From Candidatus Bathyarchaeota archaeon (lineage in GTDB: Archaea > Thermoproteota > Bathyarchaeia > TCS64), in assembly GCA_963769425.1 (NCBI GenBank), contig CAVYLP010000004.1:288001-352000 (forward strand): a DNA stretch of 64,000 bases. The letters are read 5' to 3'. Shown one piece after another: positions 1-64,000 of the stretch (positions are counted from its first letter, which is position 1; each line of letters opens with the position of its first letter). Made by a program: the position numbers and the translations under genes. The notes beneath the pieces are model-generated. The model ran no database searches, had not been told where the DNA came from, and saw only the letters and a program-made list of their open reading frames with translations.

Positions 1-590
1 TGGATGATGATTTTTGAGTTTTTTCTGCTTTTCTTTACGGCTGTTTGGGTCTTGGTTTGTGGCTCTATGTCTTCGATGAGGTCTGATAGATTCCCCTGCA
101 TTCTATCGACTGCCCCGGCTGTCCTTTTTAGGGTCGAGCCAATCATGCCACTGTAGGTTGTGATCCCATCACTGGTTTTTTTATAGAGCAATAGCCCATC
201 CAAAGGCGTTAGTAGAATCATAACACGCTCCCAATCTGAGCCAAGAAAACTGTCTATATCGCTTTGAGAGAATTCGGTGCTGTGCAAATGACTGTGAACA
301 CTGCCAATTGCGGTTGAGGGGATTTGATCGAAGACTATCTCGGCACGCTCCCCCAGCTGGTGGCCTGATAGAATGAACTCGCCATTTTGCTTCAATACCA
401 GGGCCCCGACCTCCTTTCCCCGCCTGTTGGATAGGTCGCGCATTTCTTTCAATTGTTGGGTTATGGGATAGTCAACTAGAACCCTCGTCGGGGTTGATGC
501 TAGAAAAACTGTAACCTTGTCTGGTTGTCCCTCAACATGATCTTTTACGGCGATAAGTTGCCCCTGTTGGTTGAATATTGGTTTTCGCAT
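1..590 (-). CDS. JAB/MPN (JAMM-like) metallo-isopeptidase domain protein, 3' end outside window
   Basis: Manual translation (not in ORF track): MRKPIFNQQG...KEVGALVL...IGSVHSHLHSTEFSQSDID...; E..HxH-x6-S-xx-D; GAGGT SD upstream; frame open to base 1. Confidence 0.7.
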   Translation of the reverse strand, partial: MRKPIFNQQGQLIAVKDHVEGQPDKVTVFLASTPTRVLVDYPITQQLKEMRDLSNRRGKEVGALVLKQNGEFILSGHQLGERAEIVFDQIPSTAIGSVHSHLHSTEFSQSDIDSFLGSDWERVMILLTPLDGLLLYKKTSDGITTYSGMIGSTLKRTAGAVDRMQGNLSDLIEDIEPQTKTQTAVKKSRKNSKIII

Positions 591-603
591 TTTTAGACCT
601 CAA

Positions 604-822
604 TCAAGGGTGATAGAATACTTCGGCATCGATTTTCTTGATCCCATAAAAGCACTCGTGGAACAGCTCACGGTCTGGTGCTAGAACACAATCGCAATAA
701 TTATCGCACGTACTGCATTCCTTTTTGGGAAAATACACGAAATTCTGCTCCATTTCCATCCAAGTTCCGCCGATCAGAATTGACTTTCCATCGGCACTAA
801 TTTGGGGGGTTTCAGTTGTCAT
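604..822 (-). CDS. Small Cys-rich hypothetical protein, possible Zn binding
   Basis: CSTCDNYCDC...HEC; overlaps neighbouring gene in the minus-strand operon. Confidence 0.55.
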   Translation of the reverse strand: MTTETPQISADGKSILIGGTWMEMEQNFVYFPKKECSTCDNYCDCVLAPDRELFHECFYGIKKIDAEVFYHP

Positions 823-1366
823 TTTCTAATTCCGCCTTTAACTTTCTAGCTAAAATCTGTGCTTTCTTCCTGTCCTCGATGCTTGCGTTTGAAAACCGCT
901 CGATCTCAGCCCAAGCTTGGATTTTGATTTCCTCGGCACTAGCCCCGATGTCGTCGTAATCGGTGGGAAGGACGGCATTTTTTGGCTTCCTTTGCTTCTC
1001 TATACCGAGTTCCTTCTTTAGAAGCGAATCAACTTTTTCTTGATTTATTGCGGTGTCGTGCAACTGCTCTTCCCGGGCGATTTCAAACACCTGTTCATCC
1101 TCGGTTCTGCGAACATCGTATTCTTTAACCCAAAGGGCCAAATTATGATCGACCTTCGCCAAATTCTGAATGTCTTTTGCTCCACCAATTGTCTGGCGTT
1201 TTACCTCCCTGCAATAAAAAATGATGTTTTTCATAAAATCCGACGAGCTTAGAGGATAAGCTAGCTCTTCCTGATAGTGTTTCGGTGGATTGGGGTGCTC
1301 TGAATCCCAAATTCTTCTGCGCCTCTTGTATATCTCGGCTAATTCAACTGACATCTCAAAATTCAC
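812..1366 (-). CDS. Hypothetical helical/charged protein
   Basis: 184 aa ORF, overlapping neighbours; no recognised motif. Confidence 0.55.
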   Translation of the reverse strand: MNFEMSVELAEIYKRRRRIWDSEHPNPPKHYQEELAYPLSSSDFMKNIIFYCREVKRQTIGGAKDIQNLAKVDHNLALWVKEYDVRRTEDEQVFEIAREEQLHDTAINQEKVDSLLKKELGIEKQRKPKNAVLPTDYDDIGASAEEIKIQAWAEIERFSNASIEDRKKAQILARKLKAELENDN

Positions 1367-1658
1367 CTTTTAATTTGAACTCTCCATTGTTGATTTTTTC
1401 CTCAATTTGTTGCGGGATAATGCCTACATGAACCACTTGATTGTTTTTATCGACGACAATTCCGGCCCTGACTTCCTTCTGACTCAAAGCAGGTACCACC
1501 TCTCACCCGACCTTCGATTGACCCTTACCCATTGACTGAGACCTTTCAATCGAGGTTGATTATTTTCGACATCAAACATCCCCATCGAAGCATCCTGAAT
1601 TGGTTCGAAAACTTCCTGAACACTGCCACTGTTTCCAATGTATCCCTTGATTAGAAAG

Positions 1659-1916
1659 TCAACCAACTTGCACCCAACCCCCGCCATGCTCGACCCAAAA
1701 ACTGTATAGCAAGAGAAAATCGCTAGCCTTTTTGTATGCCGAGTCTAAATCTTCGAATCTTTGAGGCTTAAATGGTATCCAGATGTCCTCGAAGTTATTT
1801 TCTTTCGAGTGATAGACTTTCCCGGCCATAAAAACATCATCTTCGTTATACTCAATATTCTGAGTCTTTTTTCCCTTCATTATCATTATTGGAAAATGAT
1901 CTAATTTTATCGACAT
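1659..1916 (-). CDS. Hypothetical protein
   Basis: 85 aa ORF with AGGAG SD upstream of the ATG. Confidence 0.5.
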   Translation of the reverse strand: MSIKLDHFPIMIMKGKKTQNIEYNEDDVFMAGKVYHSKENNFEDIWIPFKPQRFEDLDSAYKKASDFLLLYSFWVEHGGGWVQVG

Positions 1917-1977
1917 GATTTTTTTTCTCCTTTTTTTATTTGCTTGATTAATAGCCTTGATTTTGTGCGCTTAGATT

Positions 1978-2154
1978 TCATTTTTGAAGCATCTGCTCGA
2001 AAACTTTTACAAGCTTCGCTTTTCTCTCGGCGATCTTCTTCTGGACATCGGGGCTAATTTCCCCGTTAGCTAAACAATCCCCATTTTCGAGACCGTAAAC
2101 AAGCCCTGCAACCTTGGGCCTCTTTTTGAATCTATTAGTGATTATCTCGAACAT
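1978..2154 (-). CDS. Hypothetical protein (probable start MFEII)
   Basis: ORF directly downstream of the RHH gene stop. Confidence 0.45.
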   Translation of the reverse strand: MFEIITNRFKKRPKVAGLVYGLENGDCLANGEISPDVQKKIAERKAKLVKVFEQMLQK

Positions 2155-2159
2155 TTTAA

Positions 2160-2312
2160 TCACTTCTTTTTGATGAATTGACGGCAAAATATCTCGATTG
2201 ATTCCCGCACAATCACGCTTCTGCTTTTTCCTGTAATCTTTGATATTTGATCTAAAAGTTGTCTTTGCTCGGGTGTGAATGATACACTTGTGCTAATCCT
2301 TTTTCTCGGCAT
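2160..2312 (-). CDS. Ribbon-helix-helix (CopG/MetJ-like) DNA-binding protein, 50 aa
   Basis: Manual translation MPRKRISTSVSFTPEQRQLLDQISKITGKSRSVIVRESIEIFCRQFIKKK: beta-strand, helix, G-x-S-x-S turn, helix; below the ORF track size cut-off. Confidence 0.75.
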   Translation of the reverse strand: MPRKRISTSVSFTPEQRQLLDQISKITGKSRSVIVRESIEIFCRQFIKKK

Positions 2313-2492
2313 GGTAGTGACCCCGCAACTACCTCAATATTACGTAATACTTTTTCAGGATCAAAGTGGGCATTATTTTGAGGCGGTTATGGGAAATTGT
2401 ATAATAAAATGGTCATTTAGACGGCTGTGCAGTTCTGCATATATTTATCGCAGATTTAATTTATATGAAAGTCTAAGATATTTAGGATTTAA

Positions 2493-3344
2493 TTGCCTGA
2501 TAAACTGGAAAAGCTAACGAGACAAGAAGCTAGTAAAGAATTAGCTTCATCAATACAATGGTTTCGAGAAAAAGGAAATGCCAGAACTGTTAGATGGTTG
2601 GAATTTATTTTAAATAACATAAAAATGGAGAACCCTTCAGATTATACGTCGGATATTTTCGAGGTTATTTCAGCTTATTATGCAGATGTTGAAGAACGAG
2701 GAGCTGGATTAAAAATTTGCTCAGAAACCATTGGAAGGATTATAATCAATGTTTTAAAAGGAAATAGGGGAGTCGATACATTTAGATCGTCATTATTAGA
2801 AATGTATCCACTTATTGTAAAATGGAGGATCACTCAGGAAAATTTAAAAAGGATATTGGATTTAAAAAATGAGAAACTAAGTATAAGTGCTCAATACCAT
2901 TTATTATTATTCTTATATCTAATTACTATAGAGGGATCATATTCTAATTGGATAAGGATATTATATAAGTTACAATGTATATCAAATCATAAAAAATGCA
3001 ATTTATCAAGTATTGAAGATATTACCCCTTTTAAAATTAAACAAAATATGATTGAAATGAATGCCGGTTGTAATATTTTTTTTAGTGGATACTTTGATGG
3101 TAATCTACGCAACGCCATCGGTCACGGCGATTTCGCATTTAATGAGTCAACTAACCGAATGATATTCAACCATACTTGGAATGGACAAATCAAATTTAGA
3201 GAAGAAATCAGTTATGATGAGTTCCTCGACATCTTCAGGTTGATTGATAATTTTATTGTAATAAATATCAATTATTTCTTTATTTTACGTTTAACCAGTT
3301 ATAGACATTTTTTTAAGAATTACCAAAAAACCCGTACAACCTAA
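2493..3344 (+). CDS. Putative HEPN-domain RNase
   Basis: All-helical 283 aa protein with RNxxxH motif (LRNAIGHG); very AT-rich. Confidence 0.6.
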   Translation: MPDKLEKLTRQEASKELASSIQWFREKGNARTVRWLEFILNNIKMENPSDYTSDIFEVISAYYADVEERGAGLKICSETIGRIIINVLKGNRGVDTFRSSLLEMYPLIVKWRITQENLKRILDLKNEKLSISAQYHLLLFLYLITIEGSYSNWIRILYKLQCISNHKKCNLSSIEDITPFKIKQNMIEMNAGCNIFFSGYFDGNLRNAIGHGDFAFNESTNRMIFNHTWNGQIKFREEISYDEFLDIFRLIDNFIVININYFFILRLTSYRHFFKNYQKTRTT

Positions 3345-3548
3345 TCATATGCGCAATTTTTATAGAAGAAGAAGTTTTTCAAAGTGCATTTGGTGTGGGA
3401 GAACCATCGACATAACAAAACAAGGAGCGCGCGCACATCCATTAACCAGGTGCTCTCATCCAAAAGGGCAGAATTAAAGGATATAACAAGAATCAATTTT
3501 AACTCAAAGCTTTTATCCGGAAATAACTACAAGTGTAAATGATTAATA

Positions 3549-4205
3549 ATGAAAAAATCGAGCAAGTTAATTCTCCTCGCGGGCCTTGTTGTTCTGATAA
3601 CCGCTTCTGTAGTGACCGCTCTCGCCCTCACATCACATCTAAAAGTCCAAGATGGCAAATTAACACTCTCTCTGACATCTGAGACTGTCCTTTTTAATGA
3701 CGATTTCAATGGTGTTTCCTTGGCTTCTCCTTGGCTCGTCGAGGACACGGGATCAACCATCACGGCCTATTTTCCATTCACTCCACCATCGGGACATTAC
3801 ACGGTCTCTGCTAGAGTAAGCTCCTCACAACTAGCAGCCTTCGCCTTGCGTCTGCATAGTGGATCAACGCCAATCACGGGTTCTATAAGTGGGATACAAT
3901 TGGAGATGGATCCTGGTGTTTCAGGAAAATGGTTCATGGCTTCTTGGGCTTCTTCTGGTGGGTGGACTTGGAACAATATTGCCGGCCCTGTTAACATGAA
4001 TACTTGGTACATTTTGGAGATGGTTGTGCAACAAAGCCCCTTTCAAGTAACCTATAACGTGTATAGTGACAACAAGCAAGCATTATTGGGGAGTTATACA
4101 ACAAGCAGTTTTTCTGTCACATACCAGAGCATTGACTACATTTGCCTTGAACTGTGGACGGGGCCTTCAAGTTACAGTATTGATTGGATTAAAGTAACAT
4201 CCTAA
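3549..4205 (+). CDS. Secreted or membrane-anchored beta-sandwich (ConA/LamG-like) protein
   Basis: N-terminal signal/TM helix; LFNDDF start motif and NTWYILEMVV strand typical of ConA-like folds. Confidence 0.55.
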   Translation: MKKSSKLILLAGLVVLITASVVTALALTSHLKVQDGKLTLSLTSETVLFNDDFNGVSLASPWLVEDTGSTITAYFPFTPPSGHYTVSARVSSSQLAAFALRLHSGSTPITGSISGIQLEMDPGVSGKWFMASWASSGGWTWNNIAGPVNMNTWYILEMVVQQSPFQVTYNVYSDNKQALLGSYTTSSFSVTYQSIDYICLELWTGPSSYSIDWIKVTS

Positions 4206-4256
4206 AACCTATAATTTGAGTCTAGTAATTTGTAACTTTTCAATTGCCACCAATAA

Positions 4257-5262
4257 TTAAGATGAGCTTATAGTAGAAATTTGTTTTAGAGTTTCTTGAT
4301 AACTATTGTATAAATAGTTAAGGAGGACAATGGAAATCGTAATCAATGGTGCCAATTTTTCAAGCATGTCCTTGAAAAGTTGCAAAAATTCTGAAGCAAA
4401 CTTTACTAAGAGATTGCCAATCTCTTTAAAGATAGCTAACAACCCCGTTATTACTTTTTTTTCAAATATAAGAGCAATGAAGCCTAATCCAATCAATAGC
4501 ATAATCCAATCGGGTAATTTAGAAATAGCCTTTATCGTGCCACTTGCAAGTCCTATGAAAAATTTAGTGATCTCCGCTTAATACCTCAAGTAGAGCACGA
4601 ATAATCGCGACTCCTAACTGAAAAATAGCATAAAATATATTTGGTAAAATCTTTGAAATTGTAAAAAATGAAAAACTTCCCTTTTTAAAAATGGATATTA
4701 AACTTCCTATATTTTTTATTTTCCATGTCTTGACAGAAGGCTGGTCTATGATGTCAGAGTCCTTTGTGATAATTCCATGCGCTTTTATTTGGATACTTAA
4801 AGCTAAAAAAGAGACATCATTTGGGTCTCTCTTTCCAATGATAGAGTAACCCTCAAACAAAGCCAGAAGATTAGTGGGATTAAGGATAGTTAATCTCGGA
4901 AGTATGTCGGTGTTCCAAGTCTTCATTAGAATTTCTTTATTTAATTTCATTTTCACAGATAGTTCCTTGATGTGCCGTTCTACCTCCTCTATGAGTGTAA
5001 AAGGAGCGTATAGATGTAAGAAGGGCTCTGTGATTAGTTTGTGCAAAAAGGATTCTCCACGTTTGGCATAAGAAATTAAATTTGAAATTATCGAGCTGGA
5101 ATCAACAACTAGTTTCAAATCTAGTTTGAATGTATTACCAACAAAATTAGATATGTTCTGCTCGAAATACGCCTTTAAATCAGTAATAAGATCAACTGGA
5201 AAACCCTCTAGAATCCCCTCAATCGACTTATCTATTTTTCGAAAATCGACATGAGTTATCAT
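4257..5262 (-). CDS. PIN-domain nuclease with C-terminal hydrophobic helices (one extra base at ~4578)
   Basis: VVDSSSII, EEV, DPNDVSFLAL, IITKDSD PIN motifs; removing one A joins 4564..5262 to 4257..4502 via AEITKFFIGLASGTIKAISKLPDWIMLLIGLGF. Confidence 0.65.
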
Positions 5263-5502
5263 TATTATTTAAAAATACTAAATGGAAGTCTAAAAGGTTT
5301 ATGCACACTTACATTGACATGGCGCGCGCTCTCAAGGAACTTATACGCCCTCCTTTTTATGAAATTTTATCTCGAAATAGAGAGGTTAATGCGGGCACCC
5401 CTAGAAGTCTTATAACCCCTCAATGCGTACTAATTTTCTAATTGGAGGACTCCACTAAATGAGGAATCCAACGAAAAATATCATATTCTGCGAGGAACCT
5501 AC

Positions 5503-6768
5503 TTGGCAGATACTATAATTGAGGTACCCGGGCAGCCTTGGTTCAAGGATAAACCCATTCAACTCACATTCCCAGCCGCTTGGAAGGTCCAGAGATGCAA
5601 GATGGCGGGGGAGGACCAGAAGGGGCTCACGAAGGCCCAGATCAGGAAGGCCATTAGGAATCCCCTCGGAACGAAGCCATTGGCGAAGCTCGCGAAGGAC
5701 CGGAAGGAGGCGGTGATAATCTTCGATGACTCCACCCGTCCCACGAAGACCCACCAGTACGCACCCATAGTGCTCGAGGAGATTAAGAAGGCCGGGATCA
5801 AGGATGAGAACATCCGCTTCATAGTCGCCCCCGGTAGCCACGGCACCTTCAGTCGCCAGTTCTTCGCCAAGAAGCTCGGCGAGGACATCCTCGAGAGGTA
5901 CCCAGTCTACAACCACAACCCCTACGAGATGTGTAAGAACCTCGGCACAACCAGCTACGGGACACCAGTCTGGGTGAACGCCGAGGTCGCCGCCTGCGAC
6001 CTGAAGATCGGCATAGGCAGCGTCCTCTACCACAGGATGAGCGGCTTCAGCGGCGGCGGCAAAATAATCAGCCCCGGCGTCGCGGGCATCGAAACCATCC
6101 GCGCAAACCACGGCCCGCTCGGCGGCTTCGGCCCCGGCCTCACCCCCCACAAGACAACCGGATACCTCCGCAACGACGAGAACGTGCTCCGCCTCGACGT
6201 TGAGGAGACCGCCCGCATCGCCGGCCTAGACTTCAAAATCGACTCCGTCCTCAACCTCAAGCGAGACCCCATAGAAACCTACGCAGGTGACTTCATCCAG
6301 ACCCACAGAAGGGCGTCCGAAGGCGTCGCCCGCTGGCACAAGACTGAGTCCCCGAAGGAGATGGACATCGTCGTCGCCAACAGCTACATGCGCCCCAACG
6401 AGCCCTACCTAGGACTCTGGCCCGCCCAGGAGTCTGTGAAGCAGGACGGCTCCGTCGTCCTCATCTGTAACGACCCCGAGGGAGACATCAACCACTGGAT
6501 ATTCAACAACCACGGCAAGTACGCCGCTGCGAGCCTCTGGAGCGGCAAGGCGAGGAACCTAACACGCGGCGCTCGTCTCATAGTCTACAGCCCCTACCCA
6601 CTCAAGACACTCGAGTGGCGCCTCGGCGCCCCCGGCACTGTGACGTGGTGCAAGAAGTGGGACGAGGTCATCGAGGAGCTGAAGAAGTACCACAAGGGGA
6701 GCCCCAGGGTCGCCGTCCTCCCCGACGGCACGAGTGGCATTCCCGCCTCCTTCCTCGACAAGTCATAA
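5503..6768 (+). CDS. larA: LarA-family nickel-pincer-dependent racemase/epimerase
   Basis: DDSTRP, GSH and HRMSGFSGGGK motifs; substrate unknown. Confidence 0.8.
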   Translation: MADTIIEVPGQPWFKDKPIQLTFPAAWKVQRCKMAGEDQKGLTKAQIRKAIRNPLGTKPLAKLAKDRKEAVIIFDDSTRPTKTHQYAPIVLEEIKKAGIKDENIRFIVAPGSHGTFSRQFFAKKLGEDILERYPVYNHNPYEMCKNLGTTSYGTPVWVNAEVAACDLKIGIGSVLYHRMSGFSGGGKIISPGVAGIETIRANHGPLGGFGPGLTPHKTTGYLRNDENVLRLDVEETARIAGLDFKIDSVLNLKRDPIETYAGDFIQTHRRASEGVARWHKTESPKEMDIVVANSYMRPNEPYLGLWPAQESVKQDGSVVLICNDPEGDINHWIFNNHGKYAAASLWSGKARNLTRGARLIVYSPYPLKTLEWRLGAPGTVTWCKKWDEVIEELKKYHKGSPRVAVLPDGTSGIPASFLDKS

Positions 6769-6784
6769 CCCGACACACTAAAAC

Positions 6785-6792
6785 TTATTAAT
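6785..6792 (+). promoter_or_regulatory. Probable TATA box for the serB operon leader
   Basis: TTATTAAT preceded by purine-rich AAAA (BRE-like), ~150 nt before the serB start. Confidence 0.45.
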
Positions 6793-6827
6793 CTCAACCA
6801 ATCCCCTATCAGCCTAGCCGGATAGAT

Positions 6828-6923
6828 AGGTGAACCCGAGACGACACAATGCGAACCACACCAGCGACCTTTTTCTGGTAGTTCGTCGAGTTCGTCTCAG
6901 CCCACTGGGCAATAGGGTCACCT
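6828..6923 (+). ncRNA. Candidate structured 5' leader (riboswitch-like three-way junction)
   Basis: Nested pairings AGGTGA(A)CCC/GGGTCACCT, GAGACGA/TCGTCTC, CGAAC/GTTCG, ACCAG/CTGGT plus hairpin GCCC-ACT-GGGC. Confidence 0.5.
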
Positions 6924-6943
6924 GAAGAACCAAAAATCGATCG

Positions 6944-7645
6944 GTGATTCTGTTGCTCATAGCATTCGACCTAGAGGGTACCTTGTTGGACGGCGAGCTC
7001 TTCCCAGAGATTGGAGAACGGTTGGGTCTAGGTGAAGAACTTCACACTATTACAAGGAACGCGATGAACGGCGATCTTCCATTCGAGGAAGCACTCACGA
7101 GGAGAACTGAATTGATACAGGGCATCTCTATGAGAAGCATCCGATCAATCGCTGAATCCATCCCCCTAACCTTAGGAGCGTTAGAGACCATCAATACACT
7201 TCGACAGATGGGCTTAACACCCGCCATAATCACGGGCGGCTTCGACTTCCTCGCAGAACCCATAGCGGAGCAACTTCAGATAGACTATGTCTACTCTAAC
7301 CACCTCGTCGAGGAACATGGGAGGGTATCCAACCTTAGGCCACCGTTAGTCACACCAAGAGTAAAGGCGGAGCACCTAAACAAACTTGCCATGAAACTCG
7401 GCACACCACTTATCCAGACTATCGCTGTTGGCGATGGTGCCAACGACATACCCATGCTCTGCGCCGCAGGCTTTGGAATAGCCTTCGATGCCCCGCCGAG
7501 GGTCAGGGAGACCGCACACGCCTCCGTGGACGGCGGCGACCTCCGTGGGATACTGCCACTCGTCGCCCGCCACCTCGACGGGAACAGACGCTACGCCGAG
7601 GTGCTGAGCCAATCCGCTGAACCATTATATGGCGAGTGGCCGTAG
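6944..7645 (+). CDS. serB: Phosphoserine phosphatase (HAD family)
   Basis: FDLEGTL, MNGDLPFEEAL, TGGF, K, GDGAND motifs. Confidence 0.8.
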   Translation: MILLLIAFDLEGTLLDGELFPEIGERLGLGEELHTITRNAMNGDLPFEEALTRRTELIQGISMRSIRSIAESIPLTLGALETINTLRQMGLTPAIITGGFDFLAEPIAEQLQIDYVYSNHLVEEHGRVSNLRPPLVTPRVKAEHLNKLAMKLGTPLIQTIAVGDGANDIPMLCAAGFGIAFDAPPRVRETAHASVDGGDLRGILPLVARHLDGNRRYAEVLSQSAEPLYGEWP

Positions 7646-7661
7646 ATCAACGTGTGATGCG

Positions 7662-8849
7662 ATGGCAGAGAAGAATGAGGGCATAGGGCCCTCGACGAAG
7701 TGCGTGCACGTCGGCTCCGAGCCAGACCCGGCGTGGGGCGCGATTGTCCCCCCGATCTACCAGACGACGACGTACGCCGTGCCGAACGTCCCCGACCTCA
7801 TAGCTCGATATGCCCGCAAGAAGACTGGTTTCACCTACACAAGCACGGGCAACCCGACGCAGCGCGTCGCCGAGGTAAAGATAGCCGCCGTCGAGGGGGG
7901 TGAGGACGCCGCCGTCTTCAGCGCCGGCATGGCCGCAATCACCTCGACGATTACCAGCATCGTCACCCGAGGAGACGAGGTCATCGCCCCGAGGGAGCTC
8001 TACGGCGAGACCTTCCACTTCTTCCACCTCCTTGAGGAGAAGATGGGGATCAAGACCCATTACTTCGACACCACCAACGTGGGCGAGGTCGAGGGACTGA
8101 TCAACGGTAAGACAAGGCTCCTCTACCTCGAGACGCCGACAAACCCGACGCTCCGCCTCGTAGACATCGCCGAGGGGGTGCGGATAGCCAAGAGGCACGG
8201 CGTGACGACTGTGCTCGATAACACCTTCGCCTCTCCTATGAACCAGACGGGTATCGCCCTAGGCGTTGACGTCGTCGTCGAGAGCGCCACAAAGTCACTC
8301 TCCGGACACCACCAGGCCGTCTGCGGCGTCGCCGTCGGCACGAAGGATAGGATACGCGCCATAAAGTCGACCCGCGGTCTCTACGGGCAGACCCTCGACC
8401 CCTTCGCGGCGTGGCTCCTCGTCATGGGCATGCAGACAATGGCACTCCGTGTCGACAGGCAGAACTCCAACGCCCTCCAACTCGCCCAGTACCTAGAGGC
8501 GCACCCCAAGATCAGCCGCGTTCACTACCCCGGCCTACCCAGCCACCCCCAGCACGCCCTAGCGCTGCGTCAGATGCGCGGCTTCGGCGGCCTGCTCGCT
8601 TTCGAGGTCAAGGGCGGCCTCGATGAGGTGTCGGGGTTGTTTGACCACCTAAAGCTGGTGAAGCTGGCTACGAGCCTCGGAGGCGTCGACACAATCGCGA
8701 CGATCCCCTTCATCTCGACGCACGGCGACCTTAAGCCGGAGGAGAAGGCGAGGATGGGCATCACCCAGACTCTCATCCGCGTAAGCGTCGGCATCGAGGA
8801 CTTCACCGACCTTAGGAGGGACTTCGAGGAAGCCCTCTCCCAAGTCTAG
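7662..8849 (+). CDS. Cys/Met metabolism PLP enzyme (cystathionine gamma-synthase/lyase or Met gamma-lyase family)
   Basis: PPIYQTTTY, ETPTNP, DNTFA, SATKSLSGH (PLP Lys), SLGG, IRVSVGIE. Confidence 0.85.
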   Translation: MAEKNEGIGPSTKCVHVGSEPDPAWGAIVPPIYQTTTYAVPNVPDLIARYARKKTGFTYTSTGNPTQRVAEVKIAAVEGGEDAAVFSAGMAAITSTITSIVTRGDEVIAPRELYGETFHFFHLLEEKMGIKTHYFDTTNVGEVEGLINGKTRLLYLETPTNPTLRLVDIAEGVRIAKRHGVTTVLDNTFASPMNQTGIALGVDVVVESATKSLSGHHQAVCGVAVGTKDRIRAIKSTRGLYGQTLDPFAAWLLVMGMQTMALRVDRQNSNALQLAQYLEAHPKISRVHYPGLPSHPQHALALRQMRGFGGLLAFEVKGGLDEVSGLFDHLKLVKLATSLGGVDTIATIPFISTHGDLKPEEKARMGITQTLIRVSVGIEDFTDLRRDFEEALSQV

Positions 8850-8852
8850 CCA

Positions 8853-8861
8853 TTTTTTTTT
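8853..8861 (+). terminator. Oligo-T archaeal terminator
   Basis: T9 run immediately after the stop codon. Confidence 0.5.
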
Positions 8862-8923
8862 ACCCTCAGCCGCCTCCTTTAACGCCGTTAAGTATATTAA
8901 CGGCGTTAATCGATTATGCGGCG

Positions 8924-9319
8924 ATGAAGCCTCCCTGCATGGTTGTGGTTCAGCACATCCTTCCTGCGCTCCGACTGGAGATCACGAGGGAGCTCGTGGA
9001 GAAGTACGGGATGAAGAGATCCGACGCCGCTGTAAAGATGGGGATCACACCAGCCGCTGTCACTCAGTACCTCAGCCGTGTCAGAGGTGGATCAGCTACA
9101 AATCTTCTCGAGGGTAACGGAAAGGTCATGGAGTTGGTCGACGAAATATCAAGGGACATCGCTGCAGGAGAGAGTCCCCTCGATGTCCTCCTATTAAAGC
9201 TGTGCAGAGCGTGCTCGGCTGCCCGCTCCGAGGGGTTAATTTGTAAGCTACACAGAGACTCGATGCCTGGTCTCACCGACTTGAAGGAATGCTCATGCTC
9301 CCTGAACCTAACCGGGTGA
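8924..9319 (+). CDS. Predicted HTH transcriptional regulator (COG2522-like, Cys-containing)
   Basis: MKPPC start, GITPAAVTQYL HTH, CxxC...C..H. Confidence 0.75.
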   Translation: MKPPCMVVVQHILPALRLEITRELVEKYGMKRSDAAVKMGITPAAVTQYLSRVRGGSATNLLEGNGKVMELVDEISRDIAAGESPLDVLLLKLCRACSAARSEGLICKLHRDSMPGLTDLKECSCSLNLTG

Positions 9320-9324
9320 ATAAT

Positions 9325-9588
9325 ATGGAGACCAACCAATCTACCTTTGAATTGACCCCCGAGCTGGAAGAGGAGATCATGGAGATCAGTACCCGGAACC
9401 TAGTCGACTTCTACTCCGAGGACCTACGCAACATCAATGTACGACGCCTCACGGAGACTATTCCCCCTGGCGTATTGAGGCAACTCCGATTGCTTGGAAT
9501 AATTAACTCTCGTCGAACCTACAGGAATGGCAAGGTCCTCTACCTCACTGAAAAGGGTGAGTCAATTCTACGCGAGATCACTCCCTAG
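9325..9588 (+). CDS. Small winged-helix-like hypothetical protein
   Basis: LRLLGII...LYLTEKG wing motif. Confidence 0.5.
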   Translation: METNQSTFELTPELEEEIMEISTRNLVDFYSEDLRNINVRRLTETIPPGVLRQLRLLGIINSRRTYRNGKVLYLTEKGESILREITP

Positions 9589-9673
9589 AATCATTCTCGC
9601 CATTATTCCTAAGCGATTAAATAAGTCAAAATAATATAAATAGGAGAATATCTACCAATGGGGCATCCCAGAG

Positions 9674-10191
9674 ATGGGAGGTAGAAACAACTCAAAACAA
9701 TCAGCTTAGAATCATTCAGCCTTGACCACACAAAGATCAAGGCTCCCTATGTCAGATTATCTAAGAGAATAGAAGTACCCGGAAGCGGCTACGAGATTTC
9801 AACCTTCGACTTCAGGCTCCGTACCCCGAACACGGAACTCCTCACGCCGAAAGTGGCTCACTCCCTTGAACATCTATTCGCGGTCGCCCTCAGGTCGGAG
9901 TGCGAGGAACACCAGAGCGACTTGAAGGTACTTGATGTCTCACCGATGGGCTGCAGGACCGGCTACTACCTAACCGTGCTCAATCCGACGGGTGCGCTCC
10001 CGCTGTCTCGGGCGACTGAGGCGGTGAGGGCAATGCTCCACGGAGCACTTGAGATCAAAGAACTGCCCGGCGCGCGCCTCGAGACCTGCGGCGCGTATAA
10101 GGAACATGATTTCGATGGTGCGAGGGCCGAGATAGCCCGACTCACGGAGGAGGAAATCGTGTCGCTGGATAAGCCGCCCCTGCTAACCTGA
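9674..10191 (+). CDS. luxS: S-ribosylhomocysteine lyase LuxS (start uncertain)
   Basis: ESFSLDHTKIKAPYVR upstream of the track ORF, HSLEH, SPMGCRTGYY, CGAYKEH. In-frame TAG at 9682; ATG 9674 joins only if one A is missing from 9694-9697. Confidence 0.88.
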
Positions 10192-10234
10192 CCGGCGTTA
10201 AGCTTACACGCGCGGATGCATTCAATACCTCAAC

Positions 10235-10546
10235 ATGGTAAAGAAGGCGATCCAGATAGACGAGAAGGACAACGTCGCCACGACAACCAGTGAGGTGGAG
10301 GCGGGGGAGCATCTCCAGGTCATAAGCCCAGATGGAGAGGTGATACTCGAGCCCAGAGTCTCCGAGCCCATCCCCTTCGGTCACAAACTCGCAATCAAAC
10401 CCATAGAGAAGGGTGAGAACATCGTCAAATACGGCGAGGTGATAGGCGTGGCGACCCAGCCAATAAAATCTGGTGCATGGGTTAACACACACAACGTCGG
10501 AAGCGCTCGTATGCCGACGAGCGGCAAGGAGGCGGGCATACTGTGA
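10235..10546 (+). CDS. UxaA/SuyA-like SAF small subunit
   Basis: DNVAT, IPFGHK, IVKYGEVIG, WVNTHNV. Confidence 0.85.
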   Translation: MVKKAIQIDEKDNVATTTSEVEAGEHLQVISPDGEVILEPRVSEPIPFGHKLAIKPIEKGENIVKYGEVIGVATQPIKSGAWVNTHNVGSARMPTSGKEAGIL

Positions 10547-11719
10547 CTCAATTCATGGGCTACCAGCGCCCCGACAAGTCGGTGGGAGTCAGAAACCACC
10601 TACTCGTCCTCGCCCCAATCGACTGCAGCTTCGAGCCCGCGAAGAAGATAGCCGCGCAGGTCAACGGTGCCGTTGCCGTCACCCAATACCACGGCTGCGG
10701 TAACGACCCAGTCATCGCCAATAACCTAGTCGGGACTGCCCTCAACCCGAACGTCGCCGCAGTCCTAGTCCTGGGACTGGGGTGCGAGTCTCTAACAGTC
10801 GATACAGTCGCGGATGGTGTCAAGCCTAGTGGTAAACCAGTTGAGACACTAGTCATCCAGCAAGAGGGCGGGACCCTCAAGACTCAGGAGAAGGCTGTCC
10901 GCGTACTTCAGCGATGGGCGCAGGAAGTAGCCGAATACAAACCCGAGCCCTTCCCGCTGAGCAAGCTTAACCCTCGCTGTCGAGTGCGGCGGAAGCGACG
11001 CTACAAGTGGCCTCGCCGCCAACCCCGCCGTCGGAGTCGCCTGCGATAAACTCATCGACGAGGGCGGTACAGTCATCTTCAGCGAGCCGCAGGAGATGAT
11101 CGGAACACAGCAAGTCCTCGCCCGCAGGGCCGTGAACAAGCAGGTCGCCGCGGACGTCTACAAGATGATCGATCAAGACGAGGAGCGCCTCAAAGCGATA
11201 GGCGTCGACAGTAGGTGGATGAGCGCAGGAAACATAGACGGCGGCCTCACAACCATCGAGGAGAAGAGCCTCGGCGCCATCAGGAAGGGGGGAACTCGCC
11301 CCATCCAGGGAGTCTTGCAGAACAACTGGGAACGCTTCGACCGCCCTACGCGAGCCGGACTCTGGCTTCAAGACGGTACAGGGTGGGACGTCCCATCCGT
11401 CACCCACATGGTCGCCGCCGGTGCACAAGTAGTCTGCTTCACCAGCGGACAGGGTAGCACAACAGGCCACGCCATCGCCCCAGTCATCAAAATCACAGGC
11501 AACCCCGTCACATACCAGCAGATGGAGGACAACATGGACATAAACGCCGGAACCATCCTCGACGGCTCAGAGAGCCTCAACAGCGTCGGCCAGCGCATCT
11601 ACCAAACCATCATCGACACAGCCAATGGAAGGAAGACGAAAGCCGAGGCCCTCGGCTTCACAGACTATATAGTGTTCTGTAGGAGCAGAGCAGCCGAGCA
11701 CATGCTCGGCCACTGCTAA
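10543..11719 (+). CDS. UxaA/GarD/SuyB-family dehydratase or sulfo-lyase large subunit (extra base at ~10969)
   Basis: GYQRPD..VGVRN, GLGCE, then ECGGSD, GNIDGGLTTIEEKSLG and DINAG after a +1 correction. Confidence 0.85.
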
Positions 11720-11739
11720 ATACTTATTCTTTTAATAAA

Positions 11740-12246
11740 TTAGTTGTCGGCGAGTACGACGTCGTCGTACTCCTTCTCGATCTTGAGCTTATGCCCCTGT
11801 TCCATCTTGGCGAAGTCGGCCCACATCTTCCCCAGTGGATGCGCGGAGTAAGCCTTGGAGAGAGCCGTGTAGAAGTCGACAGCAGTCTGCTCACTCTTAG
11901 CCGCGAAGATGAGGGTGTCCTGATACGATGCATCAGTGCTGAGGGGTGCCACCTTGAGCGGGTCTGAGATGTGGAGGTCCATTACCTTCTTCAGGTCGCT
12001 ACCCTTTGCTTCGTTCATCACCTTCTTCGGGTCCTTGAGGGCCATCTCGAAGTATGCCTTGTGTTTCGACTCGTCTCCGGCGAGTTCCTTGAGGAGCTGC
12101 TTGGAGCCGGGGTTCTTGACATTCTTCGATGTCTCGGTGTAGAGGTTGTAAGCGCCCGTCTCCATGGTAATGCCGACTTTGAGGGCCTTCTCGACCGTCC
12201 ATCCGTCGATGCTCATGTTGATCTGGGTATCCAACGGAGAGTACAA
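11740..12246 (-). CDS. Ferritin/rubrerythrin-like di-iron protein
   Basis: Duplicated E...Y...ExxH motifs (DESKH, MEQGH). Confidence 0.8.
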   Translation of the reverse strand: MYSPLDTQINMSIDGWTVEKALKVGITMETGAYNLYTETSKNVKNPGSKQLLKELAGDESKHKAYFEMALKDPKKVMNEAKGSDLKKVMDLHISDPLKVAPLSTDASYQDTLIFAAKSEQTAVDFYTALSKAYSAHPLGKMWADFAKMEQGHKLKIEKEYDDVVLADN

Positions 12247-12301
12247 TATAAAAATAGTTCATAAAGTCGAGTTGGTTTAAATGGGTCTTCCTTAGTTAGG
12301 G

Positions 12302-13201
12302 CTACGACTCTATGTAGGTCGCGACCCTACAGCTCTTAGGGAGGAAGGAGTAGAGCCTCTGGCGGGACTGGTCGAAGGCGAATGTTCCCGCTCCCTCCTC
12401 CGTCTTAACCTGATTCACCACCTTCATCTCGACGAGGTCTATGGTGGCTAGGAGGCCCGGCTTCGGGAGGGCGCAGTAGAGGAACTTTCTACGAGCGTTT
12501 AGCCAAGTCACATCCGGCTCTCCATCTATCTTAGTCCTGCAGGTCTCAGTCCCCTTCTCCAAGTCCATGGCCACGATGGCGCCACCGTCACAGGCTATGT
12601 ACGCCTCCCTTCCATCGGCGCTCAGGTCGAGCCCGTGTGGGCCAGGGACCTTGATCGGGACCACCGGGGAGACGTCCCCGTTCCTAGGCGATAGGGTCAC
12701 GTACCCAGCTGGATCACGCAGGTTTATCACGAATCTATCCAAATAATCCGAGTAACAGCACCAGCGAGGCCTCCCAGGGAGCCTCGACACCTTCAGGACC
12801 TCCCCCCTCTCCGGATCCACAAGCCGCGCATGAAGGTCCGCAATATCCGCCACCATGAGGACGCCGTGGTCGTCATCCCAAGCCATACCATTCGGCCTCG
12901 AACCAACCTGAATGGTCTTCGACACCGTCCCCTTCGCAGCATGTATGACAAGCACCTTCCCAGTCCCCCTCGAAGCAGCGAAGACCAGACCATCAGCCTG
13001 AGCGCAGACCACACCACTCCCCTCTGGGCAACCCGGTATCGTCTTCTGGAGCGTACCCTTGAGGCCATCCACGACCTCGACAGTCCCGTTGGCAGTGTGA
13101 GCGACGTAGACGAAGCCGTTCGACAGGTAGACGTCCCCGTGGTCGAACCCGCCCCCTGTGTGCGGCGGCATCGCCACGTAGCGTTCGAGTTTAAGAACCA
13201 C
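12302..13201 (-). CDS. YncE/YVTN-type beta-propeller protein
   Basis: Repeated blade motifs (GSRPNGMA, PGPHGLDL). Confidence 0.7.
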   Translation of the reverse strand: MVLKLERYVAMPPHTGGGFDHGDVYLSNGFVYVAHTANGTVEVVDGLKGTLQKTIPGCPEGSGVVCAQADGLVFAASRGTGKVLVIHAAKGTVSKTIQVGSRPNGMAWDDDHGVLMVADIADLHARLVDPERGEVLKVSRLPGRPRWCCYSDYLDRFVINLRDPAGYVTLSPRNGDVSPVVPIKVPGPHGLDLSADGREAYIACDGGAIVAMDLEKGTETCRTKIDGEPDVTWLNARRKFLYCALPKPGLLATIDLVEMKVVNQVKTEEGAGTFAFDQSRQRLYSFLPKSCRVATYIES

Positions 13202-13293
13202 GTACCCTTCTCAGCGCGTGAGAATATAGTTCTTATCCCGCCCAGCAGCTGCACGCAAGGCAATATAAGAGACCCCTGCCCCTGAGACTAGGC

Positions 13294-14109
13294 GTGAAGC
13301 ACAAGGGGAGCCCCCGAGTCGAGATAGTCGCAACCGGGGACGAGCTCATTTACGGCCGCATCCTGGACACAAACAGCAACTGGCTCGCAAAGCGCATCGC
13401 TGAGATGGGTGCAGAGCTTCGCCGAGTCACCATGGTCGGAGACGACTACGATGACATGAGGGACGCCCTCTTCGGAGCCCTCGACAGGGACGCCGAGATA
13501 ATCATATTCACAGGCGGCCTCGGCCCATCCGAGGACGACTTCACCGTCGACGCCCTTGGCCGCGCCCTCAACAAGGCGGTGGTCACGGACCCAGTTGGGG
13601 TCCAGAAGATCAAGGAGATCTACGAGCGACGGGGGAGCGATATGAAGCGCGGAGCCCGCATGGCGCGCATACTGGAGGGAAGCGTGGGGATACAGAACCA
13701 CGTTGGTATGAGCGTTGGAATGAAGCTCCTCATCAACGGGAAGCTCCTCTTCACCCTACCCGGCGTCCCCCAGGAGATGCAGGGGATGTTCGACGAACAT
13801 ATAGCACCCGTCGTCGAGGCGGAGGCGAAGCACAAGCTCCTCGGACACACCTACGGCGTCTCCATGGTGTGGAAAGACTTCTTCCCCCTCTATACACAAC
13901 TACAGATCGACTACCCCGAGATCTACATAAAAAACGCCGCGACTCCACCCGAGGCGGAGGAGGAGCGTGCCAAAGTCAAGGAGGTCAAGGTGGACATAGT
14001 CGTTCAGGGCACCACCAAGAGGGAGGCGGAGGAGAAAATGGAGGCCTTCATGGCCGAATATAAGCGCCGCGTCGACGCCGCCGGCGGTGGAGTCATCCGC
14101 CGAATCTAG
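13294..14109 (+). CDS. CinA N-terminal/MoCF-like domain protein
   Basis: GDELIYGRILDTN, TGGLGPSEDD, LPGVPQEM. Confidence 0.85.
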   Translation: MKHKGSPRVEIVATGDELIYGRILDTNSNWLAKRIAEMGAELRRVTMVGDDYDDMRDALFGALDRDAEIIIFTGGLGPSEDDFTVDALGRALNKAVVTDPVGVQKIKEIYERRGSDMKRGARMARILEGSVGIQNHVGMSVGMKLLINGKLLFTLPGVPQEMQGMFDEHIAPVVEAEAKHKLLGHTYGVSMVWKDFFPLYTQLQIDYPEIYIKNAATPPEAEEERAKVKEVKVDIVVQGTTKREAEEKMEAFMAEYKRRVDAAGGGVIRRI

Positions 14110-14155
14110 TCCCGAAACATTTTACATCCACGCGGAGACTTCTCAGCCGACCTGT

Positions 14156-14353
14156 ATGCTGTTCCGCGTCTACCTGGAGAAGGAGCTGATAATGGAGGGG
14201 GTCAGGCTCGTTAAGGGGACCCCGGAGGGTGTCGCGATTAAGGATGATAAGGGGGTCTCGCGGGTCCTCGACGGCGTCTACGTCGCCGAGGTGGAGGGAG
14301 TGGCGGGCTACGTCACTCTCCGCCGCGCTGCAGGAGGGGCCCGAGGCTCCTGA
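14156..14353 (+). CDS. CooT-like small beta protein
   Basis: VYLEKELIMEGV..KDDKG pattern; lacks the N-terminal Cys. Confidence 0.45.
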   Translation: MLFRVYLEKELIMEGVRLVKGTPEGVAIKDDKGVSRVLDGVYVAEVEGVAGYVTLRRAAGGARGS

Positions 14354-15857
14354 ACTCTTCGCCCCTGAAATAGGCGTTAAGTTTCGTAGGTAGTTCTTCG
14401 ACGTGGATGTTGACTTGTTCCCAGCTGTCCCTGTCCCTGAGAGTCAGGATGTCCTTCTCCATTGTCGTATAGTCAATGGTGACGGCGAGTGGTGTGCCTA
14501 CCTCGTCCTGGCGGGCGTATCGGCGCCCAATGCTGCCACCGTCGTCGAATATGGCCCTGTAGCCCCCCGCTAAGACTATGTCGTAGACGGTCATCGCCTT
14601 CTCGGGGAGCCCATCCTTTGTGACTAGGGGCTGCACGGAGACCTGGTAGGGGGCGAGGTTCCTCGGGAAGTGGAGGATGTTCCTCTTCTCCTTCCCAGTT
14701 TCCCGCTGCTCCCACACTGTTTCCATGGCGACGAATGTGAGTCGATCGAGGCCGTAGCTTGGTTCGATGACGTGGGGGATGAACCGGGTACCGTCCTTGC
14801 GGAGCACCGACATGTCGACGCCGCTGCCCTTCTGATGGGCGTTGAGGTCGTAGTCCGTCCTGTTGGCGTGGCCGGCGACCTCGATCCAGCCCCAGCTCTT
14901 GGTCTGGACCTCGTGGTCGAACGTCTGGCTACTGTAGTGACTCCTCTCCTGGGGGAGGTGGGCGCGGAACTGCTGCCTCTCCGGCGGGACTCCGAGGCCC
15001 TCCATGAAGCGTTTGCCGATGCCCATGAAGTAGCCCTGCCACTCCGTGAGGATGAGCTTCTTCTCAACGGCCTCCCTAACGGTGACCTCTATGGGTTCCT
15101 TGACTCCCTTCTCCTCCATCTCCTCAGTGATGAGACGGACTTTCTCCCCCTCAACGTCCTTTAACCATAAACATGTAGGGTTGAGGGGGTCGAAGAAGAG
15201 CTCAAGCTCCATTATCGTGAACTCGCGAAGCCTATGCATGCCGCGGCGAGGGCTGACCTCGTTCCTCATCACCTTTCCCTGCTGGCTTATCGCGAAGGGG
15301 ATCCGCTCCCTGTTGGCCTGGTAGCAGCGCTTGAAGTTGGTGAACATGCCCTGGGCCGCCTCGGGGCGCATGTAGCCCACCTCGGCGCCAGTGGCCCCGA
15401 TCTGGGTCTGGAACATGGTGAGGACGAGCGTCGGCTCCTTGAGGGCGCCCCCGCAGACCGGGCACTTGATGTTGTTCTCGACGAGCAGTCTCTTGATCGC
15501 GTCCCCGCCCTGTGCCTCGACGTGCTCCATCCCCGTCTTCTCCTCGATGAGGTGGTCAGCGCGGAAGCCTCTACCGCACTGGCTGCACGTCGTCGCGTAC
15601 TCTTTGAAGTTGGCGAGGTGGCCGCTAGCCTCGAAGACCTTGCTGCTGTTCACTATCGGGTCCTCGATCTCGAAGAAGCCCTGCCTCCTGACGAAGTGCT
15701 CCCTCCAGAGGGCCTCGATGTTGCGCTTGAGCTTCACACCCGCGTCCCCGTAGGTGGTGAAGCCCGCTATGTTGCCGTATATCTCGAAGCTCGGCCAGAA
15801 GAAGCCGCGGCGCTTGGCGACCTCGGTGATGGTCTCGTAGATGTTGCCAGTGGACAT
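14313..15857 (-). CDS. glyS: Glycine--tRNA ligase (alpha2 type)
   Basis: RRGFFWPSFEIYG, MRPEAAQG, RNEVSPR, PHVIEPSYG, SIGRRYAR. Confidence 0.95.
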   Translation of the reverse strand: MSTGNIYETITEVAKRRGFFWPSFEIYGNIAGFTTYGDAGVKLKRNIEALWREHFVRRQGFFEIEDPIVNSSKVFEASGHLANFKEYATTCSQCGRGFRADHLIEEKTGMEHVEAQGGDAIKRLLVENNIKCPVCGGALKEPTLVLTMFQTQIGATGAEVGYMRPEAAQGMFTNFKRCYQANRERIPFAISQQGKVMRNEVSPRRGMHRLREFTIMELELFFDPLNPTCLWLKDVEGEKVRLITEEMEEKGVKEPIEVTVREAVEKKLILTEWQGYFMGIGKRFMEGLGVPPERQQFRAHLPQERSHYSSQTFDHEVQTKSWGWIEVAGHANRTDYDLNAHQKGSGVDMSVLRKDGTRFIPHVIEPSYGLDRLTFVAMETVWEQRETGKEKRNILHFPRNLAPYQVSVQPLVTKDGLPEKAMTVYDIVLAGGYRAIFDDGGSIGRRYARQDEVGTPLAVTIDYTTMEKDILTLRDRDSWEQVNIHVEELPTKLNAYFRGEEFRSLGPLLQRGGE

Positions 15858-15909
15858 GCCCTTTCAGCCCTAAACGAATCTGCGGGTGCAAAATATAAAG
15901 GGGGCGGGG

Positions 15910-16614
15910 CTAGGCCGCCGCGGCGGAGCGCAGGAGGCCCGTTATCATCGGGTGCGGGCGCTCGTGGGTGGAGGTGGCTTGCGGGACGAAGAGTGTGGCG
16001 AAGAAGAATCTAGCCTTGGGGAGCTCGAGTATCCTGACCTCCCCGCCGGCGTCGAGGCCGGAGACGCGAAGACCCGCCTTCTCTACATCTCCCCTCCGGG
16101 CTGGGTTCAAGCCGTAGTTGCAGTAGAACTTCTCCCTGATGGTCGGCGCCCCGTAGACTTTTGAGGCCCGCGTCCCGGCTAGGACCTTCACCTCCTCTAC
16201 CTTCCCGACGAGTGAGCAGGTGAGGGGAGTTACGAAGAGGTTGGAGGCGTCAGGGTGCTCCTCCGCGTGCTCCGCGTCCTCGATGCCCATGACATTTCTC
16301 GCGAACTCGATGATGGCGTGCTGGCAACCCCCGCAGGTGCCGATGAAGGGGCGGTCATTCTCCCTAGCGAACCTGATCCCGTTCAGGGCGCCTTCAGTGC
16401 TCTTGTAGGGGCTCCCCGGGGCGCAGAGGAACGCGTCGAACCGATCCATCTTTCCCTCAGCGTCCACCTCCAGCGAGGGCGTGGGGAGCCACTCGACATC
16501 CACGCCTAAACCGATTAGGTCCGCCGAGTGCCTGAAGGCATCATTCGTGGCTGTATGTGTCTCGTAGGTTGCCCGAAAATCGCCGATGACTCCAACGCTA
16601 AGCTTCTTTGGCAT
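15910..16614 (-). CDS. Stand-alone CTP-synthase-type glutamine amidotransferase domain
   Basis: GTCGGCQH, EFARNVMG, FFATLFVPQ, PHP; no synthase domain. Confidence 0.8.
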   Translation of the reverse strand: MPKKLSVGVIGDFRATYETHTATNDAFRHSADLIGLGVDVEWLPTPSLEVDAEGKMDRFDAFLCAPGSPYKSTEGALNGIRFARENDRPFIGTCGGCQHAIIEFARNVMGIEDAEHAEEHPDASNLFVTPLTCSLVGKVEEVKVLAGTRASKVYGAPTIREKFYCNYGLNPARRGDVEKAGLRVSGLDAGGEVRILELPKARFFFATLFVPQATSTHERPHPMITGLLRSAAAA

Positions 16615-16650
16615 ACGAGGCTGTGAGCCGCGACGCGTATAAGCGTTTGG

Positions 16651-17598
16651 CTAATACTTCGTTAGGTCAACGCCTATCCTCTTCGATATCTTCTCGAGGT
16701 CGTTGAGGATGTAGACGAAGGCGTGGCCCGTCCACCGCCCCCACCTCTCCGCGGCGAGCCTCTGAATCTCGGGGATTACACCACGCGGGTCTTCGGGCTC
16801 CACGCCTTTGAGGAGGACGCTGAATATCTTCGCGCTCCAGACATCGACACTGAAGCCCCTCTCGGAGACGACGATGGCTGCCGAATAAGGGCCGACGCCT
16901 CGCAGCTCCATGAGCCTCTCCCGCGCCTCCTCGGCGGTGAGCCTCGACAACTCGTCCATGTCGGGGAACCCGGCCTCGATGGATTCGGCTATGGAGACGA
17001 GGTTCTTCGCCCTGTACCCGAGCTTCGCCCTACTCATGAGCTCCGCGACAGGCGTCGAGGCTATTCTCTTCGGCGAGGGCCAGTACCTGACCCTCCTCCC
17101 GTCGAACTCCGCGTCATCTCCGTAAAGCTCTCTTACAGAGTCCATCATCTGGTTGCTCCTCTTCATGGGGGCCATCTGGAGGGTGACGGCGAGGATGAGG
17201 GCGGGGAAGAGGTCGGGCCACCAGAGTATGCGCATTCCCCTGAGGTCCCTCACCACGGGGGCGAGTATGTTGTCCCTCCCCGCCATTTCGTAGAAGGGGC
17301 GGAGGTCCTCCCCCGTCCTTAGGGAGCGCCTCATCATCCCCTCGATTATCTGCTTCTCGTCCAAGGTGAGACCCGAGTCGGTGTAGATGGAGCACCCTAT
17401 CCGCGGCTTGGTGAGTGTGCCAAGGTTCCAGAGCTTCACCCCAATGAGTTTACCCCTGAACCGCGTCGCGGTCCTGAGCGTACCTTTCTCATATATCTCG
17501 TCGGGGGTCGCCCACCACCAACCGGCGGGCTTACTCACGGTCAAATCAAAGCTGTACGGGGGAATTGCCCCCATCTCGAACTCGTGAACCCGCCTCAC
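16651..17598 (-). CDS. AlkA/HhH-GPD DNA glycosylase
   Basis: WPSPKRIA, LGYRA, LRGVGPYSA, VDVW; probable GTG start at 17598. Confidence 0.8.
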   Translation of the reverse strand: MRRVHEFEMGAIPPYSFDLTVSKPAGWWWATPDEIYEKGTLRTATRFRGKLIGVKLWNLGTLTKPRIGCSIYTDSGLTLDEKQIIEGMMRRSLRTGEDLRPFYEMAGRDNILAPVVRDLRGMRILWWPDLFPALILAVTLQMAPMKRSNQMMDSVRELYGDDAEFDGRRVRYWPSPKRIASTPVAELMSRAKLGYRAKNLVSIAESIEAGFPDMDELSRLTAEEARERLMELRGVGPYSAAIVVSERGFSVDVWSAKIFSVLLKGVEPEDPRGVIPEIQRLAAERWGRWTGHAFVYILNDLEKISKRIGVDLTKY

Positions 17599-17609
17599 CT
17601 CTAGCCGCC

Positions 17610-18315
17610 CTACCTCTTCCTGACCCTCGCGTTCGTCAGGTTGATTGCCTTCGTCACCTTGATGCCCTTCGGGCAGACTTGTGTACACTTGAAGTAGTTT
17701 CTGCAGGCAACAGAACCGTGGGGTGCCGCGGCAACTTCGAGCCAAGCTTCGACGTCATTCGTCCGGGTGTCGAAGATGTATCGTTGGAGAAGGAGGGCTG
17801 CAGAGGGTCCTATGTACTCGGGGTCATCGCGTAGGTTAACGGGGCAGGACGCGGTGCAGCACCCACATTGGATACACTTTATCGCGTCCTCTATTGCCCG
17901 CCTCTCGGACTCTGCCTGCCTCGCCTCCTCCACAGCCTCGGCGGGGTCCATCCTATCCCAACCCTCAGGGTGGACCGCTTTCATCCTAGCGAAGAAGGGG
18001 ACGAGATCCACAACGAGGTCCTTGACTACACGGAAAAAGGAGAGAGGCTCGACCACTATCTCGGGGCCCTCGAACTCCCCCACGAGCCTCTGACAGGCGA
18101 GGCCGGCGACTCCATTCATCGTGACGCCGTCTGAGCCACAGAATCCCATGCCCGCAGCTCATCCTGTAGGAGAGGGTCGGGTCGACGCCCCAGCGTACTC
18201 TGTTGAGACACTCAAGCACACGCATCCTCGGCGTTGTCTCCAGTTCGTATGTGTCGTAGTGGGGCTCCTCGTCAGTCGCGGGGTCGTATCTAAATACCTT
18301 GAATCTCGTGGCTAG
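17610..18315 (-). CDS. sdhB: Succinate dehydrogenase/fumarate reductase Fe-S subunit (extra base at ~18142; no canonical start seen)
   Basis: FKVFRYDP...SCGHGI|[29 protein letters not shown]. Confidence 0.85.
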
Positions 18316-20033
18316 AACCCCCTCGGCTTCGGCTGGAACGTCGTAACGGAGACGGGTTTCCAGCCTATGGTCATGACTCCATCCTCCCTCCCGCAGATTG
18401 TGTGCTTCAGGTAGTTTGCATCGTCCCTCTCCGGGTGGTCGCTCCGGTAGTGGGCCCCCCTGCTCTCCTTCCTCGCCATCGCGGAGGCTACGACTACCTC
18501 GGAGACCGTCAGCATGTTGCCGAGTTCCAGGGCGTCCTCCAGCTCGCAGTTGAGGCGTCTCCCCCTGTTGTGGAGACCTATTTCAGAGAACCTGTTCCTT
18601 AGATCCGCTAAGACTCCTGCCGCTTCCCCAAGTACCTGTTCGCTCCTGAACGCGCTGCACTTCGAAGTCATCGTACTCTGTAGCTCCTCTCGTAGCTTCG
18701 CCACGTCCTCGGGGCCTGCTGAGTTGAGGAGATGGTCGATCTTGTCATGGATCATCTTCTCTGTGTCCTCGGTGGGCTCAACAAGGTCAGCTTTGCCACA
18801 AAACGCTGAGATTGCGTCGCCCGCCCTACTACCGAAGACTACGAGATCGAGAAGCGAGTTACACCCGAGCCTATTTGCCCCGTGGACGCTGATGCAGGCG
18901 CACTCCCCCGCCGCGAAGAGCCCCTGGATAGGGTTCAGGCCGTCGCTAAGAGCCTTTGCGTTGAGGTCGGTAGGTACTCCCCCCATAAAGTAGTGGCAAG
19001 TGGGGGAGACCGGAATAGCCTCGGTCACGGGGTCTATCCCCATGTACTTCCTAGCCATCTCCGTTATCTCCTGTAGATCCTCCTCGAGGATCCCACGGGA
19101 GATGCTGGTCAGGTCAAGGTTGACGTAGTTCTTGCCATCTACACCTCTCCCCTCACTGATCTCGGTTAATATTGCCCGTGAGACGACGTCCCTCGGGGCG
19201 AGGTCTCCAAGGGTCGGCGCGTACTTTTTCATGAATGCCTCCCCTGAAGCGTTCCTGAGGACACCCCCCTCGCCGCGGGCCGCCTCGGTTATCAGGAACC
19301 CTATCCCATGGAGACCGGTGGGGTGGAACTGGACGAACTCCATGTCCTCTAATGCGATGCCAGCGTCGAAGGCGAGTGCGAAGCCATCCCCCGTCGAGGC
19401 GGAGCCGTTCGAGGTTGTCCCGTAGACCTTACCTGAGCCTCCCGTCGCGAGGAGAACGGCCTTAGAACCGAATATCATGGGATCACCCGTAGCGAGGCTG
19501 TAGCCGCCTACACCACGACATGCCCCACCGTCCATCAAGAGGTTAGTGATGAACACCTCGTCGTAGAAAGTGACACCCCGGCTCAGACACCTCTCGTATA
19601 GGGTGTTCATTATGACCCTCCCCGTCCTGTCAGAGGCGAAGCAGGCCCGCTTCACGGGGCCCTCACCATAATCGTGGGTGTGTCCCCCGAACCGCCTCTG
19701 CTCAATCTTCCCCTCAGGGTTCCTCGTGAAGGGAACACCCATCCGCTCGAGGTTGATCACAGCGCTCGACGCCTCCCTCGTGAGAACCTCGGCGGCATCC
19801 TGGTCGACAAGATAGTCGCCACCCTTGACTGTATCGTACATGTGCCAGCGCCACTCGTCCCTGTCTTCGTTGCTGAGGGCCGCAGCTATCCCGCCCTGGG
19901 CGGAGGCGGAGTGGCTCCTCATCGGGTGGACCTTGCTGATGACGGCTACGTCGCAACTTGGAGAGGCGTGGAGCGCGGCGGTTAGGCCCGCTATTCCTCC
20001 TCCGACTACCACCGCGTCGTGGTGTAGGATCAT
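18312..20033 (-). CDS. sdhA: Succinate dehydrogenase/fumarate reductase flavoprotein
   Basis: [10 protein letters not shown] (FAD His), QFHPTG, HYFMGG, HGANRLG, ESRGAH. Confidence 0.93.
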
Positions 20034-21457
20034 GCCTTACCCCGTCCCTTGGGGCCAAGCCGCTGAGAGTTGCCGATGTTAGGCGCCGTCGAACCTTTAG
20101 CGAGTTCAGCCAGTTCCTCCTCCGAGATCAATCCCTCCTTGATAGCCAGTTTCCCCACGGGGACCCCCTTCTCGGCCGCCTCGATGGCGAGTCGGGACGC
20201 GGCCTCGTAACCTAATACCGGTGAGAGGAGGGTTGCGAAGGCGTTGCTGTGCTCGAAGTAGTAACCCGTGGTCCGGGGGTTCGCCTCTACGCTGACGATG
20301 CATCTCTCCCTAAGCGTCTCGACGGCTTTCGCCATCCACGACTGCGCTGAGAGAAGGTTGTAAGCCACCAGCGGGGTGTAGACGTTAAGGTCCAGACTCC
20401 CATGCTGAGCCGCGGCCTCCACGGTCGCCCTAGCCCCGATGGTCTGGAGACAGGTCATGTTCACGCACTCGATGATGCTCGGGTTAACCTTCCCCGGCAT
20501 TATGCTCGACCCCGGCTCCACAGCTGGGAGGGTCATCTCCCCGAGCCCAGTGGCTGGGCCGGAGCTTAGGAGCATGAGGTCGTTTCCGACTTTTATGAGG
20601 GTGGTGGCGAGGACGCCGAGGGCGTTCATGTAGCTGAGGAAGTCGGATGTGAACTGGAGTCCGTAGGCGGAATCTTCTAGTGGTGTAAGGTCGAGACCCG
20701 TGATCTCCCCCAGACTCCTGATTACACGTTCCTTGTACTTCGGGTGGGTATCGACGCCCGTGCCAACAGCAGTGCCGCCGAGCGGTAATCTGCTCAACTT
20801 CTCCTCGGCTTTCTCGATCTCAGAACGCGCTTCACCCACCGCGACGGCGTATGTGTGGAACTCCTGCCCGAGGGTCACAGGTACGGCGTCCCTCAGGTGC
20901 GTCCTCCCGCTCTTCAGAACGTCCCTGAACTCGACCGCCTTAGCCCCGAGGCTGAATTCGAGGTCCCCGAGAGTGGACACCAGTTCCCTGCTTCGCCTAA
21001 CCGCGGCAACTCGAATGGCGGTGGGGATGACGTCGTTTGACGACTGCGACATGTTGACGTGATCGTTCGGGTGAATGGGGAAGTAGGAGCCGAGGGGGTG
21101 GCCGAGGAGCTCGTTCGTCCTGTTGGCTATGACCTCATTGACGTTCATGTTCCACGGCGTCCCAGCCCCCGCCTGGAAGACGTCGAGGAGGAACTCCCCG
21201 ACGAACTTCCCAGCGATTACCTCGTCGGCGGCCCTGGCGATGGCGTCCGCGAGGTCCGCGTCGAGCAGGCCAAGCTCCGCGTTCACCAACGCGGCTGCCT
21301 TCTTCACCTCCGCCACTGCCCGGATGAAGTCATCTCCGATAGTCTGCCCCGAGATCCGGAAGTTCCTGAGCGCCCTAGCAGTAAATGAGCCGTAGTAGGC
21401 AGAGGCGGGGACCTCGACCTCCCCTAAGAAGTCCCTCTCGACACGTTTTTCTGACAC
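20030..21457 (-). CDS. Aspartate ammonia-lyase / class II fumarate hydratase
   Basis: [11 protein letters not shown] signature, [18 protein letters not shown]. Confidence 0.9.
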
Positions 21458-21516
21458 GTGTAGATGGGGAGGAAGGGCTGTTTTTAAACGAGGTAATGAA
21501 CGAGGGAAATGGTGAG

Positions 21517-21909
21517 TCACTCGACCACGGGTCGGAACTTGTACCCGTACTGGATTAGCCCCGCCTGCCCGTCCTCGGTGACCTTGCGGAAGGTGTACTC
21601 GACCTTCAACCCAGTCTTTACTGCCTCCGACTCGATGTCAACAAGCTGGCTCAGTATCTGGACCCCGTCGTCCAGCTCAATGAGGGCGACGACATAGGGT
21701 GTGAACCGCTCGTAGCCGAGGGGCGCGTTCCTGATGACGGTCCAGCTCTTGACCTTCCCCGTCTCGGCGAGCTTGTATGGCTTGAACTCGGTGCCGCCGC
21801 AGCTGCAGACGGGCGTCTTAGGGTAGTGCTTAGCGCCGCACTTAGCACACTCCTCGCCCATGAGCCTGTATCGGGGTTTCTCCTCTCGCCAGTATCTTGG
21901 TACGCTCAT
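21517..21909 (-). CDS. DUF35 Zn-ribbon/OB-fold scaffold protein
   Basis: VPRYWR, CAKCG..P...CSCG, YGYKFRP. Confidence 0.9.
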   Translation of the reverse strand: MSVPRYWREEKPRYRLMGEECAKCGAKHYPKTPVCSCGGTEFKPYKLAETGKVKSWTVIRNAPLGYERFTPYVVALIELDDGVQILSQLVDIESEAVKTGLKVEYTFRKVTEDGQAGLIQYGYKFRPVVE

Positions 21910-21911
21910 CC

Positions 21912-23054
21912 TTAGACCCTCCTGAGGATGGCAACTGAGCAGGTGGAGCCCACTCCCGCCATGCTCTGGGCCATCCCTATCTTCGCGTCGGGGACCTGAT
22001 TCGCCCCCGCCTTACCGCGGAGCTGAATCACGGTCTCCGCTATCTGGTAGAGCCCCGTAGCCCCTATCGGGTTGCCGCGGGCCTTGAGTCCGCCGAAGTT
22101 GTTTGTCGGCATCTCACCCGTTCGAGTCGTATATCCCTGGGCGACGAGCTTCGCGCCCTTTCCCTTCTCGGCGAAGCCGAGATCCTCGAGGCTCAGGACG
22201 CCATCAATGGTCGTGTCATCGGTGACCTCCAGCACGTCGATGTCCTTGGGCTTGACCTTGGCGATATCGTATGCCTTTGCACCAGCCTTCTTGACGGCTT
22301 CCAGGGTGAGTGGATTCTTGCGGCATGCGAGGGATAGGTGGTCGGTGGCGACTGTTGAGGCTGCCACCTCGATTCCATTGGTAATCTTATCCGCCGGTCC
22401 GAGGAGCACCGCCGCCGCGCCATCCGCGACCGCCGCGCACTCCATCATCCTGATTGGGTCCGCCTCCATCGGGCTCGTCATCACGCGCTCTATGCTGAGC
22501 TTGAAGGGAAACTGGGCGTGGGCGACACCGACAGCGTTATCGTGGCTTCGGGCCGCGAACCAGCCTATCTCCTCGGGCGTCGCGCCGTACTCGTGGCTGT
22601 AGAGCCTGTGGAGTATCGCGGAGAGACCCGTCTTGGTGACGCCGGTGTAGGCAGTGTACTCCTGCTCCTCCGCCCCCACAAGTGCTGTGGTGACGGCCTC
22701 GGGTAGGAGGTCACTCATCTTCTCGACTCCGCCGACGAGTACCCAGTCACTGAGCTCGGAGGCGACGGCCTTGACGCCCTCGTTGAAGGCGACTCCGCCG
22801 CTCGCCTGCCCCGCCTCGATCCTGACCGCGGGTAGGCCGGGCCTGCCAATGGCCTCCGCCATCATGGCGCCCATTCCGATCTGCCCCTGCAGGTGTGCAC
22901 CCATCATGTTGGCGACGTAGAGCTGGTCGACCTCGGTGTGCGCCGCGTCCTTCAACGCGCCTAGGGCGGCCTCAGCAAAGAGTTCCTTTATGTTCCTCTC
23001 CCAGGGCTCGCCGACCTTCGTGAATCCTATTCCGGCTATCGCTACCTTCCTCAT
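21912..23054 (-). CDS. Thiolase-fold protein with degenerate active site
   Basis: Thiolase fold (GGVEKM, DGAAA, GGLKARG) but CxS=QAS, HDxF=TDDT and GHP=GNP. Confidence 0.85.
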   Translation of the reverse strand: MRKVAIAGIGFTKVGEPWERNIKELFAEAALGALKDAAHTEVDQLYVANMMGAHLQGQIGMGAMMAEAIGRPGLPAVRIEAGQASGGVAFNEGVKAVASELSDWVLVGGVEKMSDLLPEAVTTALVGAEEQEYTAYTGVTKTGLSAILHRLYSHEYGATPEEIGWFAARSHDNAVGVAHAQFPFKLSIERVMTSPMEADPIRMMECAAVADGAAAVLLGPADKITNGIEVAASTVATDHLSLACRKNPLTLEAVKKAGAKAYDIAKVKPKDIDVLEVTDDTTIDGVLSLEDLGFAEKGKGAKLVAQGYTTRTGEMPTNNFGGLKARGNPIGATGLYQIAETVIQLRGKAGANQVPDAKIGMAQSMAGVGSTCSVAILRRV

Positions 23055-24085
23055 GCTATGATCTGCCCCCTGTGGCGGAGGTAGGTCGCGTAGTCGACGT
23101 ACCTCTTCCTGTCTATGTAGTTCTTGACCTTGGGTCCGCCGCGGCGGTGCTTTATGGGCTCCCTGACCTTCCAGACGAAGGCGTCGCTGCCGGAGCCGCT
23201 ACCATAACTGACCATGAATATCATATCACCGGGCTCAGCGACGTCGAGCGTCGCGGCGAGTCCCAGTGGGCTACTGCCCGCGTAGGTGTTGCCCACGACG
23301 GGTGAGACGAGGCCCGGGTTGATCTGGTCCATCCCGAACCCAAGCATCTTTGCGACGTTGATGGGGAATTTGGCGTTCGGCTGGTGGAAGACCGCCCACT
23401 TGAAGTCGGTGGCCTTGTACCCCGTCTCCGCGAGGAGCGCCTTCCCCGCGCCGGTGATGTGTTTGAAGTATGCGGGCTCCCCCGTGAACCTATTACCGTG
23501 GCGGGGGTACATCTCCTTCGGCCTACGCCAGAAGTCTGGAGTGTCCGTCACGAAGCTGTATGAGGCTTCGAGTTCGGCGACGCTCTCCTCGGCTGGGCCG
23601 AAGAGGTATGCGGCTCCTCCACATGCTGCCGTGTACTCGAGCGCGTCCGCTGGCTTGCCCTGCGCCGTGTCCGCGCCTATGCCCATGGCGTACTTCTGCA
23701 TCCCGCTGCCGACGAGGCCGATGCAGTTCTGCATCGCTTCGGTGCCCGCCTTGCAGGCGAACTCCATGTCGGCCGTGGAGACACTTGGGGTTGCCCCTAT
23801 GACCTCAGCGACTATGGTACCCGAAGGCTTGACGGCGTAGGGCTTCGACTCGGTGCCGACGTAGACCGCCCCGATCTTCGTGGGGTCGACGCCGGAGCGC
23901 CGAACGGCTTGGCGCGCGCACTCGACCGCTATGGTGACTGTGTCCTCGTCGAGGGCTACGACAGCCTTCTCCTCGACGGGCTCCCCCGAGGTGCTCCACA
24001 TGCGGTTCACCTCAGCGGCCTTGAGCCTGTACATCGGCACGTAGGCGCCGTAGCCCGCTATGCCGACCCTGATTAGAGTCTTCAT
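23051..24085 (-). CDS. Hydroxymethylglutaryl-CoA synthase (archaeal type)
   Basis: VGTESKPYAVKP, FACKAG, RFTGEPAY, HQPN, GNTY, SYGSG. Confidence 0.93.
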   Translation of the reverse strand: MKTLIRVGIAGYGAYVPMYRLKAAEVNRMWSTSGEPVEEKAVVALDEDTVTIAVECARQAVRRSGVDPTKIGAVYVGTESKPYAVKPSGTIVAEVIGATPSVSTADMEFACKAGTEAMQNCIGLVGSGMQKYAMGIGADTAQGKPADALEYTAACGGAAYLFGPAEESVAELEASYSFVTDTPDFWRRPKEMYPRHGNRFTGEPAYFKHITGAGKALLAETGYKATDFKWAVFHQPNAKFPINVAKMLGFGMDQINPGLVSPVVGNTYAGSSPLGLAATLDVAEPGDMIFMVSYGSGSGSDAFVWKVREPIKHRRGGPKVKNYIDRKRYVDYATYLRHRGQIIA

Positions 24086-24176
24086 GTCTATCCCTATCCC
24101 GGAAACTAGGAGTAGGTTGACAGGTTTCTATTTAAGCGAATCGACATGGATCGAATAGGGAATCGACAGGAGACGA

Positions 24177-25046
24177 TTACCGCTTAAGGTAGACGTCCCT
24201 GACGGCCCCAAGCGACTTTATGTTCGCCTTCAGCGAGTAAGGCCGCTCGAAATGGCAGACAAACCCCTCCCAAGGGTCACCGACGACTTCGTAGCCGCTT
24301 ATCTGCCCGACGCCGAGTTGCGCCGTGTTCGCCACATGCCTGATCTCCTCGGGCTTGAAGCCCATCAACCGTACGCAGAAGCTGTCGACGGCGACGACGT
24401 CGGAGCCAGCGACGACGACGCCCATCCTCCTGGGGTTGCCCACTACGGGGCCGTTCCCCTCCATGCAGGTGAGGCCGTCGACTATCGTCATGTCTGTCCT
24501 GATCGTCTTCGCGAGGAAGGGGAGGACCTCGTCGAGTTTCTTATGTAGGCGGCTCTTCTTCGCCTCCTGGAAGCAGCCGTAGAGGTTCTTGATGCCGAGG
24601 GTGACGGTGGTGTGGGCGCAGGTCTTCATCTTGGCGAGGTTTAGCACGCAGTCGGCGACCGTCATCGTCTTCGGGATCATTATCTCTGTGCCGGCGACGA
24701 CGTAGGGTGTGCAGTCGTCTGTGCTGAGGTTGAGGAACGGTACCTTCCACTCCTCGAGCTTCGCCATGAGCCCCGACTCCTTCACACGTGTGTCCGCGGT
24801 GTCGGCGATGTTGTCCGACTCGACTATCAGGGGCTCGCAGCTCTTCTCTCGGACCATCTTCACCGCTGCCTCGACTATGGCGAAGTCGGTGAGGACCATG
24901 CCCTGCGGGTTCTTCGAGTTGCAGACGTTTGGCTTGATGACTACCTTCATCCCGGGCTTGATCTGTAGGCCACCGGCGAGGTTGACCGCCCTCCTGACGG
25001 CTGCCTGCGTGTCGTCCCCTGCTTTCACGAGGGAAACCTTGGCCAT
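24177..25046 (-). CDS. DUF362 family Fe-S protein
   Basis: VIKPN, KMKT, TLGIKNLYG, EGNGP, DVVAVD. Confidence 0.8.
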   Translation of the reverse strand: MAKVSLVKAGDDTQAAVRRAVNLAGGLQIKPGMKVVIKPNVCNSKNPQGMVLTDFAIVEAAVKMVREKSCEPLIVESDNIADTADTRVKESGLMAKLEEWKVPFLNLSTDDCTPYVVAGTEIMIPKTMTVADCVLNLAKMKTCAHTTVTLGIKNLYGCFQEAKKSRLHKKLDEVLPFLAKTIRTDMTIVDGLTCMEGNGPVVGNPRRMGVVVAGSDVVAVDSFCVRLMGFKPEEIRHVANTAQLGVGQISGYEVVGDPWEGFVCHFERPYSLKANIKSLGAVRDVYLKR

Positions 25047-26038
25047 TAGCCCACCTTCCCGACTGGCAGCTTATCCCCCATCTCGTTCATCACCCTGAGC
25101 ATCGCTATCTCGTCGTCTATGGTGATCCGCGGCTCGCCACCCCTGTGGACGAGCTGCTCGAGGTGCCTGTACTGCTCGGGGAAGCTGGGGTGCTTGAACT
25201 GGAGCATATCTAGGTACCAGCCGGCGCCACGCTCGCTGGTCTTCTTCTTACCCGCCTCGTTTTCGAGTGTGTAGCTGTAGGGGTTTGTGGCGAAGTCGCT
25301 CCTGAGTGTGCCCTTCTCACCCTCTATGTAGACGGCGAAGGTGGGAATGGTGCGCGTCCAGCTCGCAGTGCAGTCGAGTTCAACGCCCTGCTCCGTCTCG
25401 ACCGTGGCGTGGAGGTTGTCGCAGACATCATACTTCTTGCAGGCACCGGAAACCTCTTTGACCTTCCTCGGCTTCCCCGCGACTATGCCAGCGACGCTGA
25501 GTATGTGCGGCATCACGTCCTCGACTATGCCGCGCGGGTCCTTCGTGCGGAAGTCGGTCTTTGAGCCGTACATGCCGAGGTTGTTCTCGAAGTTGAGTTT
25601 CACACGCTTGACGACGCCGATGGCTCCCTGCTTGACCTTCTCCTCCATCCTGTAGAGGGCGGGGGTGTACACGTAGTTGTGGGCGGGGAGGACGACGAGG
25701 CTACCCTTCGCCTCCTTGATCCTCGCGCAGCCCTCCACCGTCTGGGCGAGGGGCTTCTCGCAGAGCACATGTTTCCCCGCCTTGAGTGACTGCAGGGTCA
25801 TCTCCTCGTGGAAGCGGGGCGGCGTGTTGATAGCGACAGCCTCCACCTCCGGCTTCGCGAGCATCTCCAAGTAGTCGCCGCAGGCGTGGCCGACCCCCGT
25901 CGCGCCCTTGACCTCGGCGAGTTGCTCGCCACTCTTATCCGAGATGCTCACAAGCTCCACGACGCCCGAGGCCTCTATGGCCTTGAGGTGGAACATCGTG
26001 GTGACCCTTCCGCAACCGATTATACCGAGGCGGAGCAT
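25046..26038 (-). CDS. Gfo/Idh/MocA oxidoreductase
   Basis: IIGCG, AGKHVLCEKP. Confidence 0.85.
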   Translation of the reverse strand: MLRLGIIGCGRVTTMFHLKAIEASGVVELVSISDKSGEQLAEVKGATGVGHACGDYLEMLAKPEVEAVAINTPPRFHEEMTLQSLKAGKHVLCEKPLAQTVEGCARIKEAKGSLVVLPAHNYVYTPALYRMEEKVKQGAIGVVKRVKLNFENNLGMYGSKTDFRTKDPRGIVEDVMPHILSVAGIVAGKPRKVKEVSGACKKYDVCDNLHATVETEQGVELDCTASWTRTIPTFAVYIEGEKGTLRSDFATNPYSYTLENEAGKKKTSERGAGWYLDMLQFKHPSFPEQYRHLEQLVHRGGEPRITIDDEIAMLRVMNEMGDKLPVGKVG

Positions 26039-26164
26039 GTCTGGGGAAATACCCTTACCCGGGTTAAATAGTTGCTACTTGATGGGGTATTTTAATAGGA
26101 ACTTGTACTTGCAGCTTCTGCTGCCTCAACCCATAAATAATGTTGCGCCCCCTCCACGCCTGAG

Positions 26165-26614
26165 TTGGAGCCCACCATACGACTCGTGGCAGCAGCGGAT
26201 CTCAGTACCATCCACAGGATCGAGGTGGGTAGCTACCCCGACCCGTGGCCGCGCTCCATCTTCTACCTCATGCGAGGGCGTGCCCCTGACCTCTTTATAG
26301 TAGCTGAAGCCGAAGGTGAGGTCGTCGCCTACTCGATCGGGGAGATGGAGTGGATGCACGGCGTTAAGGTGGGCCACGTCATGAACATAGCCGTAGCCGA
26401 GGCTTGGAGGCGCAGGGGGATAGCGGGGAGGCTACTCAACGAGCTCGAGGGCAGGTTCACGGAGCGCGGGGCCGAGTACTCCTACCTAGAGGTGAGGGTG
26501 GGCAACGAGGAAGCCCAGCGCCTCTACAGGAAGAGGGGTTACCGGGACCTCGGTATCCTCCCCCGCTACTACAAGGACGAGGACGGCATCGCTATGGAGA
26601 AGCCCCTCGGCTAA
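26165..26614 (+). CDS. rimI: RimI-like GNAT N-acetyltransferase
   Basis: NIAV...RRRGIA, LEVR..N, YY.DEDG. Confidence 0.85.
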   Translation: MEPTIRLVAAADLSTIHRIEVGSYPDPWPRSIFYLMRGRAPDLFIVAEAEGEVVAYSIGEMEWMHGVKVGHVMNIAVAEAWRRRGIAGRLLNELEGRFTERGAEYSYLEVRVGNEEAQRLYRKRGYRDLGILPRYYKDEDGIAMEKPLG

Positions 26615-26663
26615 ACGTTACACTTCTATACCTGTGCCCGCCCCTCACTCCGTAGGTGGAACC

Positions 26664-27704
26664 ATGGGTGAGATACGTGTCGCCGTCGCCGGCACAGGAA
26701 ACCTCTGCTCAAGCCTAGTACAGGGAACACACTTCTACGCCAAGGCGAAGGAGCCACTCGGGCTCCTCCACCCAGAACTCGGCGGCTACAAGCCTTCGGA
26801 CGTGAAGTACGTCGCCGCATTCGACATAAGCGACGTGAAGGTTGGCAAGGACCTCAGCGAGGCCATATTCGCGAAGCCGAACAACGCCCCGAAGGTGGCC
26901 GACGTCCCGAAGCTGGGCGTAACGGTGAAGATGGGACCCGCCCCGGACCTCGTCGAGGAGGGCACCCTCAGCAGCATAAAGCGCGCCAAGGCGGAGGCCG
27001 TCGACGTCGCCGCCGAGCTGAAGAAGGCGAAGGCGGATATGCTCATCAACATGGTCTCCGGTGGCAGCGACAAGGCGTCCGCCCTCTATGCGAAGGCGGC
27101 CATCGATGCAGGCTGCGCTTACCTCAACGCGACCCCGTCGCCTATCGCAGGTGACGCGGCGCTCATCAAGAAGTTCACGGCAGCAAAGCTCCCGGTGGCT
27201 GGAGATGACCTGCTGGATCAGGTCGGGGCCACGGCGATCCACATCGGCATCCTGGAGTTCCTCCACAGCCGCGGCGCACACATAGACGAGAGCTACCAGC
27301 TCGACGTCGGGGGCGGCGCGGAGTCGATCAGCACGCTGGAGAAGACGAAGGACACGAAGAGGAGCATAAAGACGGCGGCAGTCACGGGGCACGTCCCATA
27401 CAAGTTCCCGCTCGTCTCCGGCTCCACCGACTTCGTCGACTTCCTCGGCAACGGGCGTGACAGCTTCTTCTGGGTCAAGGGGCGCTACTTCGGTGGCGTG
27501 CCCTTCACTATGGACCTGAAGCTGAGCAGCGAGGACGCCCCCAACGGGGGCTCAATCCTCCTCGACGCGATCAGGGGGATGAAGGTCGCCAAGGATAAGG
27601 GCTTGAAAGGGCTCGTGGCCCCGATCTGCGGCTACGCCTTCAAGAGGGCGGAGCGCACCAGCCTCGCCACCGCGTACAAGTCCTTCAGGGACCTCACAGG
27701 GTAG
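26664..27704 (+). CDS. myo-inositol-1-phosphate synthase family protein (divergent)
   Basis: GNLCSSLVQG, AAFDI..KVGKDL, GDD..DQVGAT; several catalytic motifs altered. Confidence 0.75.
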   Translation: MGEIRVAVAGTGNLCSSLVQGTHFYAKAKEPLGLLHPELGGYKPSDVKYVAAFDISDVKVGKDLSEAIFAKPNNAPKVADVPKLGVTVKMGPAPDLVEEGTLSSIKRAKAEAVDVAAELKKAKADMLINMVSGGSDKASALYAKAAIDAGCAYLNATPSPIAGDAALIKKFTAAKLPVAGDDLLDQVGATAIHIGILEFLHSRGAHIDESYQLDVGGGAESISTLEKTKDTKRSIKTAAVTGHVPYKFPLVSGSTDFVDFLGNGRDSFFWVKGRYFGGVPFTMDLKLSSEDAPNGGSILLDAIRGMKVAKDKGLKGLVAPICGYAFKRAERTSLATAYKSFRDLTG

Positions 27705-27709
27705 CCGCC

Positions 27710-28471
27710 ATGCACATGATATTCCTAGTCGGGACAGCCGGGAGCGGCAAGAGCACCCTCACAGCCGCCTTCACCCGCTGGCTGGAGATGCAGCGCGAGG
27801 ATGTGATGGCCGTAAACCTCGACCCCGGCGCCCCCAACCTCCCCTACTCCGCCAACGTCGACATACGCGACTACATCAAGGTCGAGGACGTGATGGAGGA
27901 GTATGGACTGGGCCCCAATGGTGGGCTGGTCGCCGCGACAGACATGATCAAGGACGTGGTGGATCAGGTGAGCCAGGACATCGAGGACTTCACCCCCGAC
28001 ATCTGCATAGTCGACACCCCAGGGCAGATGGAGCTCTTCGCTTTCCGAGACATAGGCGCGCAGGTGGCGGAGAAGCTCACGGACGCGGACAAGGGCCTCG
28101 TCTACCTCTTCGACGCCGGATTCTGCAGGGACCCCCTCAACTACGTTATGAACATGTTCCTCGCGTCAGCCATAAACGTCCGGTTCCAGCTGCCCCAGTT
28201 CCAGGTCTTCAGCAAGGTGGACCTGCTCAAGGAGAAGGAGTTAGAGGGCATGATGAGCTGGGCTGAGGACCCCGACGTCCTCAGGACCGCCGTCGACGCT
28301 CGCCTCAGCGGTATGAACAAGGAGATGAGCCAGGATATGCTTGAGATCATCGAGAGGATGGGGGTCGAGTTCAGCCCTATAGCGGTCTCGGCGAAGACGC
28401 AGGATGGTTTCCACGTTCTCTACTCGGAGCTGCAGCGCGTCTTCACGGGCGGGGAGAAGTTCACCCCCTAG
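27710..28471 (+). CDS. GPN-loop GTPase
   Basis: GTAGSGKS, NLDPG, GPNGG, DTPGQMELF. Confidence 0.92.
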   Translation: MHMIFLVGTAGSGKSTLTAAFTRWLEMQREDVMAVNLDPGAPNLPYSANVDIRDYIKVEDVMEEYGLGPNGGLVAATDMIKDVVDQVSQDIEDFTPDICIVDTPGQMELFAFRDIGAQVAEKLTDADKGLVYLFDAGFCRDPLNYVMNMFLASAINVRFQLPQFQVFSKVDLLKEKELEGMMSWAEDPDVLRTAVDARLSGMNKEMSQDMLEIIERMGVEFSPIAVSAKTQDGFHVLYSELQRVFTGGEKFTP

Positions 28472-28523
28472 CCTCGAAAATCGTTAATACGGCGTCCGGG
28501 TGCCTATCTCCTAGGAGATAATC

Positions 28524-29507
28524 ATGGTTCTTTACCTCACGCAAGACGAGGTCAAGCAGGTGCTTGACATGAAGAGCGCCTTCGAGGCCGTCGAAGGCGG
28601 CTTCCGGGAGATGGGCAACAAGGCCATCGAGATGCCGCCCAGGGTCTACCTGCACTTCCCGAAGGGCGTGCTCATCGCGATGCCCGCGTACATGCCCAAC
28701 CTCAACGCGGCGGGCACGAAGCTCGTCACGGTTCACCCCGGCAACAAGAAGGATTACAACCTCCCCGCCGTGCAGGCGAAGATCGTCATCAACAGCATCG
28801 AGAACGGCTCCCCCCTCGCCATCATGGACGGGACATACGTAACCGCCGTCCGCACTGGCGCGGCCGGGGCTGTGGGAATAAAGTACCTCGCACGCGAGGA
28901 CGCTAAAGAGGTTGGCCTCTGCGGTCTCGGCGTCCAGGGCAGGAGCCAGATCATGGGCCTCATGCTCGTCCGCCCCAAGATCAAGAAGGTCAAGATATTC
29001 GACATCCTACCCGAGGCCATCCCGCCATTCATCAAGGACATGAAGGCAATGTACCCAAGCGTCGACTTCGTCACCGCGAAGTCGGCGGAGGAAGCGACGA
29101 AGGGCAGCGACATCATCATCACCTGCACCCCAAGCTCCACACCCTTCATCAAGGGGGAGTGGCTGAAGAAGGGGGCACACGTCTCTGCGATAGGCGCGGA
29201 CGTCGCCGCGAAGAGGGAGCTTGAGACCAGCGTGCTCAAGAAGGCGAACAAGCTCGTCGTCGACTTCATCCCGCAGGCGTTCGTCGTCGGCGACTTCGCC
29301 AAGCCGAAGGAGGAGGGCGCGGTCTCCGAGAAGGACATCTACGCCGAGATGGGCGAGATCGTCTCCGGGCAGAAGAAGGGTCGCACCTCACCAGACGAGA
29401 TCACCCTCTTCAAGGCAACCGGCCTCGCCATCGAGGACGTCGGCACTGGCGCCAAGGTCTATGAGCTCGCCGTCAAGAAGAAGATCGGCACCGAGCTCCC
29501 CAACTAA
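28524..29507 (+). CDS. Ornithine cyclodeaminase / archaeal alanine dehydrogenase family
   Basis: MPAY, TAVRTGA, GVQG, IGAD, FKATGLAIED. Confidence 0.88.
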   Translation: MVLYLTQDEVKQVLDMKSAFEAVEGGFREMGNKAIEMPPRVYLHFPKGVLIAMPAYMPNLNAAGTKLVTVHPGNKKDYNLPAVQAKIVINSIENGSPLAIMDGTYVTAVRTGAAGAVGIKYLAREDAKEVGLCGLGVQGRSQIMGLMLVRPKIKKVKIFDILPEAIPPFIKDMKAMYPSVDFVTAKSAEEATKGSDIIITCTPSSTPFIKGEWLKKGAHVSAIGADVAAKRELETSVLKKANKLVVDFIPQAFVVGDFAKPKEEGAVSEKDIYAEMGEIVSGQKKGRTSPDEITLFKATGLAIEDVGTGAKVYELAVKKKIGTELPN

Positions 29508-29515
29508 TCCAGCTT

Positions 29516-30286
29516 TTAAATTATACCCGAGTAGTCCCTAAAGTCGTTCTCACAAGGGTTACCGGGGCAGTATAGTATTCTGGATTTCTCGATTTTTGAG
29601 CCGACAGTGAGTATGGTTGCGCTAGTTTGAACATTCTTACCAGTCGGGTCGTGGTAGCAGATAGATCCCTGCCCCTTCTCTGTCCCATGGTCCCCGCTGA
29701 TCAGCTTGAGTGATTCAATAAGTTCGTCCACGTTTCGTAGTTCGAGCCGGCTCAATAGGTTATGTGCCCTGAGTTTCCTCTTCTCCACGTTAACCCACAT
29801 CTTATCGGCTCGTTCGGTCCACTCGATCCTCGGATTTATAGTAAGGGTTGTGATAACATGTGGGCCGTAATCTAGACGTTTAACGAGGGTCTCTTTGTCC
29901 CAGACGATGTGCCATGCCGAGTGTGTGTCCGCGACTAAGAAGTTGCCCCGCCGGTAATCCTCTCTTATATCCAGGTCGGTAAGAAACCCCTTAGCTTCCT
30001 CTGCCGAGTTAAAACCGTCGAGTAGATCCAAGTTGAGAATACCCCTGCTTCTTGCAGGCTTCTCATTGTACTCTGTCTCCTGGTTCGTGACAGCCACAAG
30101 CAAACCTGAGTCGTTAAACCCAACCCACGTGCCATTCGACGCAACATCATATGGGGCGTAGACTCTCCTCGCTCCCTCGAAAACCCTAGGTGGCTCCTCC
30201 AAAGTCCCCGCGGTCAGATACCTATTATGAAGCACCACCATCGGGTAATCATCGAGGAGCCCGTAGAGGAACATCAGGGTACACAC
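29516..30286 (-). CDS. NRDE/TANGO2-family Ntn-like protein
   Basis: Probable start GTG-TGT (MCTL), HNRY, GTWVGFN, SRG. Confidence 0.75.
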   Translation of the reverse strand: MCTLMFLYGLLDDYPMVVLHNRYLTAGTLEEPPRVFEGARRVYAPYDVASNGTWVGFNDSGLLVAVTNQETEYNEKPARSRGILNLDLLDGFNSAEEAKGFLTDLDIREDYRRGNFLVADTHSAWHIVWDKETLVKRLDYGPHVITTLTINPRIEWTERADKMWVNVEKRKLRAHNLLSRLELRNVDELIESLKLISGDHGTEKGQGSICYHDPTGKNVQTSATILTVGSKIEKSRILYCPGNPCENDFRDYSGII

Positions 30287-30458
30287 GGGGAATCCGATAA
30301 CGCTTCCCAGTCCTAGGTATAAGCTTACCCCAACCAAAGCAGCTTTTACTGTTACTAAAGGTGAAAATAAACGAATGGAAAGTTTGATGATATCGTTATT
30401 CTTACACTCGTCTTAGAATCATATGCTTATGTTGACATTTCTTAAGAGTGTCTCAAGG

Positions 30459-30572
30459 GTCTCGCGTTCGTCCTGTCCTATTGTGTGGATCTGCCCTGTT
30501 TCACGTGGGTGACGAGACAATCTTACCGTCAAGATAAGATTGTTCTGGCTTTAGGGACAAGCCAACACGCGA
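30459..30572 (+). ncRNA. Candidate structured RNA/DNA element (multi-hairpin, possible pseudoknot)
   Basis: ACAATCTTA/TAAGATTGT, TGGCTT/AAGCCA, GCCC/GGGT, outer TCGCGT/ACGCGA; loop GGGAC complementary to GTCCT. Confidence 0.35.
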
Positions 30573-30609
30573 AAGAACAAACAGTGAAAAATTGAGTAAA
30601 AATGCGGAA

Positions 30610-30905
30610 CTATTTGTGTATCACTATATTTCCATATGCAATTATACTGATTGGGTTCGCCAATTCGGATGATACAAATTGATTGTCATATTTCGTTTTG
30701 CCTGTGGACTTATCCCATATCTCGATTCGGAAAGTGTCTGGCGAGATATTTTTTAAGCACACCATCGATTGCAGTTAACATGAATCCATAGATGCTAGAT
30801 TTGTTGATTGTGCCTTCTCCCTTGTACTGTGCTTTTGCACCCGATATTGCCATCCAGTTGTAGTTTGTAATCTCGAAGCTAAGGTCACCTGGTTGGAATT
30901 TTCAA
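30610..30905 (-). pseudogene. Remnant of a secreted-protein C-terminal beta domain
   Basis: FQPGDLSF..NYNWMAISGAKAQYKGEGTIN..YGFMLTAIDG*, PDTFRIEIWDK..KYDNQ, GNIVIHK* across broken frames. Confidence 0.6.
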
Positions 30906-31281
30906 CATTGTATTGCCATGCGGGTAAACTCAATTTCGAATGAATCAGGGGATGGACCGGTGAGGGGTCATTAAGATATTTTGTAAAACGCTTGTACTAT
31001 GCTACCACTTACGGGAGGAGCTTGAAAAACGCGCCGATGCATACTCACCGACCTTGACCGGAGGAGGCTGATGGAGATGGTTAGAGACAGGGGAGGGGAG
31101 GACGTGACAACACGAGAGTTATTCGTGAACCGATAGTAAAATATTAGCTCTTAAGTAACCACTGGGTTGTTCAACACCCCGCTACAATCAAAACTTCTTT
31201 TTTCCAAGGGGTCTAACCTTACCCTCGTATGGGTGCAACTATTTAACCAGCCAAGCGGATTGATCGTTGAGGAATTTTAAC

Positions 31282-32445
31282 ATGGCGAGGACGATCGAGG
31301 AACTTTCACAGACCGAGATCTCTGAACTCATAAACAAACGCATAAGCATCTTCACGCCCGAGGACGTGGCGAGCAAGCTCAAGGGCGAGCTCGAGAAGAC
31401 GGGGCGCTACGAGGCGCTGGTGGTCGGCGGGGGAAAGATCGGGATGGTCACCATCCGAGACCTTCTCGGCGTCGAGCCCCTCGAGCAGACAAAGCTCGTG
31501 AAACTCTGGAAGTCCCAGTGGCAGACGCCCGTCACCTCGGACAGCTGGGTGCAGGGAGTCGCCACAGAGCTCGTGAGGATCAACGCGAGGGCCCTCCCCG
31601 TTGTTGAGAACATGAAGCCCGTCGGCATCATCTCACAGGTCGACATAGTCGCCGCTATGGCAGACTGCGGCGACCTGAAGAAGACACCCGCGAGGGACCT
31701 TGCCAAGATGGCGCCGGTTACGCTCGATGTCGGGGCGAAGGTCGCCGAGGCGAGGAAGCTCATGCTCGACAGGGGCATTAGCCACGTCCCGATCACCAAG
31801 GAGGGTAAGCTCGCCGGGATCGTCACGGCCGCTGACCTCGTCCAGTACTTTACACAGGGAGTAGGTAAGAGGAAGACCGGCGAACTGCCCGGGGAGAAGG
31901 TCACGAAGTTCCCCGGCATCGTCGATGGCATTATGGACAAGCACCCACTCACTGTCTCAACCGTCGCCTCGGCCCTCGACGTCGCGAGGGGTCTCAGGGA
32001 TCAGGAGAAGAGCGCCGCCGTTCTAATCGACGAGAACGAGGGCGTCCTCGGCATATTGACGCCGAAGGAGCTTCTCACACTCATAGCGGAGCCCGCGACG
32101 AAGGAGGAGATGCCCATCTCCATAGTTGGCCTCGCAAACGAGGAGTTCCTGGCGAGGAGCCTCGCCGAGGAGAAGGTGAGGAAGGTCATCACCCTCGGCA
32201 TGAAGATTCACCCACACATCAACGACGTTCAGGTGGTCATCAAGAAGTCGGACAAGGGCGGCGAGAACGAGAGGTACGAGATGACGGCGCGCGCCCTAAG
32301 CCCCACAGAGCAGTTCCAGACCTCAAACGCGGGCTACGACCTCGTAAAGACCTTCGACGGCCTCATGTCCTCCCTAGAGAAGGAGTTCAAGGAGGCAAAG
32401 CACGAGTCCTCGAAGGTCCCCCGCAGGGGCAGGGGACGCTCCTAA
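31282..32445 (+). CDS. Four-CBS protein with C-terminal HPF/RaiA-like domain (Hib-type ribosome hibernation factor candidate)
   Basis: Four CBS repeats (IGMVTIRDL, VGIISQVDI, LAGIVTAADL, LGILTPKEL) plus a tail with HPF-like spacing ending AGYDLVKTFDGLMSSLEKEF. Confidence 0.7.
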   Translation: MARTIEELSQTEISELINKRISIFTPEDVASKLKGELEKTGRYEALVVGGGKIGMVTIRDLLGVEPLEQTKLVKLWKSQWQTPVTSDSWVQGVATELVRINARALPVVENMKPVGIISQVDIVAAMADCGDLKKTPARDLAKMAPVTLDVGAKVAEARKLMLDRGISHVPITKEGKLAGIVTAADLVQYFTQGVGKRKTGELPGEKVTKFPGIVDGIMDKHPLTVSTVASALDVARGLRDQEKSAAVLIDENEGVLGILTPKELLTLIAEPATKEEMPISIVGLANEEFLARSLAEEKVRKVITLGMKIHPHINDVQVVIKKSDKGGENERYEMTARALSPTEQFQTSNAGYDLVKTFDGLMSSLEKEFKEAKHESSKVPRRGRGRS

Positions 32446-32484
32446 GCTTCTTAACCGGTCCCGACAACTCATTCTGGATTTAGC

Positions 32485-33441
32485 TTGCCCCAGTGGACAG
32501 TTGTAGTCACGGAGCCGATCAACGAGGCCGGAGTCAAACTCCTAGAGAATAAGGGTGTCACCGTCATCCAGCTCCCACCGGGGAGCAGGGAGGACGCCCT
32601 CGCCGCCGTCGCACCCTCGGCTGACGCGCTAATCACCCGCGGCGGGATACGGGTGACGCGCGAGATCATGGCATCGAGCCCCGGACTCAGGGCCATCGGA
32701 GTCCACGGAATAGGGTGCGACCACGTCGACCTCGCCGCGGCTCAGGAGCTTGGTAAGGTTGTCCTCAACACACCCGACGCCCTCTCCGTCACCGTAGCTG
32801 AGATGACGGTAGCTATGATGCTATCCATGACGCGAAAGATAGCCACGGCGGACAAGGTCGTCAGAAACGGTGGCTGGAGCCGAAAATACTCCGACCTTAT
32901 CGGCGTCGAGCTGATGGGGAAAACCATCGGCCTCATTGGTCTCGGTCGGATAGGGGCTGCCACGGCGAGGCGGCTCAAGGCATTCGACGTTAAGCTACTC
33001 TACTGGAGCAGGACTCGCCACCCAGAGTTGGAACATGAACTCGGCTTAGAGTGGGTGGAGTTCACCGAACTCCTCGGCAGGAGCGACATCGTGAGCCTCC
33101 ATGTCCCGGGCACCGCTGAGACGCACCACCTCCTAGGCTCAAAGGAATTCGCGTGCATGAAGCGTGGCGCGATGATTGTAAACACAGCACGCGGTAGAAT
33201 CATCGACGAGGCAGCACTCGTGGAGGCGCTGAGGGGCGGACAAATATCCGCAGCGGCCCTCGACGTCTTCGAACAGGAGCCGGTGAAGCCCGACAACCAG
33301 CTGCTCGCCATGGATAACGTAGTGCTAGCCCCCCACCTCGGGGCCAGCAGCTTAGAGGCCATGAAGCGGATAGCTATACAGGTCGCACAGGGCGTTCTCG
33401 ACGTGCTGGAAAGCAAAGAGCCTCGGAATAGAGTCGCATAA
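32485..33441 (+). CDS. D-isomer-specific 2-hydroxyacid dehydrogenase (SerA-like, no ACT domain)
   Basis: GLGRIG, NTARG, LDVFEQEP, PHLGAS. Confidence 0.88.
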   Translation: MPQWTVVVTEPINEAGVKLLENKGVTVIQLPPGSREDALAAVAPSADALITRGGIRVTREIMASSPGLRAIGVHGIGCDHVDLAAAQELGKVVLNTPDALSVTVAEMTVAMMLSMTRKIATADKVVRNGGWSRKYSDLIGVELMGKTIGLIGLGRIGAATARRLKAFDVKLLYWSRTRHPELEHELGLEWVEFTELLGRSDIVSLHVPGTAETHHLLGSKEFACMKRGAMIVNTARGRIIDEAALVEALRGGQISAAALDVFEQEPVKPDNQLLAMDNVVLAPHLGASSLEAMKRIAIQVAQGVLDVLESKEPRNRVA

Positions 33442-33527
33442 GAACTCAAAAAGCAGTCGCCAATCCAGGTCACCCCCTAAGGAAATGGTTTTAAAGCCTC
33501 GACCCCCCGGATAGGAGAGGTGTGAAT

Positions 33528-33710
33528 ATGCCTACAGTCACAGTAGACAAGAACAAGTGTGATGGAGAGGGCACATGCGTGGACGTCTGCCCAATGAACG
33601 TCTACGACATGGTCAACAAAAAATCCGAGCCCACACGGGCCGCAGACTGCATCGCATGCATGGCATGCGTCAACAGCTGCCCCACACAGGCAATAACCGT
33701 CGAGCCGTAA
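33528..33710 (+). CDS. Dicluster ferredoxin (probably 7Fe)
   Basis: CDGEGTCVDVCP and CIACMACVNSCP. Confidence 0.9.
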   Translation: MPTVTVDKNKCDGEGTCVDVCPMNVYDMVNKKSEPTRAADCIACMACVNSCPTQAITVEP

Positions 33711-33744
33711 AAAGCTCAAAAACCGTCCTTTTTAACTCCCGTTT

Positions 33745-34416
33745 TTAACGAGGCCTAACCGAGACAGCCCTTACTATGTCGGCCGTGTTCTCGCACCAAT
33801 CGGCGACCGTCTCCAAGGCGTCCAGGAACTCGTTGAGGAGTATGAGAGAACCCATGCTCCACCCCTTAAACTCCAGATTAGCTAGGTGCTGCCTAGCCTG
33901 GCTGTAGAGTTCGTCGATGTCCTCCTCTAGCATCTCGACCTTGTTGGCTAGGTTTATGGCCTCCTTCGGATCTGTCGAGATGACCTTAAGGCAATCGTCG
34001 AGTACCGTTACGCAGTCGGCATCGGCCTTCGCCATGTTCAGGGCGGCTTCCCTCATCTCCTGCGGGGCCCTGTCGAGGTGGATAACGTTCATTATTCTCC
34101 CAGCCTCCTTGCTCCAGTCGGCTATCCAGTCGACCGCGCGGACCATCTCCATAAGGTCATCCCGCTCCTCGGGGAACATCTCGCTCTTCGTGAGGGCGTC
34201 GACCATCTGCCTCCTTAACTCGTCGGCCTCCATCTCCATCCGGCTAAGGCTGATGTAGTGCGTGGAGCACTTCTCAGCATCGCAGTGCGCCGCGGCGTCG
34301 ACCATGCTGTACATCTCCATGACCGCACCCTTAGTGAGTTCAAGGTGCTTCTCCGCCATCGCGAGAACTTCTTCGCCGCGCTTAGGGGCGAACCATCCGA
34401 AGAGTTTCCTAGACAA
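33745..34416 (-). CDS. DUF47/PhoU-like phosphate transport regulator
   Basis: EMEADELRR, DWIAD, ADWCENTAD; downstream of the Na/Pi transporter. Confidence 0.85.
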   Translation of the reverse strand: MSRKLFGWFAPKRGEEVLAMAEKHLELTKGAVMEMYSMVDAAAHCDAEKCSTHYISLSRMEMEADELRRQMVDALTKSEMFPEERDDLMEMVRAVDWIADWSKEAGRIMNVIHLDRAPQEMREAALNMAKADADCVTVLDDCLKVISTDPKEAINLANKVEMLEEDIDELYSQARQHLANLEFKGWSMGSLILLNEFLDALETVADWCENTADIVRAVSVRPR

Positions 34417-34467
34417 TCTTCCCGTCTATCCCTCTGAACATTAGTTTATGAAACCTTCCCCCGAAGC

Positions 34468-35547
34468 TCATACCCTGAGGAAATAGTAGAGGATAACAGA
34501 AGCGGGGACGAGATGGAAGACCACCGTGATGACGAGGGTGAGCTTTGGCGACGCCGCGACCTTGTCGGCTGTGACCTTGATCATCTTGCTGAACGGCTTC
34601 ATTAAGGGGAGGAAGATGAGGGCTCCGATGACGTTGATGCTAAGGTGGACGAGCCAGACCCCCATCGCCACCGGGTCGCCGGTCGCCATCGCGGCTATCA
34701 TTACGTCAAAGACCGTTCCTATATTGGCGCCGAGTATGTAGGGCAAAATGTAGTAGTCGGCGCTGAGGACGCCACTCGTGGCGAGAGGTATCAGCAGAGA
34801 AACCATTACCGTGGTACTCGGGATGAGCATGGTGAACAGGAACCCTGCCAGGAAGGAGCGCAGAGGCTTCTGGAATGTCGCCCTGATGAGGTTCCAGGAC
34901 CTCGGCATGTTGAATATCTCGGTCATGTACTTCTCGACACCTCCGAGGGCGAGGACTAGCATGGCGGCGCCAGCGATTATCCCTAGCCAGGGTGGGATAT
35001 ACCTCAGAACTACGGGGACCCACGGTGTGGCGACCTCGAGTACGTCAGGGATGGCGTTGAGCCATGGCGCTTTCACGAAGATATTGCTCCCCTGAAGCGC
35101 GATGAAGGTGAGGAACCCGAAGAACAGCTCGGCGGGGAAGAAAATCATCAGACAGATGAGGTTATAGAGTACGTGGGTTAACGTCACGTTAAAGGCCGCA
35201 CCCTGGTTCTTCTTCCCCCTGATTTGATTGAGGACCGAGATCAGGAAGGGGGTAACGGTTGTCCCGAGCTCCGCTCCGAGTATGGATGAGACGGCTAAGC
35301 TAAGTGGCATAGCACCCGAGGAGACGAAGGCAACGACTATGCTGTCGAAGGCTCCGCTGCTGTGGACTAGTGCGGTTCCGATCCAACCAGCGAAGACAGC
35401 GCTTGTTGTGTCCCTGATGATTAGCACTATGCCCTCTGTCAGGGCCGTCGCCATCATCGATGCAGAGTCCTTGATGAGCATTATAGCGGAGATGAAGAAG
35501 TACAGCGCACCCAAGGAGCCCAGTACGTTCCAATACTTGGAACCCAA
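34468..35547 (-). CDS. Na/Pi cotransporter family protein
   Basis: Duplicated HSSG...GAELGTT / PSTT...GANIGT repeats; multi-TM. Confidence 0.8.
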   Translation of the reverse strand: MGSKYWNVLGSLGALYFFISAIMLIKDSASMMATALTEGIVLIIRDTTSAVFAGWIGTALVHSSGAFDSIVVAFVSSGAMPLSLAVSSILGAELGTTVTPFLISVLNQIRGKKNQGAAFNVTLTHVLYNLICLMIFFPAELFFGFLTFIALQGSNIFVKAPWLNAIPDVLEVATPWVPVVLRYIPPWLGIIAGAAMLVLALGGVEKYMTEIFNMPRSWNLIRATFQKPLRSFLAGFLFTMLIPSTTVMVSLLIPLATSGVLSADYYILPYILGANIGTVFDVMIAAMATGDPVAMGVWLVHLSINVIGALIFLPLMKPFSKMIKVTADKVAASPKLTLVITVVFHLVPASVILYYFLRV

Positions 35548-35606
35548 AGCGATCCTTATTCGATTTCGGGTATATAATTAAGTGTAATCTATATAGAATA
35601 TTGTGA

Positions 35607-36206
35607 TTATATAGGCGTGGTTTTATATTTTAGGGTGTTTAGGCCGGCGTCTTTGAGCATATCGTGCAGTAGACTCAGGGGTAGGCCGACGACGTTGTAA
35701 AAGCAGCCCTCAACGCCCTCGATTGTCACCGCGCCGATCCCTTGGGCGGCGTATGCGCCCGCCTTATCCATTGGCTCCCCCGTGGCGACGTAGGCGTCGA
35801 TCTCGTCCTCGCCCAGCCGACGCATCGAGACCTTCGTCTCTTCTGTCTGGATGTCGCATAAGCTTTTTTCCTTAATGACGACTGCTACCGCCGATATTAC
35901 CGTGTGTATTCTGCCACTGAGAACCAGGAGCATGCGTTTAGCATCATCGGCGTCCTTAGGTTTCTCAATGATTCTACCGTCTAAGACCACGATTGTGTCC
36001 GCCGCCACGACGATTCGATCGGGGTATCTGGCCGAAACCGCCTCCACCTTCTTCAATGCGTTCTCCCTGACATGCATAATCGGATCGGATGACTCACTAT
36101 TCTCAACGTCGCCTGGGTCTACAACCTCGAAGGCGATTTCCAGCTGCCTCAAAAGGGACGCCCTGCGGGGGGAGGTCGACGCGAGCACCAGCACTTGACC
36201 GTTCAA
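35607..36206 (-). CDS. maf: Maf nucleoside triphosphate pyrophosphatase
   Basis: LASTSPRR, ADT, KP, DKAGAY, NVVGLP. Confidence 0.92.
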   Translation of the reverse strand: MNGQVLVLASTSPRRASLLRQLEIAFEVVDPGDVENSESSDPIMHVRENALKKVEAVSARYPDRIVVAADTIVVLDGRIIEKPKDADDAKRMLLVLSGRIHTVISAVAVVIKEKSLCDIQTEETKVSMRRLGEDEIDAYVATGEPMDKAGAYAAQGIGAVTIEGVEGCFYNVVGLPLSLLHDMLKDAGLNTLKYKTTPI

Positions 36207-36284
36207 AGATTATCACCCTCAGCGTTTTATCTCGGAGCGGGATTCACAGAGATGGGGTAAGCCGCGGGTATAAGAGTGATTGTG

Positions 36285-36836
36285 ATGGAGAAAATATACT
36301 ACTCGGCGCTTGAGACGCCACTAGGAAGGATGTGGGTAGCCGCCTCGGAGCGCGGGCTAGTCCAGTTCGACATGACGGACGATAAAGAGGGCTTCATGAG
36401 AGAGCTGAAAGAGAGGATCAAGGCTGAATACGTCGAAGATCCTAGTAAGTTCAAGCAGCTGCGGGCCGAGCTCGAACGTTACTTCAGTGGAGAGAAGCTC
36501 ATCTTCAAAGGTCCATTCGACATGAGGGGAACGCCCTTCCAAGTGGATGTCTGGAAGGCGATCCACTCCATCCCCAACGGGAAACTGACTAGCTACGGCG
36601 GGATAGCGAAGCAGATCGGGCGGCCGAAGGCGGTCCGTGCAGTTGGAAACGCCGTGGGTGACAACCCAATGGGACTTATAGTCCCTTGCCATAGGGTGGT
36701 ATCCTCGGACGGGGGCATCGGCGGCTTCAGCACAGGCCTCGAGTGGAAGAGGAAGCTCCTCGCTCAAGAGGGCATCCTAGGGTCCTCCGAGGGAAAGCCC
36801 GAGACGGGCCTCGACCTGCGCAAGTTCTTCAAGTGA
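36285..36836 (+). CDS. ogt: O6-methylguanine-DNA methyltransferase
   Basis: GTPFQ, RAVG, VPCHRV. Confidence 0.93.
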   Translation: MEKIYYSALETPLGRMWVAASERGLVQFDMTDDKEGFMRELKERIKAEYVEDPSKFKQLRAELERYFSGEKLIFKGPFDMRGTPFQVDVWKAIHSIPNGKLTSYGGIAKQIGRPKAVRAVGNAVGDNPMGLIVPCHRVVSSDGGIGGFSTGLEWKRKLLAQEGILGSSEGKPETGLDLRKFFK

Positions 36837-36873
36837 CCGCTAGTATTTTCCCGCGCCGAGGTGTTCCTCATCC

Positions 36874-38385
36874 ATGGCTACAAAGAGGATCGTGCTCGGC
36901 ACCTTCAGCCACGAGACAAACGTGCTGTCGAACATCAAGACGGACCTCTCTGAGTTCCGGAAGAGGCACCTGTTCCACGGGGACGAGATCCCGCCCCACT
37001 TCCGAGGGACGAAGACCGCCGCGGGAGGTCTGATCGATGGGTGCGAGAAGAACGGGTTCGAGTTTGTAGAGACTGTGCACGCGTCAGCTACACCCAGCGG
37101 CATCATCGTAGAGGAGGCTTACGAGCACATCCTCGGCGCGATGCTCGACGGGATCAAGGCGGCGAAGCCCTTCGACGCCGTAGCCCTCCATCTTCACGGT
37201 GCTGCCGTCGCCGAGGGGCACGACGATGTCGAGGGGGACGTCCTCAGCGAGGTTCGGAAGCTCATAGGAAAGAAGCCACTCGTCGCCAGCTTCGACCTCC
37301 ACGCCAACTACACCGAGAAGATGGTAAGGGAGGCAGACATCTCAGTCGGCTACGACACCTACCCCCATATAGACGAGTACGAGCGCGCCGTAGAGTCCGT
37401 CGACTTGCTTGCCAAGATGCTCGACGGCAAGCTGAAGCCTACGAGGGCGCTGAGGCAACCCCCGATGCTCCCCGCACTACAGGCACAGTTCACGGGGAGG
37501 TACCCGATGGCGAAGCTTCTCGAAGAGGCTCACCGGATGGAGCAGCTACCCGGAGTCGAGGCGGTCACTGTCGCCGCGGGCTTCCCCTGGAGCGACATAA
37601 AGGAGGCTGGCATGAGCTTCATAGTCATCACGAACAACGACCAGAAGCAGGCAGACGCCCTCGCCGAGGAGCTAAGCGACCTCGCGTGGTCGATCCGTAG
37701 GGACTTTCTAGTCAAGCCGATGCCCGTGAGGGACGCTTTGAAGAAAGTGAAGGCGGCCAAGGAGGGGCCTATCGTCCTTGCAGACATCGGTGATAACCCC
37801 GGGGGCGGCACCCCCTGCGACGGCACATTCGTCCTCAAGGCAGTCCTCGAGGAGGGATTAACCAGCGGCATCTTCGGCGTCATCTGGGACCCCGCAGCCG
37901 CGGCGAAAGCAGCAAGAGCCGGGCCAGGGAAGGAGATTGAGGTAAACCTCGGTGGTCACACGGACCGGCTCCACGGAAAACCGATCAGGGTCAAGGCGCA
38001 CGTGAAGAGCGTAAGCGACGGGAAGTGGCTGGTAAAGGGTCCGATGGGCACCGGTTCGCTCACCGAGATGGGCCTCACAGCCGTCCTGAATGTCGCCGGA
38101 AATGACTTGATAGTCACGTCGCTCCGACTCCAGCCACTGGACCTAGAGCTATACCGTAGCCAGGGGATTGAGCCGACATCGGCGAAGTTCATCGTTGTGA
38201 AGTCGAGTGTTCACTATCGCGCAAGCCACGAACCCGTCGCCAAGGAGATAATCGAGCTCGACACACCCGGCCTAACATCGCCACGTCTCGCGGGCTTCAA
38301 GTTCCGCAAGATTAGGCGACCTATCTTTCCCCTCGACTTCGAGATGCTTGGAATAACCGAGCTCAAGAGGATGGACGAGGAGTAG
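36874..38385 (+). CDS. MlrC/M81 metallopeptidase
   Basis: HETN, LHGA, DLHAN, YPHID, DNPGGG, VKSSVHYRA. Confidence 0.88.
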   Translation: MATKRIVLGTFSHETNVLSNIKTDLSEFRKRHLFHGDEIPPHFRGTKTAAGGLIDGCEKNGFEFVETVHASATPSGIIVEEAYEHILGAMLDGIKAAKPFDAVALHLHGAAVAEGHDDVEGDVLSEVRKLIGKKPLVASFDLHANYTEKMVREADISVGYDTYPHIDEYERAVESVDLLAKMLDGKLKPTRALRQPPMLPALQAQFTGRYPMAKLLEEAHRMEQLPGVEAVTVAAGFPWSDIKEAGMSFIVITNNDQKQADALAEELSDLAWSIRRDFLVKPMPVRDALKKVKAAKEGPIVLADIGDNPGGGTPCDGTFVLKAVLEEGLTSGIFGVIWDPAAAAKAARAGPGKEIEVNLGGHTDRLHGKPIRVKAHVKSVSDGKWLVKGPMGTGSLTEMGLTAVLNVAGNDLIVTSLRLQPLDLELYRSQGIEPTSAKFIVVKSSVHYRASHEPVAKEIIELDTPGLTSPRLAGFKFRKIRRPIFPLDFEMLGITELKRMDEE

Positions 38386-39448
38386 AGAGGACGCGCTCGT
38401 AGGCAGCTAGGTGCTGGTCGATGACATTCCCCACCTCGTGAACGGATGAGACGTAGCGTCTGCCCTTCTCCCCAAGCTCCTTCCAATTCCCCTCCAGCAG
38501 CCACCGGAGCCCCGAGGCGTAGTCGCCCCCCTTCACGTGGTAGCCGAACCCGCTGGCGAAGCCGTCGGGGTCGTGCGGGCTGAGGATGGCGCACCCGTGG
38601 GCGGCCGCCTCGAGGAAGCTGACGGGTAGGCACTCGCTCACGCTCGTGTTCACGAGGACCCAGCTCGACGACAGCAGTGCCTCCTTTTCGATTCCCTCGA
38701 TGAAGCCGGGGAACTCGAGGTTTCGCACGGGGTAGTACTTCCTCACGAGGTTATCGTCACGGCTCTTGCTGTTGGCTTTCCCCGCGGCGACGAACCTTAC
38801 ACCGGGGAACTCCTTTGCTAGCTCGAAGAACGTCTCGGGCCTCTTCTCCCTGTCGAACCTGCCGAGAAAGCAGACCATGGGTGTCTTCGCTTTGGTGGGG
38901 GTTCTCTTCGGTACCCTCACGGGATTCGGGAGAAACAACGGGTCCTCCGCAAGATTGTATAGTGCCTTTGTCTTGGGTACGATGTACTTGGCCTGGCAGT
39001 AGACGGCGTCGAGCCTCTTGACGCAACCATCGACGCCTGGGCAGATGAAGGCATTATAGAGCTTGCGCCTAAGAGGGTAGTACCTCTCGACCATACGCCA
39101 GTCTTCCCTCGTCTTCGGGTTCTGCGAGGTAGCGACATGTTTCGAGCCGGGGACCGCCTCAAGCGCTATCTTCGTACCCCAACTCGGCTCCTCCGAGTGG
39201 TAGATGTCCGCCTTTATCCCACTGTAGATGTCGCCAGTCGAGGGGTATCTCGTGAGGGGAAAGGAGTGGACTGCCATGCCGTCCAGTTCCTCCAGTCTCC
39301 CCTGTCTTTTCCCGGCGGGGACGACGACGGAGACGTCGACGCCCCTCTTCGCGAGCTCCCTGCCTATCATCCTCGTCGCCGCCCCGAAGCCGCCCTTCCT
39401 TCCCCAGGCGAAGAGCTCGGTGGCGACTAGGCAGAGGTGTAGATCCAT
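38363..39448 (-). CDS. GT4 glycosyltransferase
   Basis: GGFG, GRFDREKRP, ECLPVSFLEAAAHG. Confidence 0.8.
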   Translation of the reverse strand: MDLHLCLVATELFAWGRKGGFGAATRMIGRELAKRGVDVSVVVPAGKRQGRLEELDGMAVHSFPLTRYPSTGDIYSGIKADIYHSEEPSWGTKIALEAVPGSKHVATSQNPKTREDWRMVERYYPLRRKLYNAFICPGVDGCVKRLDAVYCQAKYIVPKTKALYNLAEDPLFLPNPVRVPKRTPTKAKTPMVCFLGRFDREKRPETFFELAKEFPGVRFVAAGKANSKSRDDNLVRKYYPVRNLEFPGFIEGIEKEALLSSSWVLVNTSVSECLPVSFLEAAAHGCAILSPHDPDGFASGFGYHVKGGDYASGLRWLLEGNWKELGEKGRRYVSSVHEVGNVIDQHLAAYERVLSTPRPSS

Positions 39449-39482
39449 AATAATATTTACTTTCAACTATCTTTTATAAATC

Positions 39483-40622
39483 ATGTGCCCGCGGGTGTTA
39501 GTAATCACCCCCTGTTATCCGCGTTTCCCGGGGGACTTTAACGGTGGGTTCGTGAGGGACCTCTGCCTCCGTCTCGCGGCGAGAGGGGTGGAGCTCTCGG
39601 TGCTCGCGCCAAGAAGCAGGACGATGGGGGACCAGGTGGCGCCTTACCCGGTAAAGCGCTTCCCCTATCTCCCCCTGAGGAGGCTTGAGTCCCTGCCAGA
39701 GGAGACCATGAAAGGGGCACCAATAGGAAGGCTCGCCCAACTTCTCCCCTACATGGCATCATGTCTCCTTCACGCCTCGGCCGCCTCTCCCATGCTCATC
39801 CACAGCCACCTAGCTATCCCCCTCGGCTTCGTCGCCTCCTTCGCTCCCGTCAAGGCGCCTAAGATAATCACCTGCCACGGCAGCGACTGCACGTTACCTC
39901 TCGACAACCCCGCGTACCTCCCTTTCACCCGACACGCCCTACGAGATGCTGATCTCGTCGTCGCCGTTTCTCGATACGTCGAGTGCCTCTCTAGGAGGCT
40001 CGGAGCGAGGAAAACAGAGACAATCTACCTCGGCGTTGACACCCGCCGCTTCAAGCCACCCACGGATCGCTCCGAACTCAGGATAAAGGCGGGAATTCCT
40101 AAGGATGCACTTGTCGTAGGTACCCTGGGGCGGCTCGTCCGAGAGAAGAGGATACTAGACATCATCGAAGCCTCCGGGCTGGTCTCGAAGAAATTGGAAG
40201 CGATGTTTCTAATTGGCGGGGATGGACCTGAGAAGCGGAGCCTTGAGGCTTTCACGAGGGCGAGGGGGTTCGACAACGTCCGATTTATGGGAACCATTAA
40301 CGACACGCCATCCTTCCTCGGCTTGCTGGACATATTCGTTCTAGCCTCCTCCCGTGAGGGACTCTCACTGAGCCTGCAGGAAGCCATGGCTTCCAAATGC
40401 GTCCCGGTTGCAGCCGAGGGACACGGTTCGGAGGAGCTTATCACAGACGGGCGTAATGGCCTACTCTACGCCGGTGGTCCTACAGAGTTGGGGGATCGAA
40501 TAATCGAGGCCGCGGACTCCCTTTCAATGGGTAGTAGAGCCAGGGAGACGATCATCGAAGGATTCGACGCCGAGGCGGGCGCGGACAAGTACGCGGAGCT
40601 CTACAGCCGGCTAGCCTTTTAA
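39483..40622 (+). CDS. GT4 glycosyltransferase
   Basis: HGSD, GRLVREK, EGLSLSLQEAMA. Confidence 0.82.
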   Translation: MCPRVLVITPCYPRFPGDFNGGFVRDLCLRLAARGVELSVLAPRSRTMGDQVAPYPVKRFPYLPLRRLESLPEETMKGAPIGRLAQLLPYMASCLLHASAASPMLIHSHLAIPLGFVASFAPVKAPKIITCHGSDCTLPLDNPAYLPFTRHALRDADLVVAVSRYVECLSRRLGARKTETIYLGVDTRRFKPPTDRSELRIKAGIPKDALVVGTLGRLVREKRILDIIEASGLVSKKLEAMFLIGGDGPEKRSLEAFTRARGFDNVRFMGTINDTPSFLGLLDIFVLASSREGLSLSLQEAMASKCVPVAAEGHGSEELITDGRNGLLYAGGPTELGDRIIEAADSLSMGSRARETIIEGFDAEAGADKYAELYSRLAF

Positions 40623-40646
40623 TCGGAGGTGACTCATCTCTCAGTC

Positions 40647-41315
40647 ATGAGGGTCGCTGGGGTCGACGAGGCGGGGAGAGGCAGCGCAATCGGCCCTCTC
40701 GTCGTCGCTGGTGCCTCATTCCCCTCGGAGCACATAAAGACCCTTGTGGAGCTTGGCGTCAAGGACTCGAAGCAGTTAACCGCCAAGAGGCGTGAGGAGC
40801 TTGCGCCCCAGATCGAGGCACTCGCTACGGGGGTCAGATACTTTGACCTCCAGCCACGCTCCATCGACTCCGTCGTGAACCGCGGCGTCAGGCTGAAGAG
40901 ACTCAACTACCTCGAAGCCGCCGCGATGGCGAGGGTGTTGAGAGAGCTCGACCCTGAGGAGGCCTATGTCGACGCCTCGGATGTGGACGAGGTCCGCTAC
41001 GGCGAGACGATACTCCGCCTCCTCCCCGCCAAGCCTAGGATCGTCTCTGAGCACAAGGCGGACTCAACGTACCCCGTTGTGTCCGCAGCCTCTGTTCTAG
41101 CTAAGGTGAGGAGGGACGCCCTAGTCGCGGCTCTGCGCGTGGAGTACGGGGACTTCAACTCCGGTTACCCTAGCGACGAGAGGGCGATAGAATGGCTTGA
41201 GTCATGGTATAAGGAGCATAGGAGCTGGCCCAGCATAGTGCGCCACAGTTGGGAGCCGGTGAAGAGGATCCGTCTCGACGCCGCTCAGACGAGGCTCGCG
41301 AGCGCCAGCGCATGA
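40647..41315 (+). CDS. rnhB: Ribonuclease HII
   Basis: GVDEAGRG, DSK, KAD, AASVLAK, SGYPSD. Confidence 0.93.
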   Translation: MRVAGVDEAGRGSAIGPLVVAGASFPSEHIKTLVELGVKDSKQLTAKRREELAPQIEALATGVRYFDLQPRSIDSVVNRGVRLKRLNYLEAAAMARVLRELDPEEAYVDASDVDEVRYGETILRLLPAKPRIVSEHKADSTYPVVSAASVLAKVRRDALVAALRVEYGDFNSGYPSDERAIEWLESWYKEHRSWPSIVRHSWEPVKRIRLDAAQTRLASASA

Positions 41316-41971
41316 TCCAACTCGTAGGGGTCGAGCTCGATGACCTCCTCGACCCTGAATCCACCGGCCTCTAGGATTTTGACCTGGTCCTTGTATATCT
41401 CTGCAGGGTCCCTGCTAACGTCGATGCTCCTCGACTTAATTGAGAGCATCACGTAGCCTCCCTTCTTGAGGAACAGGCGCGCGTTCTTCACGACTATATC
41501 TGCCTGGTCGGGCTGCGCCACATCAGCGAAAATTGTATCTACCTTTGACACCTGGAAAGCGTAGCTTTGGGGCTGGCGAGCGTCGCTGAGGATTGGAGTC
41601 AGGTTCTTCCTGTACTTCGCGACCTGGTCGATTAGGTCCCTTATCGGGCGGGGGGCGAAGTCGACTCCCCAGACATGGCCCGATTCGCCGATTATGTCGG
41701 AGACGTGGCTGCAGGTGGTACCAGAGGCAACACCCAGGTAAAGGACCTTAGCACCGGGGATGATGGGGTTCCTCTTCAGCCCCTTCATGATGGCGGCACC
41801 GAGCTTGCTGCGGGAGGGGTTCCAGAGGCGGTATTCGACACCGCTTAGGTTGATTAGTTCTTCCCCGTACACTCTCTTCCCTGGAGCTAAGTTACGGGTG
41901 GCTAGGAGCCTCTGCCCGTTTTGAGTTATGAAGTAAACTCCTGGCGTGTGCTCGGCAATTGTGGGCCCCAA
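41285..41971 (-). CDS. flpA: Fibrillarin (C/D sRNP methyltransferase)
   Basis: VYGE, YRLWNPSRSKL, LYLGVASGTT, DVAQPDQ. Confidence 0.95.
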   Translation of the reverse strand: MGPTIAEHTPGVYFITQNGQRLLATRNLAPGKRVYGEELINLSGVEYRLWNPSRSKLGAAIMKGLKRNPIIPGAKVLYLGVASGTTCSHVSDIIGESGHVWGVDFAPRPIRDLIDQVAKYRKNLTPILSDARQPQSYAFQVSKVDTIFADVAQPDQADIVVKNARLFLKKGGYVMLSIKSRSIDVSRDPAEIYKDQVKILEAGGFRVEEVIELDPYELDHALALASLV

Positions 41972-41977
41972 TCGGGG

Positions 41978-42241
41978 CTACCTCGGCGTCGGGTCAGCCG
42001 CCTCTGCGTCAGGGCTGTCGGCGTCAACCACCCTAGCTTGGTCTATAGCGAGCTTCTGTAGCCAAGTCATCGGAACCTGAAGCTCGCCGACCCTCTTTGC
42101 GAAGTGGTGACAGTTGGGGTAAGCCGGCGTCTTGCAGACCCTCGCGAAGAAGTCCTTAGTTATCTCAACGTTGCAGTCGAAGATGAATGGGCAGTCCTTA
42201 CGCCCGAACTTCTCCTGGAACGCCTCTGAGAACGTGGACAC
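41978..42241 (-). CDS. Small Cys/His hypothetical protein
   Basis: CPFIFDC...C....PNCHH; TTTAAA upstream; 6 nt from the fibrillarin start. Confidence 0.6.
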   Translation of the reverse strand: MSTFSEAFQEKFGRKDCPFIFDCNVEITKDFFARVCKTPAYPNCHHFAKRVGELQVPMTWLQKLAIDQARVVDADSPDAEAADPTPR

Positions 42242-42289
42242 CCGCAGACCCTCTGGAAAGATACGCTGGGTCCCCGCATTTTAAACCTT

Positions 42290-43450
42290 TCAGGGCTCCG
42301 TACGGCGCCTCGACTCATTAGCCTGTGATGCGGCCTCGTCCAGATCCTTCTTGAGCTGCTCAGCGATCATGCTACCACTGAAGGCGTCTGCCCTCGCAGC
42401 TATGGAGAGCTTCGCGGCTAGGTGGCGGGCGCGTAGCCCGCGGAGGCCGCGTGGGGCCGCGTTCACATAGGGGTGCTGGAAGATAAGTCCATGCTTTGGG
42501 GGTTTCGCATGGGTCTTCACGGCCCTATAGAGCGCCTTCTCGGCGCCGAGTATCTGTAGGGTGCTGGAGGGCATCATTGCGAGGCGCTTAAGGCCGCCCG
42601 CCCTCTCGATGAGCTTTGCGGCGAGAGTTGGCCCGGCGAGGGCTGAGACATTTGGGGCAGCCTCCGCGGCGATGCCGGAGATGTACTCCGTCAGCTTGCC
42701 CCTGTACTCATAGAGTGAGAGGACTTGGTTCGCGAGGCGCTGCACCTCAGTGAGCTCGTCGCCACTTAGCGGAGCACCCATTGAGCCCTCTGCCCCCCTT
42801 ATGATGCTCGTCGCCTCCCTGCGCTGCAGCCCAAGGGCCTCGACCTTCTCCTGGGTGGCCGAGGAGCGGTCACCAATCTCCTTAATGAACCTGAGATAGC
42901 TCTCGTGGTCGCGCACGATCCTACTCAGCTCCGGGTAGTGGAGACCATACCACTCCCTGACGCGGCTGCTGAGACCGTTTAGGCTTGTATCGAGTTCGCC
43001 GAGTAGCTGGACAGTCTGTGTGATCTGGGCCTCCTTTCCGCCGAGAGCATCCTGAACAGCGCCTCGGGTTAGGATGGTGGAGACTTGGCGCCCGAGGTCA
43101 TAGTAACCCTCCTCGTCGTGGACGATATTGTTCTGGCGGGCGATCTCGGGGAGCTGCTCCCTTAGCTCGTCCCCGGGGCCTGAGTCGACGACGCTGATGT
43201 CGAGGCTGAACTCACCGCGGAGGGTCTCGGCGAGCTCTGGGTTCGTGGTGGTTATGCCGTCGAAGCCCCTCTTGATGATGCCCTCTATGACCCGGGTGAC
43301 CTCCTTTGTGACCTCGCCGTTCCTTTGTCTCGTTATGGTGCGGGCGATCTTCTCGGGCTCTTTTGGGTACAGCGCCTTCTCTATCACCCTGCCGTCGGCT
43401 GTTATGGCGAACACGCCGATTAGGGTCTCCTCTATGTGGGCTCTTGTCAA
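42290..43450 (-). CDS. nop5: Nop5 (Nop56/58) C/D sRNP protein
   Basis: REWYGLHYPEL, QILGAEKAL, PPKHGLIFQHP. Confidence 0.95.
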   Translation of the reverse strand: MTRAHIEETLIGVFAITADGRVIEKALYPKEPEKIARTITRQRNGEVTKEVTRVIEGIIKRGFDGITTTNPELAETLRGEFSLDISVVDSGPGDELREQLPEIARQNNIVHDEEGYYDLGRQVSTILTRGAVQDALGGKEAQITQTVQLLGELDTSLNGLSSRVREWYGLHYPELSRIVRDHESYLRFIKEIGDRSSATQEKVEALGLQRREATSIIRGAEGSMGAPLSGDELTEVQRLANQVLSLYEYRGKLTEYISGIAAEAAPNVSALAGPTLAAKLIERAGGLKRLAMMPSSTLQILGAEKALYRAVKTHAKPPKHGLIFQHPYVNAAPRGLRGLRARHLAAKLSIAARADAFSGSMIAEQLKKDLDEAASQANESRRRTEP

Positions 43451-43532
43451 GTCGTTCGCCTGGTCGTCGCTTCAGTGATCGGCGTGGTGTTTCTAAACGT
43501 TATTGGGCAGTAGCAAGTTAGCGGCCCAAATT

Positions 43533-43929
43533 TCATCGAATCCCCGTGTCTATGTCGATCTGGAGGACAATCGTGCTGCCCTGCTTCACGGTCACTGTAA
43601 TTGGCAGTACGCGTGAGCAGCCGAGGAAGGTGCAGTTACTCATGGTGAGGCTGTATGTGCCCGGTTTCACCTGAGCAGTGAAGTATCCGGTGCCGTTCAT
43701 TGGTATCTCGACCCGTGGCAGAAAAGTGCCCTCTAGGATGATGCGCCTTGATGTGTAGACCTCTGGTGGCGGGTGGCTGCCACCGACGGGCTCCACGGGT
43801 GTCCAGGGCCCTATAGTCACCGTGCCCTGTATGATACCGACGCCGTAGCTTGAGGAGTAGAACAAGGAAACAACCAGGATCGCAGCGAGGCCGACGGCGA
43901 TTATAAGAGTGATGTTGCCTGCCTTCATT
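43533..43929 (-). CDS. Membrane-anchored hypothetical protein with small Ig/prealbumin-like domain
   Basis: N-terminal TM helix, GTVTIGP, PGTYSL, DIDTGIR. Confidence 0.55.
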
Positions 43930-44033
43930 GGTATCCATGCAACACCGGGGTTCGGCTCTTTATAGACCCTGCAGTGTATGGACACCTTTAATTTTAGGAG
44001 GGTTAAGTTACAGTGGTCAGCTTGGCTGGCGAA

Positions 44034-44939
44034 GGTTTAGCCGTTGAAGTCGCTGGGCTCAAGCTCCGCTCTCCGACGATGAACGCCTCGGGTGTCCTCG
44101 GGATGTCCGCATTGCTTCTCAAGCGTGTATACGACTCGGGCGCGGGTGCCGTGGTAACTAAGAGTCTAGGCCCAGCCCCTAGGCCTGGACACATAAACCC
44201 GACGGTCGTTGAGGTCGAGGGAGGCATCTTAAACGCGATGGGCCTCCCCAACCCAGGCGTTGAGGGTTATCTGGAGGAGCTCCGCGAGCTGAAGGGCGAG
44301 GGTGTACCCATTGTGGCGAGTTTCTTCGCCTCGACAGTTCAGGAGTTTCAGTCAGACGCCAAAGCGCTGGCGAGGGCCGGAGCCGATGCACTAGAACTTA
44401 ACCTCAGTTGCCCGAATGTGGGGGGAGAGCCTGGGATGTGCGCCGCCGACGATGTGAGCGTCGAGAGGGTCACGCGCTCCGTGAAGCAGGTTGTCAAGAT
44501 CCCTGTGTTCGTGAAGCTATCCCCCAACGTCACGGATATAGCGGGGATAGCAGTCGCGGCGGAGAAAGGCGGGGCTGACGCCATCACTGCCGTGAACACC
44601 CTGAAGGCGATGGCTATCGACGCCGACTTCAGACGCCCGGTCCTTTCAAACGTCACCGGCGGGCTATCCGGCTCCGCTATCAAGTCGGTCGCCCTCCGCT
44701 GCGTCTGGGAGATTGCCGAGGTTGTCAAGGTGCCGATAATCGGCTGCGGGGGCGTATCCAATTGGCGCGACGCCATCGAGTACATGCTCGCGGGGGCCTC
44801 AGCGGTCGAGATCGGGACCGCGGTGATGAACCACGGCTTCGAGGTCTACGGTAATGTAAACGATGGTGTGGCACGTTACTTGAGCGAGAATGGGTTCGGC
44901 TCAGTATCAGAGGCGGTCGGCCTCGCCCACAAGCGGTGA
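44034..44939 (+). CDS. pyrD: Dihydroorotate dehydrogenase type 1B catalytic subunit
   Basis: NAMGLPNPG, NLSCPN, VKLSPN, GGLSG. Confidence 0.93.
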   Translation, partial: GLAVEVAGLKLRSPTMNASGVLGMSALLLKRVYDSGAGAVVTKSLGPAPRPGHINPTVVEVEGGILNAMGLPNPGVEGYLEELRELKGEGVPIVASFFASTVQEFQSDAKALARAGADALELNLSCPNVGGEPGMCAADDVSVERVTRSVKQVVKIPVFVKLSPNVTDIAGIAVAAEKGGADAITAVNTLKAMAIDADFRRPVLSNVTGGLSGSAIKSVALRCVWEIAEVVKVPIIGCGGVSNWRDAIEYMLAGASAVEIGTAVMNHGFEVYGNVNDGVARYLSENGFGSVSEAVGLAHKR

Positions 44940-44943
44940 TACC

Positions 44944-45726
44944 ATGACAACCGTGAAGATCGAGAGGGTGGTGAAGGAGACGCCAGACATCTACACACTC
45001 TACTTTCCCGCGGTCGCGGGCGCACGCCCCGGCCAGTACGTCATGGTATGGCTCCCCGGCGTCGACGAGGTGCCGATGAGCCTCTCAACGATCGGTAGGG
45101 CTTCGAGCATCACCGTCAGGGTGGTTGGCGATGCGACGCGGACAATGTCGGAGCTAAAAACGGGAGATCGAATTGGACTACGTGGGCCTTTCGGGAACGG
45201 CTATACTGCAAAGGGGAGTAACCCCATTATGGTCGGGGGCGGCACGGGAATAGCTTCCCTCACGCCCCTAGCCGAGGAGATGACCTCGAAGGGCGTTAAG
45301 CCCACCTTCATAATCGGCGCCCGCAGCAAGGACCAGCTTCTCTTCAAGGACCGGCTAAGCCACCTCCTCGGGTTCAACCTCGTCGTCTCCACGGACGACG
45401 GCTCCGAAGGCTACCACGGCTACGCCAGCAACCTTGCCGCAGAGATCATGTCACATGGGAAATTCGACCAGCTATACGTCTGCGGCCCCGAGATCATGGC
45501 CGTCAAGACCTGGGCGGAGGCGGATAGGCTCGGGGTACCCACGCAGGCCAGCCTTGAGCGGCTCTGCAAGTGCGCTGTCGGTCTCTGCGGGAGTTGCGCC
45601 ATAGGCCCATACAGGGTATGCAGGGACGGCCCCGTCTTCGACTCAGCGAAGCTGCGGGAGGTCGCCGTCGACTTCGGTAAGAGGCGGATGGACGCCTCGG
45701 GCCGGATGATCCGGGTCGACCACTGA
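44944..45726 (+). CDS. pyrK: Dihydroorotate dehydrogenase electron transfer subunit
   Basis: PGQYVM, RGPFG, GGGTG, CGP, CAVGLCGSC...VCRDGPVF. Confidence 0.92.
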   Translation: MTTVKIERVVKETPDIYTLYFPAVAGARPGQYVMVWLPGVDEVPMSLSTIGRASSITVRVVGDATRTMSELKTGDRIGLRGPFGNGYTAKGSNPIMVGGGTGIASLTPLAEEMTSKGVKPTFIIGARSKDQLLFKDRLSHLLGFNLVVSTDDGSEGYHGYASNLAAEIMSHGKFDQLYVCGPEIMAVKTWAEADRLGVPTQASLERLCKCAVGLCGSCAIGPYRVCRDGPVFDSAKLREVAVDFGKRRMDASGRMIRVDH

Positions 45727-45762
45727 GGAAACCGTTTTCTATATCTAAACCACCATCGATCC

Positions 45763-46491
45763 ATGTCCAGCGACAAGGCGAGGGTGGACGTCCTCTTCGA
45801 GTGTTTCTACATGAGTCTCGGTGTCCGCGAGGGGCACCCGATGCTGACCTTCAGGTGGCCCCTGACCCCGATGCCGCCGCCAGCAATCGGTCAGACTTAC
45901 AACGGGGTCACCTTCAACCTCACGTCCACGAACACCCTGCTCCTCAGGGACGGGGGAAAGAACATCGTAGTCGATCCGGGCATAATACAGCTCGGGCGCT
46001 ACGGGTGCCTCCCCAAGAGGCTCGCGGAGTTCGGCCTAAAGCCGGGGGACATAGACCTCGTCATCAACACCCACTGCCACTACGACCACACCGAGTCCAA
46101 CTACATGTGGCGGGGGAAGCCACTCATCATTCACGAGGCCGAATATGAGTACGCGGCGGAGCTATACTGGCCGGAGTGGCGGAAGGCGTTCATCGATGTC
46201 CTCGACGTTAGGACCTTCAAGGGGGAGAGGCAGGTCACGAATAACATTCGCCTCATAGAGACGTTCGGCCACACACCGGGCAGTGTCTCCGCCCTTGTCG
46301 AGACCGCCGAGGGCCTCGTAGCGTGCATAGGCGACGCCGCAATCGTGAAGGAGGACTACCTAGAATTCAGGGAGCCGATGGTGGTGACTAAGAACATCAG
46401 CGGTGCGACCGCTGTGGAGAGCCTGAAGAGGATCGCCGGTTACAAGCCGATGCTCGTGATCCCGGGCCACGACGCCCCGTTCAGGCCCTAG
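45763..46491 (+). CDS. Metallo-beta-lactamase fold hydrolase
   Basis: THCHYDH, GHTPG, GD, PGHD. Confidence 0.85.
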   Translation: MSSDKARVDVLFECFYMSLGVREGHPMLTFRWPLTPMPPPAIGQTYNGVTFNLTSTNTLLLRDGGKNIVVDPGIIQLGRYGCLPKRLAEFGLKPGDIDLVINTHCHYDHTESNYMWRGKPLIIHEAEYEYAAELYWPEWRKAFIDVLDVRTFKGERQVTNNIRLIETFGHTPGSVSALVETAEGLVACIGDAAIVKEDYLEFREPMVVTKNISGATAVESLKRIAGYKPMLVIPGHDAPFRP

Positions 46492-46535
46492 AAAGGTTTA
46501 TAGTCTTACGCCCTCCCAGAAGACGGCGGTAAAGT

Positions 46536-46715
46536 ATGCCGACTCACGGTTCGCTGACGAAGGCCGGTAAGGTCAGGGCGCAGACGCCGAAGATCGAGGC
46601 GCAGCCCAGGACCCACCTCGCCCCCAAGAGGAAGACGAGGGCAAACTACATCAAGAGAGTAGTCCACGCGCCACGCGATGATCGCCGCGGCGGCGACCGC
46701 AGACAGCGTTTTTAA
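46536..46715 (+). CDS. rps30e: 30S ribosomal protein S30e
   Basis: Manual translation MPTHGSLTKAGKVRAQTPKI..., 59 aa; below the track cut-off. Confidence 0.95.
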   Translation: MPTHGSLTKAGKVRAQTPKIEAQPRTHLAPKRKTRANYIKRVVHAPRDDRRGGDRRQRF

Positions 46716-46731
46716 GCCCCTCCAACCCTAG

Positions 46732-48306
46732 TTGGACTCGGTTTTGAATAGCGCCCTCAGGGAGATCGTAGAGAAGCTTCTTCAGGTAAAAGACCCAACG
46801 AAGGCTGACCTAGATCGGGTAAAGATCGAGGTCGCCCGGGCACACGGTCTTCCGCAGATACCCCGCAACTCGGAGATACTCGCTACCCTCACTGAGGAGG
46901 AGGCAGAGATTCTACTGCCCATTCTCAGGAGGAAGGAGGCGCGCGCCCTAAGCGGGGTGAGCGTCGTCGCTGTGATGACTGAGCCCTACGCTTGCCCCCA
47001 CGGGCGCTGCGCCTACTGCCCCGGCGGCCCCGACGAGGACAGCCCCCAGAGCTACACGGGCTACGAGCCAGCCGCAATGAGGGGCGCGCAGAACGAGTAC
47101 GATCCCTACAGGCAGGTCAAGGCGCGGATCAAGCAGTTGAAGACCATCGGGCACGTCGTCGACAAGGTCGACCTCATAATCATGGGCGGGACCTTCCCCG
47201 CGTCGCCCCGTGCCTATCAGGAGGGCTTCGTGAAGGGGCTCTTAGACGCACTCACCGACGTGCCATCCGCTGACCTCGCCGAGGCGAAGCTTCATGCCGA
47301 GGACTCGGGCGTGAGGAACGTCGGCATAACCGTCGAGACACGACCCGACTGCATAAAGGAGGCGGATGTGAACGGGATGCTGGAGCTGGGCGTCACACGC
47401 GTGGAGCTCGGCGTCCAGAACGTCTACGACGACATCTACCAGAAGGTCAACCGGGGCCACTCGGTGCAGGACGTGGTAGACGCCACGGCCTGCCTCAAGG
47501 ACTCCGCCCTCAAGATATGCTACCACATGATGCCCGGCCTCCCCGGTTCAAACCCGGAGAGGGACTTGGAGGGCTTCAGAACAATCTTCGAGGACCCTCG
47601 CTTCAAGCCGGACATGCTCAAGATATACCCCACCCTAGTCGTGAAGGGTACGCGCCTCTACGACTGGTGGAAGAAGGGCGAGTACACGCCCCTTGAGACG
47701 GAGGAGGCGGCTGAGCTGGTGTCCAAGGTGATGGAGATCACGCCACCGTGGGTCAGGATAATGCGTGTCCAGCGTGACATACCCCTCCCCAGGATAGACG
47801 CGGGGGTCGACATGAGCAACCTCAGGCAGCTAGCCGAGGACCGCCTCGTGGCGAGGGGCGGTCGTTGCAGGTGCATCCGATGCCGCGAGGCTGGCCACTC
47901 CGCGAAGAAGGCCGACTCGGGTAAGGTCGAGTTAACCCACACAGTCTACGAAGCCTCGGGGGGCACCGAGGACTTCATACAGGCCGAGGACAGGGAGGCG
48001 GACGCCCTCATAGGCTTCGTCAGGCTCAGGATACCTACTGAGCCCTTCAGGCCCGAGCTGGACACCCAAACTGGGCTGATCCGAGAGCTACACGTCTACG
48101 GGCGCATGGTCCCCGTCGGTGAGAGGCGGGGCGACGCGTGGCAGCACAGGGGCTGGGGTGAGGCACTCATGGATGAGGCCGAGAAGGCCGCCTCTGAGAG
48201 GTTCGATATGCGGAGGATGGTAGTGATGAGCGCCCTCGGAACGAAGCAGTACTATGCCCGCCTCGGCTACGCGAAGCAGGGCGTCTATGTCTCCAAGCCC
48301 CTCTGA
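46732..48306 (+). CDS. elp3: Elp3 radical SAM/KAT tRNA U34 acetyltransferase
   Basis: CPHGRCAYCPGG, ETRPD, KIYPTL, RELHVYG, QHRGWG. Confidence 0.95.
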   Translation: MDSVLNSALREIVEKLLQVKDPTKADLDRVKIEVARAHGLPQIPRNSEILATLTEEEAEILLPILRRKEARALSGVSVVAVMTEPYACPHGRCAYCPGGPDEDSPQSYTGYEPAAMRGAQNEYDPYRQVKARIKQLKTIGHVVDKVDLIIMGGTFPASPRAYQEGFVKGLLDALTDVPSADLAEAKLHAEDSGVRNVGITVETRPDCIKEADVNGMLELGVTRVELGVQNVYDDIYQKVNRGHSVQDVVDATACLKDSALKICYHMMPGLPGSNPERDLEGFRTIFEDPRFKPDMLKIYPTLVVKGTRLYDWWKKGEYTPLETEEAAELVSKVMEITPPWVRIMRVQRDIPLPRIDAGVDMSNLRQLAEDRLVARGGRCRCIRCREAGHSAKKADSGKVELTHTVYEASGGTEDFIQAEDREADALIGFVRLRIPTEPFRPELDTQTGLIRELHVYGRMVPVGERRGDAWQHRGWGEALMDEAEKAASERFDMRRMVVMSALGTKQYYARLGYAKQGVYVSKPL

Positions 48307-48353
48307 CCCGCATCTCTTAATACCCGGAGCAGCGGTAGAAATCCTGATTCTAG

Positions 48354-49685
48354 ATGGCTACCGAGACTCTCCCCGGCTACAGAGGGAAGCTCAGGGAGCT
48401 TCTCACCCGCGCTAGGGTCGGCGTGGGGGACGTGGTCAGGGTAAACAAGGGTGGCGAGGCATACGAGGGCACGCTCCTCCCCCGCGTCGAGAACGCCGAC
48501 GACTGGCACCTAATCATCAAGCAGAAGACCGGCTACAACATAGGGATCGCCCTCGTCAACGACCTACGCGTCGAGAAGATCGGGGAGGCCGTGAAGCCCG
48601 AGTTCAGGCCACCACCACTCCCCCCCGTGAAGGAGGGGCTGCCCAAGGTCAGCATCATAAGCACAGGCGGCACCATCGCAAGCCGCGTCGACTACGTAAC
48701 CGGCGGCGTCTATGCCGCGATGTCGAGTCGGGACCTACTCAGCATCGTCCCAGAGCTCGCAGACATCGCCCAGATCGAGGCGGACATCCTCTATAGCGTC
48801 TTCAGCGAGAACATCAACTCGGACCATTGGGAGGGCATTGCGAAGAGGGTGGCAGAGAAGATCAAGCAGGGCGCGGACGGCGTCATCATCACACACGGGA
48901 CAGACACGATGGGGTACAGCACCGCCGCACTCACGCTGGCGATCCAGAACCTCCCCGTCCCCGTCATCTTCGTCGGTAGCCAACGCAGTAGCGACCGCCC
49001 CAGCAGCGACTCCGCCACGAACCTAGTCGCAGTTGTCAACGCGGCGGCCCACGCCCCCTTCGCCGAGGTTGTCCTAGGCATGCACGAGGGCACGGGCGAC
49101 GACTCCATAATCTTCCACCCCGGCGCCAAGGTCCGCAAGTGCCACTCAAGCGCCCGCTACGCCTTCCAGACGGTGAACGCGAGCCCCGTAGCCCGATTCA
49201 GGGACGGTAAGATGGAGATGCTAGCCGAGCATTACCGGCCACGCCAGGACTCGGAGCCCATCATCATGAACAAGTTCGAGAAGAAGGTGGCGCTCGTCAA
49301 GTTCCACCCCGGATTCAACCCAATAATAATCGACGCCCTCATAGACGCGGGCTTCCGCGGCCTCGTCTTCGAGGGGACGGGCCTCGGCCACGTCTCCGAG
49401 ACGCTCTACGACGCCATCGGGCGCGCGGGGAAGGCGGGTTTGCTTATGGGTATGACGAGCCAGTGCATCTGGGGCCGCGTAAACATGAACGTCTACAGCA
49501 TGGGGCGGGAGCTAACACGCCGCGGCGTCGAGCCTCTTGAGGACATGCTCCCCGAGACCGCCTTAGTCAAGATGATGTGGAGCCTCGGCAACACGGGCAC
49601 CGCCGAGGAGGCGAAGAAGCTCCTCAAGACAAACGTCGCGGGGGAGTACAACCCCCGGACCCCGTACGCGAGGAGGGAGAAGTGA
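48354..49685 (+). CDS. gatD: Glutamyl-tRNA(Gln) amidotransferase subunit D
   Basis: GYNIG, TGGTIASRVDY, HGTDT, QRSSDRPSSD. Confidence 0.95.
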   Translation: MATETLPGYRGKLRELLTRARVGVGDVVRVNKGGEAYEGTLLPRVENADDWHLIIKQKTGYNIGIALVNDLRVEKIGEAVKPEFRPPPLPPVKEGLPKVSIISTGGTIASRVDYVTGGVYAAMSSRDLLSIVPELADIAQIEADILYSVFSENINSDHWEGIAKRVAEKIKQGADGVIITHGTDTMGYSTAALTLAIQNLPVPVIFVGSQRSSDRPSSDSATNLVAVVNAAAHAPFAEVVLGMHEGTGDDSIIFHPGAKVRKCHSSARYAFQTVNASPVARFRDGKMEMLAEHYRPRQDSEPIIMNKFEKKVALVKFHPGFNPIIIDALIDAGFRGLVFEGTGLGHVSETLYDAIGRAGKAGLLMGMTSQCIWGRVNMNVYSMGRELTRRGVEPLEDMLPETALVKMMWSLGNTGTAEEAKKLLKTNVAGEYNPRTPYARREK

Positions 49686-51584
49686 TGGACTACAAGAAGA
49701 TAGGGCTAAAGGTCGGCATAGAGGTCCACCAGGAGCTCGCCACCGAGCACAAGCTCTTCTGCAGCTGCCCCCCGAGGCTCAGCGAGTCGGAGCCCGAGTT
49801 CAGGTTCCTGCGCCGCCTCCGTCCGAGCCAGAGTGAACTAGGCGAGTTCGACCCAGCCGCCCTATTCGAGTTCCTCAAGGGCAAGACTATACAGTACGAG
49901 GGCGACAGCGCCACAACATGTCTCGTCGAGATGGACGAGGAGCCCCCAGGACCCCTAGACCCCGAGACGCTTGAGCTGACCCTGAGCTTCGCCCTCATGG
50001 TGGGGAGCAAGCCTGTGGACGAGGTCCACGTGATGCGTAAGACCGTCGTGGATGGCAGCAACACGGGCGGGTTCCAGCGAACATGCGTCGTCAGCCTCGG
50101 TGGAGGCATTGAGGTCGACGGCAAACCGTACGGTATCCAGCAGATCAGTCTCGAGGAGGACGCCGCGAGGAACGTCGGCGAGGAGGGGAGCATCGTCCGC
50201 TACCGCCTCGACCGCCTCGGGATACCCCTCATGGAGATCGCTACTGCGCCTGACATGCACAACCCAGCGGAGGTCCAGGCAGTAGCACTCAGGATCGGTA
50301 GCTTACTCCGCGCCACCGGGAAGGTACGTAGGGGCCTTGGCACAATCCGCCAGGACGTGAACGTCTCGATAATGAACGGGAGAGGTCGTCGAGATCAAGG
50401 GCGTCCAGGATCTACCCCTGATGCCCACCATAGTCGAGTACGAGGCTCAGCGCCAGTGGAGCCTCCTAGAGATCAAGGAGGAGCTCCTTAAGCGCGGCGT
50501 GAAGCCCGAACACATTAAGGACGAGCAGCTCGACGTATCCACCATCTTCAAGGCGACCGAGTCAAAGATACTAAAGGGCGCGCTGAAGAATGGGGGTGTT
50601 GTTAGGGCGGTGAGACTCCCCGGCTTCGCAGGCCTGACCGGCAGGGAGCTATGCCCCAACAGACGCCTCGGCACCGAAATGAGCGACCACGCCAAGTACA
50701 AGGGCGGGGTCAAGGGAATCTTCCACACAGACGAGCTACCCGGCTACAGCATCACACAGGCCGAGGTCGACGCCCTACGCTCCGCCGCCCACGCCGCGGA
50801 GGGGGACGCCGTCGTCATAGTCGCTGATGAAGCGGAGAAGAGCAGACGAGCCCTGACGGCAGTAGTGGAGCGGGCACGGGATGTCTTCAACGGGATACCC
50901 TTGGAGACCCGGGCGGCGAACCCCGACGGGACTACCCGATTTACGCGGCCACGCCCCGGCGCAGCGCGCATGTACCCAGAGACGGATGTAAAGGCCATAA
51001 CCATAACCCCCGAGCACCTAGAGAAGCTCAGGGCGAGCCTACCCGAGATGCCGGAGGCCAAACTCAAGCGCTTCCAGAGTGACTACGGCCTCAACGAGAA
51101 GCTGGCGAGGCAGATCGTCGACAGCGAGTACATGGGCCTCTTCGAGGAGTTGACGCGCGAGTACAAGGCTCTTACTACACTCGCTGCGGTGACTCTTACT
51201 GAGGACCTGAAGAAGCTACAGAGGGACGGCGTCCCAGTTGAGGCGCTTACGGACAATGCCATACGCGGTACCTTCGCCCTTGTGGATTGCGGGGATACCG
51301 TGAAGGAGTCGGTCCCAGTAATACTCACGTGGCTCGTCCAGAACCCTTCCAGGAAGGCGAGGGATGCTATCACCGCCCTCGGGCTAGGTGTACTATCGGA
51401 AGAGAAGCTCGCTTCTGTCGTCGACGCGAAGATCAAGGCGAACACCGCGATGATCGCCAAGATAGGGGAGAAGGCTGCGGGGCCGATAATGGGTGCAGTC
51501 ATGGCGGAGGTACGCGGGAAGGCGAAGGCCACTGACGTGCAGGATATGATCGCGAGAAAGCTTAAGGAAGCACTCGCGAAGTAA
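49685..51584 (+). CDS. gatE: Glutamyl-tRNA(Gln) amidotransferase subunit E (extra G at ~50378)
   Basis: GIEVHQ, DGSNTGGFQRT, GTIRQDVNVSI, then VEIKGVQDL and RMYPETD after correction. Confidence 0.93.
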
Positions 51585-51760
51585 TCCTTATTTTATAATA
51601 TTCGCTCATTCATAAGCGTATTATGATCAGGCTATGTATATCATCTCATAATTCTGAGACGTTATGCATTAAATCAGGATAATAATCTTGAATAAAGACC
51701 AAAAAACAACGATTTTTCATATTTAATCGCCTTTTTTAAAAAGGGTAACAAAACGCCGCA

Positions 51761-51783
51761 AGTTGTTCGACAACTGTTATAAG
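51761..51783 (+). promoter_or_regulatory. Palindromic operator candidate abutting a TATA box
   Basis: AGTTGT-TCG-ACAACT (51761-51775) then TTATAAG (51777-51783), ~40 nt before ATG 51822. Confidence 0.5.
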
Positions 51784-51821
51784 CCCCATAATACCAAGAG
51801 TAATACGAGTTGTGAGGATCC

Positions 51822-52265
51822 ATGAGCCGCCCGCTGTTTCATCTCAAAGTTAAGATCGGGGAGATGGAGGTAGAGCTAGGCGGGGACAAGGCAGAGGTCC
51901 TCAGCGCCCTCGACGAGCTCCCGAGTATAGTCGAGAAGGTCTCCGCGAGCTTCCAGGGTGAGTCCTCCGGTCACAGGCCACGCCCCCGGAAGCAGCCGGA
52001 GAACGGGGCCCCCGAGGCGTTGCCTCAGATTCCCCGGACCACCCAGTGCAGCGAGGCAGTGACCGCGCTCCTCGCGGACCCGTGGGGGAAGACTCCCCGA
52101 ACCATCGCGGAACTCAGGGAGGCTATGGAGGCAAACGCCGTCTTCTTCCCCAAAACGACCCTATCCGGGGTCCTCGTTTGGATGGTGAAGAAGGGGACCG
52201 TCAGAAGGTGGAAGGACAAGAAGAGGGGATACCTCTACACGATGAATACGCCGGAGCCCGAGTAG
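51822..52265 (+). CDS. Beta-hairpin/helix N-domain plus C-terminal winged helix
   Basis: HLKVKIGEMEVELGG...; RTIAELREAM..TLSGVL..MVKKGTVRR..GYLY. Confidence 0.65.
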   Translation: MSRPLFHLKVKIGEMEVELGGDKAEVLSALDELPSIVEKVSASFQGESSGHRPRPRKQPENGAPEALPQIPRTTQCSEAVTALLADPWGKTPRTIAELREAMEANAVFFPKTTLSGVLVWMVKKGTVRRWKDKKRGYLYTMNTPEPE

Positions 52266-52266
52266 T

Positions 52267-52749
52267 ATGCCGAAGATAACGCTGACCGTCAAGACCCAGT
52301 TCGGGGACATACAGGTGTCGGGGGAGAACCCCGAGGAGCTTCTCAGCGGCCTAGACTGGCTCACACAAGAGTACGTAGCGCAGCTCAATGAGAAGGTCTC
52401 CGTGGTTGTCTCAAAGCAAGCCCTCGACCACCTGAAGGACATAGTCGAGATGAGGCGGGACGGCCCAATACTCGTCTGCAAGGAGGAGATAAGCCACTAC
52501 GAGGCTATCGGGTTACTCCTCTACGCGATGAAGGGTTACCAGGCGACGGGGAAGGAGTTGAAGGCTTTCCTCAACGAGAGCGGGCGCAAGGTGATAGTGC
52601 CCGCTCGGCTTCACGAGATGGTGAAGAAGGGCGTGCTCTTCCGCCCCGAGGGGAGGGGGAGTATCTACAAGCTGACGGCGAAGGGCGTCAACTGGGTGGA
52701 GAAGGAGGTTCTTCCGCCGATTCGGGAGAAGCAGGCTGCGTTGGCCTAG
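52267..52749 (+). CDS. Paralogous beta-hairpin/helix plus winged-helix protein
   Basis: TLTVKTQFGDIQVSG...; ARLHEMVKKG..YKLTAKG. Confidence 0.65.
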   Translation: MPKITLTVKTQFGDIQVSGENPEELLSGLDWLTQEYVAQLNEKVSVVVSKQALDHLKDIVEMRRDGPILVCKEEISHYEAIGLLLYAMKGYQATGKELKAFLNESGRKVIVPARLHEMVKKGVLFRPEGRGSIYKLTAKGVNWVEKEVLPPIREKQAALA

Positions 52750-53062
52750 GGTGTGCCCTTTCGTAGTCCTCGTACATGTCGGAAACAGTGACGAGTAGAC
52801 TGAGTATGATCTGCTTAGCTTCGCAGGTGTAGCCTCCGTCCTTGAATGGGCTGCGCTGTATGAGATTCTTCTCGAGGAGCTTCGACACCGCCCTCTCCGT
52901 CGCCTTGGGCGTGAGGTTGAGTTCCGTCGAGATCTCCTTCACCGTCATCGTCCTCGCAGTCCCCAGTAGGTGGAATACTATCTGGAACTGGCTCGGCGCC
53001 TTCCGTAGCTTGAGGAGCGTGTCCGTCCTGTCCCTTAGCTCGGCAAGCTGCTTCTCAGACAT
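52688..53062 (-). CDS. TrmB/Lrs14-like winged-helix protein
   Basis: MTVKEISTEL..TERAVSKLLEKNLI..GY, followed by a C-terminal helix. Confidence 0.7.
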   Translation of the reverse strand: MSEKQLAELRDRTDTLLKLRKAPSQFQIVFHLLGTARTMTVKEISTELNLTPKATERAVSKLLEKNLIQRSPFKDGGYTCEAKQIILSLLVTVSDMYEDYERAHPRPTQPASPESAEEPPSPPS

Positions 53063-53141
53063 CTTTTCCCGATGCCACTTTCTCTCATGACCTTTTAAAT
53101 GATACCTATCGGCGTGGAGCAGGGAGGTGGTCGAAAGTGGC

Positions 53142-53399
53142 TTACTTGTGCCCCATGTCCCGGTAGAGCTTCATGATCAAATCATAAGGCGTCACGACGG
53201 CGACGTAGCCCTCGGGGCGTGCCTCGACTAGGCCCTGCTTCTTCAACTCCGCGAGGCGCGCTCGGACCGTGGAGCCGTTCTCCCCCAGAACCACAGCGAT
53301 CTCCTGCGGCTTGAGGATGCTCCCCCTAAAGGCTAGGTGGCAGAGTATCTTGTAGGCTGAGGTCTCGGGTTCTAGCTGGTCGAGCTTCTCGGCGCTCAT
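53142..53399 (-). CDS. TrmB/Lrs14-like minimal winged-helix protein
   Basis: KPQEIA..STVRARLAELKKQGLV..GY. Confidence 0.72.
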   Translation of the reverse strand: MSAEKLDQLEPETSAYKILCHLAFRGSILKPQEIAVVLGENGSTVRARLAELKKQGLVEARPEGYVAVVTPYDLIMKLYRDMGHK

Positions 53400-53662
53400 T
53401 TGGTGAAATACTCCTTGAGGAGCGTGACTAGGATGGGGCCGAGCTTGTAGCGGTAGACTCCGCGGCTGACGGGGTCGACGAGCCCCTTGTTCTTGAGATT
53501 GAAGAGGGCGATGTTGACGGCGTTGACGGTGAGCTTGAGTTTCTCGGCGATCTCCTGACTCGACATGGCCTCGCCGCTCTCAACGAGGCAGAGTAGCACC
53601 TGCTGCTGGCTTTCTGCTCGCCTCAGGCCCTCAAGCTCGTCCGCGCCAACCAACCCGGTCAC
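53396..53662 (-). CDS. TrmB/Lrs14-like minimal winged-helix protein
   Basis: SSQEIAEKL..AVNIALFNLKNKGLV..GVY. Confidence 0.72.
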   Translation of the reverse strand: MTGLVGADELEGLRRAESQQQVLLCLVESGEAMSSQEIAEKLKLTVNAVNIALFNLKNKGLVDPVSRGVYRYKLGPILVTLLKEYFTK

Positions 53663-53916
53663 TTCTTCGCGAAGATGTATGAAACGAAGTCGGTGAAGGG
53701 GATGGCGCTTCTGTAGGTACCGTCTTCTTGCTGCTTGACGTAACCCTTGTCGAGGAGGCTACGGAGCGCTGGACGTACTGTGCCTGGGGCGATGCCTGTC
53801 TCCTCGCTAATAGCTCCAGGGAGGCTCGCGCCACGGAATGCCAGGTATGTTAGGGTCTTGAATTGCGCCGTATCCGGTTTGAGCTCTTGCGTCGCCTTAT
53901 CGATCAGCTCTGCCAA
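53659..53916 (-). CDS. TrmB/Lrs14-like minimal winged-helix protein
   Basis: GAISEETGI..TVRPALRSLLDKGYV..GTY. Confidence 0.72.
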   Translation of the reverse strand: MAELIDKATQELKPDTAQFKTLTYLAFRGASLPGAISEETGIAPGTVRPALRSLLDKGYVKQQEDGTYRSAIPFTDFVSYIFAKK

Positions 53917-53917
53917 T

Positions 53918-54163
53918 CTACTTCACCTGCTTCTCCAGTGCCTCAATTCTCTCCATTAGATGGATGACGATCCCTGCGTAGTTAGGCTCGTAGTTGCCCC
54001 GCCCGCTCCTTTGGAGGAGCCCTTCACGGGCCAGCTTGGCGAAGGCGTCCTTGACAGAGTTGTACTTAGCGTCGAGCTTGGCCGCCATCTGCTCGGGGCC
54101 GAGTGTTGGGTCTTGGAGGAAGCTGCGGAAAACCTTGTCCTTTAGGCTCAAATCCTCGGACAT
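53918..54163 (-). CDS. Minimal winged-helix protein with coiled-coil tail
   Basis: PEQMAAKL..SVKDAFAKLAREGLL..GNY..MERIEALEK; TTAATAAG ~25 nt upstream suggests a leaderless mRNA. Confidence 0.72.
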   Translation of the reverse strand: MSEDLSLKDKVFRSFLQDPTLGPEQMAAKLDAKYNSVKDAFAKLAREGLLQRSGRGNYEPNYAGIVIHLMERIEALEKQVK

Positions 54164-54372
54164 TTGATTAAAACTGGCCCGTACTTCTTATTAACTTTGT
54201 TTTTGACCTGGCGATGTCGGATCGCTCGTGGAGTGGTTTTACCGAGCGTTATCATTTCTTTATTTATATATAAAATGGCGTTTAAACCAAATTACGCTCT
54301 ATGCATTCGATCACTTTATATGTCTAGGAAAAAATGTGTTGTGCAGGGACAGTTCTGGGGGTTAATCGTCGA

Positions 54373-55431
54373 GTGCTAAGTCTTGAGGAGCGGGCGGGGG
54401 TAATTGAGGGAGTACGGAGGCCGGGGGAGAGTCTGAGCCTCTCCATAAGGGACCTCCTGCTGGGCGAGATTTCGAGTGACGTGGCGTCTGAGCAACCCGC
54501 CGTCGCTGCCTTAGCTGCTAGGATCAGGGAGGAGATGAGCCTCTTCCCCATGACGAAGCATGAGGTATTCAAGAGAGTGGCTGGTGTGGACGCGGGGAGC
54601 CAGATCCTGCCCCTTGCATCGAAGAGGTATGGCGTCGTCAGCGCACTCGCCTACGGGCTTCCGGGGGGAGCTAAATTTTGGATGCGCCCCGAGTCGATGT
54701 CGCTTCCGTACGGTGTCGCGGGGAATAGGTTCGAGGGGATGGTGAACGCGAGGAGGGAGGCGAAGCTCTACGAGACCGCAGCCGTCTACCTAATTGCCCA
54801 CCCCGAGACCGAGCTACTCCTAGTCGACGGTCCACTCGCCTTCAGCGACTGGTGGAGGATGACGGGCTGCCACAAGGACCAGAAGAGGCTCCTCGACGCC
54901 GTCAACAATCTTCTTCACCTCGGCAGGGAAGCTGGTGTCGCCCTCGCCGGCGTCGTGAAGAGGCCGAGCGCCAGGTACCTCCTTTACCATCTCGGCATGC
55001 AGGGGGAGACTCAACTACCCGACAGCTTCCTCCTCCTCCACGCGCTGAGGCCGGGGGAGAGGACGGACATCTTCTCGCCGAAGTCCGCGCTGGCGCAGGC
55101 GAGCAGGCCCGCCGCCTTCATGGGCTCCCTAGACGTCCCCATCTACAGCTTCTATGCAAGGATGACACGGGAGTGGAGCCTCCCCCCCATTAGGGTGGAC
55201 CTCCCCGCCCACTGCCTCGGGGGGCTCGACGACGTCGCCGACTACTGCTATGGGACGGCGCTAAACAACGGCATACCTCTCCCCCTAGTGAAGGCGGACG
55301 AGGAGGTCAAGATAACCCGCCGCTTCATGGCGGAGGTCTACGGGGAGATACTGAGCAGGGTGAGCAGGCGCACCGGGGAGGTACGGGGGCTCGCGCCGTA
55401 CTGGGGTGAGGGCAGATGGATGGGGGCTTGA
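54373..55431 (+). CDS. NurA-family nuclease
   Basis: VAGVDAGS, LLLVDGPL, GVVKR, GIPLPLVKADEEVKI; probable GTG start at 54373. Confidence 0.8.
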   Translation: MLSLEERAGVIEGVRRPGESLSLSIRDLLLGEISSDVASEQPAVAALAARIREEMSLFPMTKHEVFKRVAGVDAGSQILPLASKRYGVVSALAYGLPGGAKFWMRPESMSLPYGVAGNRFEGMVNARREAKLYETAAVYLIAHPETELLLVDGPLAFSDWWRMTGCHKDQKRLLDAVNNLLHLGREAGVALAGVVKRPSARYLLYHLGMQGETQLPDSFLLLHALRPGERTDIFSPKSALAQASRPAAFMGSLDVPIYSFYARMTREWSLPPIRVDLPAHCLGGLDDVADYCYGTALNNGIPLPLVKADEEVKITRRFMAEVYGEILSRVSRRTGEVRGLAPYWGEGRWMGA

Positions 55432-56930
55432 AGGTAGGGCATACCTACAGCCTGACGGGCGAGTACAGCATCGATAAGATCACTGTGCTCCTCATGAGGG
55501 GACGTGAGTTGGCGAAGGGCGACCTCGTCTACGTCAAGCACCCTAAGAACGGGTCACCCGTCGTTTACCAGGTCGTCAAGGTCTACCCCCACAAGCGGGT
55601 CCGCGAGTACGAGGAGGCCCTGCTCACAGAGGGGCGAGTCATAGACGACGCCGAGGACTCCAGTCTGCACGCAGAGGCGTACCAGTGGGGGTGGATGGAC
55701 GGGGAGGGCAGCCTCAGGCCGCTACGGTACCCACTCGCCCCAAACACGCAGGTCTTCGCGGCGGAGCGCGACCTTGTCGCGAAGTTCACGAAGCCGAACG
55801 GGGAGTGGAAGTTCCTACTCGGCACGGACCCGACGACCGACCTCGATGTTGAACTGGGTCTCTACCCGTTGATCCGGCAGAGCTGTCTCATCTGCGGGGC
55901 GGTTGGGACAGGGAAGACGACGACGGCAGTAAGCATGGTGGCACGCGCTGCAAACGCGAATCCCCCTGTCCGCTTCTTTATAGTCGATAAGGACGGGGAG
56001 TACAGCAGCTTAACCGACCGCCTCGGGGCGGGCGCCGTCCTCAAGGTACCTTGGAGCAGCTTCTTCCAGCCCGGTGACATCCCCTGGGACGACTACGTCG
56101 CCGAGTTCGGGTGGCAGAAGACGTGGTGGAACGCTAAGATACTCGTCCAGGCGCTGAAAGTCCTCTACGCGCAGGCCGCCACCGTCACGAAGGCGAACCT
56201 ACGTCGGGCTGTCACCATCGTAAGCCCCGAGAACCTGGGATTCAACAAGAAGTCGGAGGAGTGGGAGCTATACAGGGCACAGGTGGAGAACGCCATAAAC
56301 GCGAGCCGACTCATCCCCGAGGGCGAAGCCACCGTCCTAGACCCAGTCCAGCTCCTCAAGGAGAGGAAGATAATCATCATGGACCTTAGCGACGGCAAGG
56401 ACACTTGGGAGCAGAAGCACCTTGTTGTGGCTCAGGTTCTCCGGAAGATCTTCGGTGAGGCCCTGGAGAACAGGAAGTTCGGATGCATCGTACTGCTCGA
56501 GGAGGCGATGTACTACGCGCCTCAGCACGGCGTCTTCGAGATAGGTGAGAAGGAGAGCCGGGGGAAGCTACTTAGTGTCATCAAGGAGATCGCTACGAAC
56601 GGTGGGCGTAACGGCGTCGGCCTCTGGGCGGTGACGCAGCGCCTCGCTACCGTGGAGAAGACCGTAGTTACCCAGTGCGCTAACAACATTATCTGTCATG
56701 GTCTCGAGGACCTCGACAAGCAGCGCCTCGCAGAGATAATGGGGGACGAGTTTACGCAGCTCATAGGCGACTTGCCCCCGGGGGAGGCTATAGTGAAGGG
56801 AACCGCATTAAAGTGTCGGTTTCCTATCTGGGTCAAGGTGCTCCCCGAGGTCTACCCCGCGTCGAGCCTGAGTACCCCGATGAGTCGCTTTGTCCACATG
56901 GCATTGACCGAGGCGGCCGCTCCCCAATAA
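55416..56930 (+). CDS. HerA-family ATPase/DNA translocase
   Basis: N-terminal HAS-barrel-like region, GAVGTGKT, DKDGEY, LLEEA, GR.GVG..VTQR, LPPGEA. Confidence 0.85.
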   Translation: MDGGLKVGHTYSLTGEYSIDKITVLLMRGRELAKGDLVYVKHPKNGSPVVYQVVKVYPHKRVREYEEALLTEGRVIDDAEDSSLHAEAYQWGWMDGEGSLRPLRYPLAPNTQVFAAERDLVAKFTKPNGEWKFLLGTDPTTDLDVELGLYPLIRQSCLICGAVGTGKTTTAVSMVARAANANPPVRFFIVDKDGEYSSLTDRLGAGAVLKVPWSSFFQPGDIPWDDYVAEFGWQKTWWNAKILVQALKVLYAQAATVTKANLRRAVTIVSPENLGFNKKSEEWELYRAQVENAINASRLIPEGEATVLDPVQLLKERKIIIMDLSDGKDTWEQKHLVVAQVLRKIFGEALENRKFGCIVLLEEAMYYAPQHGVFEIGEKESRGKLLSVIKEIATNGGRNGVGLWAVTQRLATVEKTVVTQCANNIICHGLEDLDKQRLAEIMGDEFTQLIGDLPPGEAIVKGTALKCRFPIWVKVLPEVYPASSLSTPMSRFVHMALTEAAAPQ

Positions 56931-56962
56931 TTATTAATAAAACACCCACAGCCGGGGGATAC

Positions 56963-57948
56963 ATGGGTGCAGCGCAGACAACAAGGCACAGACGCGTAGA
57001 CTACGGTCGGAGCCTCCTCAAGATCATCGTGCTGTTTGTTCTACTCAGTGCCTGTCTGAGCATCGTCGTTATCCTATTCCAGTGGCAGGACGTGCAGCAG
57101 CTGCCCGTGTTCCTCAGACCATACGCTCCGATACTGCTCGCCATCAGCCCACACCTCCGCTACATAAACGCGGTGATAATCATCGTCCTCGGTTACTTAA
57201 TCGTCGGTGAGGTGGGGCACATAGTCTACGCATATATGCGCGGCTTCGCTGACCAGTCCTCTGCGGCAACGGTCCAAAACATCACGAGGATCGTGGGATT
57301 CGGCGTCCTCCTGGCGGTGTTAGCCTCCGTGTTCAGCGTCGACCCCGCAGCGGCACTCACCCTCGGCGGGTTCGGGGGCTAGTCGTAGGCTTCGCGACGC
57401 AGACGTTCCTATCTAATACAATTGCGGGCATCTTCGTCCTGGTAACCCGCCCCTTCACATTCGGCGATGTTGTCACGATATCAGGAAATTGCGGTACCGT
57501 CAAGGAGATCAGGATCATGCACCTACTTCTGGAGTCATCCGACGGCTCCAAGGATATACTGATACCAAACAGCCTCGTGCTTAGCCAGGTGATCCTGAAG
57601 AACAGGCCCGGGGTGAGGATGGGGCCGACCCCGACGCTGCTCACACTCGACCCGCTTCCTGAGAAGGTGAAGATTGGCGAGAAGATAGTGTTCACGGGGA
57701 GGTTGACGGATACGACGAATGGGAAGCCGATGGCTGAGGCGACCGTATTAATCCTTGACAGGGACATTGGAAAGGACGACCTGCTCGGGGAGGGGGTAAC
57801 CGACGCCGAGGGAGCCTACCGCGTCGAGTGGGAGGCCCGAAAGGTGGACGAGTTCGACGACACAGCCGAGGTATACGCCAAGTTCGAGGGGGACGAAGAT
57901 CACAGATCCTGTCACACGAAGCGGTACGTCGTCGAGATACTGAAGTGA
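56963..57948 (+). CDS. MscS-family channel with C-terminal Ig-like domain (one G missing at ~57374-57378)
   Basis: TM helices, then GLVVGFATQTFLSNTIAG, RPFTFGD, IPNS after correction; tail FTGRLTD..G.P..A.V..TD..G.Y. Confidence 0.75.
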
Positions 57949-57998
57949 GTCATTAAGGCTTAAACAGCGGCGTCGGCGCCACTCTCATGGTGTGATCG

Positions 57999-58430
57999 AT
58001 GAGTCCTAGCCGCCTCTATCCTGAGCGCCCCATGATCGGTGTGGGTACGCTGATCCGAAAGGGCGAGGAGTACCTCCTGATCAAGCGCGCATCCGAGCCC
58101 GATAAGGGGCTCTGGTCAGTCCCCGGGGGGATGGTGGAGCTTGGAGAGAAGACGAGGGAGGCCGCCGTGAGGGAGGCGGAGGAGGAGACGGGGCTCGTAG
58201 TGGAGATTCTTGAGGACCTCGGCGTCGTCGACAAGATAGTGAGGGATGAGGCGGGGAGGGTGAGGTACCACTTCGTGATAATCGACTACCTCGCGGAGCC
58301 GGTCTCGGGGGTGATGCACCACCACGATGACGCCTTAGACGCCCGCTGGGTTCACCCGCGTGACTTCAGGAAGTACGAGATGTCCCCGACGCTTGTTGAT
58401 CTATTGAAGAAGATCGACCTGTACCCCTAG
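57999..58430 (+). CDS. Nudix hydrolase
   Basis: GGMVELGEKTREAAVREAEEETG Nudix box. Confidence 0.9.
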   Translation: MSPSRLYPERPMIGVGTLIRKGEEYLLIKRASEPDKGLWSVPGGMVELGEKTREAAVREAEEETGLVVEILEDLGVVDKIVRDEAGRVRYHFVIIDYLAEPVSGVMHHHDDALDARWVHPRDFRKYEMSPTLVDLLKKIDLYP

Positions 58431-58480
58431 ACCTGAGCCCCTCACGCTTTTAAGGAGAGAAACCCACCTGAGTTGCCGTA

Positions 58481-59416
58481 GTGATTGCTTTGGTTAAGGC
58501 ATCCGACTTCAAGGGGAAGGACGTACTGTCCATGCGGGACTACGGCCGCGAGGAGATCGACTTCATCCTCGACGAGTCCACGAAGATGGTTAAGGTGGCG
58601 GAGAAGCCCAGCGCCCTCTGCGCGGGCAAGGTGATGGCGGCGCTATTCTGGGAGCCGAGCACGCGCACTCGCCTCAGCTTCGAGACGGCGATGCTCCGCC
58701 TCGGCGGAGGAGTCACGGGCTTCAGCGACCCGAGCGCCAGCTCGGTGAAGAAGGGGGAGACGCTGGAGGATACGATAAAGACGGTGGAGTGCTACGCGGA
58801 CATAATCGCGATGCGCCACCCGGAGATCGACTCCGCTGCGAGAGCAGCGGCTGCAGCTAGCATCCCGATCCTCAACGGTGGGGCGGGCTCGGGCGAGCAC
58901 CCGACTCAAGCCCTCCTCGACCTGCACACGATGAAGTATGCGAAGGGGAAGATCGACGGGCTGAAGATCGGGCTCTGCGGCGACCTCCTCTACGGGCGTA
59001 CCACACACAGCCTCGCACTTGCCCTGAACCACTTCGACGTGGAGCTATACCTCATCGCCCCCAAGGAGCTGTCGATGAAGGAGGACATCAGGAAAGACCT
59101 CAAGATGAAGGTCAACGAGGGGACCGACTTAGCCAAGGTCATCCCCAAGCTCGACGTCCTCTACGACACGCGCATCCAGAAGGAGCGCTTCACAGACCCG
59201 GCGAAGTACGAGGAGCTGAAGAACGCGTACATCATCGACCCCGCGATGGTGAGAAGAGGGAAGAAGGACCTCGTCCTCATGCACCCGCTCCCCCGCGTCA
59301 ACGAGATCACGACGGACGTTGACTCGATGCCGAACGCGTGGTACTTCAAACAGGTGAAGCACGGCGTCTACGTGAGGATGGCGCTCATCGCCCTCCTCCT
59401 CGGAGCCATCAAGTGA
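58481..59416 (+). CDS. pyrB: Aspartate carbamoyltransferase catalytic subunit
   Basis: EPSTRT, HPTQ, TRIQKERF, MHPLPR. Confidence 0.95.
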   Translation: MIALVKASDFKGKDVLSMRDYGREEIDFILDESTKMVKVAEKPSALCAGKVMAALFWEPSTRTRLSFETAMLRLGGGVTGFSDPSASSVKKGETLEDTIKTVECYADIIAMRHPEIDSAARAAAAASIPILNGGAGSGEHPTQALLDLHTMKYAKGKIDGLKIGLCGDLLYGRTTHSLALALNHFDVELYLIAPKELSMKEDIRKDLKMKVNEGTDLAKVIPKLDVLYDTRIQKERFTDPAKYEELKNAYIIDPAMVRRGKKDLVLMHPLPRVNEITTDVDSMPNAWYFKQVKHGVYVRMALIALLLGAIK

Positions 59417-59424
59417 CCTTTTTT

Positions 59425-60045
59425 CTAGCCTACCCATAAGTAGGCAAGGGAGAGACAACCAAAGCCAGCGATTATCAGGCCGGACCCCATGTTCACGGCC
59501 CTCATCCACCGGTCGTCGAACCTGCCCCTGAGCAGCCCCACGTCGAGGGTCAGCACTACCCACCAGCAGGCTGATCCGAGGAAGACGCCAAGCGTCACAA
59601 TCGCTGCCTGATCGAGCCCCACCAAGGCGACGCCGAAGCCCGCGAAGACCGCCGTGAACATCAGTATGGTGAGCGGATTCGTCACCGTTAACAGGAGTGT
59701 GGAGAGGTAGTTTGTGAGGAGGCCCCCACCCTTAGCCTCTGCAGCCCTCTCCAGGGGGCGCGACCTGAAGGTCTGGGCGCCGAGGTAGACTAGGAAGGCA
59801 CCCCCGATTAACCTCAGCCACGTCTGCTGTCCGATGAGGAAACTGGAGACGAATGAGAGGCCGAAAGCCGCGACTCCCCCATAGGACGCGTCGCCTGTTG
59901 CCGCGCCTAGCCCTGTGACTAGTCCCTTGAGTCTCCCCTCGGCGAGGGTCCTCCTGATGCAGAGGACGCCGATTGGCCCGACGGGTATGGCTATGCTCAA
60001 CCCGATTATGAAACCTCGGGCGAGGAGGTCGAGCGTCGGGGCCAT
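59425..60045 (-). CDS. LysE-family exporter
   Basis: IPVGP, NP, multi-TM. Confidence 0.85.
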   Translation of the reverse strand: MAPTLDLLARGFIIGLSIAIPVGPIGVLCIRRTLAEGRLKGLVTGLGAATGDASYGGVAAFGLSFVSSFLIGQQTWLRLIGGAFLVYLGAQTFRSRPLERAAEAKGGGLLTNYLSTLLLTVTNPLTILMFTAVFAGFGVALVGLDQAAIVTLGVFLGSACWWVVLTLDVGLLRGRFDDRWMRAVNMGSGLIIAGFGCLSLAYLWVG

Positions 60046-60086
60046 GGAGAAACTTGGCCGCGACTCGTTAAAAGATGCTCGACCGG

Positions 60087-60524
60087 CTAGGGTGTGACCA
60101 TGAAGTCGAAATTCTTGCCCTTGACTATCTTTGCCTCCTCTGGGCAGACGTTTATGATAACCCTCTCGTGTAGGTGGCTACCCTGCGTGAACCATGGGTA
60201 CTTGGCGAACTCGGGATGCCAGAAGAGCATCCACCACTTCCACTTCTGGCGGACTTCCTCCTCGGGGGCCAGGGTGGCTGAGCCGGTTATCTCGTACATA
60301 TCTCCCTCCCTGTTGCTCGGGAAGGTGATCTTGATCCTGGGGTTCTTCGTTATTTGCTCGACCTTGTTCGTCTGCCTGAAGGTGGCGAACCAGATGGTGC
60401 TGTAGGGGTCCTCGTTGTAGTTGGTCATCGGCCTGTGGAACTGCTTGCCGCGCTCGCCGATGGTTGTTACGTAGACGACCCTCGCGTTCTTGAAATCCTC
60501 ATCCATTCCCTCTATCTTGTTCAT
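60087..60524 (-). CDS. Pyridoxamine 5'-phosphate oxidase-like (split barrel) protein
   Basis: HRPM, IWFAT..TNKVEQI..NP. Confidence 0.75.
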   Translation of the reverse strand: MNKIEGMDEDFKNARVVYVTTIGERGKQFHRPMTNYNEDPYSTIWFATFRQTNKVEQITKNPRIKITFPSNREGDMYEITGSATLAPEEEVRQKWKWWMLFWHPEFAKYPWFTQGSHLHERVIINVCPEEAKIVKGKNFDFMVTP

Positions 60525-60570
60525 GTCGGGTAATATTTTGAGGAATCTTTTTTTAAACAGGTGAGATGGC

Positions 60571-61227
60571 TCAGCCCTTGTCGACGCGTGTGAACATGTC
60601 GCGTACCCGCCTCCACCTGTTCTCTTCCTCGTTGGTTTGTGGTGCTTTTGCTTCCTTTGTGTATGCCTCGGGGATTCGGTAGAGGAACATCTTGTGGCTC
60701 CCCATAACGTGGGGGGAGCCGTCGGGTTGGTCGGTGACCCAGCCGTGGATGGGAAAGTCGTGGCTCACGACCCTAGCGCCGGGCTTGAGCTCGGCCTCCA
60801 GCTTCGGGCGGAGCTTGGCGTTCCCGCTTGTGGTTAGGTAGAGGGTCACTATCGTGGCGGGGCTGAGGTCCACCTCCATGAAGTTGGTCTGGATCGCGGC
60901 TATGCGCCCGACCATCCCAGATTCCTTTATCTTCTTCTCCAGCGCCTCGACCATTTCATGGTCGAGGTCGTAGCCGACGGCCCGGGTGACGTTGAACTCC
61001 TGCACGGCGGTGAATAGTACGCGCCCGTCGCCGCAGCCGAGGTCGTAGACGACGTCCCCGGGGCCCGCGCCGGCGAGTGTGAGCATCTCGCGGACTATGT
61101 TTTGGGGGGTTGGCACGTAGGGGGCGAGGCTGTCGGGGTGGTCTCCCCAGAAGGTGGCGCGGACCCAGTCCGGCACCTTGCGCTCCTGCTCCTCGGGGCG
61201 CCGCTCATCGACCATAAGTGAAGACAC
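60571..61227 (-). CDS. Class I SAM-dependent methyltransferase
   Basis: APYVPTP, YDLGCGDGR, TLYL, RVVSHDF. Confidence 0.85.
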   Translation of the reverse strand: MSSLMVDERRPEEQERKVPDWVRATFWGDHPDSLAPYVPTPQNIVREMLTLAGAGPGDVVYDLGCGDGRVLFTAVQEFNVTRAVGYDLDHEMVEALEKKIKESGMVGRIAAIQTNFMEVDLSPATIVTLYLTTSGNAKLRPKLEAELKPGARVVSHDFPIHGWVTDQPDGSPHVMGSHKMFLYRIPEAYTKEAKAPQTNEEENRWRRVRDMFTRVDKG

Positions 61228-61294
61228 GCCCTAACCCGTTCATATACCCTGCGAGGGGTCTCAAGTTTTAAGCCCAACAGGCGGAGGATCATTC

Positions 61295-61777
61295 ATGGAG
61301 TTCAAGGTCGTTAGGGTGGAGGCCCCGCAGGACTGTAACCTCATCCTCGGGCAGAGCCACTTCATAAAGACGGTCGAGGACGTCTACGAGGCTCTCGCCT
61401 CGTCGGCGGCCGGGATCAAGTTTGGGCTCGCCTTCTGCGAGTCGAGCGGGGAGTGTCTGGTCCGCCATGATGGGAACGACGCAGAGCTAAGGAGGAAGGC
61501 GGCGGAGGCGGCCCTCGCCATCGGTTGCGGGCACAGCTTCATAGTCTTCCTCAAGGGAGCCTACCCGATCAACGTCCTCACCCAGCTGAAGGCTGTACCC
61601 GAGGTCTGCGGCATCTACGCCGCGACCTCCAACCCCCTAGAGGTCATCGTTGTAGAGACGGATCAGGGCCGCGGCATCATGGGCGTCGTCGATGGAGCTA
61701 AGCCGAGGGGCGTCGAGGACGAGGTCGGGATCAAGTGGCGCAGGGACTTCCTCAGGAAGATTGGGTACAAGACCTGA
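61295..61777 (+). CDS. Adenosine-specific kinase / DUF355 family
   Basis: GQSHFIKTVED, GHSF, RGIMGVVDG, LRKIGYK. Confidence 0.85.
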   Translation: MEFKVVRVEAPQDCNLILGQSHFIKTVEDVYEALASSAAGIKFGLAFCESSGECLVRHDGNDAELRRKAAEAALAIGCGHSFIVFLKGAYPINVLTQLKAVPEVCGIYAATSNPLEVIVVETDQGRGIMGVVDGAKPRGVEDEVGIKWRRDFLRKIGYKT

Positions 61778-61796
61778 TCCTCAGGGAGATGGTTTC

Positions 61797-62205
61797 ATGG
61801 AGTTCGACACCAAGATAGTCGTGATCATCCGTGAGGACCTCGCCACTATGGCAGAAGCTCAACGTCACGGCCTTCACCGTAAGCGGCTTAGCGGGCACTG
61901 AGCAGATAGTCGGCGAGAACTACGTGGACGCCTCAGGGAACAAGTACCTCCCCATGAGCAGGCAGCCCATACTCGTCTTCGGAGCCACCCGCGAGCAGAT
62001 GAGGGAGGTCTACAACCGCGCCATGAAGAGGAACATGCGCTTTACAATCTACACCGAGGAGCTCTTCAAGACCTACAATGACGACGACAACCGGGCCGCC
62101 GTCGCGACGGTCAAGGCAGAGGATCTGAACCTCGTTGGGATGGCGATCAGGAGCACAAAGAGGCAGATAGACACAGTTGTAAAGGGGCTCAGACTACACC
62201 CATAG
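61797..62205 (+). CDS. DUF2000 family protein (extra base at ~61848)
   Basis: MEFDTKIVVIIREDLAT|WQKLNVTAF..GENYVDASG. Confidence 0.75.
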
Positions 62206-62215
62206 AGGAGTGAAT

Positions 62216-62740
62216 GTGTTGGAAGTCTACGAGGCTGTACAAAGGCGAAAGTCTGTGCGCGCATACGAGTCGACACCCATCCCGAAGGAGGTTATGGAAA
62301 GGGTCATGGAGGCCGCCCGGATCTCCCCCTCGGCTAGCAACCGCCAACCCTGGCACTTCATAATCGTCACCGACCCCGAGAAGAGGAAAGCACTCTCAAA
62401 AGGGCTCTACGCAAAGTTCGTCCACGAGGCACCCACAGTAATCGTGGCCTGCGGCGACGCGAAAGCGTCCCCCAACTGGTACGCCGTGGACACCGCGATA
62501 GCCATCCAGAGCATGGTCCTCGTCGCCACGGGGGAGGGACTCGGCACGTGCTGGATCGGTAGCTTCGACGAAACGGATGTCAAGAAACTCCTAGACATCC
62601 CCGACCACCTCAGGGTCGTCGCCCTGCTCCCCCTCGGTTACCCCCGCGACAAGATCGATCTAGTTAAGGTACTAAACCAGACCATGAGGAAGAGGAAGAC
62701 GCTAAACGAGATATTTAACCAAGAAAGATACAATGCGTAG
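62216..62740 (+). CDS. Nitroreductase family protein
   Basis: RKSVRAY, SPSASNRQPW, GLGTCWIG, LGYP. Confidence 0.9.
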   Translation: MLEVYEAVQRRKSVRAYESTPIPKEVMERVMEAARISPSASNRQPWHFIIVTDPEKRKALSKGLYAKFVHEAPTVIVACGDAKASPNWYAVDTAIAIQSMVLVATGEGLGTCWIGSFDETDVKKLLDIPDHLRVVALLPLGYPRDKIDLVKVLNQTMRKRKTLNEIFNQERYNA

Positions 62741-63108
62741 TTATCAAATAGCTAAGCTCGACGAATGGAGCCTAGCGCTTCCTGCATAGACAAAACGGCC
62801 GATTCCTTATCTCTCCTCAAGCTCACGTACAAGTTCTTCCCTGTTTTTTCAACTCATCTAAGGATCATTTCCGTCCGCCAACTCTTGGGTTCCCAGAGCA
62901 GAGTATGCGCATCTCTTTTCTGCTCCTCGCGGGCTTTTTCTTATCCCTTACCATGAATTATTCTTAGTGCTTTATCTTGGGAATAAATTGAATATATCTC
63001 ACCTTTTTTTTGGATATGATTTTCAAGCTTCCGAATTAAGAACCAACATCTAGTTAGTCGCCCAATCTGATTCGGAAAAATTTATCTTTATCTAGTGTTG
63101 ACGCATGA

Positions 63109-63758
63109 TCAGCCGTGGCCGAGTACTCGCCTCAGGGCGGCGGGCAGCTCTTTCAGATCGATGTCTCCCCTGATGGTCTTGATCTCCCCCCTCTTCTCGT
63201 AGAAGTCGAGGAGGGGTCGTGTCTTCTCCCTGTATACCTCGAGCCTCCGTCCTTATGACCTCGGGCTTGTCGTCGTTCCTCTGAACGAGGGCTGTGGCGC
63301 AGACGTCGCATTTGCCACTCGATCTCGGCGGCTTGTTCTCTAGGTGGAAGATGGCCCCGCACTTTGGGCAGCTCCTCCTCTTGCTTAGCCTGTCGATGAT
63401 GACCTCGTCTTCTAGGTTGACGTGGAGTACGTGGTCGAGTCTTTTCCCTGTCTGCTTTGAGTACATTCTCCAGCGTGTCCGCTTGCCTCGGGCTCCGGGG
63501 ATAGCCGTCTAGAATGAAGCCGTTCGCTGTGTCGGGCTCCCTGAGCCTCTCCGCGACGAGGTCGTTCACAAGGTCGTCGGGAACCAACTCGCCCCGCTCC
63601 ATGTACCCTTTAGCGGTTACTCCAAGCGGCGTCGCCTTGGCAACAGCCGCCCTCAGCATATCCCCCGTTGTGATGACGGGCACGCCATACATCTCACCGA
63701 TGATTTTAGCACATGTCCCCTTGCCGGACCCAGGCGGACCGAGAAGCACGACCCTCAA
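63109..63758 (-). CDS. adk: Adenylate kinase, bacterial-type with Zn-lid (extra bases at ~63457 and ~63250)
   Basis: GPPGSGKGT, TGDMLR, GELVPD, LDGYPR; CPKC..CDVC..QRNDD; RLEVYREKTRPLLDFY, spread over three frames. Confidence 0.9.
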
Positions 63759-64000
63759 AGAACAGCCTCCAAGAGCACGCAGATACCCGTCCAAGCGATT
63801 ATAACGTTTACGGGGCCCCAAACAAGAAAGAAATTATAATCTGACTAAAAGCCTCTGGGATAGAGTTTTAGCATCGACTGTATGAATGGCCAGTGCTGGG
63901 GCGATAAATAGGATGGGTAACTATACATTCTGGTCATCTGTCCATTCGTATCCAGTCTCAGCTTCGCGGATGTCTTGCTCAAGAGTTCGATGTCTCTCTT

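Follow-up and report, generated by a model that had tools for sequence, protein, structure and literature searches.

The locus described here occupies positions 51822-56930 of the window, by which we mean the whole stretch of 64,000 nucleotides that was analysed, and comprises nine genes. Two of these, p147 (51822-52265, 147 aa) and p160 (52267-52749, 160 aa), lie on the plus strand 1 nt apart and converge on a minus-strand array of five genes encoding winged-helix (wH) proteins of 81-124 aa: w124 (52688-53062), w85a (53142-53399), w88 (53396-53662), w85b (53659-53916) and w81 (53918-54163). The array is read as an operon that opens with w81 and ends with w124, and it is divergent from a pair of plus-strand genes, paralogues of nurA (54334-55431) and herA (55416-56930). 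The genes are tightly packed: p160 and w124 share 62 nt at their 3' ends, w81 and w85b are separated by 1 nt, w85b overlaps w88 by GTGA and w88 overlaps w85a by ATGA, and the overlap of nurA with herA is 16 nt. An earlier note on this DNA had described the five short wH genes, the couplings among four of them and the divergent, overlapping nurA-herA pair, and a check of the window's open reading frames placed all nine genes at the positions given above. The nine-gene arrangement is real; conservation excludes chance, since the full set keeps its order and orientation in 14 of 18 loci of relatives and, among public Bathyarchaeia loci, in 44 of 80, the remainder being mostly interrupted by contig ends.

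The product of the nurA paralogue is a predicted nuclease of RNase H-like NurA fold (Pfam NurA, 46 bits against a cut-off of 21), and that of the herA paralogue a P-loop translocase of the FtsK-HerA type (Pfam DUF87/HerA, 39.4 bits against 23.2). The AF2 model of NurA (pLDDT 85, pTM 0.82) is matched best by Foldseek to Sulfolobus solfataricus NurA (2ygk, E 6.7e-14) and next to the HerA-NurA complex of Thermococcus kodakarensis, with TdpAB (8wfd) at rank 5. Among 15 diverse homologues D86, R141, D165, K209 and R287 are invariant, and E142 and D322 are conserved in at least 90%. A phmmer search of solved structures retrieved no NurA with the NurA query, and with HerA it matched solved HerAs only weakly, in their C-terminal part (best PDB sequence match 8wiv, E 7e-11); HerA also scores 35-37 bits with the NCBIfam HerA equivalogs, the cut-offs of which are 800-970. 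GTGKTT and LLEEA, which we read as its Walker A and acidic motifs, vary little or not at all across 10 orthologues.

Probable promoter elements and the 56-bp palindrome

The block is preceded by an AT-rich intergenic stretch, as the earlier note had remarked, with a GC content of 0.47 at 51500-51999 compared with approximately 0.6 on either side. The intergenic region itself (51585-51821) is likely to contain the promoter of the p147-p160 operon. It includes a TATA-like sequence, GTTATAAG (51776-51783), followed by ATAATA (51788-51793), and an alignment of 17 upstream regions shows the TTATAA...ATAATA pair to be conserved; a palindrome just upstream, AGTTGTTCGACAACT (51761-51775), is not conserved.

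The region between w81 and nurA was aligned across 16 loci and contains three conserved elements. On the minus strand, 25-32 nt upstream of the w81 start codon, the TATA-like block TTATTAAC (54188-54195) is the likely promoter of the wH operon, the mRNA of which would then be near-leaderless. On the plus strand, a TATA-like box, TTTATAT (54315-54321), followed by a conserved GTGTTGT, is the likely proximal promoter of nurA-herA. Since this box is too near to the ATG at 54334, that codon is probably not the real nurA start, which would lie downstream; NurA residues 1-31 are disordered in the model, unconserved, and overlap the promoter-like sequence. Between these two lies an imperfect palindrome of 56 bp (54244-54299), of the form GAGCG-N5-ATTTC ... 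GAAAT/CAAAT-N2-CGCTC, which encloses a TATA box, TTTATATATAAAA (54263-54275), and is a putative operator common to both divergent operons. Its length is fixed and it is conserved in all 16 aligned loci, and there is one copy in the 2.55-Mb genome. Among the 80 public loci nhmmer found the element in 61, with one match each; it was present in 60 of 60 loci with w81, and so with the short-wH operon, and in no locus of P-type architecture.

Two sets of winged-helix proteins

The plus-strand pair had been described in the earlier note as two convergent wH genes; they run in the same direction as each other and converge on the minus-strand array, and their products are not plain wH proteins, having an additional N-terminal domain. 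In an AF2 model of p147 this acidic N-domain (pI 4.8) comprises a beta-hairpin and two helices and is joined by a disordered linker (residues 47-62) to a basic C-terminal wH domain (pI 9.7), with a pLDDT near 95 in the wH and near 75 in the N-domain. Profile comparison suggests the same layout of N-domain, linker and wH for p160, the corresponding parts of which have pI values of 4.7 and 9.9. Neither protein reaches the cut-off of any Pfam family, and the p147 model retrieves only generic wH regulators through Foldseek (E at least 7e-3). The p147 family amounts to 837 clusters, all of them 'hypothetical' or unnamed and devoid of any Pfam domain, and we distinguish a p147/p126 subfamily from a p160/p170 subfamily, to which p160 belongs with an HHalign probability of 99.1% to the p170 type. 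We found no p-family domain fused to NurA or HerA, and no longer form of the protein except a single odd one of 268 aa on a contig of 879 bp.

Pfam wH families are reached by four of the five short proteins: w124 by MarR (27.6 bits) and HTH_24 (26.6 bits), w85a by HrcA_DNA-bdg (23.7 bits), w88 by HTH_24 (25.0 bits) and w85b by HTH_IclR (23.9 bits), while w81, the most divergent, has sub-threshold matches only. HHalign pairs w85a with w85b as type A (99.5%) and w88 with w124, which bears a C-terminal tail, as type B (98.5%); w81 matches w88 and w124, as well as the wH portion of p170-type proteins, at 94-95%. By such comparisons the five short genes derive from the p147/160-aa family, as truncated p170-type proteins, and they are confined to the window's order. 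The best conserved of them, w88, is 65-94% identical in relatives and, within a class-wide sample, was found in 48 of 50 genomes of four families (f1-f4) as against none of 150 others. One-to-one orthologues of w81 were seen at 16 of 18 loci. In the genome there is a single copy of each wH family, its orthologues are one-to-one, and its identity to relatives is about that of the flanking housekeeping enzymes. The count of seven wH genes with which the earlier note framed the locus conceals an old, phylum-wide set of two subfamilies and five truncated, order-specific derivatives.

Distribution of the module and a second, canonical system

In a sample of the phylum the p147 family was present in 127 of 401 genomes, and seven of eight loci fetched around its matches contain a NurA-like/HerA-like pair. 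By our reading of the lists of match positions, a p147 match occurs in 33 of the 40 genomes with a match to the HerA profile, and in 20 of these 33 the two lie on the same contig at most 5 kb apart. Commonly one p-family member is divergent from nurA-herA, and in other orders three or four p-genes stand directly upstream of nurA in the same operon. There is variation too: certain loci (the G024 type) are without p160, and in one genome (G026) p147 is on a different contig. On the strength of these sequence comparisons the p147/160-aa family is the old core of the module, phylum-wide, and is newly recognised here.

Linkage of the wH genes to nurA-herA, which the earlier note had proposed as a matter for synteny, holds in relatives and in other classes as well. 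In the window and across its order the module sits between gatD-gatE and a Nudix gene, a position repeated in three loci of other orders or classes (L175, L177, L181), and the flanking elp3, gatD, gatE, Nudix and pyrB genes are likewise syntenic; the linkage is also found in five loci where the flanks differ (L037, L176, L179, L180, L182). It is not universal. The nearest relatives of the window's HerA outside Bathyarchaeia come from seven loci of other classes (L154-L160), in six of which a profile search found none of the wH neighbours, the seventh having only a weak match to w88. In two of these genomes (G049, G064) p-family genes adjoin a different, very divergent pair.

As the earlier note had stated, mre11 and rad50 are absent from the locus. 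A canonical nurA-herA-mre11-rad50 operon is present on a separate contig (C6) of the same genome, and so the window's HerA is not the only copy. It also falls outside the Mre11-Rad50-linked clade in both phylogenies that we calculated, with 100% SH-aLRT support in a quick IQ-TREE tree and 98-99% local support in FastTree, and HerAs linked to p-genes occupy three of the four HerA clades. Neither the linkage in relatives nor the copy number and clade of HerA refutes the idea put forward in the earlier note. The paralogue is 62-97% identical across the order and was found in 32 of its 32 genomes, 23 of which were matched with the canonical HerA as query. It is better conserved than the canonical HerA in the genomes compared (77% against 69% identity in G021, 74% against 66% in G027). 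At one locus (L038) a HerA of the same clade (58% identity) and p-family genes are followed by an Mre11 gene, with a Rad50 gene nearby.

Proposed function of the module and its relation to known systems

Literature searches found no paper describing this module, which accords with the earlier note's belief that no such architecture had been described. Its nearest counterpart is canonical HerA-NurA, encoded by the herA-mre11-rad50-nurA operon of Sulfolobus, Pyrococcus and Thermococcus (PDB 2ygk, 4d2i, 9x1l-9x1p), with which it shares the NurA fold (Foldseek tops being 2ygk and 9x1m), the DUF87/HerA ATPase, overlapping and co-transcribed genes, conserved acidic and Walker motifs and, in L038, the company of Mre11 and Rad50. 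It departs from that system in the absence of Mre11-Rad50 from the window's locus, in the clade of its HerA and in the addition of a dedicated wH family, for which our literature searches found no equivalent in the canonical system. The short proteins resemble Lrs14/Sta1 and other small archaeal wH regulators (ArsR, MarR and TrmB types) in being archaeal, in their length of about 85-125 aa and, probably, in sequence-specific promoter binding; however, they score 26-28 bits against NCBIfam cut-offs of 80-90, are five paralogues in fixed order that go back to the wH domain of larger, N-domain+wH proteins, and are genomically tied to NurA-HerA.

We give an even chance to our best reading, that this is a vertically inherited chromosomal module of Thermoproteota for DNA-end processing with its own wH adaptors and autoregulators. 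A non-canonical NurA-HerA would come with a dedicated wH family, the old phylum-wide core of which is the N-domain+wH proteins of the p147/p126 and p160/p170 types. Five truncated p170-type derivatives, arranged as an operon of w81 and then A-B-A-B (w85b, w88, w85a, w124), would have taken the place of the p126 and p170 members in the window's order, with the gain of the 56-bp palindromic operator over the TATA box. By homology, NurA-HerA would thread and digest DNA ends as the canonical complex does; autoregulation of the two divergent operons may come about through binding of the short wH proteins to the four boxes of the 56-bp element; and p147 and p160, with a basic wH flexibly linked to an acidic N-domain, could be DNA-recognising adaptors or gatekeepers of the enzyme, a part comparable to that of Mre11-Rad50 for the canonical pair. 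There are signs that the wH proteins behave as subunits in their one-to-one orthologues, their coupled genes, the p-genes within the nurA operon and the pairing of basic wH with acidic N-domain. A role in chromatin finds no support for the wH proteins, each family being single-copy and the only conserved DNA site found being the 56-bp element at their own promoter; of the earlier note's candidate DNA-processing or chromatin module, the conserved, undescribed wH proteins with a non-canonical NurA-HerA are supported, a wH hetero-oligomer that marks DNA or loads the enzyme is hypothetical, and the chromatin role is unsupported.

It is unlikely, if quite conceivable, that the wH proteins are transcription factors only, acting as local repressors or activators, perhaps responsive to DNA damage, of a paralogous end-resection enzyme in which they have no physical part. 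In textbook cases a plain local repressor is encoded just so, by a divergent wH gene beside its target and with operator-like repeats, and such a gene is divergent from nurA-herA in the window and in P-type loci alike. The palindrome spans the TATA box and is the sole such site in the genome, nine other loci show an approximately 22-fold enrichment of TTGNNCA repeats (a motif chosen after the sequences had been viewed) between p126 and nurA, and the folds and weak family matches correspond to regulators of the MarR, ArsR, Fur and Lrs14 types. Yet four to seven paralogues are retained one-to-one over divergence from order to phylum level, which counts against plain repressors because a single promoter needs one repressor; in addition, translational coupling of the wH genes is tight, other orders have three or four p-genes co-transcribed directly upstream of nurA, and a conserved acidic N-domain with a flexible linker, as in the p-family, is uncommon among simple repressors. 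That the genes have no functional tie at all, and adjoin one another through conserved synteny in a slowly rearranging region, is barely credible. The flanking housekeeping genes are syntenic too, so that part of the linkage within the order is merely inherited gene order, but the linkage recurs with three deep NurA-HerA clades, in other classes and beside differing flanks, the wH families occur nowhere else in the genome, and the two divergent operons share a putative operator.

An anti-viral function, with NurA-HerA as a DNA-degrading effector comparable to TdpAB or to the HerA of the Sir2 and DUF4297 systems and the wH proteins as sensors or discriminators of self from non-self, seems improbable. 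Defence-type HerA systems (Sir2-HerA, DUF4297-HerA, TdpAB; PDB 8wiv, 8xau, 8su9, 8wfd) likewise combine a HerA-family ATPase with a nuclease-type partner outside any Mre11-Rad50 context, and they supply both the best PDB sequence match of HerA and a structural match to the NurA model, in TdpAB, which one passage of PMC12914056 and the title of PDB 8wfd present as the DNA-degrading effector of a phosphorothioate-based Tdp system. In PADLOC and NCBIfam alike HerA matches anti-phage HerA models best, albeit weakly (PADLOC 68 bits; NCBIfam 46 bits against a cut-off of 800), and the pairs adjoining p-genes differ greatly between lineages. Against this, inheritance is vertical and near-universal, the position among housekeeping genes is fixed, and the module's HerA is better conserved than the canonical one. 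Moreover, NurA, p147 and p160 have no meaningful PADLOC match, no relatives were found among the viral contigs or plasmids searched, and there is no modification or effector partner gene, of the Sir2, DUF4297, TdpC or other type, at the locus.

We also think it improbable that HerA pumps DNA directionally, with sequence-reading wH proteins to load or orient it, in chromosome segregation, dimer resolution or DNA transfer. In its favour, a role for HerA-NurA in segregation was reportedly proposed long ago from comparative genomics, HerA is a member of the FtsK-HerA superfamily, the module has a core-like character, with a single copy and high conservation, and the basic nature of its wH domains is that of DNA binders. 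A mechanistic analogy of a wH reader coupled to a motor of this superfamily is offered by FtsK, which its winged-helix gamma domain orients on KOPS sites; here, however, the wH domains are separate proteins, no oriented chromosomal motif is known and the motor carries a nuclease. The one conserved DNA motif that was found is at the module's own promoter and occurs once in the genome, NurA retains acidic residues of catalytic type that fit DNA degradation, and in L038 the module is linked to Mre11-Rad50.

Returning to the end-processing module with its own wH adaptors and autoregulators, its physiological role would most likely be DNA-end processing in repair or recombination, parallel to the canonical Mre11-Rad50-linked system. 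The basis for a role in repair is homology and the one locus with Mre11 and Rad50 (L038). A second DNA-cutting enzyme and DNA motor, inherited with a family of small, probably DNA-binding proteins that has not been described in the papers found, point to a DNA-processing machine common among these archaea and as yet unstudied.

Gene content and enzymes of the module

The module at 51822-56930 consists of nine genes, all of them real; the ORF listing and profile searches bear out the block as the earlier note had described it. On the plus strand lie p147 (51822-52265) and p160 (52267-52749), which encode an acidic N-domain and a basic winged-helix (wH) part, followed on the minus strand by an operon of five short wH genes, w124 (52688-53062), w85a (53142-53399), w88 (53396-53662), w85b (53659-53916) and w81 (53918-54163), and on the plus strand again by nurA (54334-55431) and herA (55416-56930). 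The couplings claimed in that note are also present in the ORF listing, namely ATGA and GTGA overlaps, two 1-nt gaps and a 16-nt overlap of nurA with herA, as is the AT-rich stretch before the block, a 237-bp spacer after gatE with a GC content of 0.47. At their 3' ends, the convergent p160 and w124 have 62 nt in common. A search for RNA sequencing runs covering 51500-57000 listed none.

Upstream of the block, gatE (49577-51584) is broken into a first ORF at 49577-50491, whose tail resembles out-of-frame sequence, and a second, overlapping one at 50421-51584 in another frame; its parts lie in a single frame in a close relative (locus L028) and in one 638-aa ORF in L175, and the split is probably a frameshift or assembly error near 50400-50490. 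Downstream, a 189-aa membrane-type ORF (56813-57382) is listed with a 118-nt overlap with the 3' end of herA; since relatives align only from about residue 45, its true start is probably downstream of herA.

NurA matched PF09376 with 46 bits (Pfam cut-off 21) along positions 2-254 of the 254-position profile, and had no real match among PDB sequences (phmmer). Its AF2 model (pLDDT 85, pTM 0.82) has a predicted RNase H-like NurA fold, for which the best Foldseek match was S. solfataricus NurA (2ygk; E 6.7e-14, TM 0.61/0.69), followed by T. kodakarensis (a HerA-NurA complex) and P. furiosus. Among the acidic residues that are candidates for the active site, D86 and D165 do not vary across 15 diverse homologues, the canonical NurA of the same genome included, and conservation of E142 and D322 reaches at least 90%. 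Residues 1-31 are disordered and unconserved, which makes a true start downstream of 54334 probable. HerA matched DUF87 (PF01935) with 39.4 bits against a cut-off of 23.2, and its GTGKTT and LLEEA motifs, read from the sequence as Walker A and Walker B, are intact, being invariant or nearly so across 10 orthologues. HerA looks catalytically intact, and NurA probably is too.

Winged-helix proteins and control elements

Four of the short proteins (w124, w85a, w88 and w85b) passed a Pfam wH cut-off; w81, p147 and p160 matched no Pfam wH family at cut-off. The AF2 model of p147 predicts an N-terminal beta-hairpin with two helices (pLDDT about 75), a disordered linker at residues 47-62 and a C-terminal winged helix (pLDDT about 95), and it is from this model and its Foldseek matches that p147 is assigned a wH fold. 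In the PDB, Foldseek matched the model only to generic wH regulators (E of at least 7e-3) and found nothing resembling the N-domain. Profile-profile links of 94-99% probability indirectly predict the same fold for w81 and p160. Each of p147 and p160 combines a basic wH part (pI 9.7 and 9.9, respectively) with an acidic N-domain (pI 4.8 and 4.7). None of the short proteins belongs to Lrs14/Sta1 by the NCBIfam models: where the two models demand 90 and 80 bits, w88 reached 28.1 and 27.8 and w124 reached 26.3 and 27.3, and w85a, w85b and w81 did not match at all.

The p147 family comprises 837 clusters, all 'hypothetical' or unnamed and without a Pfam domain, and its nearest clusters in the ESM Atlas are from Bathyarchaeota and Nitrososphaerota. 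Profile-profile comparison resolves two subfamilies, one joining p147 to the divergently transcribed p126 type (98%), the other joining p160 to the p170 type (99.1%). For each of the five short wH proteins the match is to the p170-type wH domain (about 90-96%) and not to the p147 type. Among them w85a pairs with w85b (99.5%) and w124 with w88 (98.5%), so that the operon order is w81 and then A-B-A-B, a duplicated two-gene unit. Each wH gene has one-to-one orthologues in relatives. Within the genome the wH families are confined to this locus, with weak generic wH matches elsewhere and one 304-aa ORF on contig C6 (726536-727450, outside the window), a distant paralogue away from the module; it resembles the p160 profile over its final 90 residues (E 9e-14, positions 58-148), and its 200-aa N-terminal part is unrelated. 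When p147-family proteins were searched for fusion to NurA, HerA or further domains, nothing informative turned up: the sole match, a 268-aa protein from a contig of 879 bp, has an N-terminal part that is unrelated, and we took it as no evidence. Complex prediction for p147, p160 and NurA, run without controls, scored NurA at 0.00 and is uninformative either way.

The spacer between w81 and nurA contains two conserved TATA-like boxes, one probably serving the wH operon (54188-54195) and a second at 54315-54321, and a conserved 56-bp imperfect palindrome around a TATA box, GAGCG-N5-ATTTC ... GAAAT-N2-CGCTC (54244-54299), of which the window's own copy has a CAAAT arm variant. This element is single-copy in the whole genome. 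An nhmmer profile detected it in 61 of 80 public loci, once in each, comprising all 60 loci with w81 and a 61st that is cut 100 bp upstream of the element; the other 19 lack it, including eight with an architecture in which p-genes stand beside nurA-herA and the short wH operon is missing. Further copies upstream of p147 or elsewhere in the genome were considered and rejected after a genome search and an alignment of p147 upstream regions; the p147 promoter region has a different conserved motif. The w88 gene occurs in 48 of 50 genomes from the four families (f1-f4) that make up the window's order, the remaining two being 86% and 64% complete, and in 0 of 150 genomes from the other families of the class. 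The five-gene array and the 56-bp element thus share a single origin, as a novelty of this order added to a much wider and older module.

TTGNNCA repeats, with examples such as TTGAACAA, TTGCGCAA, TTGTACAT and similar, surround the TATA box in nine very short, divergent spacers between p126 and nurA (L175, L176, L177, L179, L180, L181, L182, L165 and L038). The motif, which was picked after seeing the sequences, matches 45 times in 1029 bp of these spacers versus 321 times in 161762 bp in the rest of the loci (4.4 versus 0.2 per 100 bp). No such enrichment was found in the window's own spacers.

Conservation and descent of a second NurA-HerA pair

Two NurA and two DUF87 matches are present in the genome, an assembly of 2.55 Mb in 6 contigs that is 91% complete. 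The earlier note had set the window pair apart from canonical repair systems, and both the gene neighbourhoods and the HerA phylogeny now uphold that distinction. A nurA-herA-mre11-rad50 operon is present on C6, where the only Mre11 and Rad50 found in the genome stand beside the other NurA-HerA pair; the window module shares no operon with mre11 or rad50, the linkage by which a canonical system is recognized. In a quick IQ-TREE analysis of 44 HerA sequences, eight rows, seven of them Mre11-Rad50-linked, were split from the others with 100% branch support, and the window HerA fell on the opposite side from the linked rows. A FastTree of 49 rows, which left out the long-branch L039 and L153, agreed with this split; both trees were rooted at midpoints only. 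The window HerA also scored far below the NCBIfam cut-offs for repair equivalogs (34.6 bits versus 970 for NF040819, 37 bits versus 800 for NF040937). A third type of nurA-herA-mre11-rad50 operon was seen in two relatives (L172, G024:C36; L173, G012:C9), with a HerA only 33-34% identical to the canonical one of this genome and forming a sister group inside the Mre11-Rad50-linked clade; some relatives therefore have three NurA-HerA pairs.

The paralogous HerA was detected in 36 of 41 genomes (the window's own and 40 relatives; E <= 1e-20) and in every one of the 32 belonging to the same order, at 62-97% identity. The canonical HerA of this genome, used as query, matched in 26 of the 41 and 23 of the 32; five genomes without such a match were tested, and all five had another DUF87 HerA and four had Rad50. 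Where both proteins are present, the paralogue is as conserved as the canonical HerA, or more so (77% versus 69% identity in G021, 74% versus 66% in G027, 66% versus 63% in G025).

Linkage of the wH genes to nurA-herA extends to relatives, the nine genes being kept in order and orientation in 14 of 18 fetched loci. L035 is without p160, L037 has the five short wH genes and nurA-herA between different flanks, L038 has p-genes and nurA-herA, and L039 has nurA-herA alone; in G026, p147 is unlinked from the module. Housekeeping genes lie on either side, with elp3, gatD and gatE before the block and a Nudix gene and pyrB after it; as these flanks are syntenic and the block is present in all relatives, the idea of an inserted island was rejected. 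The 80 public loci, which with few exceptions carry a Bathyarchaeota or Bathyarchaeia label, were gathered by a peptide-pattern search that reached Bathyarchaeia-type loci only. The full pattern occurs in 44 of them and the other architecture in eight, the remainder being partial, mostly through contig ends or a gap. Three loci filed as Krumholzibacteriaceae, Desulfaltia and Patescibacteria (L055, L057 and L077) encode a HerA 76-80% identical to that of the window, and two of them (L055 and L057) contain the palindrome as well; the most likely explanation for all three is misbinning of archaeal contigs.

Beyond the order, p-family genes accompany nurA-herA without the short operon. In three loci from other Bathyarchaeia orders (L161, L162 and L167), three to four genes of the p147/p160 family immediately precede nurA-herA and share its strand, an architecture that recurs in eight of the 80 public loci, where short wH genes are absent; in L165, from another class, the p-genes are on the opposite strand, divergent from nurA. 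Profile searches of 401 genomes sampled evenly across the phylum gave p147 matches in 127 and HerA matches in 40 (E <= 1e-25). By our reading of the place lists, 33 of these 40 also have p147, and in 20 of the 33 the two lie within 5 kb on the same contig, the p147 match usually being about 1.5-1.8 kb off and on the other strand, and so divergent from nurA. Eight loci around p147 matches from other families and classes were fetched and examined by eye: in seven, p-family genes adjoin proteins of 341-391 and 484-494 aa, and the four such pairs tested gave 19-26 bits for NurA (three at or above the cut-off of 21) and 34-57 bits for DUF87. The module again stands between gatD-gatE and a Nudix gene in L175, L177 and L181. 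In the FastTree, p-linked HerAs occupy three of four deep clades (that of the window, one with L165 and L167, and a long-branched third) and none falls in the Mre11-Rad50-linked clade. For the closest HerA relatives, in seven loci of other classes, profiles detected no wH neighbour in six and only a weak w88 match in the seventh. Across the phylum, NurA-HerA pairs outside the canonical type and the wH families are inherited together.

Two genomes of another class, G064 and G049, have two non-canonical NurA-HerA pairs each. One pair (L158, L160) is akin to the window's clade, with a weak wH-profile match nearby in L160 only, and the other (L176, L182) is very divergent and adjoins p-family genes, which suggests displacement of the enzyme pair or an old duplication.

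Function and significance

NurA-HerA is the archaeal end-resection engine, and to our knowledge nearly all work on it has concerned hyperthermophiles and its combination with Mre11-Rad50. We give about an even chance to the reading that the module is a NurA-HerA end-processing enzyme with dedicated wH adaptors and autoregulators. NurA-HerA would work on DNA ends as a nuclease coupled to a translocase, the five products of the short operon would bind the 56-bp element and autoregulate, and p147 and p160 may serve as DNA-binding adaptors or gatekeepers of the enzyme. A locus from another order, L038 (G035:C8, 2968-13465), ties the window's HerA clade to double-strand-break processing. Its HerA is 58% identical to that of the window and belongs to the same clade; three p-family genes, and one more transcribed divergently, accompany nurA-herA, after which come an Mre11-type phosphoesterase gene (7649-8881) and, 2.6 kb further, a Rad50-type gene (2968-5055). 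These neighbours are only 25-27% identical to the canonical Mre11 and Rad50 of the window's genome, and the genome of L038 had no match to the canonical HerA query. More tentatively, the p147/p160 family and its five short derivatives might be physical subunits, a heteromeric wH platform that finds or holds the DNA substrate and loads or gates NurA-HerA; there might then be a second, Mre11-Rad50-independent end-processing pathway across Thermoproteota, including relatives of ammonia oxidisers, with the A-B-A-B set reading four operator boxes as two different heterodimers.

It is possible, if doubtful, that the wH proteins are regulators only, and the divergent layout of wH genes and operator is what would be expected of a plain repressor. 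An anti-virus defence system is unlikely. PADLOC did match HerA, but with 68 bits over the C-terminal part only, and did not match NurA; the NCBIfam antiphage HerA model (NF042943) gave 46 bits against a cut-off of 800, and Pfam and PADLOC searches found no Sir2 or DUF4297 gene. The constancy of HerA (32/32) and w88 (48/50) within the order, between fixed housekeeping flanks, also argues against a defence island or mobile element, and no relatives were found on viral contigs or plasmids. A part in chromosome segregation was reportedly once proposed for HerA-NurA, and we think a chromosome-handling role improbable here; that the co-inherited wH genes and nurA-herA should have no functional tie at all would be very surprising.

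A full-text literature search found no published description of winged-helix genes tied to NurA-HerA. In related papers, herA and nurA are listed only as repair genes (PMC7554672), NurA-HerA-Mre11 adjacency is reported for Nitrososphaera (PMC13707971), HerA-NurA is proposed to generate ssDNA for the Ced and Ted systems (PMC9905601), and tdpABC is treated (PMC12914056).

Within its order the second NurA-HerA pair is retained with greater fidelity than the canonical pair, and its companion, the unannotated p147 family, is present in about a third of sampled Thermoproteota genomes. The putative 56-bp operator and the seven small proteins are simple targets for work in vitro. If the wH proteins are substrate-recognition or control subunits, they would represent a new accessory principle for a ring translocase-nuclease and would also open a way into the DNA repair of large groups of uncultured and mesophilic archaea.
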